DNA of 64,000 nt from Amoeboaphelidium protococcarum X5 (Eukaryota; Fungi; Aphelidiomycota), in NCBI GenBank assembly GCA_023515725.1, contig JALDTO010000235.1, forward strand, positions 650,778 to 714,777, written 5' to 3'. The position numbers and the translations under genes are program-made. Under the pieces are notes generated by a model. It was not told the origin of the DNA. It searched no databases and saw only the letters and a list, made by a program, of their open reading frames with translations. Shown here piece after piece: positions 1-64,000 of this stretch. How positions within the stretch are numbered: position 1 is the first letter of the stretch; each line of letters starts with the position of its first letter.

Positions 1-1580
1 ACTATAGCAGTGACAACCCATGAGAGATAGAGCATGTAACCCGTTACGGCGAATTCTTAATTCAACGACTGAGTTTGAGGATTATTATCTTGTTCTAGAT
101 TTAGATACTACTCACTCGTTGCCAATATTCCAGATAGCCAGCTAAATCTGGTACTTAACCGCAATGAACGGCCACCACTCATAATTTCTTTACTGCTGAC
201 AAAGAGGTTGAGTGGTATGAGAGCGAATGGTAGTTGACAACTCAATATCACTTGAGATATGACCAAGAGTCTATTCAGTCCATTTTGTCCATATAAAAGC
301 ACAGTTATGAGAGCAGGTAGTATAGCGCACACTCTAGTAAATAATCGCCTAATCACTGGCTTTAATCTCAGATTAAGAAATCCATTCATCACCACCTGAC
401 CGGCAATTGTGCCAGTTATTGTACTACTTTGACCGCTGGCTAGAAGAGCAATAGCAAACAAGGCCGCTGCACCACTCCCAATGTATTTCTGCAAACTAGC
501 GTGAGCATCTTAAAGTTCAGCCACTTGCGATGGATCCTTACGAACATCTGGATTAGTATAAAAGGCAGATGCTCCGACTATGAGAATAGTGGCATTAACA
601 ATAAACGCGAACACAAGAGCAACAACCATATCAAATGTGGCATATCTCAGAGTGAGTCGCACGGAATCTTGGAAATTATTACCCGCAGGAGAAGGACTAG
701 TCTCAATAACTGATGTCTGCACATCTAGCTCAATGTCATCTATACCATCTATAATCTACATACCATCACCATCACCACTCACAGAATCTTCGTGAACCAA
801 GTGTTTATTCTAGCATATTGACGAGTGCAAGTATAAATTATGAGGCATAACCGTAGCTCCCATTATTCCAATAGCAATTAAAAGGCGCTCGGTCTGAGTG
901 AACATTTATACAATATTAAGAGGATTAAATCCAGATAGTACGGATATAAAATCAGGTTTGGTATAAAACAACTATGCCATGAAACATATACCAACTACCA
1001 AGACAAGTACGAATATAACTCCCTCATAAACCCGCTAATATTACGATCCCCACCAGCGAAGAATTAAAAGAACATCAAGAGCAGTGATAAGAACACCCCA
1101 TTCGAGTGGAAGTCCAAATAAAAGATTCAATGCAATGGCACTACCTATAACTTCCGCAAGATCAGTAGCCATAATAGCAATCTCTGTAAGCACATAAAGA
1201 ACGATATTGACCGGTCGATTAAACACCAACTTGCACTGCTAAGCCAAATCCCGCCTTGTCACAACTCCCAAAAGGACGCAATGTGACTAGAAGAACATCG
1301 CCATCAGAGAAGTCAGAAGAACGATACATAAATGAGTATAGCCAAATTTGGCACCGGCACTAATATCAGTTGACCAATTACCCGGGTCCATATATCCCAC
1401 AGCAATCATATAAGATGGACCAATGAATTAGAACAGCGACTTCCAACTGGATTTACCATCGTAAATAACATTCTATGTATGGTCATGATTTTTCGTCGCA
1501 GCCTCTAACTGTGTTGCGGAGCTGTCAACGAAGAACAACTAATGAAGCTTCTGTACCAAATGCTGAAATTATCCAGTCAT
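1..1580 (-). CDS. NRAMP family divalent metal transporter (SMF1/2-like), 3'-partial
   Basis: ATG at 1580; one frame under TAR=Gln; [59 protein letters not shown]; runs off the left edge with no TGA. Confidence 0.95.
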
Positions 1581-1971
1581 TTCTTACTCGCCCATTAATA
1601 CTAGAATTTATAAATAGTGCTTTTCTCAATATAAACTCTAAACTTCAACAACAACGTATCAAATATGAATGAATTAAACTTTTCTTCGCGAAGAAGAAAC
1701 AGAAGTCTCTTCTGAGAGGGAAAGCCTAGGAGGCGCGATCAACAGAACTTAATACACGTTCAAGTTTTGCATTGAATACTCATAGTGATAATGACAATTA
1801 AAAAAAGATTGTATATTGCCAGTAAAAGTCATCTTCCAATAATTGAATATAGTTGAGGAGAGAGAAAATATATGCAGGTATCATCATTAGATCAAAATTA
1901 TCACGAAAAAGGCAAATAATACGATCGACTTTCGTAATCATCTAAATGCATTCAATACAGTAATATTCAAT

Positions 1972-2418
1972 TCACTTTCTAGACTTTTTATCACTATTAT
2001 TACCCGTATTCAAACTGTCAGATTCATCCGAGACTTCATCATCGTCTGACTTCCTCAACAGCTGAGCTTCTTGTTTAAGAACGTTCAATTGTCCAAGTTG
2101 CTCGTCCGAGAAGGAACTCAGCCTCGCGCCAATGCTCATTCCAAGTGTACTATCAGATGACTCTTGTCTATTATTGTTACTATTATCATTGGCATTTGTA
2201 GACAATTTCAGTTATTATTCTAATGTGCGTGCATAATTAGACCATTCATTTAGAAATGGTGGTACGAAGGCTGGATCACATTCTTTATGTCGCCTGAACT
2301 CATCCTTTGCATACTGATCACCAAGATACTTCATGGCAGGTGGAAGTTGGAGGTGCAATCTCAGAATCTTGGCGTACAATTTCAATGCAGGCGTCTTTAC
2401 TCTCTTTTTCAGCACCAT
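1972..2418 (-). CDS. SDHAF3: Succinate dehydrogenase assembly factor 3 (ACN9/Sdh7, LYR family)
   Basis: LYAKILRLHLQLPPAMKYLGDQYAKDEFRRHK...FLNEW..Y; two track ORFs fuse across TAA TAA; later IGARLS..FSDEQLGQL; ends TGA. Confidence 0.9.
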
Positions 2419-2648
2419 ACTTTTTATTATAATAATTGTATCAGTATTTTTATACTCTCAGTCAGACTGCCTTTATATCTATCTCTTGGGCGCGAAACGT
2501 AATGAATTATTTCATCAAAGCATTCAGAAAACGTTTCTCCGTCTGAATCGCTGGAATCTCTTTGTTTCAAGTTTTGTTGCTTTTTGTATTTAAAACTTGG
2601 TTAGTCATTTTTAATTTAGGCAATCTGTTAAATAAAATTAGTCAAGCC

Positions 2649-3805
2649 ATGAGCAGTGTAAGCATTTTACTATTGTTTTGATTTAGCGATGGTATACGTT
2701 ATATATTCTGGGTGTGTAGTCGATGATTGAAAAGACGTTTAGAGAGTATGACAGTGGAGCGAAAGGTCATTTGAATGTGGGAGAGTTTTGTTAGCTATTG
2801 GCTGATATGGATGTCGACGGTGCCCGCTTTTAACAATGCTTTGATTACATGCTCTCTGGTAATAGTACTAGTGCGAATGTCCTTGATCTTTCTGCATTCA
2901 AGAAAGGCTTCGTTAATTTGTACTTTTGGAAATTTCAAGTTCCCGAGAGCTATAGAAAGTAGAATGCTGCTGCTGCTCCGTCTGTAGATGTAAACGTCAA
3001 GTCTTTAGTCTCTAATAACAATTTTGTTATTGATGGCAATGTCGTTCGCCTGATCAAGTTGGTGGACATCGTTGCTCAAAAGAGCGCCGTTTAGAGTGTA
3101 GCGGTACCTGATGAGAAGACTGTCGCTGCACAGAGTGTCGCCGTGGACAAGGTCTCTTAAGATGGCTCACCTGCCGTTGTTAAATAAGCTTCAACCGAAC
3201 AGCAACAAGTTCCAAGTCAAACCAAAGCCGAGACTTCTCCTTAAGCCTAAGCGATTGCACCAGCTGCAATTTAAGCTCAACCTGCGGTGTCTCAAACTGC
3301 AACTGCTTCCGTGCCTGTCGCTGCTGGTCGCCCGTCATTGAGCTCATCGTCGGCAGCGGCGGGTAAGACCGGTGTCAATGTTATGCCTGCTTCTCAGACG
3401 GTTATCACTCCGGCGGGATTGACCAGAAGCACGTCGATGAGAAGAAATGATGGAGCGGGAGGTGGATTGACAAGATCCACTTCTACTAGACGTCCTTAAC
3501 AATAACCAGGTTAGATTCAGGTGGGCGTTGCTGGTGCCGCTCGTGGAGGTTAGCCTAACTCTGCTCCTGCTACAGCTCTGCCTCTTGCTGGAAGTTCTGC
3601 CACCACTGCTGGTGCTCAAGTTGGCAATGATCCGGATTGGATGAAAAAGGTTCTTGAGCAGAAGATTATCGAGGCCACTGGTATTGGTAAGAAGGATGAC
3701 TAAGCTGCCATTAACAAGGATCCTACTTGGATGGCGCAATTAAAGAAGGAGTCTGCACCTAGTCCAGTAAGAAAGGATTCTACTGGAAAATCGGAAGGGC
3801 AATGA
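2649..3805 (+). CDS. Hypothetical protein: N-terminal EF-hand-like domain plus long Ala/Pro/Gln/Ser-rich tail; intron 2658-2719
   Basis: ATGAGCAGT|GTAAGC...GTGTAG|; IEKTFREYDSGAKGHLNVGEFCQLL is EF-hand-like; GLTRSTS repeated twice; in-frame TGA 3803-3805. Confidence 0.65.
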
Positions 3806-3973
3806 ATGGGTATATATGCTGCAAATATATTTTGTTAAAAATCTGTTAGGCTGAAACTGGTATGACGCGTTTAAGCACTTACTAGCTCTTCTTATTAAAT
3901 CAAAAAACTTTTTATACCTCATATTTATTCACTCTCCAACCTCGAACTCAACATCATCGACAATCTAAGCGGC

Positions 3974-4393
3974 ATACTTATAGCTTTTCACTGCCCGGCT
4001 ATTCCGTTTGTTTCAAAACTTCTATGGGTGCCTTGCTTGTTATTACTCAGTCTTAACTCATTCGTAGTAGTTTTAAACTAACTGGTCATGATATGGTAAC
4101 GAGATCTCATTAATATTGACAGCCATATAACTTCTATTTGCTTAATGCATCGACCATAGCCAAACTGCTAGGGGGTCGCGTGTTGACCATAGCAGTTCTG
4201 CTAGGGGTGCCTTTTTGGACACAGCAATGTTCCAACTCATTCGAAATTAACTTGTGCTGTTTAATTGAGATGTAATTGAGAGATATAAGTTACTTTGAGA
4301 ACATTTAGACTTCTATCTTAAGCAGAGTGGAACCATAGCCAAACTGCTAGGGGGTCGCGTGTTGACCATAGCAGTTCTGCTAGGGGTGCCTTT
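3974..4393. repeat. 179-bp-period direct repeat array: two identical 62-bp blocks (4153-4214, 4332-4393) and one degenerate copy (~3974-4034)
   Basis: ACCATAGCCAAACTGCTAGGGGGTCGCGTGTTGACCATAGCAGTTCTGCTAGGGGTGCCTTT occurs twice; GGGTGCCTT recurs 179 bp upstream; spacers share AACTCATTCG, GAGAT and ACTTCTAT at the same offsets. Confidence 0.9.
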
Positions 4394-4976
4394 CTCAATT
4401 AAAAGGCAAAAGTGTCACTGAACTGAGGCTCTAGCTTGCTTCCGATGGACTATTTGACAGAGAATTTATTAGACAAATGCGCATCAATTGCTTTGGAGTT
4501 GTCATCTTCTTATACATAGTAAAGCAGAACGTTGATTACCTTTATAAAGACTACTAGAAGCAATGCTCGCACGCAAAGGGGTGACCTACTTTAAGAGTAA
4601 ATTTTCAGAGCTGCCTCCTAAATATTTTATGCATAAGCACCGTACAGGCTAGAATCAGGCGTTCAAAATCAGCACCGAAATTTCTCGTGGCTCTATATAT
4701 TAAATACCAGCGGTTCTTACACGCGGAACGTAATAATGCGAAAAGCCATAGATGTTACACTGGATAGAAAATGATAGCCGTTTTTCTTTTGGAGACTTCC
4801 AGCCGTTGGAGATGATTATATCGCTTAGTTTTTTATATGGTTACAAAACCTCAATAAAACAGTAACGGTGAAGATGCTCTTGACGTTTATATAGTATGTG
4901 CTGTATTGCTTAAAAATTTTTTCCAATTAATTGAAGCGACTTACTTAATTTTAACAGTGTATTTAAATAGGATTTA

Positions 4977-7322
4977 TCATGATTGATTATCACCATCATT
5001 TTATGACATTAATGATTTGAACAATCTGACAAGCCTTTTCCCAGCCGGTCTAGAACTTCCTTTAGTACTACCGCCACCATCGACATCAGACTACCTGTCG
5101 TAACTAACTCCCCATTCAATTTCGAAATCAATCAGACCAAGATCATCGCTCAGAACTCCAGTTGGTTCAGCAGTGTACAGATCTTAAGCATTTGCTCTTT
5201 TTGGATATGCCAATGAGAGACCAATATTACGCGGAATTGAGTTTACCGAATGTATGCTCGATGCACGTTCAACTCTACCTAAAGAATCTTTGGACTTTGC
5301 TTTAGTCTGCGGTATGATATGATTATGAGAATCATCCTTCTCTTCACTCTTGGGCTTCAATGGACATATTGGCATTATGGTAGATTTAGCAGGTATTAAA
5401 TCTCGGGCCTCTTGCTTCTCAAAGAGATCGTAAATATAATCCAAAGACTATTCCAGACAAGATTTAAACCATTTAACACGCATATTTTTATAGTTATTGA
5501 CAAAGTACTGACTTTGATGAGCAGTTGAAGACTCCAAAGTAGGCACCACATCACCCACAAGACCAGCAATATTAAACATGAAGCGATCCTCCCTTACCAT
5601 ATACGCTACACCGTAACCGTCAGGTACAACCTCTCCCCAGCCATATCCTTCAAAGTAATCTGATGGGATCTACGATGTAGATAATGTCCAGTGACAGGAT
5701 AGATTATACACAGGATCGAGAAAGAAGGCTGGCATAGCTTCGTTTTCTTTCAACGATAGTCGGAGACCAAGAAAATGGCGATCTATACCATGGCCTAGAA
5801 GGCAGTCCACCATGTACTTTGAATGAGTCTATACGGCATCTCTAAACAAGATAGCCTTCTTGGAGTAAGAGATATTGTTATCCGAAAAAGCCTGACAAAA
5901 TTCAACGGATTCTGCCGAGACACTTCTGCAAGTCTCCGTTCGGCCCCATTAGAACTTTTTCATTCCAGCACTTTCATACGTGGCACAATTAGAGCTGTAC
6001 ATCAAGAAGTATGCATATTATATCGCCATCTATAAGAAGGAATCAGGTGACATGAGCAACTTTTTCACGAATCCCTTCCCGTATCTTTAATAATTTAGTA
6101 CTTGGACATCATGCTCTTGGACGTGCTTCTTCAAACACTGCACAGAGTCTTCGACAGCTTTAGATAGCTCAGGAGGACATTATATATTTAATGGAGACAC
6201 GGATGGAAGTTTAACACCATCAGACGTTTAATAAAGTGGCTATTTAATGTACGTAAGAGACTACTGACAGATGTAATCACACAGTCTTGCGGGAGTGGTA
6301 GCATCAAACATGCTGTGTTCACCCAGAAACCCAGCTCTGCCATTGCCGAATACAATAAACTACAAGCTCTTATCAAACCATCTATTGACCCCATAGTTAT
6401 GCCAACACAAGTGTGAAAGCTCCACTCTATCAACAGGCCAACTATCCATATCCAAACAGATAAGAAATGAGCAACTCTACAGCTTTCTAATCTCCCCTCG
6501 ATTCTTGGATATCAAAATCTTATAATTCTTGGCCCATTCATCGCGATGACCTGAACTTAAAGCTCCCACTGAAGATGACTGAGATGGATTACCATTTGAT
6601 ATTATCGATGTTAGGACTTGTGCAAATTGCTCTGGCTGATAAACAGATCCGTCAGCATTAACTTCATCAACTATGAAATATTAACCGTGGTAGGCCACAG
6701 CAAAACATCTGTGCAACTTGGGATCGAATACCTCCACATAATCTTAACCTTCATTGGGGATGCGACAGGCATTATACAAATAATGATATTAAACCATAGA
6801 CAGAGGATAAGTCTTCACCATTTCAGGAGGGAGCGACTGGTCAATGATCATCTACTTGAACTTGACAGCATGGTAACAAATCAATGAAGCTCTGGTCAAA
6901 GGGTCGAAAGCATTATAATCAAACACAAAGAAGAAGGACACATTCAGAACCACAGACTCCCGATACTTGAGATATGAGTACATGTTCCACCAGTCAATCA
7001 ACCAACTGGGCCGAGTCGGTCGATCATTATCATCTGCAGAACGACTCGGCAAAACTTCAATATCTCTACCATCGGGAGTATAATAGGAATACTCAATCTA
7101 CCAATCAGTAATCTATGCAGCCTGCTTCTACCGTTCCTCCAATCTACCTTAGAGGATAGAGGCAATATTGCTCTGCAAAAAGTCTGTGGCCACCTGCTGA
7201 ACTCGATCATACTCTTTCCCACTCAAGAATGGCTTCACAGTCTTCAAGTACTTGGCAATAGTCTGATCCAATGGTGGAACAGGTAATTGAGGCAGAGTAC
7301 TATCATAGTGGAAAGTTGACAT
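4977..7322 (-). CDS. Choline/carnitine O-acyltransferase (carnitine acetyltransferase, YAT1-like C-terminal extension), 781 aa
   Basis: MSTFHYDSTLPQLPVPPLDQTIAKYL, WLIDWWNMYSYLKYRESVVLNVSFFF, HGIDRHFLGL, WTLSTSQ, GYGWGEVVPDGYGVAY; single frame under code 6. Confidence 0.93.
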
Positions 7323-7709
7323 TTTATAATCTTTAATATAACACCCAGACTATTAAGGATGTGCTGAATATTTAGCGTAAAGTTTCCTTAGCAATCAAGC
7401 AGAAGAAGAAAAGGAATAGAACGCTGCCTGTTTCACTTGATCTGTATCGTTCATGTAGAAAGCATCACTAGACATACTAACTGAAGTGTAGATTGCTAAA
7501 ATGTTTATATCATATGAGGGAGTTGAATGAAAACGAAATCCCAGATTTTTCAGAAAACGAACTCTCAAAATCGTACTAACTTTGGTGAATACCTTGAATA
7601 TAGCAATGAGATTCTTTGTATAGAAACATACGGTTAGAAACAGAGAACAAATCTCCAGACAGTCTGAAACCAATTGATAAAATCTTCATTTAATTTAAGC
7701 TGTCCTTTG

Positions 7710-7826
7710 ACGCGTAAAGTGTGGCTTACAACGTTTCAGCATTCAGTACTCGTTCAATTTCCTGTTTCACTTCGCCTCTCTGTTTTATCGTTTCTCTCTC
7801 TCACTGTACTAAAGCGGAGAACGCGT
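7710..7826. promoter_or_regulatory. Two ACGCGT (MCB-like) boxes upstream of SMC5
   Basis: ACGCGT at 7710-7715 and 7821-7826, within 200 bp of the SMC5 ATG; function inferred only. Confidence 0.4.
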
Positions 7827-7900
7827 CTCTTCTCCTCTTTATTGAATCAGCTTGTCTTGCACTTACACCGTTATACATTGCTAAAAAATACCGCTCAGTC

Positions 7901-10900
7901 ATGTCTACGCTGGTGGAGCCTGTTAATAGTGGCATGGATGTTGTTGTACCTCCAGCTCCTGAGTAGTAGGTTTAGTAGAATTTCCTCCCTGGTGCTATAA
8001 AGAAGATTTATTTAAAAGACTTTCTGACATACTCTAAGCTTAGTGTGGACATGGGTCCTAAATTCAATTTTATCATTGGAGCGAATGGTACCGGAAAATC
8101 GTCTATTGTATGTGCTATATGTCTCGGTCTTGGATGTAGTCCTGATACGTTGAAGAGAGCGTCAAAGCTGAAAGATTTTGTGCGTCATGGTCAGGATGAA
8201 GCTATCATCAAACTCACATTGCAAGGTAGAGATGGCGATGATGTGGTAATTAAGCGCAAGTTTAAGGCTGATAGAGTGAGAAATATCAACAACACTACTT
8301 GGTTCCTAAACTAGAAGGCTGTCGATGAAGATGTTATTCTGAAGACTGTTGCGGATCTTGACATTAATCTGGATAATTTGTGTAATTTCTTGCCTTAAGA
8401 GCGTGTTGCTTCATTCGCCCAAATGTCTGCCAATAAGTTGATGGTGGAAACTATGCGCACTGTTGGTGGTAAGGCTATGGTTGATCAGTATGATAGACTC
8501 TGTAGTTAGAAGGAGGTTGAGTAGGGACTGGCGTAGACTCTGTAAATTGAGCAAGATTAACTGACTGACCATATTTAGAGAAACAGAGAGATGGAGGCTG
8601 AGGTTGAGCGTTACAAGGAGCATGAGAGGATCAAGCGCACGATTTCAATGTTGGAGAAGAAGCGTCCTTGGATTGAGTATAATCATGCTAGAGAATAATT
8701 CTTGGAAGCTAAAGAGCGTAAGAAGGAGTTGAGTGAGTAGATCAAGTAGATGAAAGAGTTGAATGCTCCACTTGTTCGTAAGCTGCGAGATTGCTAGAAC
8801 AATATTGAAGTTGGCAATGCAGATCTGGCTGAAATTGATGCCATTCTGAAGCAGTTGACCAAAGGTGAGACGCAATTGAAGAAGAAGGTGAAGGAAGCTA
8901 CCAAGGAGGTATCCGAGACCAGAGAAGATTTGGAGAATGTTGAAAATTAAATCTAGGCTCACAAGAAGGATTTGAGAAAAGCCAAAAAGGAGTTGTAGCA
9001 TATAGAGAAGTAGCTGTTGAGATGCAAAGATGAGAGATCCGCCGAAGAGCTAACTTCAAAGTTCAAGGAGGCTCAGAAGAATTACAGAAATGCCAAGGTG
9101 GCCTGTGATGATGCAGAGAATGCACTTAATGGTGCCAAGTAAGAGTTAGGTGCGATGCATGCGCGTTAAACAATGTTCAAGAATAAGATCAATACTATGG
9201 AGAATGAAAAATTGAAGAAAATGGAAAACTTGCGTACATGGTCTCCCGATACTCATAAGGCTTGTGAGTGGCTCAAGAATAACCGTCATCTTTTCAAGAA
9301 GCACGTCTATGATCCTGTTCTACTGGAAGTTTCCATTAACGATCCGCGCTATATCAACATTTGTGAGAGTCTAGTTAGATAGTAGACACAGTTGATGTTT
9401 GTCTGTCAATGCCAATCTGATTACGATTTGCTGATGTCTGAGCTGAATGACAAGTAAGGTTTGCGTGTTAATGCGTGTCAATTTGAGGGAAAAGCATTGC
9501 CTCAGTATCAGAGTAGTTGCGATATTTCAGAGATTTAGAATGCTGGACTAGACTGCTTTGCATTACAGTAGTTTAAAGGACCAGAACCAGTATTGGTTGC
9601 ATTGTGTGAGCTGACCAGATTGCATAATATTCCTATTGGTCTAGGCGAGAGAATTGATGAGGAGAAAGCTCATCGTCTTGGATTATCATTTTACATTGCA
9701 GGTAACACCAGGTACAATTGGACCACGTCAAAGTATGGTGCTAGATAAAAGACTTTGAAGACATCTTCTGTTAGTCATGCAAGGAACTTTAACAAAGCCA
9801 CTGTCGATGAGGACTTGCTGCGTTAGTGTAAGGATGAATTGAACTCTATCATCAGCAAAATCAGTGAGCATGAGACTGCGATGGCTGAATTTGTCAAGGA
9901 TTTTGAAATGAAGAAGGAGAAATTGAGTGCTCAATCTGTAATTCGCGATAAGTTGGCTGAAAAGCGCCGTATTCTTGCAAAGAATGCCAACCTGAAATCC
10001 TCTCTCACCACTACCAAGCTTGCTGTACAATAGCGCATTGAAGAACTCAACAGCCGGCCGTCTGATGACGAGTTGAAGCAGGAGTTGACTGCTGTTTACC
10101 ACAATGCATTGAAGAAGAAGCTGACGATTGTCAAGTCGTTGAAGGAGAACATCTAGCAGTGGTAGGATCATATTGAGGTTCGCACGTAGATTTGCTTTAA
10201 GTTGTGGCAGTCTATGTTGTAAAAAGACTAGTTGGAGAAAGAGTAAAAGAGTGGCAGCACTGAGCTGGCAGAGGCTTTAAAAAGATCCGCAGAGATGGTG
10301 GATGAGGTGCAGTAGAAAAAGACCGCGGCACAAGCTCTTTTGAACGCTGCACGTCGTTTGGGAGATCCTTCGGACGAGGAGTAGCAGTTTTTCACCACTT
10401 TACCTGATGACTTGATCGAGTTGGACACTATGCTGGCTGATGAGCGTGTGAAAGCGGAACTTAATGCTGATACCGATCCTGTGATTGTGGAAATGTATGA
10501 GAATCGTGAGAAGAGAATTAAAGAATTGACTGGCAAGGTTGATTAGCATAGATAGCAGTTGCTGGCTTTAAACGATGAAATGAAGTTGTTGAGAGAGACC
10601 TGGGAGCCGGCTATTGATTAATGTATTGAAGGTATTAGTCAAAGATTTTCGAGATATTTCATGAAGTTGGGATGCGCTGGAGAAGTTTAATTGAGAAAGG
10701 GAGATTAGTTTGCCAATTGGGGTGTTGAGATTTTGGTAAAGTTTCGTGACGCTGAACAATTAGTTGCTTTGAACTCTCATCGCCAGTCTGGAGGTGAGCG
10801 TGCTGTCTCCACGATAATGTATCTGATATCTCTTTAATGTTTTTCTAAATCTCCGTTCCGTGTGGTGGATGAAATCAATCAAGGAATGGATCCTCGTAAT

Positions 10901-11074
10901 GAGAGATTGGTGCATGCTCAACTGGTCGACACTGTATGTAATGAAGGTCAGAGTCAGTACTTTCTGATCACACCAAAGTTACTTCCAGACTTGCAGTATC
11001 ACGCTGGCATGAAGATTCATGTCATTTTTAATGCGGTAGATCTTCCTGAAGATAAAAAATGTTTCATTGATTGA
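7901..11074 (+). CDS. SMC5: Structural maintenance of chromosomes protein 5, 1057 aa
   Basis: Walker [20 protein letters not shown]; LCQFLPQER (both Q = TAA); coiled coils; [18 protein letters not shown]; [18 protein letters not shown]; [13 protein letters not shown]. Confidence 0.97.
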
Positions 11075-11347
11075 TTGATTGACTGATTCTGGACTGTGCG
11101 ATAGTGTTACCTTAAAATTGCATTTTATACTTTATGAGTTGTGATTACTATGATTAATAATAAAAAGCTTGTGTGAAGTGCTTTAATATTTATCTGATAC
11201 ACTTACGGTCTTTGCCTCTATAACAACTCATTGTGATTGTGATCTATTTTTAGGCATGTTGTTATAAAGTCATCATTCCTTCAATAAGTATCTTACTATC
11301 ACTTCTTTTCTAGGTTAATTGGCTATTTGATTTTATCGTGTGCATAA

Positions 11348-13411
11348 ATGAATAGAATCTAAGCTTTATTGTGGATAGCCTCAATCTCAATTTAGGCAAC
11401 TGCGCAAGTGTTTTACTAATCTGCTCTAGGCGCATTACCTTGGAGAAGCCTCGGTCTTGGCGACGTGTATGTGGGTGATTTTGTTGTGAATGGTGCTGAT
11501 GGATACATAAGTGGAGCGGCTGAGGGGCCCATTTTTAATTAGCCGGCATATGGCTTTTTGGATGCAGTATTGATCAAGATAAATGTGCTCAATGGTTCAG
11601 TGCTGTGGGTCAGGAAATTTGGCGGGTCTGGTGATGATCTTGGCGCTGTTGGTAGATTTTACGATTAAACGCATTATCTCTAGTAAGGACTGGCCTATAT
11701 TCCGGGTAGTGATCTTATCGCTATGCCATTCTCATTCTAATCTCTTCAAGTATTGGGAGTAAACAAAAGGGGTGATACTGGAGATAGTGGTATCGTTATT
11801 TACTCTTCAAATGGCACCTTAATGAAGGCCTTAGGTAACTTCCCAATGCACAAAAGTGGTGTATATTTAAAATCATTCCATACTGATCTAATTTATGATC
11901 AACAGAGGTAGAGTCTTTTAATGTCGTACATTTAGTATTATGTCAATGATTCTATTGGATATGGTCACTTGGCTCAGGTGTCACCTTTCAATTACTCGGT
12001 TGAGCTTAAGACAAATTCTTCTATGGAGTTTAGGACTCTTCTGATGGTTAAGGATACTTTATTTATTGGTGGTCACTATGCCGATTTTAATCGGAATCTG
12101 TCGAACATATCTTTCGTTGGATATGATATCTCGAACATGACATAGCTTTACTCATCGATTGCCAGCTCAAGTAGATAAGATTACGTGTCTCGAATTATCT
12201 ATAATTCTAAATTGGATGTTATCATGTTCTCTGGAATTGGAAGATCTCCAGAAATTCCATCCGTATAGAGCTCCAGCGTGGGCGCGTTCATCCTGGGTAG
12301 ATGGAATTACAAAAATAACCAAATTTCTATCGTGGCAAGAGTTGGGGTTAATCAACAGTATTTAACTGACGTATCGACAGGTGTTTATTGGAATGAGACG
12401 CTGGATTAGTATTACGTGTATGGATTTACTGCACAATCTGACTAGGCATCCACCAACGTTACAAGTCTACTGATTGTCTACTCTGCCAACTTAACTCAGC
12501 CAAAATTGGTGTACATTACTGAATTTCCATTCTCCTACGTTGCCAGCATCAAGTATCCGTATGTGCTCATCTCATCTGCTGGTCTCCCTGTTCCTCAACT
12601 TGGCGTTGGTCCACACATTTGGCAATTACACAATGATTCTGCTAAAGCGACTCAAGTCCTATCATCTACTACATCAACATCGACCTCCTCTATTATTAGG
12701 ACTTCAACTTCGACTACGACAAGTAGTTAGCTTCTTACATCAACGTAGCTTAGTACTACAGTGGTAATAACTAGCACTACCTGGTAAGTGACCTCTAGCG
12801 TGGCCACAACATCAGCTGGGCTTACTTCTCCAAGTGTAACATCATAGCTGATCACTAATAGCTCTTCAAGTTTATTGGCATTAACAACTTCAAGCTCTAC
12901 CGCGAATCTACTGATATAAAACTCGACATCCAGAGTTGTGTCATCATCTACATCTACTCTAATGGGTTTGGTAACAAGCACTACCTCCAACAAAATGGAT
13001 ACTTCTACACTAACTTCAGCTTCTCTGTTCTAGACGACAAAACCACTCACTACCACTAAATCTACTACTGATCGACTATCATTGGTGTTCTTCAATTCTG
13101 TCAGTGATCTTCGTCCTGGGTCCTCAAGTTCGTCTAGTACCACCTCAGATTTTAAAGATGTCGTTGATTAATCTCAAGCGAATCAAGTATCTGGAAGCCT
13201 GATCTAGATTATTGCTGGTGCCATTGCCGCTTTTGTGTTTATATGCACAATTGCGGTGTTATTTATGGTTCATAAACGGCGTCGTCAAATGCATGCGTAG
13301 AAAGTGTTAATGCAATAGTAGACCTCACACACTTTTATGCAGGTAGTTCACCAAACCATCCCTATCTACTAAACAACAGTCACTCCGGCATAATAGTAAG
13401 GTAGATAATGA
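11348..13411 (+). CDS. Predicted type I surface protein: signal peptide, SBBP-like beta-propeller, Ser/Thr stalk, TM, short tail (687 aa)
   Basis: MNRIQALLWIASISIQATA; GYISGAAEG..AYGFLDAVLIKINVLNGSVLWVRKFGGSGDD; S/T-rich ~12650-13150; TM IIAGAIAAFVFICTIAVLFMV then HKRRR; TGA 13409. Confidence 0.8.
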
Positions 13412-13615
13412 TGGCAAGTTGTGTAAAAATGAACTCAATGATGAAATTAGTATTGTGATGATGAGTGTTATGACTTGTGTTCTAAAAATAGATTTCGATT
13501 CAACAACGAATGTCCATTCCCCTTCCTTTTGTCGTCATCTTTAGAGTATTTATGACTGACTTGACTGTTTAAATCACTACTCGTATAGCTTAGTAATCAA
13601 TAGACGTAAATAATC

Positions 13616-15589
13616 ATGAGATTGGCCGCATTACTGAGTGTAATGAGCGTGGTGTTGTCGCTCAATTACACGTAGATCACATACTACAATTTGGGAAATG
13701 TGAATGTCGGTGAGATGGTTGTTGATCCTTTCGATAATAATATCGCTTATATTGCTGGTGAAAGCGAAGGCTCTTGCTTAAATCAAATTAGTTATGGAGG
13801 TTTGGACGCTTTGTTGATTAAAGTTGATTTGCGCAATTCTACTGTATATTGGGTAAAGCAGTTTGGCGGGCCTGGTAGGGATTACGGCCCCATTGTCAGG
13901 CGTCAAGTGCTGAATAATTTCTATCAGCGAGGTCTTGCCATGATTAAAGATTAGAATCAAATTGCAATGGCTTTCTCCTTTACGTCCAGTCAGGTTGAGT
14001 CAGTCGTTAAGAGGCCCGGTATTATAGTTGATTCTGCCATTGCCCTCTTCTCGCGTAATGGCTCTTTGGTCAAGATGATTAGCGACCTGCCTTGTGTAGG
14101 CTTTGAGTGGTGTTACAATGTTACCAGCGTTTACACTACGCTGTTAATGTATGATGATAAAGCAAAGGTGCTTCTAACCACTTACTCCTCCTTCTACGAA
14201 CAGGTCAGTATGTCGTCCTCTATGGCTGTGATCAATCCAGTAAACTCCTCGATTAAAGTCTTCACCTCCGTGAATGATGGTAATTTGCGTCAAATTCTTT
14301 TTACTTCATAGAATGATATGCTACTGGTTGGGTAGAAGAAAAGACCGGACAGGCTTTATTTTCAGTAGTTGCACTTTAGTAACTACTCTGTTATGGGACC
14401 TTCGCGCGATTTTGAATATTCATGTGGCGGTTCAGACGCTGCTCTAGGGTCAATCTTGAATGAACAAGATAAGAGTGTCATATTCGCTGGTATATCTGTC
14501 TCAGATTCATTAGCAATTAATGGTGGCTCCGGTTCATTCATTATTGGGCGATGGTTCTACCAGAATTCTACTGTTTAAATTTTGACTCGATTCGCCTCCA
14601 ATTAAAGTGCTGAATATATAACATGGTAAGATTCTGCATCATATGGCTTATACTACAACGAGTTATAAGAACTTTATTATGTCTATGGTTATCTGTCAAT
14701 GTCTACAGAGTACGGTAGAAAGACTCAAGCTGCTGTGTTGACATATTCAAAAAATTATACGCTGCTGGACTCTTACATCAACTAGGATTTCAATTTTTCG
14801 GTAGTGGCTAGCTCGCAATGGCCATACCTTTTGGTGTCTGGGTAAGAGTATCTACCAGACGCGTAATAATCTGGGCCCGTGATTATTAAGTTGCCCGATC
14901 CATAGCCGATTTAGTCGCCAACTACCTCTGTCGTCACATCTTAGAGGACTACCACCACTACAGCATCAACGTCTACATTTACAACCATAATAGGTACTAA
15001 AAATGGCATAACTAGTAGTTCTTCTATCGCAGAATATACAGCGACTACTTAAGTCTCCGTTGCAGCCAGTCTAGTATAAACACCTGCGGGCAATGCAACG
15101 CTCAGTCTCCTTAATAATAGCAGTACTTATGTCGCGTTGATTAACTCTGTCAGTTCTCTTTCTAAAACTGCTGAGTTAGCAACTACTAACTTATTGCAGT
15201 CTATTATAATACAATCTACACCTAGTAGCCTTGTATCTTCTGGATAAACTGTCTAATTTAATGTTGGTACTGTTCTTTAAAGTAGTTACTAACACTCAAC
15301 GTTAAGCTCGTCAGATCGCTTGTTAAACGTGGATGCACCAGGCGCTGCTTCTGCTAACTTGGTGTTAATTTACGTGATTGCAGGCTCATTCGCTTTCCTC
15401 GCTGTGGTTATTACTGCGACAGTATGCGTCTTGTTAAAGAGAAGGCACAACAAGTTGAAGTAGGCTCGTTGGTAGTAGCAATACGCCGCGCAGTCTTAAA
15501 ACACCAGCATGACATCAATGGCGATGACAATTCCTCTCAATCTTAACACAACCTCCGGGCCATCTTACTCTATTTACTAAAATTAATGA
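13616..15589 (+). CDS. Paralog of the preceding surface protein (657 aa)
   Basis: MRLAALLSVMSVVLS; AYIAGESEG..SYGGLDALLIKVDLRNSTVYWVKQFGGPGRD; S/T stalk; TM IYVIAGSFAFLAVVITATVCVLL then KRR; TGA 15587. Confidence 0.8.
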
Positions 15590-15836
15590 TGGGATTTACA
15601 GTGATAATAAACGCGCGTGGTATTTCTTACATTCATATACTTTACTTACTATACTTACACTTTATGACACCTCTCTTCACTGCTCAATGCACAGCGCCAA
15701 AGTTGAAACAACGTCGGCATGATCCATGGGTGGACAGGTCATCACTTCGGCTCACTTGATCGATTTTGATGCCTTGATCACTCTCTGCGCTCTTTGTAGA
15801 TATCATAGTAAATACACTTCATTATAAGTCGGAGGT

Positions 15837-18800
15837 ATGAGTAGAGAGAATTCTAATAACTTGATACGCAATAGAACTTTGAGTGCGCGCGTTGAGAATC
15901 TTTTTGATGAGATCAATTTGCAAGATCAGTTGTTGATACCTGATCACGCTGATGATGACTTTTATGATGGATATAAGCAGGAAACCGTCCATACTAACTT
16001 TGATAAAGGTCCAGGACCGCTGAGTCCTCCGCAGACGTATCTCAATAGATGCCGCACTTTGTCTTCCGATCCTATGGCTGACAGGAGATGGCAGTCGGCG
16101 GTGGACAAGGCGATCAGATCTATTGTGTCTCTTTAGGTGACCGAAGTACGCAGTGTGGACACGAACAGAGCTGGTATATACAACGCGTCAGGATTTGTGG
16201 TGGATAAGGTGCAAGGACTGGTGCTCACTAATAGACACGTATGTTCAGTTGGACCCGTCCGCATTAAGGGCACGTTTGCCAACTATGAAGAGATCCAGCT
16301 GCGTTGTGTCTATGTCGATCCGATACATGATTTTGGTCTGTTGAAGTTTGACACTGCATCCGCTGTCAAGTATATGGATATTGATGAGATTGCTCTGGAT
16401 CCAGATGGTGCATAGGTTGGTGTAGAAGTGCGTGTAATAGGTAATGATGCCGGTGAGAAGTTGTCTATTCAGCAAGGATTTATCGCGCGCATTGACAGAG
16501 AGGCTCCACAGTATGGTGTTGGATCTTATAGTGATTTCAATACATTCTACATTCAGGCTGCCACTGGTACAAGCTGTGGATCAAGTGGATCTCCAGTGAT
16601 AAACTCAAAGGGTAACGCAGTAGGCCTGAATGCTGGTGCGGCAAAGTAGAGTAATCATTCGTTCTATCTACCTTTGGGTGGAGTGTAACGTGCTTTAGAC
16701 GCTATAAGATCTGGTGCGGCGTGTTTACAACGAGGTGATATCTTGGTAGAATTTGAGTTTGCCACGTTCAATCGCCTAAGACATCTTGGTATGAGTGGAG
16801 TTGAAGAAGAGGCTCTCCGCGCTGAGGTGAAGAATCTAGCTGGTATGCTGGTATGTAAATTTGTATTGCCTGATGGACCAGCTGACGGCAAATTGAAACC
16901 AGGTGATATTCTTGCAAGTGTGAATGGAATAAAGATATTCAATTTCATTCAGCTCGAGGAGGCTCTTAATTGCCACGTGGGGTAAAGTGCCAGCATTGAA
17001 GTGTCTCGTAACGGTGAGAGAATTTGTTATACAATTGGTGTTGTAGATTTGAGTGAACTATGTGTGCCTAGCAAGTTTCTTCAACTTGGAGACTCTATCC
17101 TGCACAATGTCACATACACTATGGCACGTACTCTAAATATCCCGTTAAAAGGTGTATTTGTCGCTAATGTTGGATCTACAATAGTATAATCGGGCTATAA
17201 TAAAGCTGCTGAGAAGACGATATTATATCATGCAAACTAACATACTCTGTCTAATGTGGATGATTTCATCTCTGTAATTCAAAAGATTTCAGATGTCAGC
17301 ACTCTATCACTGAAAGGCTTCTGTGTTCCATATACTGAACAAAAGTCTATATTCAAGATTCAAGCTGATAATGAAGCACTCATGTGTATTGTATTTGCTC
17401 GTGGTCAAGATCACTAGTGGTATCAGGAGAGAAAGCTTTCCCTGGCCGATAATAATTCAACTCAGTAACAGATGGTGGAATTTTAGAGACCAGTATACGC
17501 GCAGAGAAGTAATGGGAAATTGGCGTACTCGGATTGTATTAGATGTCTAGTAAGAGTACAGAGTCGGATGCCGCTACTCGTAGATGGCTGTCTTTAGAAT
17601 AGTTTCAGTGGTATAGGATTTATTGCCAGCTGGGAGCATGCTTTGATTGTGTGTGATACTGCCTCTGTGCCATCTTATCTATGTAAAGTGTTGGTCACTT
17701 TCACAGACAGCTAATAAGTTATTGCGTATCCCGTATTCATCCATCCGTATATGAACTTTGTCATTCTAAGATTTGATATGGCCGAATAATCGACATGGTA
17801 GAGTATCCGCTAGAAGAACCCTGTGAAGAAATTCTTGGGCAATAGTGATCATGCAGAAACGACGTATAACTTTCATCCACCTGCACTGAGCGATAAATTC
17901 AAGTTGCTTCTAGCTCATTTTGATGGACAACTTACCGTGGAAGACGTGGCTGTGAAGTGTGTTGCGGAATAATTTGGGAGATCAGGTCAAGATGTGCCAG
18001 GTACTGGTGGTGGAAGTGGTAATTGCGAGTTTTACTATCTGAGCCAAAGTATAAGCGAATACTTTGGTGCCTTGTTGGTGGATGATATAGGACGGATCCA
18101 TGGCATTGTTAGCGATCACAACTCCATTGATGATTTATCTTTCTGCCTGCCCACTTTTTTCATATCTGATGCTATTAGATGCGTTGCTTAAATGCTAGTT
18201 AACTAACGCATTATTGGTCGCTTACCTATTACTGCTTAAACTGCATAGCAGCCATGCTTGCGTATGTTGCCTGCCAAGTGTTAACCACTGCCAATATCTG
18301 AAGTGATAGACCTCTATCAGCAATGGAAAGACTGTCTATTGAGTGCTTGTAAAGAGAGGCACACGGTATTATAAGTTGTGAGGACCTGCAAATCATCCCA
18401 GTCCCCATTTGAGTGCGGAGATATCATCTTGGCTATCGATTAGAAGTTTGTTGCCAGAGCATCTGACCTGCATCTCATTGAGTAATAATGGTCTATCCCG
18501 GGGTATGATTGCCGGTAAATGGCTGTTGCAAGAGTATTACGAAACTACGCCGAAATCGAAGTCAAGTTCTAACCTGCTCAGCTTTATGTGGACCAGAATG
18601 AAGAAGACTGCGATTACCTTAGCTGGTGTGGATGTAATATACAATTGCCGTCCATGAAAATCATTGAAGATACCTACTGTAGTGTGGTTAATCGTTATCC
18701 GATCAGCGTGCTGTCCGGAATGCCTTACATTTCATCAGTGATGGTTGGCTCTCCAGCTCACGCAGCTCAACTTACCGGCGGATTTTACATTACGGCTTTA

Positions 18801-19055
18801 AATGGACGCAGATTCGACTAGATATAAGCATAGCATGGCGAAGGAGATAAGTGGTGTGATGCTTTTATATCATGCACCTCAAGTCAAGATGATAATCAGA
18901 ATGCTGAATCGATGGAGATTAGACTGGAAGTGATTAGTAGAGCTGGGCACTAGAAAGTGGTCACTATTTAACCGGATCATGTATTCTGGCCTGCAACGAC
19001 ATTTACGTTACGCAGAGACAACAAAGGCAAGACTGTCATTACAACGCATGAATGA
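15837..19055 (+). CDS. NMA111: HtrA-family PDZ serine protease, NMA111-like (1072 aa)
   Basis: [19 protein letters not shown] (His), DPIHDFG (Asp), [33 protein letters not shown] (Ser), [14 protein letters not shown]; C-terminal PDHVFWP. Confidence 0.9.
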
Positions 19056-19101
19056 ACAAATGATAAGATAATGAGATCTTGAATAATAAATATACAACTG
19101 T

Positions 19102-20865
19102 TCACTGTTCACCACCATCTTCTGCATCCTCCTCATCCTCATCGCTCTCATAATTCTCATCAAATTCCTCGGCAACGTCGCTCTCCTCACCGGCAACGAA
19201 ATCTTCATCGTCTTCGTCACTATCCATGTCCATTCCATTCGTGCCGCCAGCCTTCTCATTATCAGACTCAATCATACCGGCACCAGCATCATCATCATCG
19301 TCACTAGACAGACCATCCAGAGCAGTGATAGCCACCTACTCCACGCTAACCTCGGTGCGGACTTTAATACCAACAGCTTTGAAATGGGAAACCAACTTAT
19401 CGTACTCTTCCCGCTCCAATCCACTGAATGGCAGTGTCAAACCAGCGGTATTTCTCAGGAACACCTTCATATCAAAAGTCTTATTCGCCGTGCTACTACT
19501 ACTAGAATCACTACCAACTCTAGAAAAGACAATGTGAGACACTTCTTCATACCTGAAATGATGAGTCGGTTTAGGCAAGAAGAGGCCTTCAGTTTACAAC
19601 AAGTACAGGTATCCTTCATTCGCCTTAATTGAGCACTTTACACACGGATTACTGAAATGGCTCTTGAACATTCCGGCTTTAGTCAAGTCGATTCCACTAA
19701 AGCCACTCAAAAGCGCACCAAGTACCTGATACATTTCAGCATCGTACTTCAATCTTAACCTGCCGCCAAACTTGGTTCTCAGCAAATCCTCCTTCTGTTG
19801 TTAGATCATTGCAGCAGATTACGCGTCACCAGAGAGAGCATCCAGATTCAACTCAATCTCCAAATCAACATCCTTAACGCACTAGATGACCAGGAACGGA
19901 TATCTCGTCTGACCCTGACGGAGAGGTGGATCCATACCAATGACGATAAACTCATGGATATCGTCTGGACGGGTTAGTGCAAACAGAGACTTGATACTTA
20001 AGTACGGTATTCTGTAATTATGAGACTTACCATGCAATCTAATGCTGTCTTCATACAAGTCCATATTGTATCTGCCGCGAGGAGTGATAAATGGGACATC
20101 TTCGATTAACGCCAATGGCTCTCCAACCAACTGCCCAACGTCAGCTTTAGCTTTGACAGTCTCATAAAAGATATTGGCAGCAGAATCTTGGTCCTAGTTC
20201 TGATCCACTTCCATATTCTCTTCATCATCTTCTTCTTGATTATCACCACCTTCAGCATCTGCTGCACTGGGTCTACCACCCTGTACCACCATATCTGGAA
20301 TGTAAAATCGCGCCTCAACCAATTGATCACTACGCGCACCCTCCTTACCTGCCAGTTCTAATTCATCCTCAGTAGGTGGCTTAATCTCAATAGTAACCTC
20401 CGTCTTTCCATTCATAGTGGTGCCGCTGACAGCACTGAGTGGAATCTCCATCACCGGCTTATTACCGACATTGAACCAGAGTGAGTTACCAGCAAAGTCA
20501 GTCTATCCCCAATTCCAACCTCTGACATTGGTCTCCTTCATCTCCACCTCAACGCGCCAACCTCTAAACAGTCGGCGAATTTCATCCAGGTGGCCACCAC
20601 TGGTGAAATTACCATTCTGATCAACTTCTGACTGAAAACCATCAAATTTCACAATGTCGCCATTATTCAGACTTATTCTCAGCATGTGTCCCTTGCTTCC
20701 TCGCAAGAACTGAGCCTTCCGTATGTCTCCAGCGGGAACGGTAGTAATCTTGCCACTAGACGATGCTTTAAAGCCAAGACCACTGCTAGCAATTCTCAGT
20801 CTCCCCGGTATAAGAAGTGACTTTCCACCCTTATAAATGTTCTCATACTCATAAACCTCTGCCAT
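19102..20865 (-). CDS. POB3: FACT complex subunit POB3/SSRP1, no HMG box (587 aa)
   Basis: RGWNWG, FITPRGRY, IRLHGKS, DPPLRQGQTRYPFLV, VKCSIKANEGYLY, acidic tail ESDVAEEFDEN. Confidence 0.96.
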
Positions 20866-21394
20866 ACCTGTCTTACTGTACTGTCAAATCCAATTGAATA
20901 GTAATGAAGAGAGAAACCGTTCTATAAATTAAAATTATTAAACGCGCAGGAATCCCACTGATAGTCGACGGTATAAACTCACACGAAAGAAAGAGCGAGA
21001 GATATGGAATGACAAGAAGGAGTTTTCACTCATATTTAGACAAGAGCAAGAAGGAGAGACCCTCGCAATAGTCTTTCTTAGTAGAGCCGAATCGACGCGT
21101 CTCATTTCCTTCTCCTCGAAACGACGACGCCGAATCTTTCTCAGTCTTATTCACACGCCACGCTCATTCACTCTCACTCACTCACTCTCTTCTCATTTGT
21201 TCTTTCCTCTTTTCATCGTTTTGTGTGTTATTTGACTATATAAGCATATTAAGCACATTTATTGTCGGAATTTAGTGTATAATCAATACTGTCATATCGT
21301 TACATTATTGTCCTGGTTTTTACATCCAATCCTCAGCAAAATCTTGATTATTTTGTGTAAATATAATCTCTATCCCTGCCATAGTCTATATAAT

Positions 21395-21877
21395 ATGAGT
21401 GCTCCGTAACATCCAATGAAGAAATCCTCGCCTCTAAAGCCTAAACAATCACCGCTAAATCCTGCGAATAATAGTAATAATAATGCCTAGTAGTAATAGT
21501 CTAAAGAGGGTGGGCCTGATCTTTCTAAATTGACTCCTCAAGAGCTGTAAATATACAAAAAGTATGGTAAATTGCCCACGAAGAAGGATATTGTGTCGCA
21601 TAAGCTGAAGGAGAGAAAATACTTTGACTCGGGCGATTATGCAATGTACAAGGCTGGTAAGACTGGTCCAACGGGCGCCAATGTTGGTTCTGTGCATCCA
21701 TCACCTGATATGATTCCACACTCTAGCCCGGCGGCGGCAACTAATGTCCAGGTGCACCCTCTGCCTCACGGTAGCAGATCTAGTGGTGGACATGACAAGA
21801 GTGGTGGTAATGATGCTGCAGAAGAGTAGAATTAGAATTCAGGTGCTGGCGATACTAAAACTGTTGAAAAGTCATGA
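21395..21877 (+). CDS. Endosulfine/ARPP19 (Igo1-like) PP2A inhibitor
   Basis: KYGKLPTKKD...ERKYFDSGDYAM; ATG 21395, TGA 21875. Confidence 0.92.
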
Positions 21878-22006
21878 GTTTTTGTAGTATACTGTACCGC
21901 CTCTATCTATATATATCTATCTACTGATTGAGTGAGTGAGTGAGTGATTTTTAGCATAAACAAGCTTTTGTATGTTATACTTTTAATAGTTATTTTTACT
22001 CACGTA

Positions 22007-22888
22007 TCATTTCTTAAACAGTTTGGGATCTACCTTAAGTACACCTTTGACGTATTTCCCCATACCAGACTTTAATCCACGTTCAGAGCTAGATCTCGTA
22101 TTTTTGATGCCCAAAAGCTGCTTGGTCTTTTATCGCTTGGTATTATTTCGCACAGTTTACGCTAGAGGATGTGATGAGCTGGTGAGAACTAATGATGATG
22201 ATGACAATGATGAGGATTTAGAACCGGGATTTTTAACAGTCACCTATCTACCAGTAGTAGATGAAGCGAAATGGAGTCCATCATCGCCAGCCTGCTTAAT
22301 TAGAGCCTATTGCTTCTCAGCGCGCTGCTTGCTCTTCTTCAGCATTCTCTGCATCAAACCTTGTGGCACCTTGCACTTCTCCTATTTGACGAGTCCGAGT
22401 GCATGTAGCTTCTAATCCATAAATTTCCTTCTATCCTTACCATGCATATGTTTAAGCGATACTTGTTCCAATTCCATATTGACCAGCTTATGGAGTTCTT
22501 TATCCAATTTTAGATTCTCCAGCTCTTCGTTATCACTGTCATCCTTGTTATCTTGACGCGTCGCCTTACTTGCACCAGTCTTATCCTAAGGCGTATTAAC
22601 TAAAGACTATTGGATGTCTTTGATGGATGCAGACATGAATTTCCGTCTATCCGACTTGCCGTTGTTACTCTTATTCTATCTTAGTCCACTATCATTAAAT
22701 TCTACAATCTGCACCTTGTTTTGAGGCTTTTTTTAACCATTAACAGCAGAATTTTCAATCAGTGAGTTGGTGCGCACAGTCTAGTCTGGGTTCAACTTGT
22801 TAATAGACTATTATCGCTCTTATACAGCAGTCTTGGACCGAGTGTCTGACGCGTACAATGATATCAAATCCTCAAATTCTATTTGCAT
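22007..22888 (-). CDS. Faf1/C1orf131-like (DUF4602) 40S biogenesis factor, 293 aa
   Basis: ENLKLDKELHKL, GKDRRKFMDQKLHALG, KVPQGLMQRM, C-terminal RGLKSGMGKYVKGVLKV; absent from the track. Confidence 0.7.
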
Positions 22889-22999
22889 TTTGATTTATTG
22901 TATTAATTTGCTTTAATAATAAAACTGTGCAGATCAAAGTGAAAACATGAAAAGGTCTAAGTAAATCAAAATCATCGTAGAAGAGCTTGTTAAAATTTA

Positions 23000-24169
23000 T
23001 CAATTTTTATCGCGCTATTGCACAGCTTACTGAGTAACTAGTTTAACTTATTCAGCGATTCTCTAGATATCCTTGGACGGTATATCTCCATCAATAAAGA
23101 TAGAAGAGTTATCTGGCCTGAATAGTTTCGACCGATCAACCAACTATGAAGATGACAACCGCAATCGAGATATAATATACTTGTTGGCAAGATGAGATCC
23201 CAGTACCGCAGCATAGCATAAAGAAACCAGCGAGACACCTGCAGTAACTTCATAAAATGACATTTATTCATATAAATATTCCAACTGTAATCGATCGATA
23301 GAGGATGCAACAATGGCACCAGAACCACCGAGGATAGAAGTTACTCCGGCAGTTATTTTAGCAGTTGGCATCAGCTGTAATTTAGAAGAGGACAACTGAC
23401 CATCGAACGCGTTAATAGCCAATTGGAAATCCAAATCATCTGAATATCTCAACTTTGCAAAATAGAATGGCATATACACCAAACTATATTAAGTCTACTC
23501 TACTTTAGGTGTGTTCTAAACAGCTATTCTGCATCTTCGAAGATGGAAATTACACAAGTCTGTTGCTCTCCGAAGAACATTTTCAGTACTGTGATGTAAA
23601 GCGCGCTAATCCACATCATTCCAACTAGCATTTTATTATAAAATTCCAGACTTAGATAAAACTTGCATTGTACAGCCATCAAGAGCAGCCATATTCAAGT
23701 TCTCGCGATTGGCATCTAATCCTCTAATCAAATCGGACTTTTCAAAATTAACAGGAAACTGATTCCAGAGTTGCATATTATCATGATTAGATTTCACCAA
23801 ACTCTACTATTTGAATGGAAGAGATATCTTGAAGGGATTTGTGAAATATCCAGCGCGGTAAACTCTACCCGCTCTACTAAGAACTGACTTTTCTTTAATC
23901 GCGTCAATATGCAATCGAACATCCATCTCTACATTGAATACGTCTGTCTAAAGATAGAAAGGTACAAGTGCAGCCGAAATGTCTTCAATCTCTGGCTTTC
24001 TACTCATCGTGATGGATGAGTTTAAATGGTATATCCGCTCTACTCTCTCTCTTGCGTCATTAGCTGTAATCTTGAATGGCAGATAAAAAGCACGAGGATC
24101 TATGGCACTCTATTTTCTAATTTACGCAAGTCTACCCTAAGCTGAACGTGCAGCAGAACTCAGCGACAT
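23000..24169 (-). CDS. Hypothetical membrane-anchored protein, 389 aa
   Basis: Continuous frame ATG 24169 to TGA 23000; FYLPFKITANDAR..ALVPFYL and VYMPFYFAKLRY..LAINAFDGQL; hydrophobic C-terminal segments. Confidence 0.7.
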
Positions 24170-24434
24170 ATTAATAATGGATTAATGTACCTATTTGATG
24201 AATGTAGTAAGTGATATCTCGTAACGTTGTCTACATGTGAGCTCCTCTTCAAACGCGCTCCATTCCCCCTATTAACACTACGCAGAGCGCGTTCCCAGAA
24301 CGAGCGCGCGCGAATGAACCCAACCTTAGCTCTGAGGTGAACGCGTAAATTTTCTTTCGCTGATCAAAAATAGCATAGGATTCCCCTTTGTAAGTGTGTA
24401 GATTCTATTAGTACAAAGATTATATATATTCAGA

Positions 24435-24872
24435 ATGGGAAAGAGTAAAGTACGTGGTTTGAATGCAGCACGTAAATTGCGCACTAAGCGTCGTGAGAAT
24501 CGCTGGGCAGACAAATCATACAAGAAGCGTGCCTTGGGTACTGCATATAAATTCAGCCCCCTCGGAGGTGCATCCATGGCGAAAGGTATTGTGGTGGAGA
24601 AGATTGGTGTCGAGTCCAAGCAGCCTAACTCTGCCGTCAGAAAGTGTGTGCGTGTACAGTTGATTAAAAACGCAAAGAAGGTGACCGCCTTTGTGCCAAG
24701 AGACGGTTGCTTGAATTTCATTGAGGAGAACGACGAGGTGCTGATTGCCGGATTCGGTCGTAAAGGTCGCGCTGTCGGTGATATTCCCGGTGTTAGATTT
24801 AAGGTGATCAAGGTGGCTGGTGTTGGTCTCTTGTCGCTGTGGAAAGAGAAGAAGGAGAAGCCAAGATCTTGA
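24435..24872 (+). CDS. RPS23: 40S ribosomal protein S23 (uS12)
   Basis: [22 protein letters not shown]...[10 protein letters not shown]...KKEKPRS. Confidence 0.99.
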
Positions 24873-25037
24873 TTACGCTTATCCTCTCATTACTATCTAT
24901 CTATCTATTATCATTATTGTATTGTCGTCATATGAATAGTGATAATAATGATCGATACTATAATAATAAAATGGTAAAAACTTGATATTTATTCTTCCAT
25001 TTTCTTTAGTATTATTTTTATTCAAGCGACGTTTAAT

Positions 25038-26285
<1,248 letters not shown>

Positions 26286-26544
26286 CTTGCAGCAGAATAT
26301 CTTATAACGTATACACGATGATAGGCTGTATTTATATAGAGCAATGAGGAAAAGCAGATAAAAACGGTTGTTGAATCGAAAACTGAAAACAAAATTATGA
26401 TCGACCGCTCCGATTCCACAAATAACCCAACAATCAGAAAACTTTATGAAAATCAAGTTCAATATAAAAATCTCCCTGTACTTTTTCTTTATCATGTATG
26501 TGATTTGCAAAACATATTCATAAAGTATATCAGAATGCAATCTC

Positions 26545-27021
26545 TCAACGACCAGCGGTGACGCGCTCAAAGACAGTGTCGTATGCCACCTCGCTCAGAT
26601 CAGTGCCTTAAATCTCGCTGCCAATGCCGACGAGTTTACGTCTCAGCGCGTCTTTGCTCGCAGCGTAAAGCATCTTTGACTTCACTCGGCTCTGCTCAGG
26701 AGCCCACACGTAGAAGCAGATCTTGTTGCGCACACCCTCACCTTGGGTATCCCACTCGAAATCATACACAGCATATCTGCAATCATCTCTAGGCAGACTG
26801 GCCACAAACTCATCATAATCGCTGCACTCCTGCACAGTCTTTTCTACTTCAATCGCCTTGTTATCATCCGATAGCTTAAACACCACATACTTGTACTTCT
26901 TCTTCAATTTAAGCTCTTAATATACGTGCAGACATTCGTCATTTACTTGTACTCCCGTGCTCTACAATCAGGTCGCTGTTAATGATATCAATCATGAAAA
27001 TGGATATAAGTAACTTACCAT
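26545..27021 (-). CDS. Cofilin/ADF paralog 1; ATG-only exon 1, intron 26962-27018
   Basis: ATG|GTAAGT...TTGTAG|STGVQVNDEC; CRYAVYDFE; KSKMLYAASKDALRRKLVGI; EIQGTD (Q=TAA). Confidence 0.96.
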
Positions 27022-27279
27022 TTTTGATATTTGTGTATTTTATTATTGTAGAAATAATATTCCGATCTATTGAGAAGAGAAACTTACGAAGGTAATCCCT
27101 AAAGGTGTTAATTGACGGCGCTCTCGAAAGAGTACTGAAATCGATGCGATTCACGGCGAGAATCTTGTGCGCGCGTGAGAGTCACACGATAGCTTAAAGA
27201 AGCTTTTAATGTGGCGCATGTAATTTCTATTTGGACTTTAAGGAGTCTTCTGATTAATAAGAAACTCGGCCAACAACAA

Positions 27280-28953
27280 TCAGTTTTTACTCATCAACAA
27301 ATCAATTTCACTTTTCAGTCTGTTCATGGTGTTGTTCACAAACATATCTGCACTGTTCTCGTTCAATGCACTTATAGACTCTGCAAAATCAGAGTACCGT
27401 CTCATCACGAGGTTCAGTTTGGCTTCAGGTAGAGACGATGGAATCTTCTTGATAGATGCAATATGTTGATCAACGACATACTGGAATCGCGGCCATAGTA
27501 ACAGATTCACTCCATTCAGAAAAGAGTCCAGCGCTGGAATCCGTCTGTTCTGCATAATTATTTGGCACTGCGCGGTAATACGAATACACAGCAATAGACC
27601 GACCGCATCAAAACTATTCATAACAATGGTCGAGATCATTTCCTACACAGACTTTATACTCTTACCGAACACCTACTGGAAAATCTCCTGAACCAATTAT
27701 TTTCCATTGTAATGGCCTTGAGTAAAAGAGTCGGGAGGGCGAAAGAACTCTGTAATAAAACTGTACTCAGATGATGCATTGTCGAGTAGTGTCCTGCATA
27801 CAGAGCGGAATACAGCTTCCACGAGATATTTAGCATTCTGTTCCTCCGCCACATGAGGGATAATCACAGGCGAATCCATGCTAGTTAGTTACTTGACTCT
27901 ATCACCCAAAATGAATGGACTTATTTTACCAGCCATGTTTGATAAAGCTGAAGTTCCCTTCCCAGTGGCCACCATCAACGCCTTTTTCAGATTCAATCCA
28001 GACTGGCCATCATCACTGCCGATTAGCTCCGTCTTATCTCCAACGGTTACAAGTGTTTTCTATAATCTACTCACGTACTTTCCAAATCTGGCACTGTAAT
28101 ACTACTACATAAGATACTCATACGTCAATCTAATTTCAGTCGAGGCTTCATGATGTCTCATCGAGATGAAGTGATTATAAGCCCGGAAATTTAGTAGCAT
28201 CTTCTAAACGACAGGAGCATTTGTATTCTGACTACCCAGTTACTGCAATCTCTCTAATAGAAAATGTCGGATACGCTCTGTAGCTTTCAAGCGCAACTTC
28301 TCCATCACTGGGCCAATGTCCTTGTAAGCTCTGATATGATTGTGCGAATGCGATTTGACGTAATTCATTTTACGGTTCAATTCGATTAGAGTATGCAGAT
28401 ACAAATCCCCATGCAGATCACCCTCACATAGCAGCTTAATCTCCTAAGGTGTCAGTAGAATACCTTCAATAACTGTGCCCATAGCTGCTTTGGCGGCCAG
28501 TCTATTCTTCAACTTGACAGACTTGCCAATCGAAATCTCTTGCAGTGCCTGAATATCATTCGACAGTTGAGCCAAATCACTTTAAAACCCATTCAATAGA
28601 CTCTCCATATTTTACAAAATCGCATCACTTCCTTTCACGTGCGTATACAATTCAGCCAGTTGAGTAGAATTCGCCACATGATTGTCAATCAAATGCTCTT
28701 CCTTTGCAGATAGCTCCTTCTTCAAACTAGCGATATGCTCTTTAACGTCGATTCCACTCTATGCAATACTATTAATGTACTCTTTATCGACTACACTCTC
28801 TTCATTCCCATGTTCATTATTATTATTTGGACTTTAAGAATCAGCATCCTAATCATTTTCAACTTTAAACAGAAAATTCAATACTGCTTAATCGTTAGTT
28901 GACAAGGATTGCACATTAGTAGTTCTTTACTGCTATTATGATTCCACTTCCAT
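27280..28953 (-). CDS. VPS52: GARP complex subunit Vps52 (557 aa to first TGA)
   Basis: DAILQNMESLLNGFQSDL..KLKNR, MEKLRLKATERIRHFL, VFRSVCRTLLDNASSEY, SFDAVGLLLCIRI, LLWPRFQ, RRYSDF. Confidence 0.92.
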
Positions 28954-29175
28954 TTATACAGAGATTATAAGATTTTAAAGTAATTAAATCAAGGATATAA
29001 AATCTACTCAGTGTTAGCACAAACGTTCCTGGCAGTCAAAATCAAGAAATGCAAATTCGTTTCAGTTTAAATCTGTTGAAAGGAATAAACGAACGTCTTT
29101 GTTTCATTGAAGACGTTCCACCCGCTCACGGATACAGTGTACCATTCATTAAGTTGAAGAAATCTTGAATAGAAT

Positions 29176-30837
29176 ATGCCATCTGCTTCTGGTGCAACTC
29201 TTACTTCATCTGCTTAAACTTTTACATAAAAGAGACGGAATAACTATGCGCAGAAGCTTATAGAGAATATGTTCTATCTGTTGATGACTGTGCTATGGCT
29301 GACATACGATGCTTTTGTTCAATGGTGGAGCTGGTTTAGAGTCAATGTGGTCACTATGCAAAGTCGACGAGATCATTTATTATACGTTCTGCAAAGAGCT
29401 CAGACTTACGACGAGTGGAAACAGATTGCTCATCACCTTGATGTTATCATGAACAATGATGATTATTGTAATGACCCCGTCTCGGTTGACTATGATTTTA
29501 GATTGATTTCCAAGCGATTGTCTCAACTCAGGAAAGCGCGATAATAGAATGATGTTCAAATGCTGATTTACCGACTTAGAGCTGGCCTTCTGCGGAATTT
29601 GGGTGGTATCACTGACGTAAAACTGTACTAGCGATCATTATTGAGAACAAAAAAGCTGATAGAGGAGTATATTGAAGAAGTTCTGGACTCTTTCCGTTAC
29701 GTGACGACCGTTCGCGATCCACAGCTCTCGTTTCAGAGTAAACTGGAATTCTTCGCCGATACGCGTCAATCTTTTGGCAACACGGCGCTCATTCTGCATG
29801 GCGGTGCAACTTTTGGTCTCTATCATCTGGGTGTGGCTAAATGTCTCTTTTATAATAATCTTCTACCTCGCGTCATTAGCAGCTCTTCCGTCGGTGCATT
29901 GGTGGCCGCGTTAGTTTGTGTCCACACTGACCAGGAACTGCCGGCTGTGTTTTAGGCGGAATGGCTTGACTTGCGGGCTTTTAAGAAGGTGGCCACGTCT
30001 GGTTAGATTTCGAGAAAGTTGTAGAGATTACTGAAAACTGGTCATCTTCTCGATGTTAATGTTTTGGATGAGTGTGTCAAGGACAATATTGGTGATATCA
30101 CGTTTGAAGAGGCGTTCTAAAGATCAAAGCGGATTTTGAATATTGTTGTGTCAACCGTGGAAAAGACGGACGTTCCCAAGTTGTTGAATTATCTTACGGC
30201 GCCTAATGTACTGGTTAGAACTGCTGCGATGGCCTCTTGTGCTGGTACTGGATTGTATGATTCTCTCCCTCTTCTAGCTAAGGATGCGAGAGGCTAGATA
30301 TACTAGTTTCATAAATAACACATTTAGTGGCGCGATGCTAGTGCAGATGAAGGCCCTACTATGCGGTTAACTGAACTGTTCAATGTCAATCATGTCATAA
30401 TGTCTCAGGCTAATCCGTTTGTTCTGCCTTTTGTCACTCAGCCTGCGATGACTAAGAATACTTTGACGCAGAAGTTGAGAACTTTAATAAGCATGGAAAT
30501 TAGACATCGATTGAACCAGGTAAGCTTATACTCGTTTATGAGTTTAAAAGTTATCATGAATATCCTGTAGCTAAATGATGTGGGACTTTTACCTCTCTTT
30601 ATGCGCGGAATAATTGACAAGAATATGATGGGAAATATTACAATCACACCAGAGGTTTCAATTCAAGATTATCGATTGGTGTTCTCCAATCCGTCAACTG
30701 ATCAACTGAGTAAATGGATAGTAAAAGGTGAGCAGGCCACCTGGCGATATTTGAATCTCATATACCATCGTCTGGTGATTGAACTAGAACTTGATAGAAT
30801 TCTTCTCAGCTTGAAAGCATCAAATAGTAATACATGA
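29176..30837 (+). CDS. Patatin-like triacylglycerol lipase (TGL3/4-like); intron 30520-30570
   Basis: AQTYDEWK..LD, LRNLGGI, RQSFGNTALILHGGATFGLYHLGV, GDITFEEAF, LLNYLTAPNVLV, ELFNVNHVIMSQANP. Confidence 0.93.
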
Positions 30838-31355
30838 TGCTGTGTTGTGAAGCTGACACGAAAAGGTAACGCGTGTATTAATGAATCTTGAGTCATGGAC
30901 TGCCGAACTACCTTTGAGCAGGTGGCTTAATGAATATTTTCTGAGCCTGTCGTTTAAAAATTACCAAATATGCACACTTTCCGGTGTAAGGGCCATAATA
31001 AGGATATTCAGCTAAACAACTCTTCAATCACACGCGTATGTGCTTACACCAGCTCTCGCCAGCGATCATCCCTAACATCCTTACTTTTCTACGCGCGCGT
31101 GTGAAAAATCAGTAAGTGTCATAGTCCTGGTCTCAAAATCCCACCATATATTTGAAGTTATGATATCACAGTGCGCGCCACACCAAAATGGTTCTCCATT
31201 TCTCATCTTATATTTGCAGACGCTCAAATATAAGATACTGTAATTCTATGCACTACAACTTGAAACCGGGAAATGAAATCCGTAAATCTACTCGTTATCT
31301 TAAACTAGAAAAAGCATCAAATTTGGATAGATCAACCAGAAATCTTAATATCATC

Positions 31356-32114
31356 ATGGCAGATTCATTGGAAGACAACCTGCTGTTAGACTAGGACTCA
31401 ACAAAGCTAGTGCCCGTATATGATGAAGAAGTCATCGCGTCTGGCACGCAACTATAATCTGATAACGATAATAGCAAAAAGCGTAAGAAAACTACAAAGT
31501 CGGATAAGTCTGTATAGAAGACTAAAAAGCAAAAGAAGAGTATATATGGAAAGTAATTCGATAATAAAGATGATTTTACGTCATATATTTTAGATGTTGC
31601 CAAAGAAAATCTATCGACGCTGGATAGTCAATTATTTGAAGAGTAAATAGACTAGTTCGTGACACCATTTGATCAGTCCACGCGTTTGTCTGATCTAATC
31701 ACTAGATCAACAGAGAAAAATAATGTCAAGACTATAATACTATGCTCTGGAGCATTGCGATGCATTGAAGTCATAAAATAGTTCAAAGAGTAAAAGTTAA
31801 AGACTGCTAAATGCTTCGCCAGACATATGAAAGTGGACGAATAATTAAACTATATATCTGGTTCAGCAGTGGATGTAGCTGTCGGTACACCTAATCGCGT
31901 TCTTTAGCTACTTAATAAGAACGCGTTCGATAACGTTGACAGAATAATCATCGACATGAACAAAGATGTCAAGGATCGCACTATCCTCGATCTGCCTGAA
32001 TGTAAGCGCGATCTTGTTCTTCTGTTATCCTCTAGCTGCACACGCGCCTTTGACTCTCAGCGTAATCTGAAAATACAGTGGCTGAATAATGATTACGAAT
32101 TTGGCAGTAAATGA
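31356..32114 (+). CDS. CMS1: CMS1/CMSS1 ribosome-biogenesis protein (252 aa)
   Basis: MADSLEDNLLLD; ILCSGALRCIEV; AKCFARHMKVDEQ; VAVGTPNRV; IIIDMNKDVKDRTILDLPE. Confidence 0.88.
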
Positions 32115-32558
32115 AATAAAGATTATTGAAATATGATTTATTAAGTTTCCCCGCTTGTGCCACCATCAGTATTTTAAGCATGTATCATTCAAAGTAAACA
32201 ACATTCGTCTGCAACAAAGCGGGCGCCAAGGAACCGCCGCGAGAAAACGGAGACTCCCGCTTAAGGGCGAATAGTAAGCGCACATTCACTTTTTAGCCGA
32301 TCGGTTCTGGTGCAGCGCGCGCCATCTTTTATGAACATTTCCCGACTTCCTATCTCATCGGATAGAAACTCTAATAAAAAGCTTCACCTTGGTCTATTTA
32401 GCTAGCGCATTAAGAATAAAGTCTTGGTCCATATACTGCTGACATACTACTACTATTACTACTACAAATTCTTTTAATATTATAGCTATATATTAATAAC
32501 AATCTCCAATTTGGTGTTATCTTATCCGTATACAGTCAATATTACTCCAATTTACACA

Positions 32559-32957
32559 ATGTCTGATATAGTTGATATGAATATATTTTCGGAAGTCTTG
32601 CAAATGGACGATCCTGATGATAACTCCTTCTCACAGTCACTGGTGGAATAGTTTTTTGGTCAGGCTGCAGAAACTATAGCTATTATCAAGGATGCATTTG
32701 CTAAGCAAGACTATGCTCAAGTTTCCCGCCTAGGACACTTCTTGAAGGGCAGCGCTTCGGCTCTCGGAATCACAAAGCTCAAAAGCACTTGCGAGAAGAT
32801 TTAGCATTGCGGTGAATAGAAAGAAGGTACTCCTTTTAGTGGAATGTCTGTTGACTAATGTGCTCTTAAATTATAGGAGATGATCAAAGATTTGGATATC
32901 TAGGCTGCTGAGGCCAAGATACATTTCAAGAAGCAGCTGGGATACAAAGATCTGTGA
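32559..32957 (+). CDS. YPD1: Histidine phosphotransfer (HPt) protein, 132 aa
   Basis: VDMNIFSEVLQMDD..FSQSLVEQFFGQA..LGHFLKGSASALG..CEKIQH; not in the ORF track. Confidence 0.93.
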
Positions 32958-33105
32958 GAGAAAGCGGTTATTATAGATATTTGCTACTTGATTTACGCGT
33001 ATTTTAACTTTAAACCAGTAGTATAGATCTTGATAAGACAAAGCATTTTATTGCAATAGTTCATTAAAGGAGCTATGGGCGTCGAGAATCAATAGTAAAG
33101 CTTAA

Positions 33106-34182
33106 TCAGTAATACCAGTGGAGGAAGAGGAGAGTGAGTGATAGTACAAGAAAGTACAAGAGAACAAAGTTACGCCATGTCACGCCATATTGCAAAGTCT
33201 TCTTAAGTACCACGTTGCCCTTTTTCACGGTATCAGTCGTATAGTGAGCCTCGGTATAGAGATAATTAATCTGCTCAGCCTGAGATCCAATATGACTTTC
33301 CAACTAAGTTTGCAATTGACTAATCTCAAGCAACGTTCTCTCGGTTTACCTACAGATATTTTATCACATTACGATCGAGAATATCATATAATGTTCTAAA
33401 AAGCTATCAAGTTCTTACTAGACTTAAGTTTCCATTGCGAGTAGATCCTCAAGCATCTCAGCATTCTCTAGTTCCAACATTTATCGTTCTTTAGAGGAGA
33501 GCTGTTATGCAGGATCATCTTCAGCAGCCACCTGATCATCGTCATTTAATTGTTGCATTGAGTAGAAACTACAAAGAGTTGATGATGGCGTTATAATCAC
33601 ACATATTCTTGACGCATATATTACTCTTATTATAAGTTCTAGCTATCACCTAGGTGAGAAATATCGCGAGACATCCTATCCTCTTACTCGGCAATGATTT
33701 ACTTTGATAAAATAGCCAGCTACTCGGTCAATATTTGACATACTATAGTCCAGTGTGCGGATCTGACTTTATGATGAGATTGCAGTACCTGCGTCTAACT
33801 TTCAAGGCGACTAACACGAGCGACACTTTGCTTTATAAACAGATTAACCTGCTAATCAATGACCAAAGCATCACTTATAATTTGCTGTCTAGCTTTACTT
33901 TTCCCAATCTACTACAGCTGAGCAACTTTGGACTACTTTAGCAGACGTTACATGTTCTCAATACCACGAAGCTACACAAGCAAGATTGAACGCGCGCTAA
34001 ATTGCAATAAAGCTAAAGCAAGATATACTTACAATATCAGTAGACTCTTTAACAATCTCAGATGAACGTTCGCCGCTTGAGTGAGACAATGGCTGCAAAA
34101 TTACCCGTTAGATTTACTCTGGATCTGTCGAGAGCTTTCGCAGACAATCGCGATAATCAGAAGTTCTATCAACGGCAATCAT
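33106..34182 (-). CDS. ER t-SNARE syntaxin-18/Ufe1-like; introns 33972-34032 and 33350-33418
   Basis: MIAVDRTSDY; LELENAEML..QTERTLLEISQLQ..QAEQI..KKGNVVL; C-terminal TM FVLLYFLVLSLTLLFLHWYY. Confidence 0.88.
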
Positions 34183-34441
34183 ACCCACAATACAGATTCG
34201 TTGCTTGAGCGACAAATGACTGACTGACCGTTACTTGATGACAAAACATTTACTCTGAGAGGGAGAGAAAGAGGAGCAGAGAATTTACTGTGCAGCATTG
34301 CTCTAAGAAGAAACGACGCGACAAGAATCCCGTTTCACTTCGCGCGCGTTGTTTCAAGATTGCATTGGAATTGTCTCACCAATCTTGTCTGTACTTGAGT
34401 ACTCAAAAGATATACAATATTCTGCGTATAGAGTTACATAT

Positions 34442-36704
34442 ATGAATAAGAACACAAGTGGTAGCATTCAGTCTTAGACTGCATCCAAACTCAAGCCTCC
34501 GTCCTCGGTCAAAAAGGTAATTCTGTCTATTGAACTCCTACAATCTTTGTAATATACAACATACTTTGTATGTAGATTTTAAATCACGCTGATAAAGAGA
34601 ATGGCCCACCTTCTACTAAACTAACTAATTCAAAATTAAATATAAATATTAAAGACATTGTTCCATGCAGTAAGCCATTGTAAAAGCCCAAAACTATTGC
34701 CAAAACAATCCTTGGTTAGTCAGGCGGGTAATAAGTCAAGACTAAGCCTATCGCCAAGGCTACTGCTAAGAATGTTAATCCTCCTGTAACTTCATCATAA
34801 ACTTGCAGTGCCACTTCAAAGAGACCTGGTTGGGATATCAAAGGAAAGCTTCAAGATGCTGAAGCCAAGGTGGTTAGTCTAAATAGCTAGAATCAAGCTC
34901 TCTTGGCGTAGACTTTATAGTTGCAGCAGGAGATCGAGACTGAGATTAGCAAGTCTAAGATGGTGCAAGATGAGCGAGATGGTTTATAATCTCAACATTC
35001 TTCATTGGTCTTAGAGCTATCACATCTCAAATAGTTGCTTAATGAGAAGGTGGCTGTTTTAGATGTGTTGAAGCGTGAGCACGAAGATGAAATTTAATTT
35101 CTGATGACAAAAAGTAAAGAATAGCTGCAGTAGTTAGAGATGGAGAATGATCAGTTCAAAGTCAACTTGTCTGAACTCAATATTTAACTTACTGTCTTAC
35201 AGTCTAAGAATGTTGACTTATCGGTATGAATTATAACCATATACGCGTTACTTGATAAATAGTTTGATTGACTTGTAGGAGCAGTTATAAAATTTCCAGA
35301 GAAGTGGTAGAGATATGAAGTTACAGTTCGATGTTCTTAAGGTGGAGTACGAGGTGAGATTTATTGTTCAGTTATAACCAACATGATAATTCATTGATTG
35401 TAGGACAAGTTTGAACAGAATAAACGTCATAAAGGTCAACTGGAAGACGCGAATGTAAAAATACTGCAGCTTAATGAACAGCTGATAAAAGAAGAGTAGT
35501 AAAGACGGTATCTGCATAATCTGGTACAAGAGCTGAAAGGCAACATCAGAGTGTTTTGTCGTATTCGCCCTCCTTTGGCAGAAGAAAACCAAGACTTGTC
35601 TCATATAAACTTATCCCTTGTGGATGAAGGTTCTGTTGCATTTATGCAAGTCTGCGTAAGAATGATATACTTATGCCTCTTAAACTTTGATATTATGATC
35701 AAGATTGTAGGAGAGTGCTGATGGTTAGCGGACTAATGTCAAAGAGAATTTATTCCAATTTGACACGACATTTCCGATTAATTGTACATAGAGCCAAGTT
35801 TTTGATGAAGTATCTCAGTTAATATAATCCGCATGTGATGGTTACAATGTTTGTATATTTGCATATGGTCAGACTGGATCTGGTAAGTGTTCTATGTTTC
35901 CGTAAAGCTATATCGAAAATACTTAAATTTGTAGGCAAATCATTTACAATGGAAGGGAATATGAATAGCCCCGATCAGTTTGGAGTTATACCACGTTCGG
36001 CTCAGCTGATTTGGAATCATGCCTAAAAATTGAGAGATCTTGGATGGGAATTTGAGTTTTCTGGTTCATATTTGGAGATTTATAACGAGCAGCTGTATGA
36101 TCTTTTAAGATCTGATTACGCACATTCTGATAACAGCGAGAAATTAAGCATAAAATTAGACTCTGATCATGAGATATACGTGGCTGGATAATCACAAGTG
36201 CCATTGCTGTCAGAGAAGGATGTTTTGAAGATGATTACTAATGCGTCCAAGAATCGCAGAGTGGCCGAGACTTTGTGTAATGAGCGCTCTTCCAGAAGTC
36301 ATTCTGTGTTCACGCTCAACATCAAGGCGCGTAACTCTGGAGCTGATGAAACGTTATATGGATCTTTAAACTTGATTGATCTGGCCGGTTCTGAGAGATT
36401 GGCAAAGAGTGGTGCTACTGGGGATCGATTGAAAGAGACACAGGCCATTAATAAAAGTTTGAGTGCACTTGGAGATGTTATCATGGCTCTATCGCGTGGA
36501 GATTCTCACATCCCCTACCGTAATTCTAAGCTTACTCATCTACTGTAGAGTAAGCTGGGTGGAAATTCGAAGGTGCTCATGTTTGTCAATGTTTCACCAG
36601 GCGCAGAGAATATAAGCGAAAGTATCAACACTTTGAGATTTGCCACCAAAGTTAATAATTGCCACATAGGAGTTGCTAAGAGATAAACATTATAATACTA
36701 GTGA
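34442..36704 (+). CDS. Kinesin-14 (KAR3/KIFC1-like) C-terminal motor; 5 introns (34517-34575, 35224-35278, 35354-35403, ~35656-35710, 35883-35934)
   Basis: [11 protein letters not shown]; coiled coil; [23 protein letters not shown]; GQTGSGKSFTM; NERSSRSH; LIDLAGSER; [10 protein letters not shown]. Confidence 0.95.
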
Positions 36705-36807
36705 TGAAAATTGTTTTTGAATTTTGGGAATAAATGGTATAAGAATTTTTAAGTGATCATAGCAAATCTTTAATTTTTTTCTCTCCCACCAAACAGGAAG
36801 ATTTGTG

Positions 36808-37467
36808 ATGACGTTGTCGATACGTATCCCTTTTATAAAAGCTTTAAATTAGTACCATCTCTAAAGGCGCATGGTATCATTTAATGCTAGAAACCCGTTT
36901 GAACATTATGAAAATTTATAGCTTAAACCAGATGCATCTCTAAGGAGGAAAGACATTAAAGAGAAATATGCACAACTTGCGTAGATATGGCATCCCGACA
37001 AGAATCAAGATGAGAATGCTGCCACCTAATTTGCATGTATCACAGAGTCGTATAAAATACTTAGCGATCCAGATAGAAAGAGAGAATATGATACCTGGAT
37101 CTAGTCTGTGGGACGGCCGAGGTCTCCTTTAACTAGTAGTGGTATTAATGATTAGCGATAGTACTCACCGTTTGGTACAAGTCGCGAGGACGATGAGCGA
37201 TATGTAGATCACAAGGCTCAAGAGTACGCGAAAATGCGATATCAATAGAACGCTCGACATGGCCGATACCATGCTCATTAGCATCAGATGCCTCCATAGT
37301 ACTAGGATCCGACGGATATTAGGTGGAAGAAGGCGCAACAACAAACACAACCGGAGAATGATAGAATAAACGCCATGAGGTCTCAACTCTCAGCGGACAA
37401 TCTAAAGTTAGCTCTTGCGTTTGGGGCCATATTAGCCTACTCTGTCCTGACTATTAGATTTTCATGA
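36808..37467 (+). CDS. DnaJ-domain protein with C-terminal TM, possibly mitochondrial (219 aa)
   Basis: HYENLQL..KDIKEKYAQLAQIWHPDKN..FACITESYKILSDPDRKREYD; basic N-terminal leader; TM LALAFGAILAYSVL. Confidence 0.88.
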
Positions 37468-37696
37468 TGTTCATATATAGATAGATTTTTTTTTGAATTT
37501 TACCATATATATAACTTATTGTGGCTGTTCTCATTGCAAAATCAGTTTAATTGCCTAAATTGTGGTGCTATTTTTAATCGCATTGCGCCAAATCAACATC
37601 GAAATTCACAGATATTATCACCTTTTCCATGTATCAGAGCTCACATTGTTGTCATAAAATTAAGATAAATAATATCGAGTTGTGAATAAAAAATAA

Positions 37697-39563
37697 ATGA
37701 GGTAGGCTGTGTATTTTATTTCTTCAGGTAGAACTCCTAGTATCATTGTTATATTGTAGTGAAATTCCTTTGATTTCAGTTTACGCCCAGGCGTTGTACA
37801 GTGATGGTCAATGGCGCCCATTCTCTGCTGGTTACAGCCAATTGATCTTGTATGGAAACAAAGATGCGCACACCTATCGCTTGATAGGCCGTAATGTTGA
37901 CGATAATCAGTTCATAATCAATTCCTAGTTCACTGCCACTGGAGTTCAGTATCAGCAGGCGTCGGATACGTTTCATCAGTACTCAGATGGCACGAATGTC
38001 TATGGATTCAACTTCTATCAGCAGGATGATGCTCGCCAGTTTGCCGAAGCTTGTAATGCAGCTTTGAAAGACTTGGCCACTCCATAACCTGCCCCACCAC
38101 CGGCTATGCCACCACCAGCTATGCCGCCTGCAATGAATAAGTTGCCAGCTGCATCATCTACTGGTAGTAAGTTTGGAGCACAGGCTGCCGCTGCTCAAAG
38201 TAATCCCGCTCCAGCTCCATCTAGTGGTGGTGGTGGACCCCCACCTCCTCCTCCACCTGCGCCTGCTGCAAGTGTTGATGTTGATGATTCCGCCGCAGCT
38301 GGTAATGGTTTGGCAGCTGCTCTCTCTGGCGTAAAGCTGAAGAAATCCTCAGCACCGCCTCCTAAAGAAGACTCCCCAAGTCATGGCGGTGGTAATGCCA
38401 AGGCTCCAGCTCCGTCTGGTGGCGGCGGCGGAGGTCTTATGGGCGAAATGGCTGCAAAATTGGGTAAACGCACTCAGATTGCAGACCCAGCCCCAGCTGC
38501 ATCAACGGGATCAAGTGGCTCGCTCGCTTCTAAATTGGGATCTGCACCACCTAATACGTTGGCGGGAGCTTTGAAGGCGAAGAATATGAACTCTTCAGCA
38601 TCAAACGCGTCCATGAGCGAGTCCAAGTAGGAAGAAGCTGCTCCGGAAGTAAAAAAGTTTCCTTTGAACAAGTTTGGCCAGCCAGCTGCATAACCAGCAG
38701 CAGCTCCTCCTGTCGAGAAGGAGCCAGAAGCACCAAAGTCCAAATTTCCGGGATTAAAGGTTGGTAATAAAGCTGCTGCTGCCGCTCCAGCTGCTGAGGA
38801 AGAAAAGGAGCCAGAGAAGCCAAAGTTTGGCCCACCTGGCGGCAACAAGTTTGGTGGTGCAACCAAGTTTGGTACACCAGCTCCACCGCCACAGGCTGAA
38901 CCACCCAAAGTTGAAGAATAGGAGGAGAAACCAGCATTTGGCAATAAATTCTAATCTGCTCTGAACAAGAATCATCCACCTAAAGAGGAAGAAGTCCCTC
39001 CTCCAGCTGCCGATTTCCCAAAAAGCAAGTTTGGAAACGGTAAGTTTCCATCTGCATTGCCTGATAGCAAGTTTCCGCCACCGTCTTCGGTTAATAACTC
39101 TGCTAAAAGCTTGCCACCACCAGCTTCTATCCCTCCACCGATGGCTAAAGCAATAAGCCCGTTATAAGCTGAGCCATAGAACGCTGATGCTGCAGATGAA
39201 GATGACTGGGAATCTTCGCCTCCAAAGAAGGGCGCGCCTGGTAAATTTCCGTTCGGTAATAGTAAGGCCAGCAATAATACGTCTGACAGCTACGGCGGTT
39301 CTGCTGCAAAGAATGCTGATCATGATTCTTCATAGGATGTGCATCATTCGGCGTCCCCATTTGGAGCTACTAAAGAATCGCTGAAATCTAGCCGTAAAGA
39401 ATTGCCGTCTGGTAACGATGGAATGTCAGCAGAGCAATTCCAGTAACTGAAGGAAGAGATGGTGAGTGTTGTCAAGTCTGAGATGTAGAAGGTCAAGGCG
39501 GAGATTGAAGACACACTACGCTCTGAGATTGCACAGCTCCTCAAAACTTTGATGGGCAATTGA
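37697..39563 (+). CDS. Ena/VASP-family actin elongation factor (EVH1, poly-Pro, EVH2), 602 aa; intron 37702-37759
   Basis: MS|EIPLISVYAQ..QWRP..TYRLIGR..TFHQY..VYGFNF; GPPPPPPP; GLAAALSGVKLKK (GAB); GGGLMGEMAAKLGKR (FAB); C-terminal coiled coil LKEEMVSVVKSEMQKVKAEI. Confidence 0.88.
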
Positions 39564-39686
39564 TCAATAGCGAAGTAGGTATAAACGATGAACAAAAGAA
39601 ATATAGTTGATGGAATTTAAATCTAACAGTGGCTTACGAATTAATCACGCCATTTTCCATTTTCAATCGACGCGACCGTTCGTTGA

Positions 39687-40723
39687 ATGATTTTGAAATT
39701 ACGCAGCAGTCGCTTTTAAACTTCAGCTCTACACTCTGTAGCAACACGAAACTTTTATCGCTAGATGACTTACACTACTAGAACTGTTGGTGCACCAAAC
39801 TCTTTGGATTACCGTCTATACATTGGTAGGATTTCCTTTTGCGTGGTTGTAAACATTTTACGTGATGTTACCCATTATAATGCGTGTATGTAGAGAAGGA
39901 CGGTAAGGCAGTCTCGGCGTTCCATGACATTCCTCTGTACGCTAATGCGGAAAAGACTGTGCTTAACATGGTGGTGGAGATTCCTCGCTGGACCAACGCT
40001 AAATTGGAGATTAGCAAGGCGGATGCATTGAACCCAATCAAGTAGGATGTGAAGAAGGGCAAGTTGCGCTTCGTCAAGAATTGCTTCCCGCATCACGGTT
40101 ACATCTGGAACTATGGCGCATTTCCATAGACTTGGGAGGATCCTAACCATGTGCATCCGGAGACTAAGGCTATTGGTGACAATGATCCACTGGATGTTGT
40201 GGAGATTGGCGAACGTGTCGGTCACATTGGACAAGTTAAACAGGTGAAAGTATTAGGTGTAGTTGCACTTCTGGATGAGGGCGAGACTGATTGGAAGGTG
40301 ATCACGATCGATGTCACTGACCCTCAGGCAGATAAGGTGAATGACATTGAGGATGTGGAAAAAGTATTCCCTGGACTGTTGAAAGCCACTACTGAATGGT
40401 TCCGCATCTACAAAATTCCAGATGGCAAGCCAGCTAATGTTTTCGCTTTCAACGGCGACGCGAAGAATCGTGATTACGCTCTCAATGTCGTGGCTGAGAC
40501 TAACGAAGCCTGGAGGAAGTTGATTACCAAGGCTATCCCTAACAAGAGCGACAAGTATGATATTTAGACCGTTAATGTGAATGTCAAAGATAGTCCGTAC
40601 TTGGTTGACACCGCTTCGGCTGAGTATGGTAAAATTGCTCCAACTGCCTAGTAGCTGACTGCTAATCCTGTTGATCCTGCTATTCACAAATGGTACTTTA
40701 TCAAGGGAGATTCTAGCCTTTGA
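39687..40723 (+). CDS. IPP1: Family I inorganic pyrophosphatase; alternative ATG 39765; intron 39826-39893
   Basis: [50 protein letters not shown] (Q=TAG), [22 protein letters not shown]. Confidence 0.97.
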
Positions 40724-40816
40724 GCGAGACGATAATTAACAAAGTTATGAGACAGATCATGAAAAATAAAATGCACCATCTTGCAATGATAATAAGCTAT
40801 ATCTTGACATTAAAAA

Positions 40817-41370
40817 TCAAACTTGAGAGTAGGGCAGATTGGCAGTCTCTTTATTACCGTTACTGCCAGTGGCAATGAACGATTCCGGTGATTCTAGTTC
40901 ATCATACGCCACCTAATTAGAACCCCCATTCTAAACTAAAGTGTTAAATTAAGTATCTCCTCGTACCTTCAACTACCGGAATATTAACATTACAGTCACA
41001 GGCTTTGACAGCAAATTTATAATAGTCATCGCAAGACTATACTTGAATGAACTGAGACTCGTCCTATTAACATCGGGACTATTATTAATACTCAGCCAGA
41101 CAACATCAGTCACCAGAGTTAGTGTGGTCAATATCGCAAACTACAATACGCGTCATGCGTTTATTAGTAATACACACGGTTCAGATCTAAATTGAAAATT
41201 AAAAAAGACGCACTTACTATTTTCAATGGCTAAGAAGTCTCCATGTTATTTACAGCTAGCAATCCAAATAGCAATATAGGAACATTATATGAGGGATTCG
41301 GAGCGAAAGAAGCCAACAGGCCAACTATAATTTAGGCAAAAATTATCTATTACAACCTCAACGAACTCAT
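40817..41370 (-). CDS. AGTRAP-like small multi-pass membrane protein (158 aa); intron 41141-41217
   Basis: PSYNVPILLFGLLA, TLVTDVVWL, YSLAMTIINLLSKPVT..LKVRG; GTAAGT...TTGTAG intron restores frame; not in track. Confidence 0.72.
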
Positions 41371-41884
41371 CTTGATATTTCCTTTTTCGATCTACAGAAT
41401 CGATTGTCAAAACGAGAAGAATTTTAGGGAGAGAGCGCGATGGACTCTTCTCAGGCGATTAGCGTAAAATTCCACCAATTGTGAAATCGATTACTATCAA
41501 GCGAGAGAAGATTGTTATAATGCGAGAGTGTGAATTTAAATGAATCTGATGTGTTGATCATATAATCAGTCCATCAACTGTATGCTAGATCCCTATAGCT
41601 AAATGAATAACGATATAACAACAATAAAAAACAATTGAATAAATTACTCAAATGAGGGCAGCATACAGGTGCAATAACGTGCCAATCATCGAGTGATAAG
41701 CGCCACATTTTGATGAAACAGCCCAGCACGGCACGCCCGCGGAATGGCAACTGAACGAGGCGGCGGTTTCTTCCTCTAAACACTCACTCACTTACACTCA
41801 TTTTACTTGTGCTTAATACTTTAACAGTTACTCTATTCCTGTTAATTTCCCCTATTAAACACACACTTTGTTATAATAATCAAT

Positions 41885-42376
41885 ATGGTAAGTTGTTTAT
41901 CTCTCACCCCATGTTTTATTCAATGTTCATTTATTCATTCATTCGCCATTATAATAGTGTAGTCATCCGGTGTTACTGTAAACGACAAGTGCCTTGAAGC
42001 ATTCTAGGATTTGAAGTTGAAGAAGAAGTACAAGTTTGTGCTATACAAGCTGTCTGATGACAATGCTTCCATTGTGTTGGAGAAGAGCGCCGAGGCTGGA
42101 ACTTACGATGAATTTGTCTCCAGTCTGCCAAAGGGCGAGTGCAGATACGCAGTCTATGATTTTGAGTTTGAGAAGCCTGGCGAGGGTCAGCGTAACAAGA
42201 TTTGTTTCATTGCATGGTCTCCTGATTCTAGCAAGATCAAGTCAAAGATGTTATACGCTTCCAGTAAGGATGCTCTGCGTAAGAAGTTGGTTGGTGTTTC
42301 TACTGAGATTCAGGCTACTGACTTGAGCGAGATTGCGTACGACGTGGTCTTGGACAAGGTGAGCAAATCTAGTTGA
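41885..42376 (+). CDS. COF1: Cofilin/ADF paralog 2; ATG-only exon 1, intron 41888-41962
   Basis: M|SSGVTVNDKC; CRYAVYDFEF; WSPDSSKIKSKMLYASSKDALR; EIQATD. Confidence 0.96.
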
Positions 42377-42818
42377 ATATGCACTGCTTCTCTATGGTGG
42401 GCAGTACTTTCTTGGGTGGTGTTGGCGGCGTGAAAATTGGCGAAATTGAAATAAAATGGAATGTTCCATGTTTTGTCTGCTTTTTTATCTTTCCCTTTTT
42501 ACATTCTTTGCAGGTGTTACTGTAGTTGATTAATTTTACACTTGCTTTCTTTCTCACTTTAACTTGCTTGTTCATCCCATAATAGCTTCTCTTTTACAGT
42601 CGCACGCAGCCTCTCTATGAGTTGTACTGTCTCTCGCTCGCTCTCTCGTTCTGTACCTCTCGCTTAGTCTTTCCTGCACGTTGAAACACGACTGACTGAA
42701 ATATTTCTCTCCCCTTCCTTTCTCCTATTGCTTCACTCTTAAACTGTACAGTACTCATTACTCCTAGTTGGTAGTTAATATTTAAATTTTACAATTAAAG
42801 CCTTAAGTCTCGTTTAAT

Positions 42819-43985
42819 ATGCCACAAGAAGCTACTATTATAGTGTATGATATATCAATACCTTTATTTTTGTATTAATAATTCAACTTTGTTATTATTC
42901 ATTTGTAGAATTGATAACACCGAGTGGATGCGTAATGCAGACTATACTCCGGATAGATTGAAGGCTCAGAATGATGCTGTTAGTATGGTATTCAACATCA
43001 AGACATAGAGTAATCCTGAGAATGTTGTCGGTCTCATTTCTATGGGTGGCAATGTGTAAGTATACATGTTAGTTTGAGGAGTTTTGATCTCTATTGTTGC
43101 ATTCTCACTAAAGTGGTTACATGTAGACCGGAACTTCTAACTCCTCTTACCAATAAACTGGGATCTATCTTGAATGGATTGCATCATTTAAAGATTTCGG
43201 GTAAGCCGCATCTTTCTAGTGCTTTACAAGTTGCTTCGCTGGCGTTAAAGAACAGATTCAACAAGAACCAGGCCATGAGAATTGTGGTATTTATTGGTTC
43301 TCCGCTTGGATCAACTTCAAAGACTGCTAACACTACCGATGGTGACGAGGACTCTGAAGTGGCACTAATTAAACTTGCCAAGAAGTTGAAGAAGAATAAC
43401 GTCGCCGTGGATATTGTGTCTTTTGGAGAGGAGGGAAATGATAAGCTGTTACAGTCATTTCATGATGCTATCAACAATAACGACAATTCTCACATTGTAT
43501 TCATCCCACCAGGTCCGCAGTTGTTGAGTGATTAGCTATTGAATACGCCCATTGTGGCTGGTGAAGGTGGAATGGGAGGTGGAGCTGGTGGAGCTGGTGG
43601 TGGATATGAATTTGGCGTTGACCCATCTCTGGATCCAGAACTGGCATTGGCGCTGCGTATATCCATGGAGGAAGAAAGAGCTAGACAAGAGAAAGGTGGT
43701 GCACCTGCTGAAGGAGCCTCCTCTACGCAAGCTCCTTAGTAAGCGAATGCTGTACCACCACAGACGGAGGAGGAGAAAATGTTGGCCCAGGCAATTGCAA
43801 TGTCCATGGGCTAACAAGCCGGTAATGTTGGCGGTGACGGAGATGTTGATATGGAGGGAGGTGATGATAATGACGATGTGGCTCGTGCTATTCAAGAATC
43901 ATTGATGAATGCATCTTCTACCACTGGTAGTAATAATAATAGCAGCAAGACTCCTGACAATAACTCTAAAAATGGTAAATAGTGA
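42819..43985 (+). CDS. RPN10: 26S proteasome ubiquitin receptor Rpn10; introns 42845-42908 and 43056-43126
   Basis: EATIIVIDNTEWMRNADY, RIVVFIGSP, KKLKKNNVAVDIVSFGE, FGVDPSLDPELALALRISMEEE, further UIMs. Confidence 0.96.
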
Positions 43986-44285
43986 ATCCCAATACTATAT
44001 AGTGTTATTGCTGTACGTATTGACACTGGAATGTCATTTTTCTTGAGATACGAGCTATCTTGCATCGAATGAATCTTTTCTTGCAATACAAACTACTTGC
44101 GATAAGAGTAAATCTTAATTTTTCGCAGCGCCGAATGAAAGTTTTTCGTTTCAGAGTGATTTTCTTGTTTCTTTCTTCTCTTTATCACAACTTTAACTGC
44201 TAGCTTTATTATAACTGTTATATCAGCACCTCCTCATTTAGTATTTACTGAATTTATTGTATATATATAAAGATTTTGTGGTAGT

Positions 44286-47171
44286 ATGTCTGATAAGAAA
44301 TTTTTTGCTAGAGGTTAGTTTAAACACTCTTATTCCCAAGCTCTAATACTTTGAATTGAACTGTCAACACATGTTTAAATTGGTGTAGGTAAAGTGCAGG
44401 AACTGAGAGAGGAGTTGAACAGTGATAAAGATGATAAGAAACATTCAATGAAGAGAACCGCATTGAAGAAGATTGTTGCTAACTTGACAATGGGTAATGA
44501 TATGGGTGCTCTGTTTCCGGACGTGGTTGCTTGTATGCAGATTGGTGACATTGCGATAAAGAAGATGGTTTATTTGTATCTGATCAACTATGCCAGACAC
44601 AAGCCAGATATGGTCATTTTGGCAGTGAATAGCTTTTTGAAAGATGCTGCCGATTCTAATCCGCTGATAAGAGCTCTAGCTATCCGTACAATGTCTTACA
44701 TTAATGTTGACAAGGTGACTGACTGTATCTGCGAGCCACTGCGCAACTGTCTCAAGGACAAGGATCCTTATGTTCGTAAAACTGCTGCTCTGGCTGTGAC
44801 AAAGTTGTACTTTCATGACTAGGAATTGGTGAAAAACTAAGGTTTGCTCACGAATCTTAAAGACCTGGTGAATGATAGTAATCCAACGGTGGTGGCCAAT
44901 GCTTTGATTGGATTGCTGGAGATTCATGAAAAGTCACCGGATTTTCAATTCTCACTAGACATGAATGCTGCCAGTAATTTGGCGACTGCTCTTAATGAAT
45001 GTTCCGAGTGGGCTTAGACTTATATTCTAGAGGCCATGATGTTTGTCAAGCCAGGAGATAGCGCTGATGCAGAAAGTTTGATTGAGAGAGTGCTGCCTAG
45101 AATGTAACATGCTAATAGTGGTGTGGTGTTGGCTTCTGTAAAAGTTTTGGTCTACTTGGCCGAATTCGTGTCGAATAAAGATTACGTGCGGACCATCTAC
45201 AGTCGTCTTGCTCCGCCATTGGTCACACTGCTTAGTTGTGAGCCTGAAATTCAGTACGTTGCACTGCGCAATATATTACTGGTTGTGGAAAAGTAGCCAG
45301 ATCTTTTAAAGAAGGACATTCGTGTGTTTTTCTGCAAGTATAACGATCCAATTTACGTCAAGTTATCCAAGCTGGACGTTTTGTTCAAGTTGGTCACCGA
45401 GTCGAATGTTGATTTACTTCTCTCTGAGCTGAAGGAGTATTCTAGTGAAGTCGATGTTGAGTTTGTTCGTAAAGCAGTACGTGCTATTGGAAGGTGTGCG
45501 ATCAAGATTGAGAGTGCGGCAGATAAATGTATTTAGGCGCTGGTGGAGCTGATCTAGACTAAGGTGAATTATGTTGTGTAAGAGAGTATTGTTGTGATTA
45601 AGGATGTCTTTAGAAAGTACCCTGACCAGTATGAGAGTATTATTGCGGTGCTGTGTGAGAATTTGGACAGTCTTGATGAACCGGAAGCTAAATCTTCCAT
45701 GATTTGGATCATTGGTCACTATGCTGATCGTATTGACAATAGTGATGAGTTGTTAGACTCATTTCTGGACTCCTTTCTGGAAGAGCCTGCTGAGGTGCAA
45801 TTGTCTATGCTCACTGCCGTGGTCAAGTTATTCATTAAAAACCCATCCGGTGGTAAAGTCTTGGTCCCTAAGGTGTTGAAATGGGCAACTGAAGAGGTGG
45901 ACAATCCAGATGTTCGCGATCGTGGATACATTTATTGGCGTCTGCTGTCTACTGATCCTATTGCTGCAAAGTCCATTGTATTTCCGAGTAATACCACCAT
46001 CAATGCAGGTGCTGACCGATTTGATCAGAAGCTTTTGGATGAGTTGTTGTCGTAGATTGACACTCTGGGTTCTATTTACCATCGACCTGCCAGAATGTTG
46101 GCTCCTCACTTAAAATTCCGTTAGTCTACGGCTAACAATAATAATGATAATGGCTCATTTAATCCGCCTGCATCGCGAGTGAGTGCTGGCTTTGACAATA
46201 CTTTGTAATAGTCTCAGAAGGTGTAGCAATAGCAAAAGATGAAGTCTATGAATTTGTTGGACATTGATGAGCCTGAAGATTCATAAGATTCTCAATAGTC
46301 ATATCAGTAGTAGCCTCAATACAACAACTACACCTAATAGCAGAGTCAAATGATTGCTCCTCCTGTACAACAAAATGGTCTATCTTCTCAGATGAGCGGC
46401 CTTGGTCTAGGGAGCAGAGAAGTCTTAGATCTTGGTCTGGTCACTGACTCGTTCGTGCCTGTAAAAGTTTAATTTCTTGCTGCTGCCCAGGGTAAAGGAC
46501 TTGAAATTCATGGTACATTTGCCAGAAGATAGAAAGCCATGTTCATGGATTTGACCATTCAGAATAAGGCATTATAGCCTATTGGCGACATTGTGCTGCA
46601 ATTCAATAAGAACTCATTTGCCATTGTACCTGCTGGTGGGATAAATATTCGTAATCCATTACCACCGAATAGCAGTGCTGAGACTACGCTGGCACTGGCT
46701 ATCAGTCCTACTACTCATTTCACCCTAAATGATCCAATCAATAATCTCCATGTTGCAATCAAGGCGTCTACTGGTTTGTTCTTCTTCTTTACCAAGATCC
46801 CGATGCATATTTTGCTGGTAGAGGATGGTCTACTGGTCCAAGCAGACTTTCTACGTAATTGGAAAGAGCACGTTACGTCGGCAACTTCATCCATGGTGGA
46901 TCAGATTCAGTTCCCATCTGTTGAAGCATTGAGAAATAAGCTGAGTGCGAATAACATTTTCACCGTGGCTGAGAGAGTGATCGATAACAAGGGAATGCTG
47001 TACTGTAGTAGCAAGCTCGTGAATGACACCGTTGTGCTGATGGAGGTACAAGCTCAAGTGAATAATGGATAGTAGGTTGTGTCTTGCATGCTCACCGCTC
47101 GATCTTCGAATGCAGCGTATCATAACGCTTACCTCGCCGCTGTCAGTGATATTTTGAGAAATGCCAAGTGA
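44286..47171 (+). CDS. AP-1/AP-2 complex beta subunit (beta-adaptin) with hinge and appendage; intron 44314-44388
   Basis: [54 protein letters not shown], clathrin box LLDID, ear LQFNKNSF. Confidence 0.96.
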
Positions 47172-47333
47172 TGATGATGATTAAAGAGATGAAAAAGAAG
47201 TGTTGTGATAAATGTGGAGTTATTAGTTTAAGATTAGTAATGATATGATAAGTATATTTTCTCAAAAAAAAACATTTGAATAGCACTATCAACAACAATC
47301 CTTGAACATTACATGATGAGCCTATTTTATCAA

Positions 47334-47717
47334 TCATTACAACAAAGAGTATGTCTAGGCACTATCTACAACACCAGATCGCTGTGAATCAATCTCTGCA
47401 ATAATCTACTTGAGATGGTTCAACTCCAAGGCCTGAATCTCTTTAATCTAAGTAGTTTCCAACAGTTGCATCTCTAATCGTTTCAACCGCAGCTAGAGTT
47501 CTATCCGCTTCCTCTGCTCCATATCAAGCGCTCTACAAGCCGCCTCCACTCTATCACTCGCCTCCATGAAGAGAAGAGCAGTCAGATCTTCCACCTCACG
47601 CTCCAACCTATTAAACTTCGCCTCAGCTTTCCGCCTTGCACTAACCTCAATCTCTAACGTTTACTTTAATGCAGCAATTTAAAGTCTATTCAATTCCTGC
47701 TCTGTCAATTAAATCAT
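47334..47717 (-). CDS. Stand-alone Sec2/Rabin8-type Rab-GEF coiled-coil protein (127 aa)
   Basis: ARRKAEAKFNRLEREVEDLTALLFMEASDRVEAA resembles the Sec2p motif ELEeLTasLFeEAN.MV; not in track. Confidence 0.75.
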
Positions 47718-48333
47718 TCTTTCAGATGATAATAATAATAGTATCAAAATGTGTACACTGTATTCTGCGAGCAGTAGTAGAGAATAAAATTATATCAAAA
47801 CTATAGAGTGCAAAATAATCAGGTGACAGAATGACTTCAAACTGACTGACAAGAGGAGAACTGGATCAGAATTGTATCGCCGTTACCGGTACTACAAAAT
47901 GACGATGAAAGAATCTTGGCGCTGCAATGATTCAGAGATCCAACATCAACATTTCCCGTTTCGGAAAAGACCTTCAATCTTGGCGAATTATTACGGTTTG
48001 ATCGGCTGAAACTGCGCGGTATGTTTACAGCTTTGGATTTACAGATGTCTACTTCTTTATGTCGATTGTCTGTAGATATAGATTTAAACCCGCATAAGTC
48101 TTACATTTCATGTTTGAACAGTAGCATTTTTGATCCAATGCCATCAGCACATCATTCAGAGCCTACAGAGGCGTGAAATGAATGTGAGTGTTGTCTATAA
48201 TGAGCTTTCTTTAAGTACAGTATATTCTTTATAAAGCCGATTTCCCTCTTTCAGTAATCCCTCCTTAGAATTTCTTCGTTTTCGCTCTTTCATCGCTACA
48301 AAAGTATCTTTGTATACAAATTGTAGATTTTAA

Positions 48334-51154
48334 ATGTCAATTATATAATTGGAGGAGGCTTTATAATCTCTGCAGTTGACTTAGTAATCATTTGCGTAAA
48401 GTGCATTCAATTAACGCGTCATAGAGGAGTACAGCGCTAAAGTAAGCAGAGAATTTGATTAGTGATTGATTTCATAATTGTCTAATTGAGTGTAGTAATG
48501 GTGTGATTATATATGCGCATAAAGTAGTTAGAACTAGCAGCAAGTTATACAGCGGGCCAATTTATTCAGATAATACGTAAGATTCTGTATTAGCCTTTAT
48601 TTAAATTTTCGGATGATGAGTATTGGAAGATTTGTAGTTAATGCAAAACAATGGACAGCATTTGTAAGATTTTATTGATCGCGGATTGAGATAGATTTAA
48701 GCCTCTGCCACGGATGATTTATTGATTAGATTTGTACACCACGCGTTATATCAAGGTCCAGTAGATTTATAGTAGAAACAGTTGTAAAAACTTAGATCTA
48801 AAGTGAAAAGCCTCATAGTTAGTTAAATTGATTGCATTGATAGTCAATCGCTGCCTCCATCCACGATCAGATCATTGCTTAGTTGTGCTGGTACATTGAT
48901 TTAATTTGCGAAATGTGATACCTCCATTCAGGTAATAATTGCGCGTTTGCTTAAGTTGGCTCATCGTTTAGTGTAATAGTCGTAGGTGCCATACAAGATA
49001 TTGTGTCCTCTCTTTAGGTGTTTGCAGAATATTTTCTCAAGTGGATATAGAATTGGACCTAACGATTCTCTCCTTGTTCATGATATCAAGCATATAATAG
49101 CGAGAGCTCTGTAATCATAGAACTTATAGAAAGAGAAATAAGTGAGCGCTTATATATCAGAGTAAACATCGTGTGCAGAGTCCAAGATTAGTCAGTTATC
49201 ATCAAGTAGACTGTCTCCTTTTGAAAGATTCATGATATAGTCTTTGAAGCTGGTGCAGGCTATTGCTAGATACAATGCAGCGCACATTATTCTTGAGTGG
49301 TCAGAACTATTCGTGTAATCTTCTTCCTCATCATCAGTCATATCATTTAGTTTGTATTCACTTTTAAACTGTCGCGATGATCTTGTTGTTATTGATGTTT
49401 AATTTGCTGCTCTTGACGTGCTTGCTGATATATGCCGCTATGGACGATCTGTATGGAAAAATGCGGTTGAATCTGATAAAGATCTCTCATTCACTTCACA
49501 ATCTCTGTATATATTCAAAATTATCAAGTCTATTCATGAGCTTCTACTGGGCTTACTGTTATACAAGGTGTTTAACGGATAAGTCTCCGGTAACCAATTT
49601 GGTCTTCTCTCTTATGGTTAAGCTAAACGCGATAGCGACATGGCATTGGAGCCGTTAATGATCTCAGTCAATCGTGGACGGTTGGCTGACCAGTGTAAGC
49701 CAGGTAATATAGAACTGGAATATGGTAGGCGCGTTGTTTTTGCTTTGGAATCTTTAATTAGTGCTGTACCATATTCTTTGTTCAAGTAAGACTTTTGTGG
49801 TAGTATTGCGCGTAAAATTAAAGGTCTTGATGTTGATAGCATACGCGACTTTATACCGCTGATTCTTAGAATGCTCTGTACGATGCTTAAGTCTTAACTG
49901 TCCGATGAATAGAGAAAATAGATATAGTCGGAATTGGATGGATTCCTTGAAGTTGCGCTGAATGGAGCTTCCTCCAATAGAGGTACACCACATTTTGACG
50001 CCGATCTATAGTCATCAAGCCTTCAATTTATCACTGAATATCTCAAGGCACAATATGCAATCTATGGTGTCATTTGCGATACTCTATGCCAGAATCTTAT
50101 AGATATCCTTACCTAAAATCTCTCCGTAATCGCGAAGCTTTCTGATACGGACGCATTGAATCTAGCGTTGTTTTTGAAGTAATGTCTCGAAACTAAGGTT
50201 ATATCATTTGATAATCCTCTAGTTATGAATTATATATCTCAGCTGTACGATTCGTGGAGAGGCATTCTGCTGAGTACCATCCTGGACATACTTTCTCTGG
50301 CTTCTGCGACCGATATTGATTAACTTGATGGTAGAACATTTGGATTTTACGCAGCTTTGCTAAATTCTAGTTTTGATTCCGATTCCAATGGTTAGAATGA
50401 TGAATCTATTATCCTTAGTGGCTTGGGTATGTTGGGTGTATATGCCTAGTTCCCATCACTGATTACCTGCTAAGACGAGGCTGAAGATTATTTGAAAATT
50501 ACATCCAGCTTACTCAGCAAGCGCAACCTGAACATCCGCGCTAAGGCGTCTTGGGCATTGGCTAATGTCATAGAGTAAGCTTAGAAAACTGATTTATATT
50601 GCTTGGATCATTCAACACTACTGGCGCTAGTTAAATAGATCTTATAGATGAAAGAGGATGTTGATAAGGTGACGTGTCATTTGTGCCGCGTCTTGCGCTC
50701 TTGTCTCTTAATACTACCCATCTCGATCTTGCATAGAGAGTCTAACAACATTCTACCTCAATGCATCGAGTTTTTACTGCATCAGATTGCATCAGTTAGT
50801 CCAAAGACGCGTTGGAACGCATGTCATAGTTTGTCAGAAGTTTTGAGTCGATAAGAGTTGGTCAGTTTATTAACATTGCGCATTATTTAATGTATTGTCG
50901 ACTCTATATTCTCGTGTATACAAAGTTGCCGTAATTATAAAGTTTGGATCTACGCAACGTCATGTTTGGTGCATTTGCGTCAGTCTGGTGATCAATGGTT
51001 GTCGTTGAACAAAGACCGAGTATAACTGCTCCAAACCATAGCTGATGCGGGTGGTAAACTGATGATATCTGATGGCGATAGTCGATCAAGTATTGTAAAT
51101 GAACAAGAGTACCAGGAGAAGCTTCATAAGAATATCCTAGATACACTGCGTTGA
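48334..51154 (+). CDS. HEATR6-like HEAT-repeat protein; introns 48442-48495 and 48577-48637
   Basis: SFTSQS..IHELL, LISAVPY, LNIRAKASWALANV, KTRWNACHSL, CRNYKVWIYA; TGA 51152. Confidence 0.8.
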
Positions 51155-51181
51155 TTTTAATAAAATTGACTATTTAGAATA

Positions 51182-53833
51182 TCAATATATTTCAGACATT
51201 ATGTTCACAATGAGAGATGTCCATCCTGTGAATGGATGTGATCTTTAGCCTTTACCATCTGTGGGCGAATACTACTCCCACAAATGTCCAGTCTCCTTAT
51301 ATTGCTTATAAACGTTATCGATCAGATTCTAACGCAACTCTTTGTAGATAACTGAAGCTTTCTTTGCCAGATCACCACTGACACCATCTATATTACTTCT
51401 ATCGATATGATGCAATTTGAGAGCACGCAAGACCAAAAAGTTGATGTTCATCCAAATAGGACCGCGCCAGTAATTTTCACCTTGTCCATAGTATTCATCT
51501 TAAAGAGACAGAGAACGAATTCCGTAATTACTCCATAGCTATTCTGGATCTTTGATTAGACTTAGAACTGCATCCAAACGATCAGGGTGGTCTTTCGGAC
51601 TGATCATATCAAACATGAACGGAAACAGACTGAGGTATCCCTTATGTACGACAATAGATTGACCATCCGTAATGCTGTCTTTATTCTTCAGCTACAAATC
51701 TCCATACGCCTTCTCTTCTTCATCATAGAAATGTTCATTAATCACCACAACAATCTTAGAATGGATATCTTTAAAATACCTGACATCCTGTTCATGATCC
51801 AAAAACTCTGCAATACTTTTCATCATATCAGCATACATTCCAATCCAACTGGTCAAGTCGAGATGTAGCTCATAAGAAGACATTTCGCCGCGAGGATAAT
51901 CGTCAATTCCTGATGGAAGACAGTGAGTAGCAGTTCGTCCTCTCCAGCGATAAACCTCGGCGTCTTTAACCACTTTACCATCCCGAATCAATTTGCCGCG
52001 CTGAGTTCTTCTATACCATTCAAAATTGAGTTTAAACTTGGGATACACCGAAGTCAAGAATTCTTTGATAGCTTGTAATTATGAAGCGCCCCCCGTTGAT
52101 AGTTTAGGATCTATACCATACTCTGATAGAACAATCTAATCACCAGAATCCAAGTCAAATTAAGATGTCTCCTTCATTCTGCGAATCATTGAAATGACGG
52201 GCAATATGAGAGTAGGTGGATTAGCAAAATCGGGATATTAAACTTGAAACTCGGCGGGAACTTTACTCCTTGCCTCATCTCCCAGAATTTACTCTCTCGC
52301 AATCCACCCATCTTCATTCATCAGGGATAGCCACGACTTGAGCATATCCATAGTGAGCCGCATATCGAATGGCTATATGACAAGATGATGAAATCCCTCA
52401 TCCCATAAGAAACCTCTAGGGAAGAAAGATCTTGACGGTGTGGTGGTGTACAATTCCATCTAGCCAGTCCTCTCTGGATGTCCAGTTTTACGCCCATCAC
52501 CCTCATCAGCAGACAGGTCGCCACTATTAGCAGATGAAGACTCTTGAACAGTATCGCCGTCTTCGTTATCGTCCTGGAAAAGCAATCTCTCCAAGTCATC
52601 ATCTAAATCACTTCCACTACCAAGATCAGGTCCAAAACTGTCGGAATCATCCAAGGCAGAACTATCCACGATACTATCGCCTCTAAAGAAACCAATACCG
52701 CCCATAACATCACTAAAGCAGATCTTGGCAAATTCCATATAATCATTTGAGAATTTCAAACTCTTCTAGAGCTAGAATACAGATTCAAACTTTTTGGAAT
52801 AGACAGCTATCGACTTTGAAATCATTTCATCACCAGCTTTGAAGAGATTATAAGACTTCTTTACGTCCTTCTCCACGCTTTTACCATGGGTATTAAATGC
52901 TATATCAATCACCACATCCGCTCCGGTATGTACTTGGACTAGAACGAGATTTCCACCAACTGGGGCCTCTACATTCTACTACTAAAAGCGCGGTATAGAG
53001 AACATCTGCATCGGTGGTGGCGGTTGTTCATCTTCAGACTTTCGATTATCCACAAACTGGCGCAGCACTTGGGAAAAATGCCCTTGAAGCAAATCTTTAA
53101 TCTACCATTATTTTTCAAATGCAATGGGAAGTACACTAGATTGCAGAATCGACATTTTATCCGGTGAAGAGGATGATGAGGATTCAGGGTGACTCTTTTG
53201 AACCACAACGTTGAACGAACTCTAAGAATTATCAGCAATGACTCCTCTAATAACAAGAGAGTCTTCGCTTTAATCACTAGTTGACATCTCAGTGGTTCCC
53301 TACACACCACCAATGTAGAATATCAATGAAATTGGATACTTGACACCTTGCACGGTAATTCTATTCACCCAATCTTCGCCTACACATAGAAATCATTTAG
53401 AAACGCAATAATACAATAAGATACCTTAAGTCTTTCTAAATACTTAGAAGGAAGTGTTTAAACTTAGTCCAAGTGGAACGTCATCCAATGCTTAAATTCC
53501 AAAATCTTTGCCATTGTGTGCAAGCCAATTGTACTTCAACTGGTCAGCCATCTCACAGGAATGCCTAATCTTTTGGAAGCCATCATAAGAATTAAGAGGA
53601 AACCACAATATACCAGTCATAAGTTGCTCAGCCGAATCCTGCGTCCGCATACCAAAGTACAAGTTCGATCTATATGTTCCCCAGTTTGAGGAGGACCATG
53701 TGAGATTACTGTTGTCACATTAAGGCTCACTGTCAACTGAAGCTTGACAAAATGAAGGATACACCACGAATATAAGGAAACTGACCTGGTTCAATACCAG
53801 AAAAATGTACTGCTTGACACTCAAACTAGTCAT
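51182..53833 (-). CDS. CWH41: Mannosyl-oligosaccharide glucosidase I (GH63); intron 53380-53424
   Basis: WGTYRSNLYFGMRT, MGGIGFFRG, TPSRSFFPRGFLWDEGFH, GWIAREQILG, LPSGIDDYPR, NYWRGPIWMNIN, HPFTGWTSL. Confidence 0.96.
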
Positions 53834-54649
53834 TCAATTGTAGTAGTAGTGTTGTTATTGAGTGGAACCTACGCGCGCCAAAGTATGAAGAAAGAAACTG
53901 GAATGAATTTCATGCGAGTTTTAGATCGAAATGAAACAGAAAAAATATAATCGTCCAAATATGCGCCAGTTAGATAGATACAAAAGAAGTTAACTTGGAT
54001 TGTTAAATTGCTCAACATTTTCTCTGTTCTTAACGTTCACTTTCACAACTTCTACTATGACTTTTACTATTCATTGCGCGATTTAGTAGTATAGAGTATT
54101 CTTGGGTTCATGAAGTTTGATACTTTGATCCAAGTATACCGAGAAGCACGAAAACCATCTCATATATATACTCATAGAAGATAAAATGATTAATTGCGTG
54201 TGTAAGGCTGAATGCCTTTTAAAATTACAGTCGCGCCTAATTGTTACATACATTATTTTGTAAATGATTATTGCACATCACTTGATCAGCATACCATGAG
54301 TCCATCCAGTTGCTTCTGATTAATTTTGAAGAATAAGAATGGTTTCAGTCATTACTTAGCACATGATGTAAATTTAAGATATTCCTCATCGCGTTACCCC
54401 ATGATGATGATGCCGTTTGTTTCTCACCATCTTCCCCAACTCGCTCACACGCGTGATGTTCAATCAGCACGGAGATTTTTTGCCAATGACGTCATTTAAT
54501 TACGCAAATTTAACCACATGGAAGCATCTAATCGATTACGGAGTTGTCAATTACATCATTACTGCATTACCATCTTCTTATTTCTACATTTATTATCAAA
54601 TTATCACAAGTGTCACAAAAAACAAATCAGTAACTAACAAAGAGATAGA

Positions 54650-55324
54650 ATGACCAAGTACAGTGCTCAGCTATAAGATATTGAGAATGTGAAGCTGCGT
54701 TTTGTTGATCCTGCTACAAATTAGGCTGCCGAGCAAGAAGTCTCAGCAGCATCCCTCTATAATGATCAGCCTATATTCTTCGTTGTTGTCAGGCGCACTG
54801 GCTGCGTTGCGTGTCGCGAATTGGTTAACGAAATCATGGTAAATTCTGCCGAGATTAGCAAATTGTATAATGTAAAGTTTGTTGCCGTCATTAAGGAGAT
54901 CATCCAGGATGACTTGGCTGGTTACAGAGATTATTTTAATGGAGACGTCTATCTTGATACTGAGCTGGGCATGTTCAAGGCACTGACTGGCGGCAAATTG
55001 GTCAAACACAGCCTGTTCAGCTAGATGTTGCGCGGTCAAATGTGGAAGGGAGTGAAACGCGCTTTGGATAACGGCATTAAGAATGGCTCTCTCTCCGGCG
55101 ATTCCACTGTCTTTGGTGGCTTCATACTAGCTGCTAAGGAAGGCGTCTTTTATCAACATTATCAAGAGCTTGGCGTACTTCCGTCAATGAAAGAGGTGTT
55201 TGAAGCTCTTTCAAACCTCCCTTAGTAATATAAGAGAAGTGAAGCATCTCCTGACCATAGCGGAGTGGTGCTCAATGACACCAAGCGCATGGTGTGCACA
55301 GATGAAGTATGTGTCCGTACCTGA
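54650..55324 (+). CDS. Peroxiredoxin-like 2 (AhpC/TSA-2, FAM213-like) redox protein, 224 aa
   Basis: VVRRTGCVACRE (CxxC), YFNGDVYLD, GDSTVFGGFI, C-terminal CTDEVC. Confidence 0.85.
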
Positions 55325-55521
55325 GCTTGCTAATTTTTGTTATCGGAGCTGCGTGTTGAATGACATTGAATAATCAAATTGTTTCATCATAGTATTTTCT
55401 TTCCAGTTGTGATCTTCTAAGACGCGACTTTTAATTGGTCAGTCTTTCACCTTTCTCTTCTTGTTCTCAAGGTTTTACCTAAAACTCAATTGCTTTCGGT
55501 ACTTAAACAGTCCAGTCAATT

Positions 55522-55771
55522 ATGGATGAAGAAGACCTGGAATTTTTTAAGCAAAGGGAGAAATAAATTCACTTGCAAAACAACGCATTGCCCTGGTGTC
55601 TTTAACCGTTTGGGTGTGCCTTTATGAAGGTTAGTGTTTTAGATCGTTGATTATAGTGTATATGCATAGATAAAAAAAAATAAAAGTTATAATGTGTAGG
55701 TGATTCTTTTTGCCGTGATATTTGTGTGGATTATCTATGTCATAAGATTGAGCTACACTTTGTCTCAATGA
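55522..55771 (+). CDS. 59-aa single-pass membrane microprotein; intron 55630-55699
   Basis: MDEEDLEFFKQREKQIHLQNNALPWCLQPFGCAFMK|VILFAVIFVWIIYVIRLSYTLSQ*; AAG|GTTAGT...GTGTAG| splice sites. Confidence 0.6.
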
Positions 55772-55929
55772 AGATTGTAAAGTTCATTGTACACATAGAG
55801 TCCCGGAAATAATTTTAATAAAATAACAATAGATGTGCACTAATCGTAATTTTATTCTCATAAAAATATTATTCCAACTGCTCACCGATTCACCACGTCG
55901 CATTATATTCCACCAAACAGTCGTCATAT

Positions 55930-56839
55930 TCAAGCTTCAAAAGTCAGAGCTAGACCAAACTTGTGAGCATTCTCACCCAGACGAGCAGAGTCAAACTGAC
56001 CACCCAGGGACACCTTCAAACCAGGTCTGACGCTCTGAGTCAAGCCAAGTGACACAATACCATAATTGTTCACCTTGCCCTTGACAAAGGTATCTCTATC
56101 CATGGCGTACTTACCACCAAGCTCAAGATTAACATTGGAAGTGGCAGACTTCTTGTCCCATGCAGCCTTGGCACCAATCTCCAGATCAGCGGCAACACGG
56201 TGGTAGTAAGAAGCCTAGAAGGTGCTGAAATTGTTCACACCATGCAGAGCGACAGAGTAATCAAAAGTAGAATAGCCCAGTGCAGCACCAAACTTGTTCA
56301 CCTTACCGTCAGCGACATTGTAAGCAACTTCACCACCGGCAACGAAGCCTTCAACACCGAAAGCAGCATCAGCAGACAGAGTTGGACCCTTGAAAGCGTC
56401 CAAGTTGACATTGGTGAACACATGGTCCTGCTTGTACTCAGCACCAACCTTCACAGCCTTCTGGTTCACGTTTGGTAGCACTTGGCCGTTCAGAGACAAC
56501 TTCAAGCCTTTCACCAGCGAGTCTGCCAACTCAACTTCACCGCCAAAGACATTGCTGGTGAACCAAGTTCCAGTCACAGTCAATCCTACAAAAGATTTTC
56601 TCATTCATCATTAAAACTTGGGACACATATCAATATTTACCTCTCTACTTCTAAACCATCTTCTGCTTCAATTCTGCAGTAATAGCACCGCTCTTGGCAT
56701 CTTGATTACCATTGACGGAGAACTGCATACCGCCAGATGCGGTGGTCTTCACCTCCAACTTGGTCACACCAACAGGGATATCCTTGGACAGCAAGTCACT
56801 TGCAGACTTTCCAATTTCAGAAAATTTAGGTGGAATCAT
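55930..56839 (-). CDS. POR1: Mitochondrial porin/VDAC; intron 56586-56640
   Basis: MIPPKFSEIGKSASDLLSKD, KLEVKTTA, ASYYHRV, ELGGKYAMD..FVKGKVNN, RPGLKVSLG, HKFGLALTFEA. Confidence 0.97.
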
Positions 56840-56958
56840 TTCAAAAGCAGTTATTTAATTATTAAAGATTTCTATCTATCAAGTTGTCGCTGTATAAAAC
56901 GTAAGACTAGACTCTGTTGAAGAAGAAAGAAGAAGTGAATTAAGGAAAAGCGCACCTC

Positions 56959-56999
56959 TACGGAATCCGAGAGCCGCAAAAGCGCGTCGCTATTTAAAA
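56959..56999 (+). repeat. Left TIR
   Basis: TACGGAATCCGAGAGCCGCAAAAGCGCGTCGCTATTTAAAA preceded by CACCTC. Confidence 0.93.
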
Positions 57000-57748
57000 A
57001 GCAGAAACGAATATTTGTTTCTTACAACTGTTTTTGTTTTTAATGTTCGAGAGCCGCAATCAGTGCCTCACATTAATACATAACGTTTTTGCACTTGTAA
57101 TACGCGAATGCGACTTAACAAATTGATTAATTTTTGTGATTACTTTCTTATTTATATCATGCTGCAAAATCAAATGTATTAGTCATGCACCGTGTGTGTG
57201 TTGCTTTACTTTAATGTGCAACTTGCGCAACTGCAGCAGTATTGGTGTAAATATCTCAAGATTTTTAATATAGCAGTATTTGCTCCGCTTCTCTAGTAAA
57301 GAAATATATGCACCAAACCTCAAGCAAAAATTTGCAAACTGTTTGTGAGTAGTGGTTGCTCGATCTTTGTCACAACTGATTGCTTGATGCGTTAATCTCG
57401 AAACTGGCGCTTGCAATTTAACAGTAAGTAAGCGATTATTTGTGATAAATTGTTTTGATACTGAATGATACTTTATTATCTCTTACACACTATTCACTAA
57501 ACTACTTTTTAACAACGTACAATCTTATTTGCGAGATAAGCATACAGGTATAAGCAATGCAGCATTGGGACGCCGTAGTGTTGTCATTACTTGCTGCGCC
57601 ACCCCCCTTACGCCACTCTAAGATCTTACGCAATCATATTATTAATAACAGCTCTCATAGTTCAGATAACTAAAACGCGACAAATATACGCAATCTCTTT
57701 AGTTGATATCTATATCCTAGTGTCTTTTGAATAGAATCAGTATCAAGC

Positions 57749-59764
57749 ATGTTTAATCCGTTGTAAGATGTGTTATGTCCCAATTCGTCCGGACTCAAAA
57801 GGGAGGACTGTCATTGTGCTGGATGTAAATCTTGGCAATAGGCGCAAGCCTAGTTGATGCATTCACAAATGCAATTTGAGTAAAAGAAAAAGCTTGCGGT
57901 GCAGACAAGAACCGAGTCAATGGTAAATAGATTGCACAGTGGATACCAGACTAAGCCGCCGCCCCCTGTTCATAGAAACGGTCCTGGTAGTGGAAATAGA
58001 GGTTTGACGCGTAAAAACGCGCTGGTGCAAATTAGCATTGTCCCTTGTATTTCAGGATCAAAGGTTGGATAATTTAAGCGTCTGGAAAATGTTGGCCCAT
58101 AGATGATTTAGATTGACAAGTATAATGACAATTATCAATCTGTCTTAGCATAAGCTTGTGCATTGTTTCACTATCAAGTTGAGCAATCGTCAATTGGACA
58201 AAGTCAAATCCACCAAATCCCCTAATTTGGAGTTGATTTTGACGTAATATAATGGACCCAGAATATTCAATTGGCAGGATGTAAGTATACCTCTAATAAG
58301 GATAAGGTGCTATATTTGATTCCGTTGGTTGAAAGCAATCGCGTGTAATTGCATCCTAGTTTAAAGAGAAACTATGAGTCTCTACAGTAGCTGAATTTTT
58401 TGAATGTCGAGGACTTTGATTACTAGTATGGTTTGCCAGATGAGAAGATGCAGGATAAGGATGATTTTGAAATTGTTGAACCGACGCGTACTTTAGATGA
58501 GCCTATTATTCAACCTGTCAAGCCTGTCAAAAAGATCAAATCTGCGCAGGAGTCTACGATCATACCTGTCAGTTCAAATGTTGCGAGAAATAGTTAGATT
58601 GAACATAAGAATAAGTTTTGCTAGTTTGAAAACATTTCCAAGGTGTCCCCTCAGCGTGTAATAAAAAATACGCGCTCCTTGTAAGGCAGTGTGGTTGTGC
58701 ATGTCTACGACTATGAAACAGGCTCCTGGTTCACTGAGGATCCAGGAGTAGTTGGAATGCCAGATCTGGCAGGAAAGACTAACAAAGGGAATATAAAAAG
58801 ATGCTACTATAATGGATCTCTGGTCAAGTTTTTTCCAGATCTGCCAGTAGTCTTTAAGTGCGCAATTGATAAGGATGACGATGATTATGGATTACATGCT
58901 AGGGAAATATTAAACTCTGTTTGCGCTCAAAGGTGCTTCCTAGATTTTGACGCGGAATTGATTAAGACGCTGCTGGGTTAAGAATATCTATAGGTTGCTG
59001 GTGAGTAGCGTGGAGTTTGTGCTGGCGTGATGCTGGAGATTAGAGACAAATAAAATGAGGAATTTGGTGATATGGTGGATCTAGCAAAGATATGGACAGT
59101 TGAACCCTTCGTAGATGGCCAATTTGTGAAGTATATCGACAACGAGCATTTTATGCAAATTTGTGATGATGATCAGACTTATGAGGAGAACTTTCGTGAA
59201 GAAGTGGCCTGGGCTTTTGCCCATTACTCCTATTATTGGTTTGAGAAGGAGAACTACGAGTAAATGATAGTTGATATTCAAGGCTCTAAGTGTCACTTTA
59301 CAGATCTTTAGGTGTGCACTGTCAATGGCACCGATTGCAGTATTGGCAATATGGGTTTACCAGCAATTGTGAAGTTCTTCGTTATGCACTAGTGCAATTA
59401 GATTTGCAAGGCTTTGCATTTAGATGTCGCGACCATTCCGTCTTTAGTAATGGAGAAGATTATGGAAGATTCTCTCTTAATGGATAAATTCGAGTCCACT
59501 GTGTTTGGATCTCCAGCATAGGCCGCTCCTAATCCTCTTGGATAGTAGAAGACATCATTGAAGTCGGATGTCTCCATAACTTCTGTGTCTAAACAGGTAG
59601 AAGTTAATAATCAAGCCACTCAGGATTTGCAGATAGTAAAGGAGAAATCTAAGATTAAGTTGGTGGATCCTATTGTTAAAAACATACGTCCGTCTAGCAG
59701 AAGACCTAATACGCGTGCTAAAAATGCTGCGTAGAAGAAATTGCCAACTTTGACTGAGGATTGA
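57749..59764 (+). CDS. Alpha-type (eEF2K/MHCK-like) protein kinase, transposon cargo, 671 aa
   Basis: GNIKRCY, VVFK, WTVEPFVDGQFVKYIDN, AFAHYSY, IVDIQG, FTDLQV, GNMG, HQCNQIC..LHL; N-terminal C-x10-C-x-C-x2-C. Confidence 0.9.
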
Positions 59765-59849
59765 GTATTTAGTAGCTCTGGTGGAGTTAACAATGAGTAC
59801 GTAAAGATAGTAATAGCAATAAGAAATTTTTAATTATTCAGACCATTCT

Positions 59850-61229
59850 TCACTAAGCAATTTCCTACCCTCTCACTTACTATTCTGCTATCAACAATTA
59901 ATCTCTAAATGCATCCAGCGCGCTTACGAGATCGCCATCGGACACTAAAGCCTTGAACACATCTTGACAATTGTCAAAGGTAAGTTGATCAAAACCTTTC
60001 TCTATAACAACTTCATCAATAAGATGCCTAGCGTAATTAATTCTAAACCTATCATTCATATCTATAGTACTTGGTCCAAACAATTGAATAGCCATATCAC
60101 GCATGTCTTGAGGAGGCTCCAAACCACATTCTACTCCATCAAACATCTCGGGAACTTGATAACGCATGATGGGCTGTCCTTGATTTCGAATCTTATGGTA
60201 ATTCCACAAGGTGGTAATTTTATCTAAACACTCAGCGATATAATGTCCAAAACAATACTGAGAAATTGTCTTATGAGAATAAAGCGTGGTATTAAAATAA
60301 CCTGCAAAGTGAAGATTGTTCAGCGTTCCTATCCAATATTCAAGCCCATAATGATTCTATCTGCCCCAGTAACTTTCTATACGCGTATTGAAATTGGATG
60401 AACCCACAATATAAGAGTTCTCACCTACCAATATTTCTTGCAATTACTTGATGTAATTGTTCTCAGTTCCGCCATCAACACGAACTTTTCCAGGCATAAC
60501 ATTGCATTTGTCAGCCGCATCCAGAAAATATTCCAGTATGTAACGCGCGGGCCTATTCGTATCTGCGACCATACTAAACACAACATACCTACTAAAACCA
60601 TCTACACACGCACTTATTCCAAAGCCAAACTACGACAGCTTATCGAAGCCATCTATATGCCACACTTAATTAGGACCATCATTTTAATATTCACGGCGTT
60701 TCAACTTGCGCCTTTTACGCATTTACACAGCCTCTGGATTGTCGAATCTTTAGCAAACCATAACCATGTCTCGAGATACTTATTGGCCTGATAGTTCACG
60801 AAGGACTTATGTAGTTGATCTAATTCCCAATCTTTCACCTTCATCCTGATTTACAACATGCACTAAATCCAAAACTTCGACAGGAGATAGCGCACAATGT
60901 CTCGTTCCAATTTAATGCTGCGACAAAATCGATTGCAAAGTCCTTAAGGACATTTAAATATTATGCTTCTATTTCAGCCAATCCAATAATTATTGTTAAG
61001 TGGACCCGCCATTAATTAGATGGCGAGCTTCTTCAATCCAATGTTCACTTTAATCCGCAAATGTGGCTCTATTTAAAGCAGTACTCAATCCATGTTCAGT
61101 CATAAACCGGTCCAATTTGGACTTGGAGCAGATTGTTCCACTAGAATTTAGAGTATCTAAAATTTCCTTGCGCTTCAAACCTTAATTTACTAACTGCCGT
61201 ACCTGTTCCAAGTCGATTTCTTAAGACAT
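59850..61229 (-). CDS. Transposase: tandem HTH-like repeats plus DDE integrase core, 459 aa
   Basis: RREYQNDGPNQVWHIDGFDKL..FGISACVDGFSR; PGKVRVDGGTEN; GSSNFNTRIESYW; LWNYHKIR; continuous only if TAR=Gln. Confidence 0.92.
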
Positions 61230-61403
61230 TTTGCTGCAAAAAATGAATTCGAGTTAAGATGTCCCCTATTATAAGGCGGATATAGTGCATGATAAGAAAC
61301 AAAATAGCAATGAATTTATTTTTAAAATTACAAAACAAAATAAAAATTAAAAATCATTTAAAATATTAATGGGAACTTTCATTTTACTTTCTATGTTTAG
61401 TAA

Positions 61404-61444
61404 TTTTAAACTGCGAGGCGGTTTTGCGTTTCTCGAACTCCGTA
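61404..61444 (-). repeat. Right TIR
   Basis: Reverse complement TACGGAGTTCGAGAAACGCAAAACCGCCTCGCAGTTTAAAA; followed by CACCTC. Confidence 0.93.
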
Positions 61445-61742
61445 CACCTCTGAAGGAAGAAATGAACGCGACACGCATCGACCGCGCGATCATAACGAAT
61501 TAACAACGCGATCATGTAAAGACGACTGGCGGTACTCCTTACTCTGACGCGAATGAAACTTCTTCGCCTCAGGCAGACTGAATCGGTCGCGAGTGACTCA
61601 CATCACATTACGAGTGATCTTTCCGTTCAATCTTTCCCGTTACAGTTCCCAGTCATCTCATTGTGTTCTATTCTCAGCTACAACAGTTTCATTTCATCTT
61701 TCTGTAGTTCTTCACTGTGAAACTTTACTCAAGTAGTTCAAG

Positions 61743-62471
61743 ATGGAACAAATCAGCAAACTGTTGGATGAGTACGTGTATAATCCACCTAATATGCCGG
61801 AGAATTCTAGCTATTTGAGGCTATCTGATGTTATAAACTTTATGAAAGGAATTACACCTGTGGTCATTATAGTATTCATCGCGCTCTACAACTAATGGAG
61901 CAATTACACGGTGTGGATTTACCTGGCAACACACGGAACATACGGTCTTCTGTGGGTTGGTAAAGATTATTTTGGCTTTGGAGATGCTAGATGGCAAGGT
62001 AGGAAGGGGTGGTTTACAGTGTCGTCCACCTTTCTGGCACTACTTCTTTACTGGATGCCCATTAAACTCATCTGCCAAAATAGTACCAGAGTCCCACCTT
62101 TTGTCGCTTTTTTATCCGTGTTCATGTTCAGTGTTGGAGTATTCTTCCACTATGGCTCAGACTTGCACAAGTGCGCATTTATTGAATATCGCACCAAGAT
62201 TAAGAAGTTGGATGATAAAGCAACTCCCAATGTTCTCACTACAAAGTTTTGGGCTCTATCGCGTAATATTAATTATTTCGGTGAATTGCTAATCTACTGC
62301 TCATTCTGTATCTTGAGTCTTGATTTGCTACCATTCCTCTGGCTGTTTGGGATGATCACCATGTACTGGCTCCCAAGTATGTACAAGAAGGAGAATTCAT
62401 TGAGCAGATTTGGCAAAGAGTGGGAAGATTACAAGAAAAAGTCTTATTTCTTCATTCCATACATTTGGTGA
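61743..62471 (+). CDS. DUF1295/steroid-5-alpha-reductase-like membrane protein, 242 aa
   Basis: YLATHGTYGLLWVGKD, SDLHK, WALSRNINYFGELLIY, KKENSLSRF..WEDYKKKSYFFIPYIW. Confidence 0.85.
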
Positions 62472-62511
62472 ATTGGCATCCAGGCCCCGAATGGGTGACA
62501 CTGGCATGCTC

Positions 62512-62555
62512 AAGGTAATCATAAGGTAATCATAAGGTAATCATAAGGTAATCAT
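62512..62555. repeat. Perfect tandem repeat (AAGGTAATCAT)x4
   Basis: Four exact 11-bp units. Confidence 0.95.
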
Positions 62556-62613
62556 ACAATGTTTTAGAGTCGTGAAGATCAAGATTAAAGAAAACGAAGC
62601 GAAAACGAAGCAC

Positions 62614-62732
62614 ACTTTATTATTCAAGTCTCCCCTCCGACTTGGGAGATAGAGAGACTACGAAAACCAAGACGAAAATAGTATTACTTTATTATTCAAT
62701 TCTCCCCACCCACCTGGGAGAAAGAGAGATTA
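62614..62732. repeat. Two 47-bp direct repeats, each containing a TCTCCC-N9-GGGAGA hairpin
   Basis: 62614-62660 and 62686-62732; 6 mismatches, none in the stem. Confidence 0.88.
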
Positions 62733-62749
62733 AGGAGCCAACGCTAGGA

Positions 62750-62975
62750 ACCAGTACCAGTACCAGTACCAACACCAACAGCAGCAGGACCAACAAAATC
62801 AGCAGCACCAACAGCAGCAGCAGCAGGACTAGTACCAGTACCAGTACCAACAGCAGCAGCAGCAGAAGTAGCACCAACAGCACCAACAACATCAGCAGAA
62901 GCAGAAGTAGCACCAACAGCACCAACAGCAGCAGCAGCAGGACTAGTACCAGTACCAGTACAAACAGCAGCAGCA
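62750..62975. repeat. Low-complexity CAG/CCAGTA/CACCAA repeat tract
   Basis: Trinucleotide and hexanucleotide units; reads poly-Gln in one + frame and Ala/Gly/Val/Thr-rich on the - strand. Confidence 0.9.
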
Positions 62976-63097
62976 ATGCCAATGTAAAACGTGTAAGATT
63001 TTATGGGGAAAAGAAGAGCTTGAAGTAGAGTATGCCTTTTATACTGTGCGGGTGAATCATTTAAAACTGAACCATGAACACGTCGTCGTCGCAGCAC

Positions 63098-63202
63098 ATA
63101 CCAATTGTATCACTGGCATTCCACAACACATAGCATTTGATTCAATCGATATACCAATTGTATCACTGGCATTCCACCACACATAGCATTTGATTCAATC
63201 GA
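63098..63202. repeat. Tandem 52-bp duplication (period 53)
   Basis: ATACCAATTGTATCACTGGCATTCCAC(A/C)ACACATAGCATTTGATTCAATCGA twice, one mismatch. Confidence 0.93.
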
Positions 63203-63431
63203 AATCACATCACATCACAAACACGTAGTCGCATAATTGCATTCGTTTGCGGCGTTCGTCGCACAGCCGCAACATTCCAGTACATAATATGCATAGCTAG
63301 TAGCATTTCAATCAAAGGCCAAAAAACTAAATATAGATATATCTCAATGGCGCATTTATATCATTGATCGCATCGCCTTTCGATCAGCCAATAGAAAGCA
63401 GTGATCTCTAATTCAATTTCCATCATTCCAA

Positions 63432-64000
63432 ATGACCCGCAAGCAATCAACCTTTTATCTTCTTATTCTTAAACTGCTCATCATGTCTGCTCTTCTAATC
63501 GATATCATTAGTCCACGCCCAGCTAACGCTAGACGCGTCGTGCATCACAAGCGCGATTTGAACACGGTAACTATTAAGTCCAGGACACTGGTATTTAGGG
63601 GCTGGGATCTACTGCTTATGTCAGCGCTTTACGTGTATGAGTAATTATAGGCATACCACCCAGAGTTTATCAGTGTGGATAGGGTCGGAAAGCAGACGTT
63701 CGTAACGTTTGCAACTCGCGAAGACGCCGAACATGTAATGTGGTAACATCATCAACATCACAGGCTGTTCCACGAGCCAGTCACAGTGCACTATGCATTT
63801 AATGTAGTGCATATTGGCAATCATCAGCGAGGGAGATTCACTGGGATTATTGAAGTTGACGTAATGACCCTGAACTATTCTACGATGAAAAGAATCTGCG
63901 TGGAGGTTGGAAGTGACCACCTACGCCGGCATTGGAGAGAGATTCACCGCCGCTTAAGCCGTAGGCAAGCGCTACTTGGCCAATAGTATGGCGGTGTCTG
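63432..64000 (+). CDS. RRM-like domain protein, 3'-partial (start may be 63483)
   Basis: Track ORFs 63432 and 63786 join under code 6; RTLVFRGW..GKQTFVTFATREDAE..EPVTVHYA fits RNP2/RNP1 spacing. Confidence 0.6.

Follow-up and report, generated by a model that had tools for sequence, protein, structure and literature searches.

A 4,486-bp element (positions 56959-61444 of the window, by which we mean the whole 64-kb stretch of DNA analysed) lies between two perfect copies of the hexamer CACCTC, the left at 56953-56958 and the right at 61445-61450, which form a 6-bp target-site duplication. Directly inside them are 41-nt terminal inverted repeats: the left arm (56959-56999, forward strand) begins TACGGAAT, the right arm (61404-61444) reads TACGGAGT on the reverse strand, and the left is identical to the reverse complement of the right at 33 of 41 positions. 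The termini, TACGG at 56959 and CCGTA ending at 61444, are of the TA..TA type. In a scan of about 211,000 inverted candidate pairs in the window (1-12 kb apart and sharing a terminal 6-mer), only the element ends scored above 29 of 41, and among the high scorers theirs was the sole pair with identical outer 6-mers; a finder needing an exact 9-mer seed had missed these repeats, which our own 6-mer scan recovered. A 23-nt degenerate pattern of the inverted repeat likewise occurs at 2 places in the window, both of them element ends, with 0 expected. The repeat core CGAGAGCCGCAA recurs subterminally as a direct repeat (57048-57059, forward strand), a possible second transposase-binding site; within the window the core matches 3 times, each time at an element end, against 0.6 expected. 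The left end was placed from the duplication and the inverted match, and the right end also from the point at which another copy of the element diverges (see below). The insertion is intergenic, in the spacer flanked by the porin and DUF1295 genes, with no ORF running across the junction; tRNA and Rfam scans of the window returned nothing.

Within the element are two convergent, intronless genes and no third. An alpha-kinase gene, called from its open frame, Pfam and codon usage, occupies 57749-59764 on the forward strand (671 codons, to 59761, plus TGA), and a transposase gene, called from its open frame and rva_4 core, occupies 59850-61229 on the reverse strand (459 codons, 61229 to 59853, plus TGA). 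By these coordinates, 85 bp separate the two stop codons (59765-59849). Both frames are open when TAA and TAG are read as glutamine, a usage that occurs in each gene at host-like rates: from stop to stop, the kinase frame contains 28 in-frame TAA/TAG codons and the transposase frame 27, and neither contains a TGA. Reading TAA and TAG in this way creates many spurious long ORFs in the element, and only these two score as coding by host codon usage (+0.21 bits/codon for the kinase, positive over its full length, and +0.14 bits/codon for the transposase, with the other ORFs inside the element at or below 0). Pfam was run on stop-free standard-code pieces, while translations with TAA/TAG as glutamine were used in our own scripts. 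The host genome is related to fungi and most likely that of Amoeboaphelidium (assembly GCA_023515725.1); a ciliate, which the genetic code had suggested, was rejected because the closest matches of ribosomal protein S23 are in chytrid and zygomycete fungi. An earlier note on this DNA had claimed CACCTC on both sides, inverted ends identical at 33 of 41 positions, and two convergent, intronless, uninterrupted ORFs of 459 and 671 amino acids that the standard code hides; the duplication and the ends lie where it placed them, and the ORFs and their concealment are borne out by the recoded reading.

The transposase has the hallmarks of an integrase-like DDE enzyme. The piece at 60447-60629 matches the Pfam rva_4 integrase core (E 1.2e-8), and the whole protein aligns end to end with an rva_4 protein (P0002; 30% identity, 443 residues, E 5e-59). 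Its catalytic triad region (60375-60653, reverse strand) comprises D193 (WHIDG), D252 (RVDGG), and E285 (RIESYW), at positions matching the conserved WHFDQ, RSDRGAEN, and NQRIESWW of its relatives. The first catalytic D is thus residue 193; residues 1-190 hold no CxxC or HHCC pattern, and a basic cluster, RKRRKLKRR, lies at residues 171-179. Of the HTH-plus-DDE architecture suggested earlier, the DDE part stands and the HTH part is weakly suggested by alignment of the N-terminus to a homolog with a sub-threshold HTH_17 match. We rejected a start 51 codons further upstream, at another in-frame ATG, as the added stretch scores -0.10 bits/codon and falls outside the P0002 alignment. An exhaustive protein search with a 152-aa piece of the transposase gave 12 matches, the best non-self match being 33% identical; word-index searches from P0002 and from the alignment added almost no further relatives, and none were found among viral contigs.

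Fungal IS3EU elements have 6-bp duplications, TAYGG..CCRTA termini, and inverted repeats of more than 30 bp (Kojima 2025, PMC12730594), and the IS3EU/GingerRoot group is marked by the absence of an HHCC zinc finger before the core and by a first D 100-300 residues from the N-terminus, here D193. Judged by Pfam, alignment, termini, and duplication against these published hallmarks, the element is of the IS3EU type, as had been proposed from its TA..TA termini, 6-bp duplication, and integrase-like DDE core. Ginger1 and Ginger2 have target duplications of 4-5 bp, with an HHCC motif in the Ginger1 integrase, and IS481EU has duplications of about 4, 15 or 25 bp; an identity with any of the three was rejected on the 6-bp duplication, the TA..TA termini, and the lack of HHCC in our element.

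The second gene proved to be what had been claimed, an alpha-kinase: Pfam Alpha_kinase (PF02816) matches a 69-aa piece at 59054-59260 (E 1e-7; 32.7 bits against a cut-off of 21.3). On the two further copies described below, this gene was called in fragments that bear precomputed PF02816 matches. The conserved C-terminal half of the catalytic domain (59054-59428, forward strand) contains VEPF..KYIDN (residues 451-465), FAHYS (490; AHYS 491), VDIQG (508), FTDLQ (517), GNMG (533), and HQCNQIC (547), and with them the catalytic-loop, metal-binding, and zinc-site motifs (DxQG, TDxQ, GNxG, H..HxCxxxC). The equivalent stretch of a divergent relative of this kinase (L003, below) aligns to Dictyostelium myosin heavy chain kinase A (3lkm) and also to the eEF2 kinase and TRPM7 kinase structures. 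Could the kinase ORF nonetheless be a decaying passenger without function for the element? Its activity is predicted from sequence, Pfam recognises no domain in the N-terminal 300 residues, and the changes between copies (3 non-synonymous, 3-4 synonymous) are too few for selection to be demonstrated. However, its 671 codons contain 0 TGA where about 15 would be expected from trinucleotide frequency, the catalytic and zinc-site motifs are retained, the codon-usage score is positive along the whole kinase, and the gene is conserved over the deep divergence that separates it from L003. We regard a decaying passenger as very improbable.

Near-identical copies with both genes present occur on two public contigs, L001 and L002 (99.5% and 99.85% identity, respectively, over 2.7 kb); syntenic host DNA in the other three versions is 90-97% identical. 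The flank of L001 differs from that of the window, with divergence beginning exactly at base 61444, the TACGG end of the right repeat, and therefore, as these junctions read, there has been more than one insertion of the element. Between the window copy and L001 there are 14 differing positions, 4 of them in the 85-bp spacer, and the differences between copies leave both ORFs open, one being an in-frame TAA to TAG change. In exact protein look-ups, a 63-aa kinase fragment was found on L001 and L002 alone, the porin piece, nine further flank and element ORFs, and several small ORFs gave no match, and no empty site was recovered with the flank and element ORFs. Based on the one different flank and the high identity of L001 and L002, the intact element is probably still mobile, and the recent activity claimed for it is likewise probable, with copies 99.5-99.9% identical and one of them at a different site.

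These copies also bear on whether the locus is instead a relic that can no longer move, or a pair of genes domesticated by the host, with inverted repeats and duplication left over from an insertion long ago. Consistent with such a history are the single copy in the window, the host-like codon usage and TAA/TAG use, and the 8 of 41 positions at which the arms of the inverted repeat differ. The right inverted repeat, however, is identical in the window copy, L001, and L002, and because of this the differences between left and right arms are, by this comparison, a family trait and not decay. In addition, the duplication is perfect, the DDE triad is intact, and the 99.5% identical copy on L001 has a different flank from the exact terminus, all of which make a relic or domesticated pair improbable.

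How old, then, is the association of the two genes? On L003 (metagenome contig ERZ27280272 k141_205127), an rva_4 transposase is followed by a convergent alpha-kinase. The transposase is 31% identical to that of the window (E 1.5e-39), the kinase is 33-37% identical (E 2e-9 to 2e-10) and itself matches Pfam Alpha_kinase (E 2.5e-14), and in the transposase tree the window and L003 sequences fall in one clade (SH-aLRT 98). L003 is very divergent from the window element, its ORFs stay open under the standard code, and no inverted ends were found on it or on the HECT-bearing contigs mentioned next. Because L003 has the same convergent alpha-kinase beside a transposase only 31% identical to ours, the transposase/alpha-kinase pair is, as judged from these two loci, old and inherited together, and the kinase a long-standing partner gene of the lineage. 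In other rva_4 lineages the neighbour is a HECT-domain gene in about 5 families and nothing recognisable in many, a survey of gene context that covers the relatives other than P0002, P0003, P0004, P0010, P0011, and P0012 (no contig or too short a one). Among 80 metagenome loci, Pfam found HECT instead of kinase beside the transposase, and a two-sequence local profile, with which Pfam agrees, found no further alpha-kinases. Because these other lineages adjoin a HECT gene or nothing recognisable, the kinase is, across the loci sampled, not universal in the superfamily.

The age of the pair bears on a further alternative, that a one-gene IS3EU transposon recently took up a host alpha-kinase as cargo, which would make the pairing novel. 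The kinase does sit within the inverted ends, and the partner gene does vary from one rva_4 lineage to another (HECT in about 5 families, none recognised in many), from which it follows that some past capture must have occurred. Against a recent one, L003 has the same convergent pair at about 31-37% identity for both proteins, the pair has been reported in rust and Tuber IS3EU families (PMC12730594), and the rest of the 64-kb window contains neither a paralog of the kinase nor another copy of the transposase. We consider recent capture very improbable, and two earlier claims do not survive: that the kinase is cargo, which the divergent pair on L003 contradicts, and that the pairing is undescribed.

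Indeed, IS3EU elements so far described encode two proteins (PMC8232023), and the TET+ families of IS3EU in rusts and Tuber have a transposase gene and an alpha-kinase gene in opposite orientations (PMC12730594). By description, IS3EU-7_PSt, IS3EU-3_PCor, and IS3EU-1_TuIn (rusts and Tuber indicum; PMC12730594) share with our element the duplication length, termini, repeats, and gene pair; as a further likeness, IS3EU-1_PGra begins TATGGAGG, to be compared with TACGGAGT, the right arm of our element. They differ from it in carrying a TET/JBP dioxygenase as a third gene between transposase and kinase, where our element has its 85-bp spacer, and in their hosts, ours being an aphelid-like organism that reads TAA/TAG as glutamine. 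GingerRoot (Selaginella and animals; PMC6839031), which is of one lineage with IS3EU (PMC10045372), has an integrase-related DDE transposase, a 6-bp duplication, and mostly TA..TA termini like our element, but the paper describing it (PMC6839031) makes no mention of a kinase or second ORF. Styx/REP9 of Zymoseptoria (PMC8232023, PMC10853768), reported to descend from a two-protein IS3EU element, resembles ours in its IS3EU-related transposase, its inverted repeats, and its duplications of 6 bp, but it carries four genes, including DUF3716 proteins, with no alpha-kinase reported inside, in contrast to our two. We found no literature linking aphelids or Amoeboaphelidium with IS3EU. The window element is not a new kind of element but another IS3EU with an already reported second gene.

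We conclude that this is very likely an autonomous cut-and-paste transposon of the IS3EU/GingerRoot superfamily, with the alpha-kinase as the lineage's own second gene. The DDE transposase (D193/D252/E285) would bind the inverted ends of 41 nt, and might also bind the CGAGAGCCGCAA core where it is repeated at the left end. It would cut the element out and reinsert it at a 6-bp staggered cut, which would yield the CACCTC duplication. As both genes have diverged together, we argue that the kinase serves the element in some way, and it may be kept through selection on the element. As predicted from its sequence, it would most likely be a catalytically active accessory factor; by hypothesis, its substrate may be the transposase or a host protein of chromatin or repair, whose phosphorylation would promote or time transposition. 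Such a role would parallel what the second protein does in other DNA transposons with two genes. In PIF/Harbinger, for example, a transposase is paired with a Myb-like protein. Nuwa/Harbinger is likewise mentioned as two-protein (PMC12730594). PIF/Harbinger serves as our working analogy for an accessory kinase, in that a second encoded protein travels with the transposase, but its partner protein binds DNA and has no enzyme role, its transposase is not related to ours, and its target duplication measures 3 bp.

A bolder proposal, which we offer tentatively and think rather unlikely as a whole, is that the kinase may be an essential active cofactor of an ancient IS3EU clade that includes aphelids and true fungi. 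More broadly, IS3EU/GingerRoot lineages might each carry, tail-to-tail with the transposase, a swappable protein-modifying enzyme that acts on the transposase or on host chromatin or repair factors; in one clade it would be an alpha-kinase, in others a HECT-type ubiquitin ligase. If true, this would be a modular "transposase plus modifying enzyme" design, undescribed for DNA transposons.

Thus, we present a clean, apparently active reference copy of IS3EU in an aphelid-like genome. Gene finders that use the standard code see neither of its genes, a point of importance for annotating repeats and kinases in such genomes. The transposase/alpha-kinase pair now extends from rust fungi and truffles to a lineage near the base of Fungi, and a compact, intronless two-gene copy is a convenient starting point for study of the role of the kinase.

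Here, we assign the element at 56959-61444 of the window to the IS3EU superfamily of DNA transposons. This is based on a 6-bp target-site duplication, CACCTC, found by direct sequence comparison at 56953-56958 and 61445-61450, on terminal inverted repeats of 41 nt that start with TACGG directly inside both CACCTC copies and are 33/41 identical, and on an integrase-type transposase. In rust fungi and Tuber, IS3EU families have 6-bp duplications, inverted repeats longer than 30 bp and TAYGG..CCRTA ends (Kojima 2025, PMC12730594), described IS3EU elements encode two proteins (PMC8232023), and TA..TA termini with 6-bp duplications are hallmarks of the superfamily (PMC10045372). Likened by published description, the element has in common with the rust and Tuber families the 6-bp duplication, repeats of more than 30 nt and the TACGG terminus. 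Every structural feature of IS3EU that we examined is present, and the classification given in an earlier note on this DNA stands in its ends, duplication length and transposase type. A literature search yielded no description of IS3EU from aphelids. The same note's claim that the pairing with an alpha-kinase was undescribed falls, because the two-gene alpha-kinase design is already on record (PMC12730594).

The duplication and the 33/41 ends were verified in the sequence and are unique in a scan of the whole window for inverted 41-mers spaced 1-12 kb apart. Among ~211,000 candidate pairs with a common terminal 6-mer, this pair alone exceeded 29/41, and among the high scorers it alone had identical outer hexamers. 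A degenerate 23-nt repeat pattern matched the window at the element's two ends only (expected = 0). A seed-based inverted-repeat search of the window did not detect the terminal repeats because their longest exact run is shorter than the seed length. The repeat core, CGAGAGCCGCAA, has 3 matches in the window (expected 0.6), all at element ends; they include a second direct copy at 57048-57059, 80 bp inward from the left end, which may be a subterminal transposase-binding site. Elsewhere, an inverted 29/41 match (22884-22924 and 26499-26539, 3.6 kb apart) encloses the genes for ribosomal protein S23 and methionine aminopeptidase; no target duplication accompanies it, and chance probably accounts for it, its score being in the background tail.

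Genes fill the window densely only under a code in which TAA and TAG are sense codons. With that code, the element holds an alpha-kinase ORF (57749-59761, plus strand, 671 codons then TGA) and a transposase ORF (61229-59853, minus strand, 459 codons then TGA). In-frame TAA/TAG codons number 28 and 27, respectively, in their stop-to-stop frames, and TGA is absent. Both use TAA/TAG for glutamine at host-like rates. Because this code has only one stop codon, spurious long ORFs occur in every frame. For this reason, every ORF within the element was given a codon-usage log-ratio score, with ten long host ORFs as the training set. The kinase (+0.21 bits/codon) and the transposase (+0.14 bits/codon) alone scored positive; since no score above zero was obtained for any antisense ORF or for the 790-bp left region, the earlier count of exactly two genes is upheld. 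Public gene calls treat this organism's code inconsistently: on L002, a contig with a near-identical copy of the element, one call (1682-2182, minus strand) gives a 166-aa Alpha_kinase product across 7 standard stop codons, the caller having evidently read through TAA/TAG, and adjacent calls end at TAA/TAG.

A Pfam search, confined to stop-free pieces of the element ORFs, bore out the identity of both proteins. The piece at 60447-60629 matches rva_4, an integrase core family (E 1.2e-8), and the full transposase, with TAA/TAG as glutamine, aligns end to end with the 444-aa protein P0002 (30% identity over 443 residues, E 5e-59), whose own rva_4 match has E 4e-31. Its catalytic triad is intact (D193 in WHIDG, D252 in RVDGG and E285 in RIESYW), and an HHCC zinc finger is absent upstream of the triad in the translated sequence. 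The helix-turn-helix that had also been claimed corresponds only to alignment with a region of P0002 that has a sub-threshold HTH_17 match. For the kinase, the piece at 59054-59260 matches Alpha_kinase (E 1e-7, over the curated threshold), and the motifs VEPF..KYIDN, FAHYS, VDIQG, FTDLQ, GNMG and HQCNQIC are retained. The corresponding stretch of a distant homolog, from ENA metagenome contig L003, aligns to the structures of Dictyostelium myosin heavy chain kinase A, eEF2 kinase and TRPM7 kinase at the catalytic loop, metal-binding site and zinc site; because of these alignments and the retained motifs, the element kinase looks catalytically competent. The transposase has a basic cluster (RKRRKLKRR) and the kinase a C-terminal tail rich in Lys/Arg, each of which would be compatible with nuclear import.

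Is the element still mobile? An exhaustive protein search returned its own 89-aa standard-code fragment (P0001), and exact look-up of this fragment found two further public contigs, L001 (JGI metagenome 3300048586) and L002 (Logan assembly of SRR845265), which are 99.5% and 99.85% identical, respectively, to window 58726-61444. Both carry the transposase and the convergent alpha-kinase. L001 continues 60 bases past the element and departs from the window's flank precisely at the TACGG terminus, which confirms the right boundary at single-base precision and marks a second insertion site; L002 extends a single base beyond the terminus, likewise unlike that of the window. Of the other copies that the earlier note proposed to look for, two were found with the kinase, one of them with a different flank at its right end. 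Since all three copies have the same right inverted repeat, the eight mismatches between left and right repeats are a family trait and not decay. L001 differs from the window at 14 positions and L002 at 4, but both ORFs stay open, and one of the differences turns an in-frame TAA into TAG. Between the convergent stops, the 85-bp spacer (59765-59849) holds 4 of the 14 L001 differences (three substitutions and a 2-bp deletion), a density ~10 times that of the coding parts, which would fit constraint on both genes. Identity between element copies is 99.5-99.9%, against 90-97% for syntenic host DNA; this would be consistent with recent movement. Together with the second insertion site, it supports the earlier reading, in that the element was probably active recently and is probably still mobile.

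The element lies in a short spacer between a porin gene (minus strand) and a DUF1295 gene (plus strand), divergently transcribed, and interrupts no ORF. The window's S23 has its nearest relatives in chytrid and zygomycete fungi, and its exact sequence occurs on four contigs, two in each of two NCBI assemblies; two Amoeboaphelidium genomes were published in 2022. Syntenic versions of 21400-27900 (L085-L088) are 100% (JALDTO010000235.1, GCA_023515725.1), 96.9%, 94.6% and 90.2% identical to the window, which suggests that both strains have divergent haplotypes or subgenomes. Elsewhere in the window, 38000-40000 is a local GC peak (0.485 vs ~0.40) with proline/alanine/glycine-rich low-complexity ORFs on both strands, and a cofilin/ADF-like sequence at 41978-42354, with ~68% DNA identity to the cofilin gene adjoining S23 (26500-27000 region) and on the opposite strand, looks like a diverged paralog.

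The earlier note had called the kinase cargo. L003, among the small number of distant homologs with informative gene context, argues otherwise: its rva_4 transposase is 31% identical to the window's (E 1.5e-39), and downstream of it lies a convergent alpha-kinase that shares 33-37% identity with the window's, so the two genes have diverged to a like degree with their arrangement kept. Judged from these sequences, a long-standing transposase-kinase partnership would predict this pattern, whereas recent capture would not. A metagenome scan seeded on P0002-like transposases gave 80 loci, and we ran Pfam on convergent ORFs of 90 aa or more that lie downstream in 36 of them, with L003 added as a positive control. 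No further alpha-kinase was found in this set, which yielded HECT ubiquitin-ligase domains in nine ORFs at eight loci, from about five distinct families. These ORFs (L016:2193-2513, L019:2646-3404, L022:4985-5743, L052:6308-7171, L060:7659-7940, L063:8467-8748, L065:3078-3485 and at L069; all minus relative to the transposase) lie 1-3 kb downstream of, and convergent with, rva_4 (IS3EU/GingerRoot-type) transposase genes. In the transposase tree, the window protein clusters with L003, L004, P0002, P0133 and P0004 (SH-aLRT 98), and the HECT-neighboured transposases form two other supported clades apart from this alpha-kinase-linked one; therefore, the partner gene varies among lineages of the transposase family. 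A search for element ends on the HECT-bearing contigs found none, and the HECT genes are candidate partners that may lie within such elements. To our knowledge, a HECT partner has not been described in rva_4 (IS3EU/GingerRoot-type) transposons.

With the element's anatomy, its intact DDE transposase and motif-intact alpha-kinase, the second insertion site and the conservation of the pair in place, a mechanism can be proposed. Transposition would be cut-and-paste with a 6-bp staggered target cut, and the transposase would bind the inverted ends and perhaps, at the left end, the repeated CGAGAGCCGCAA core as well. The kinase could act as an accessory factor that phosphorylates the transposase or a host factor. 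Swapping of the partner enzyme, alpha-kinase vs HECT, may have occurred among lineages.
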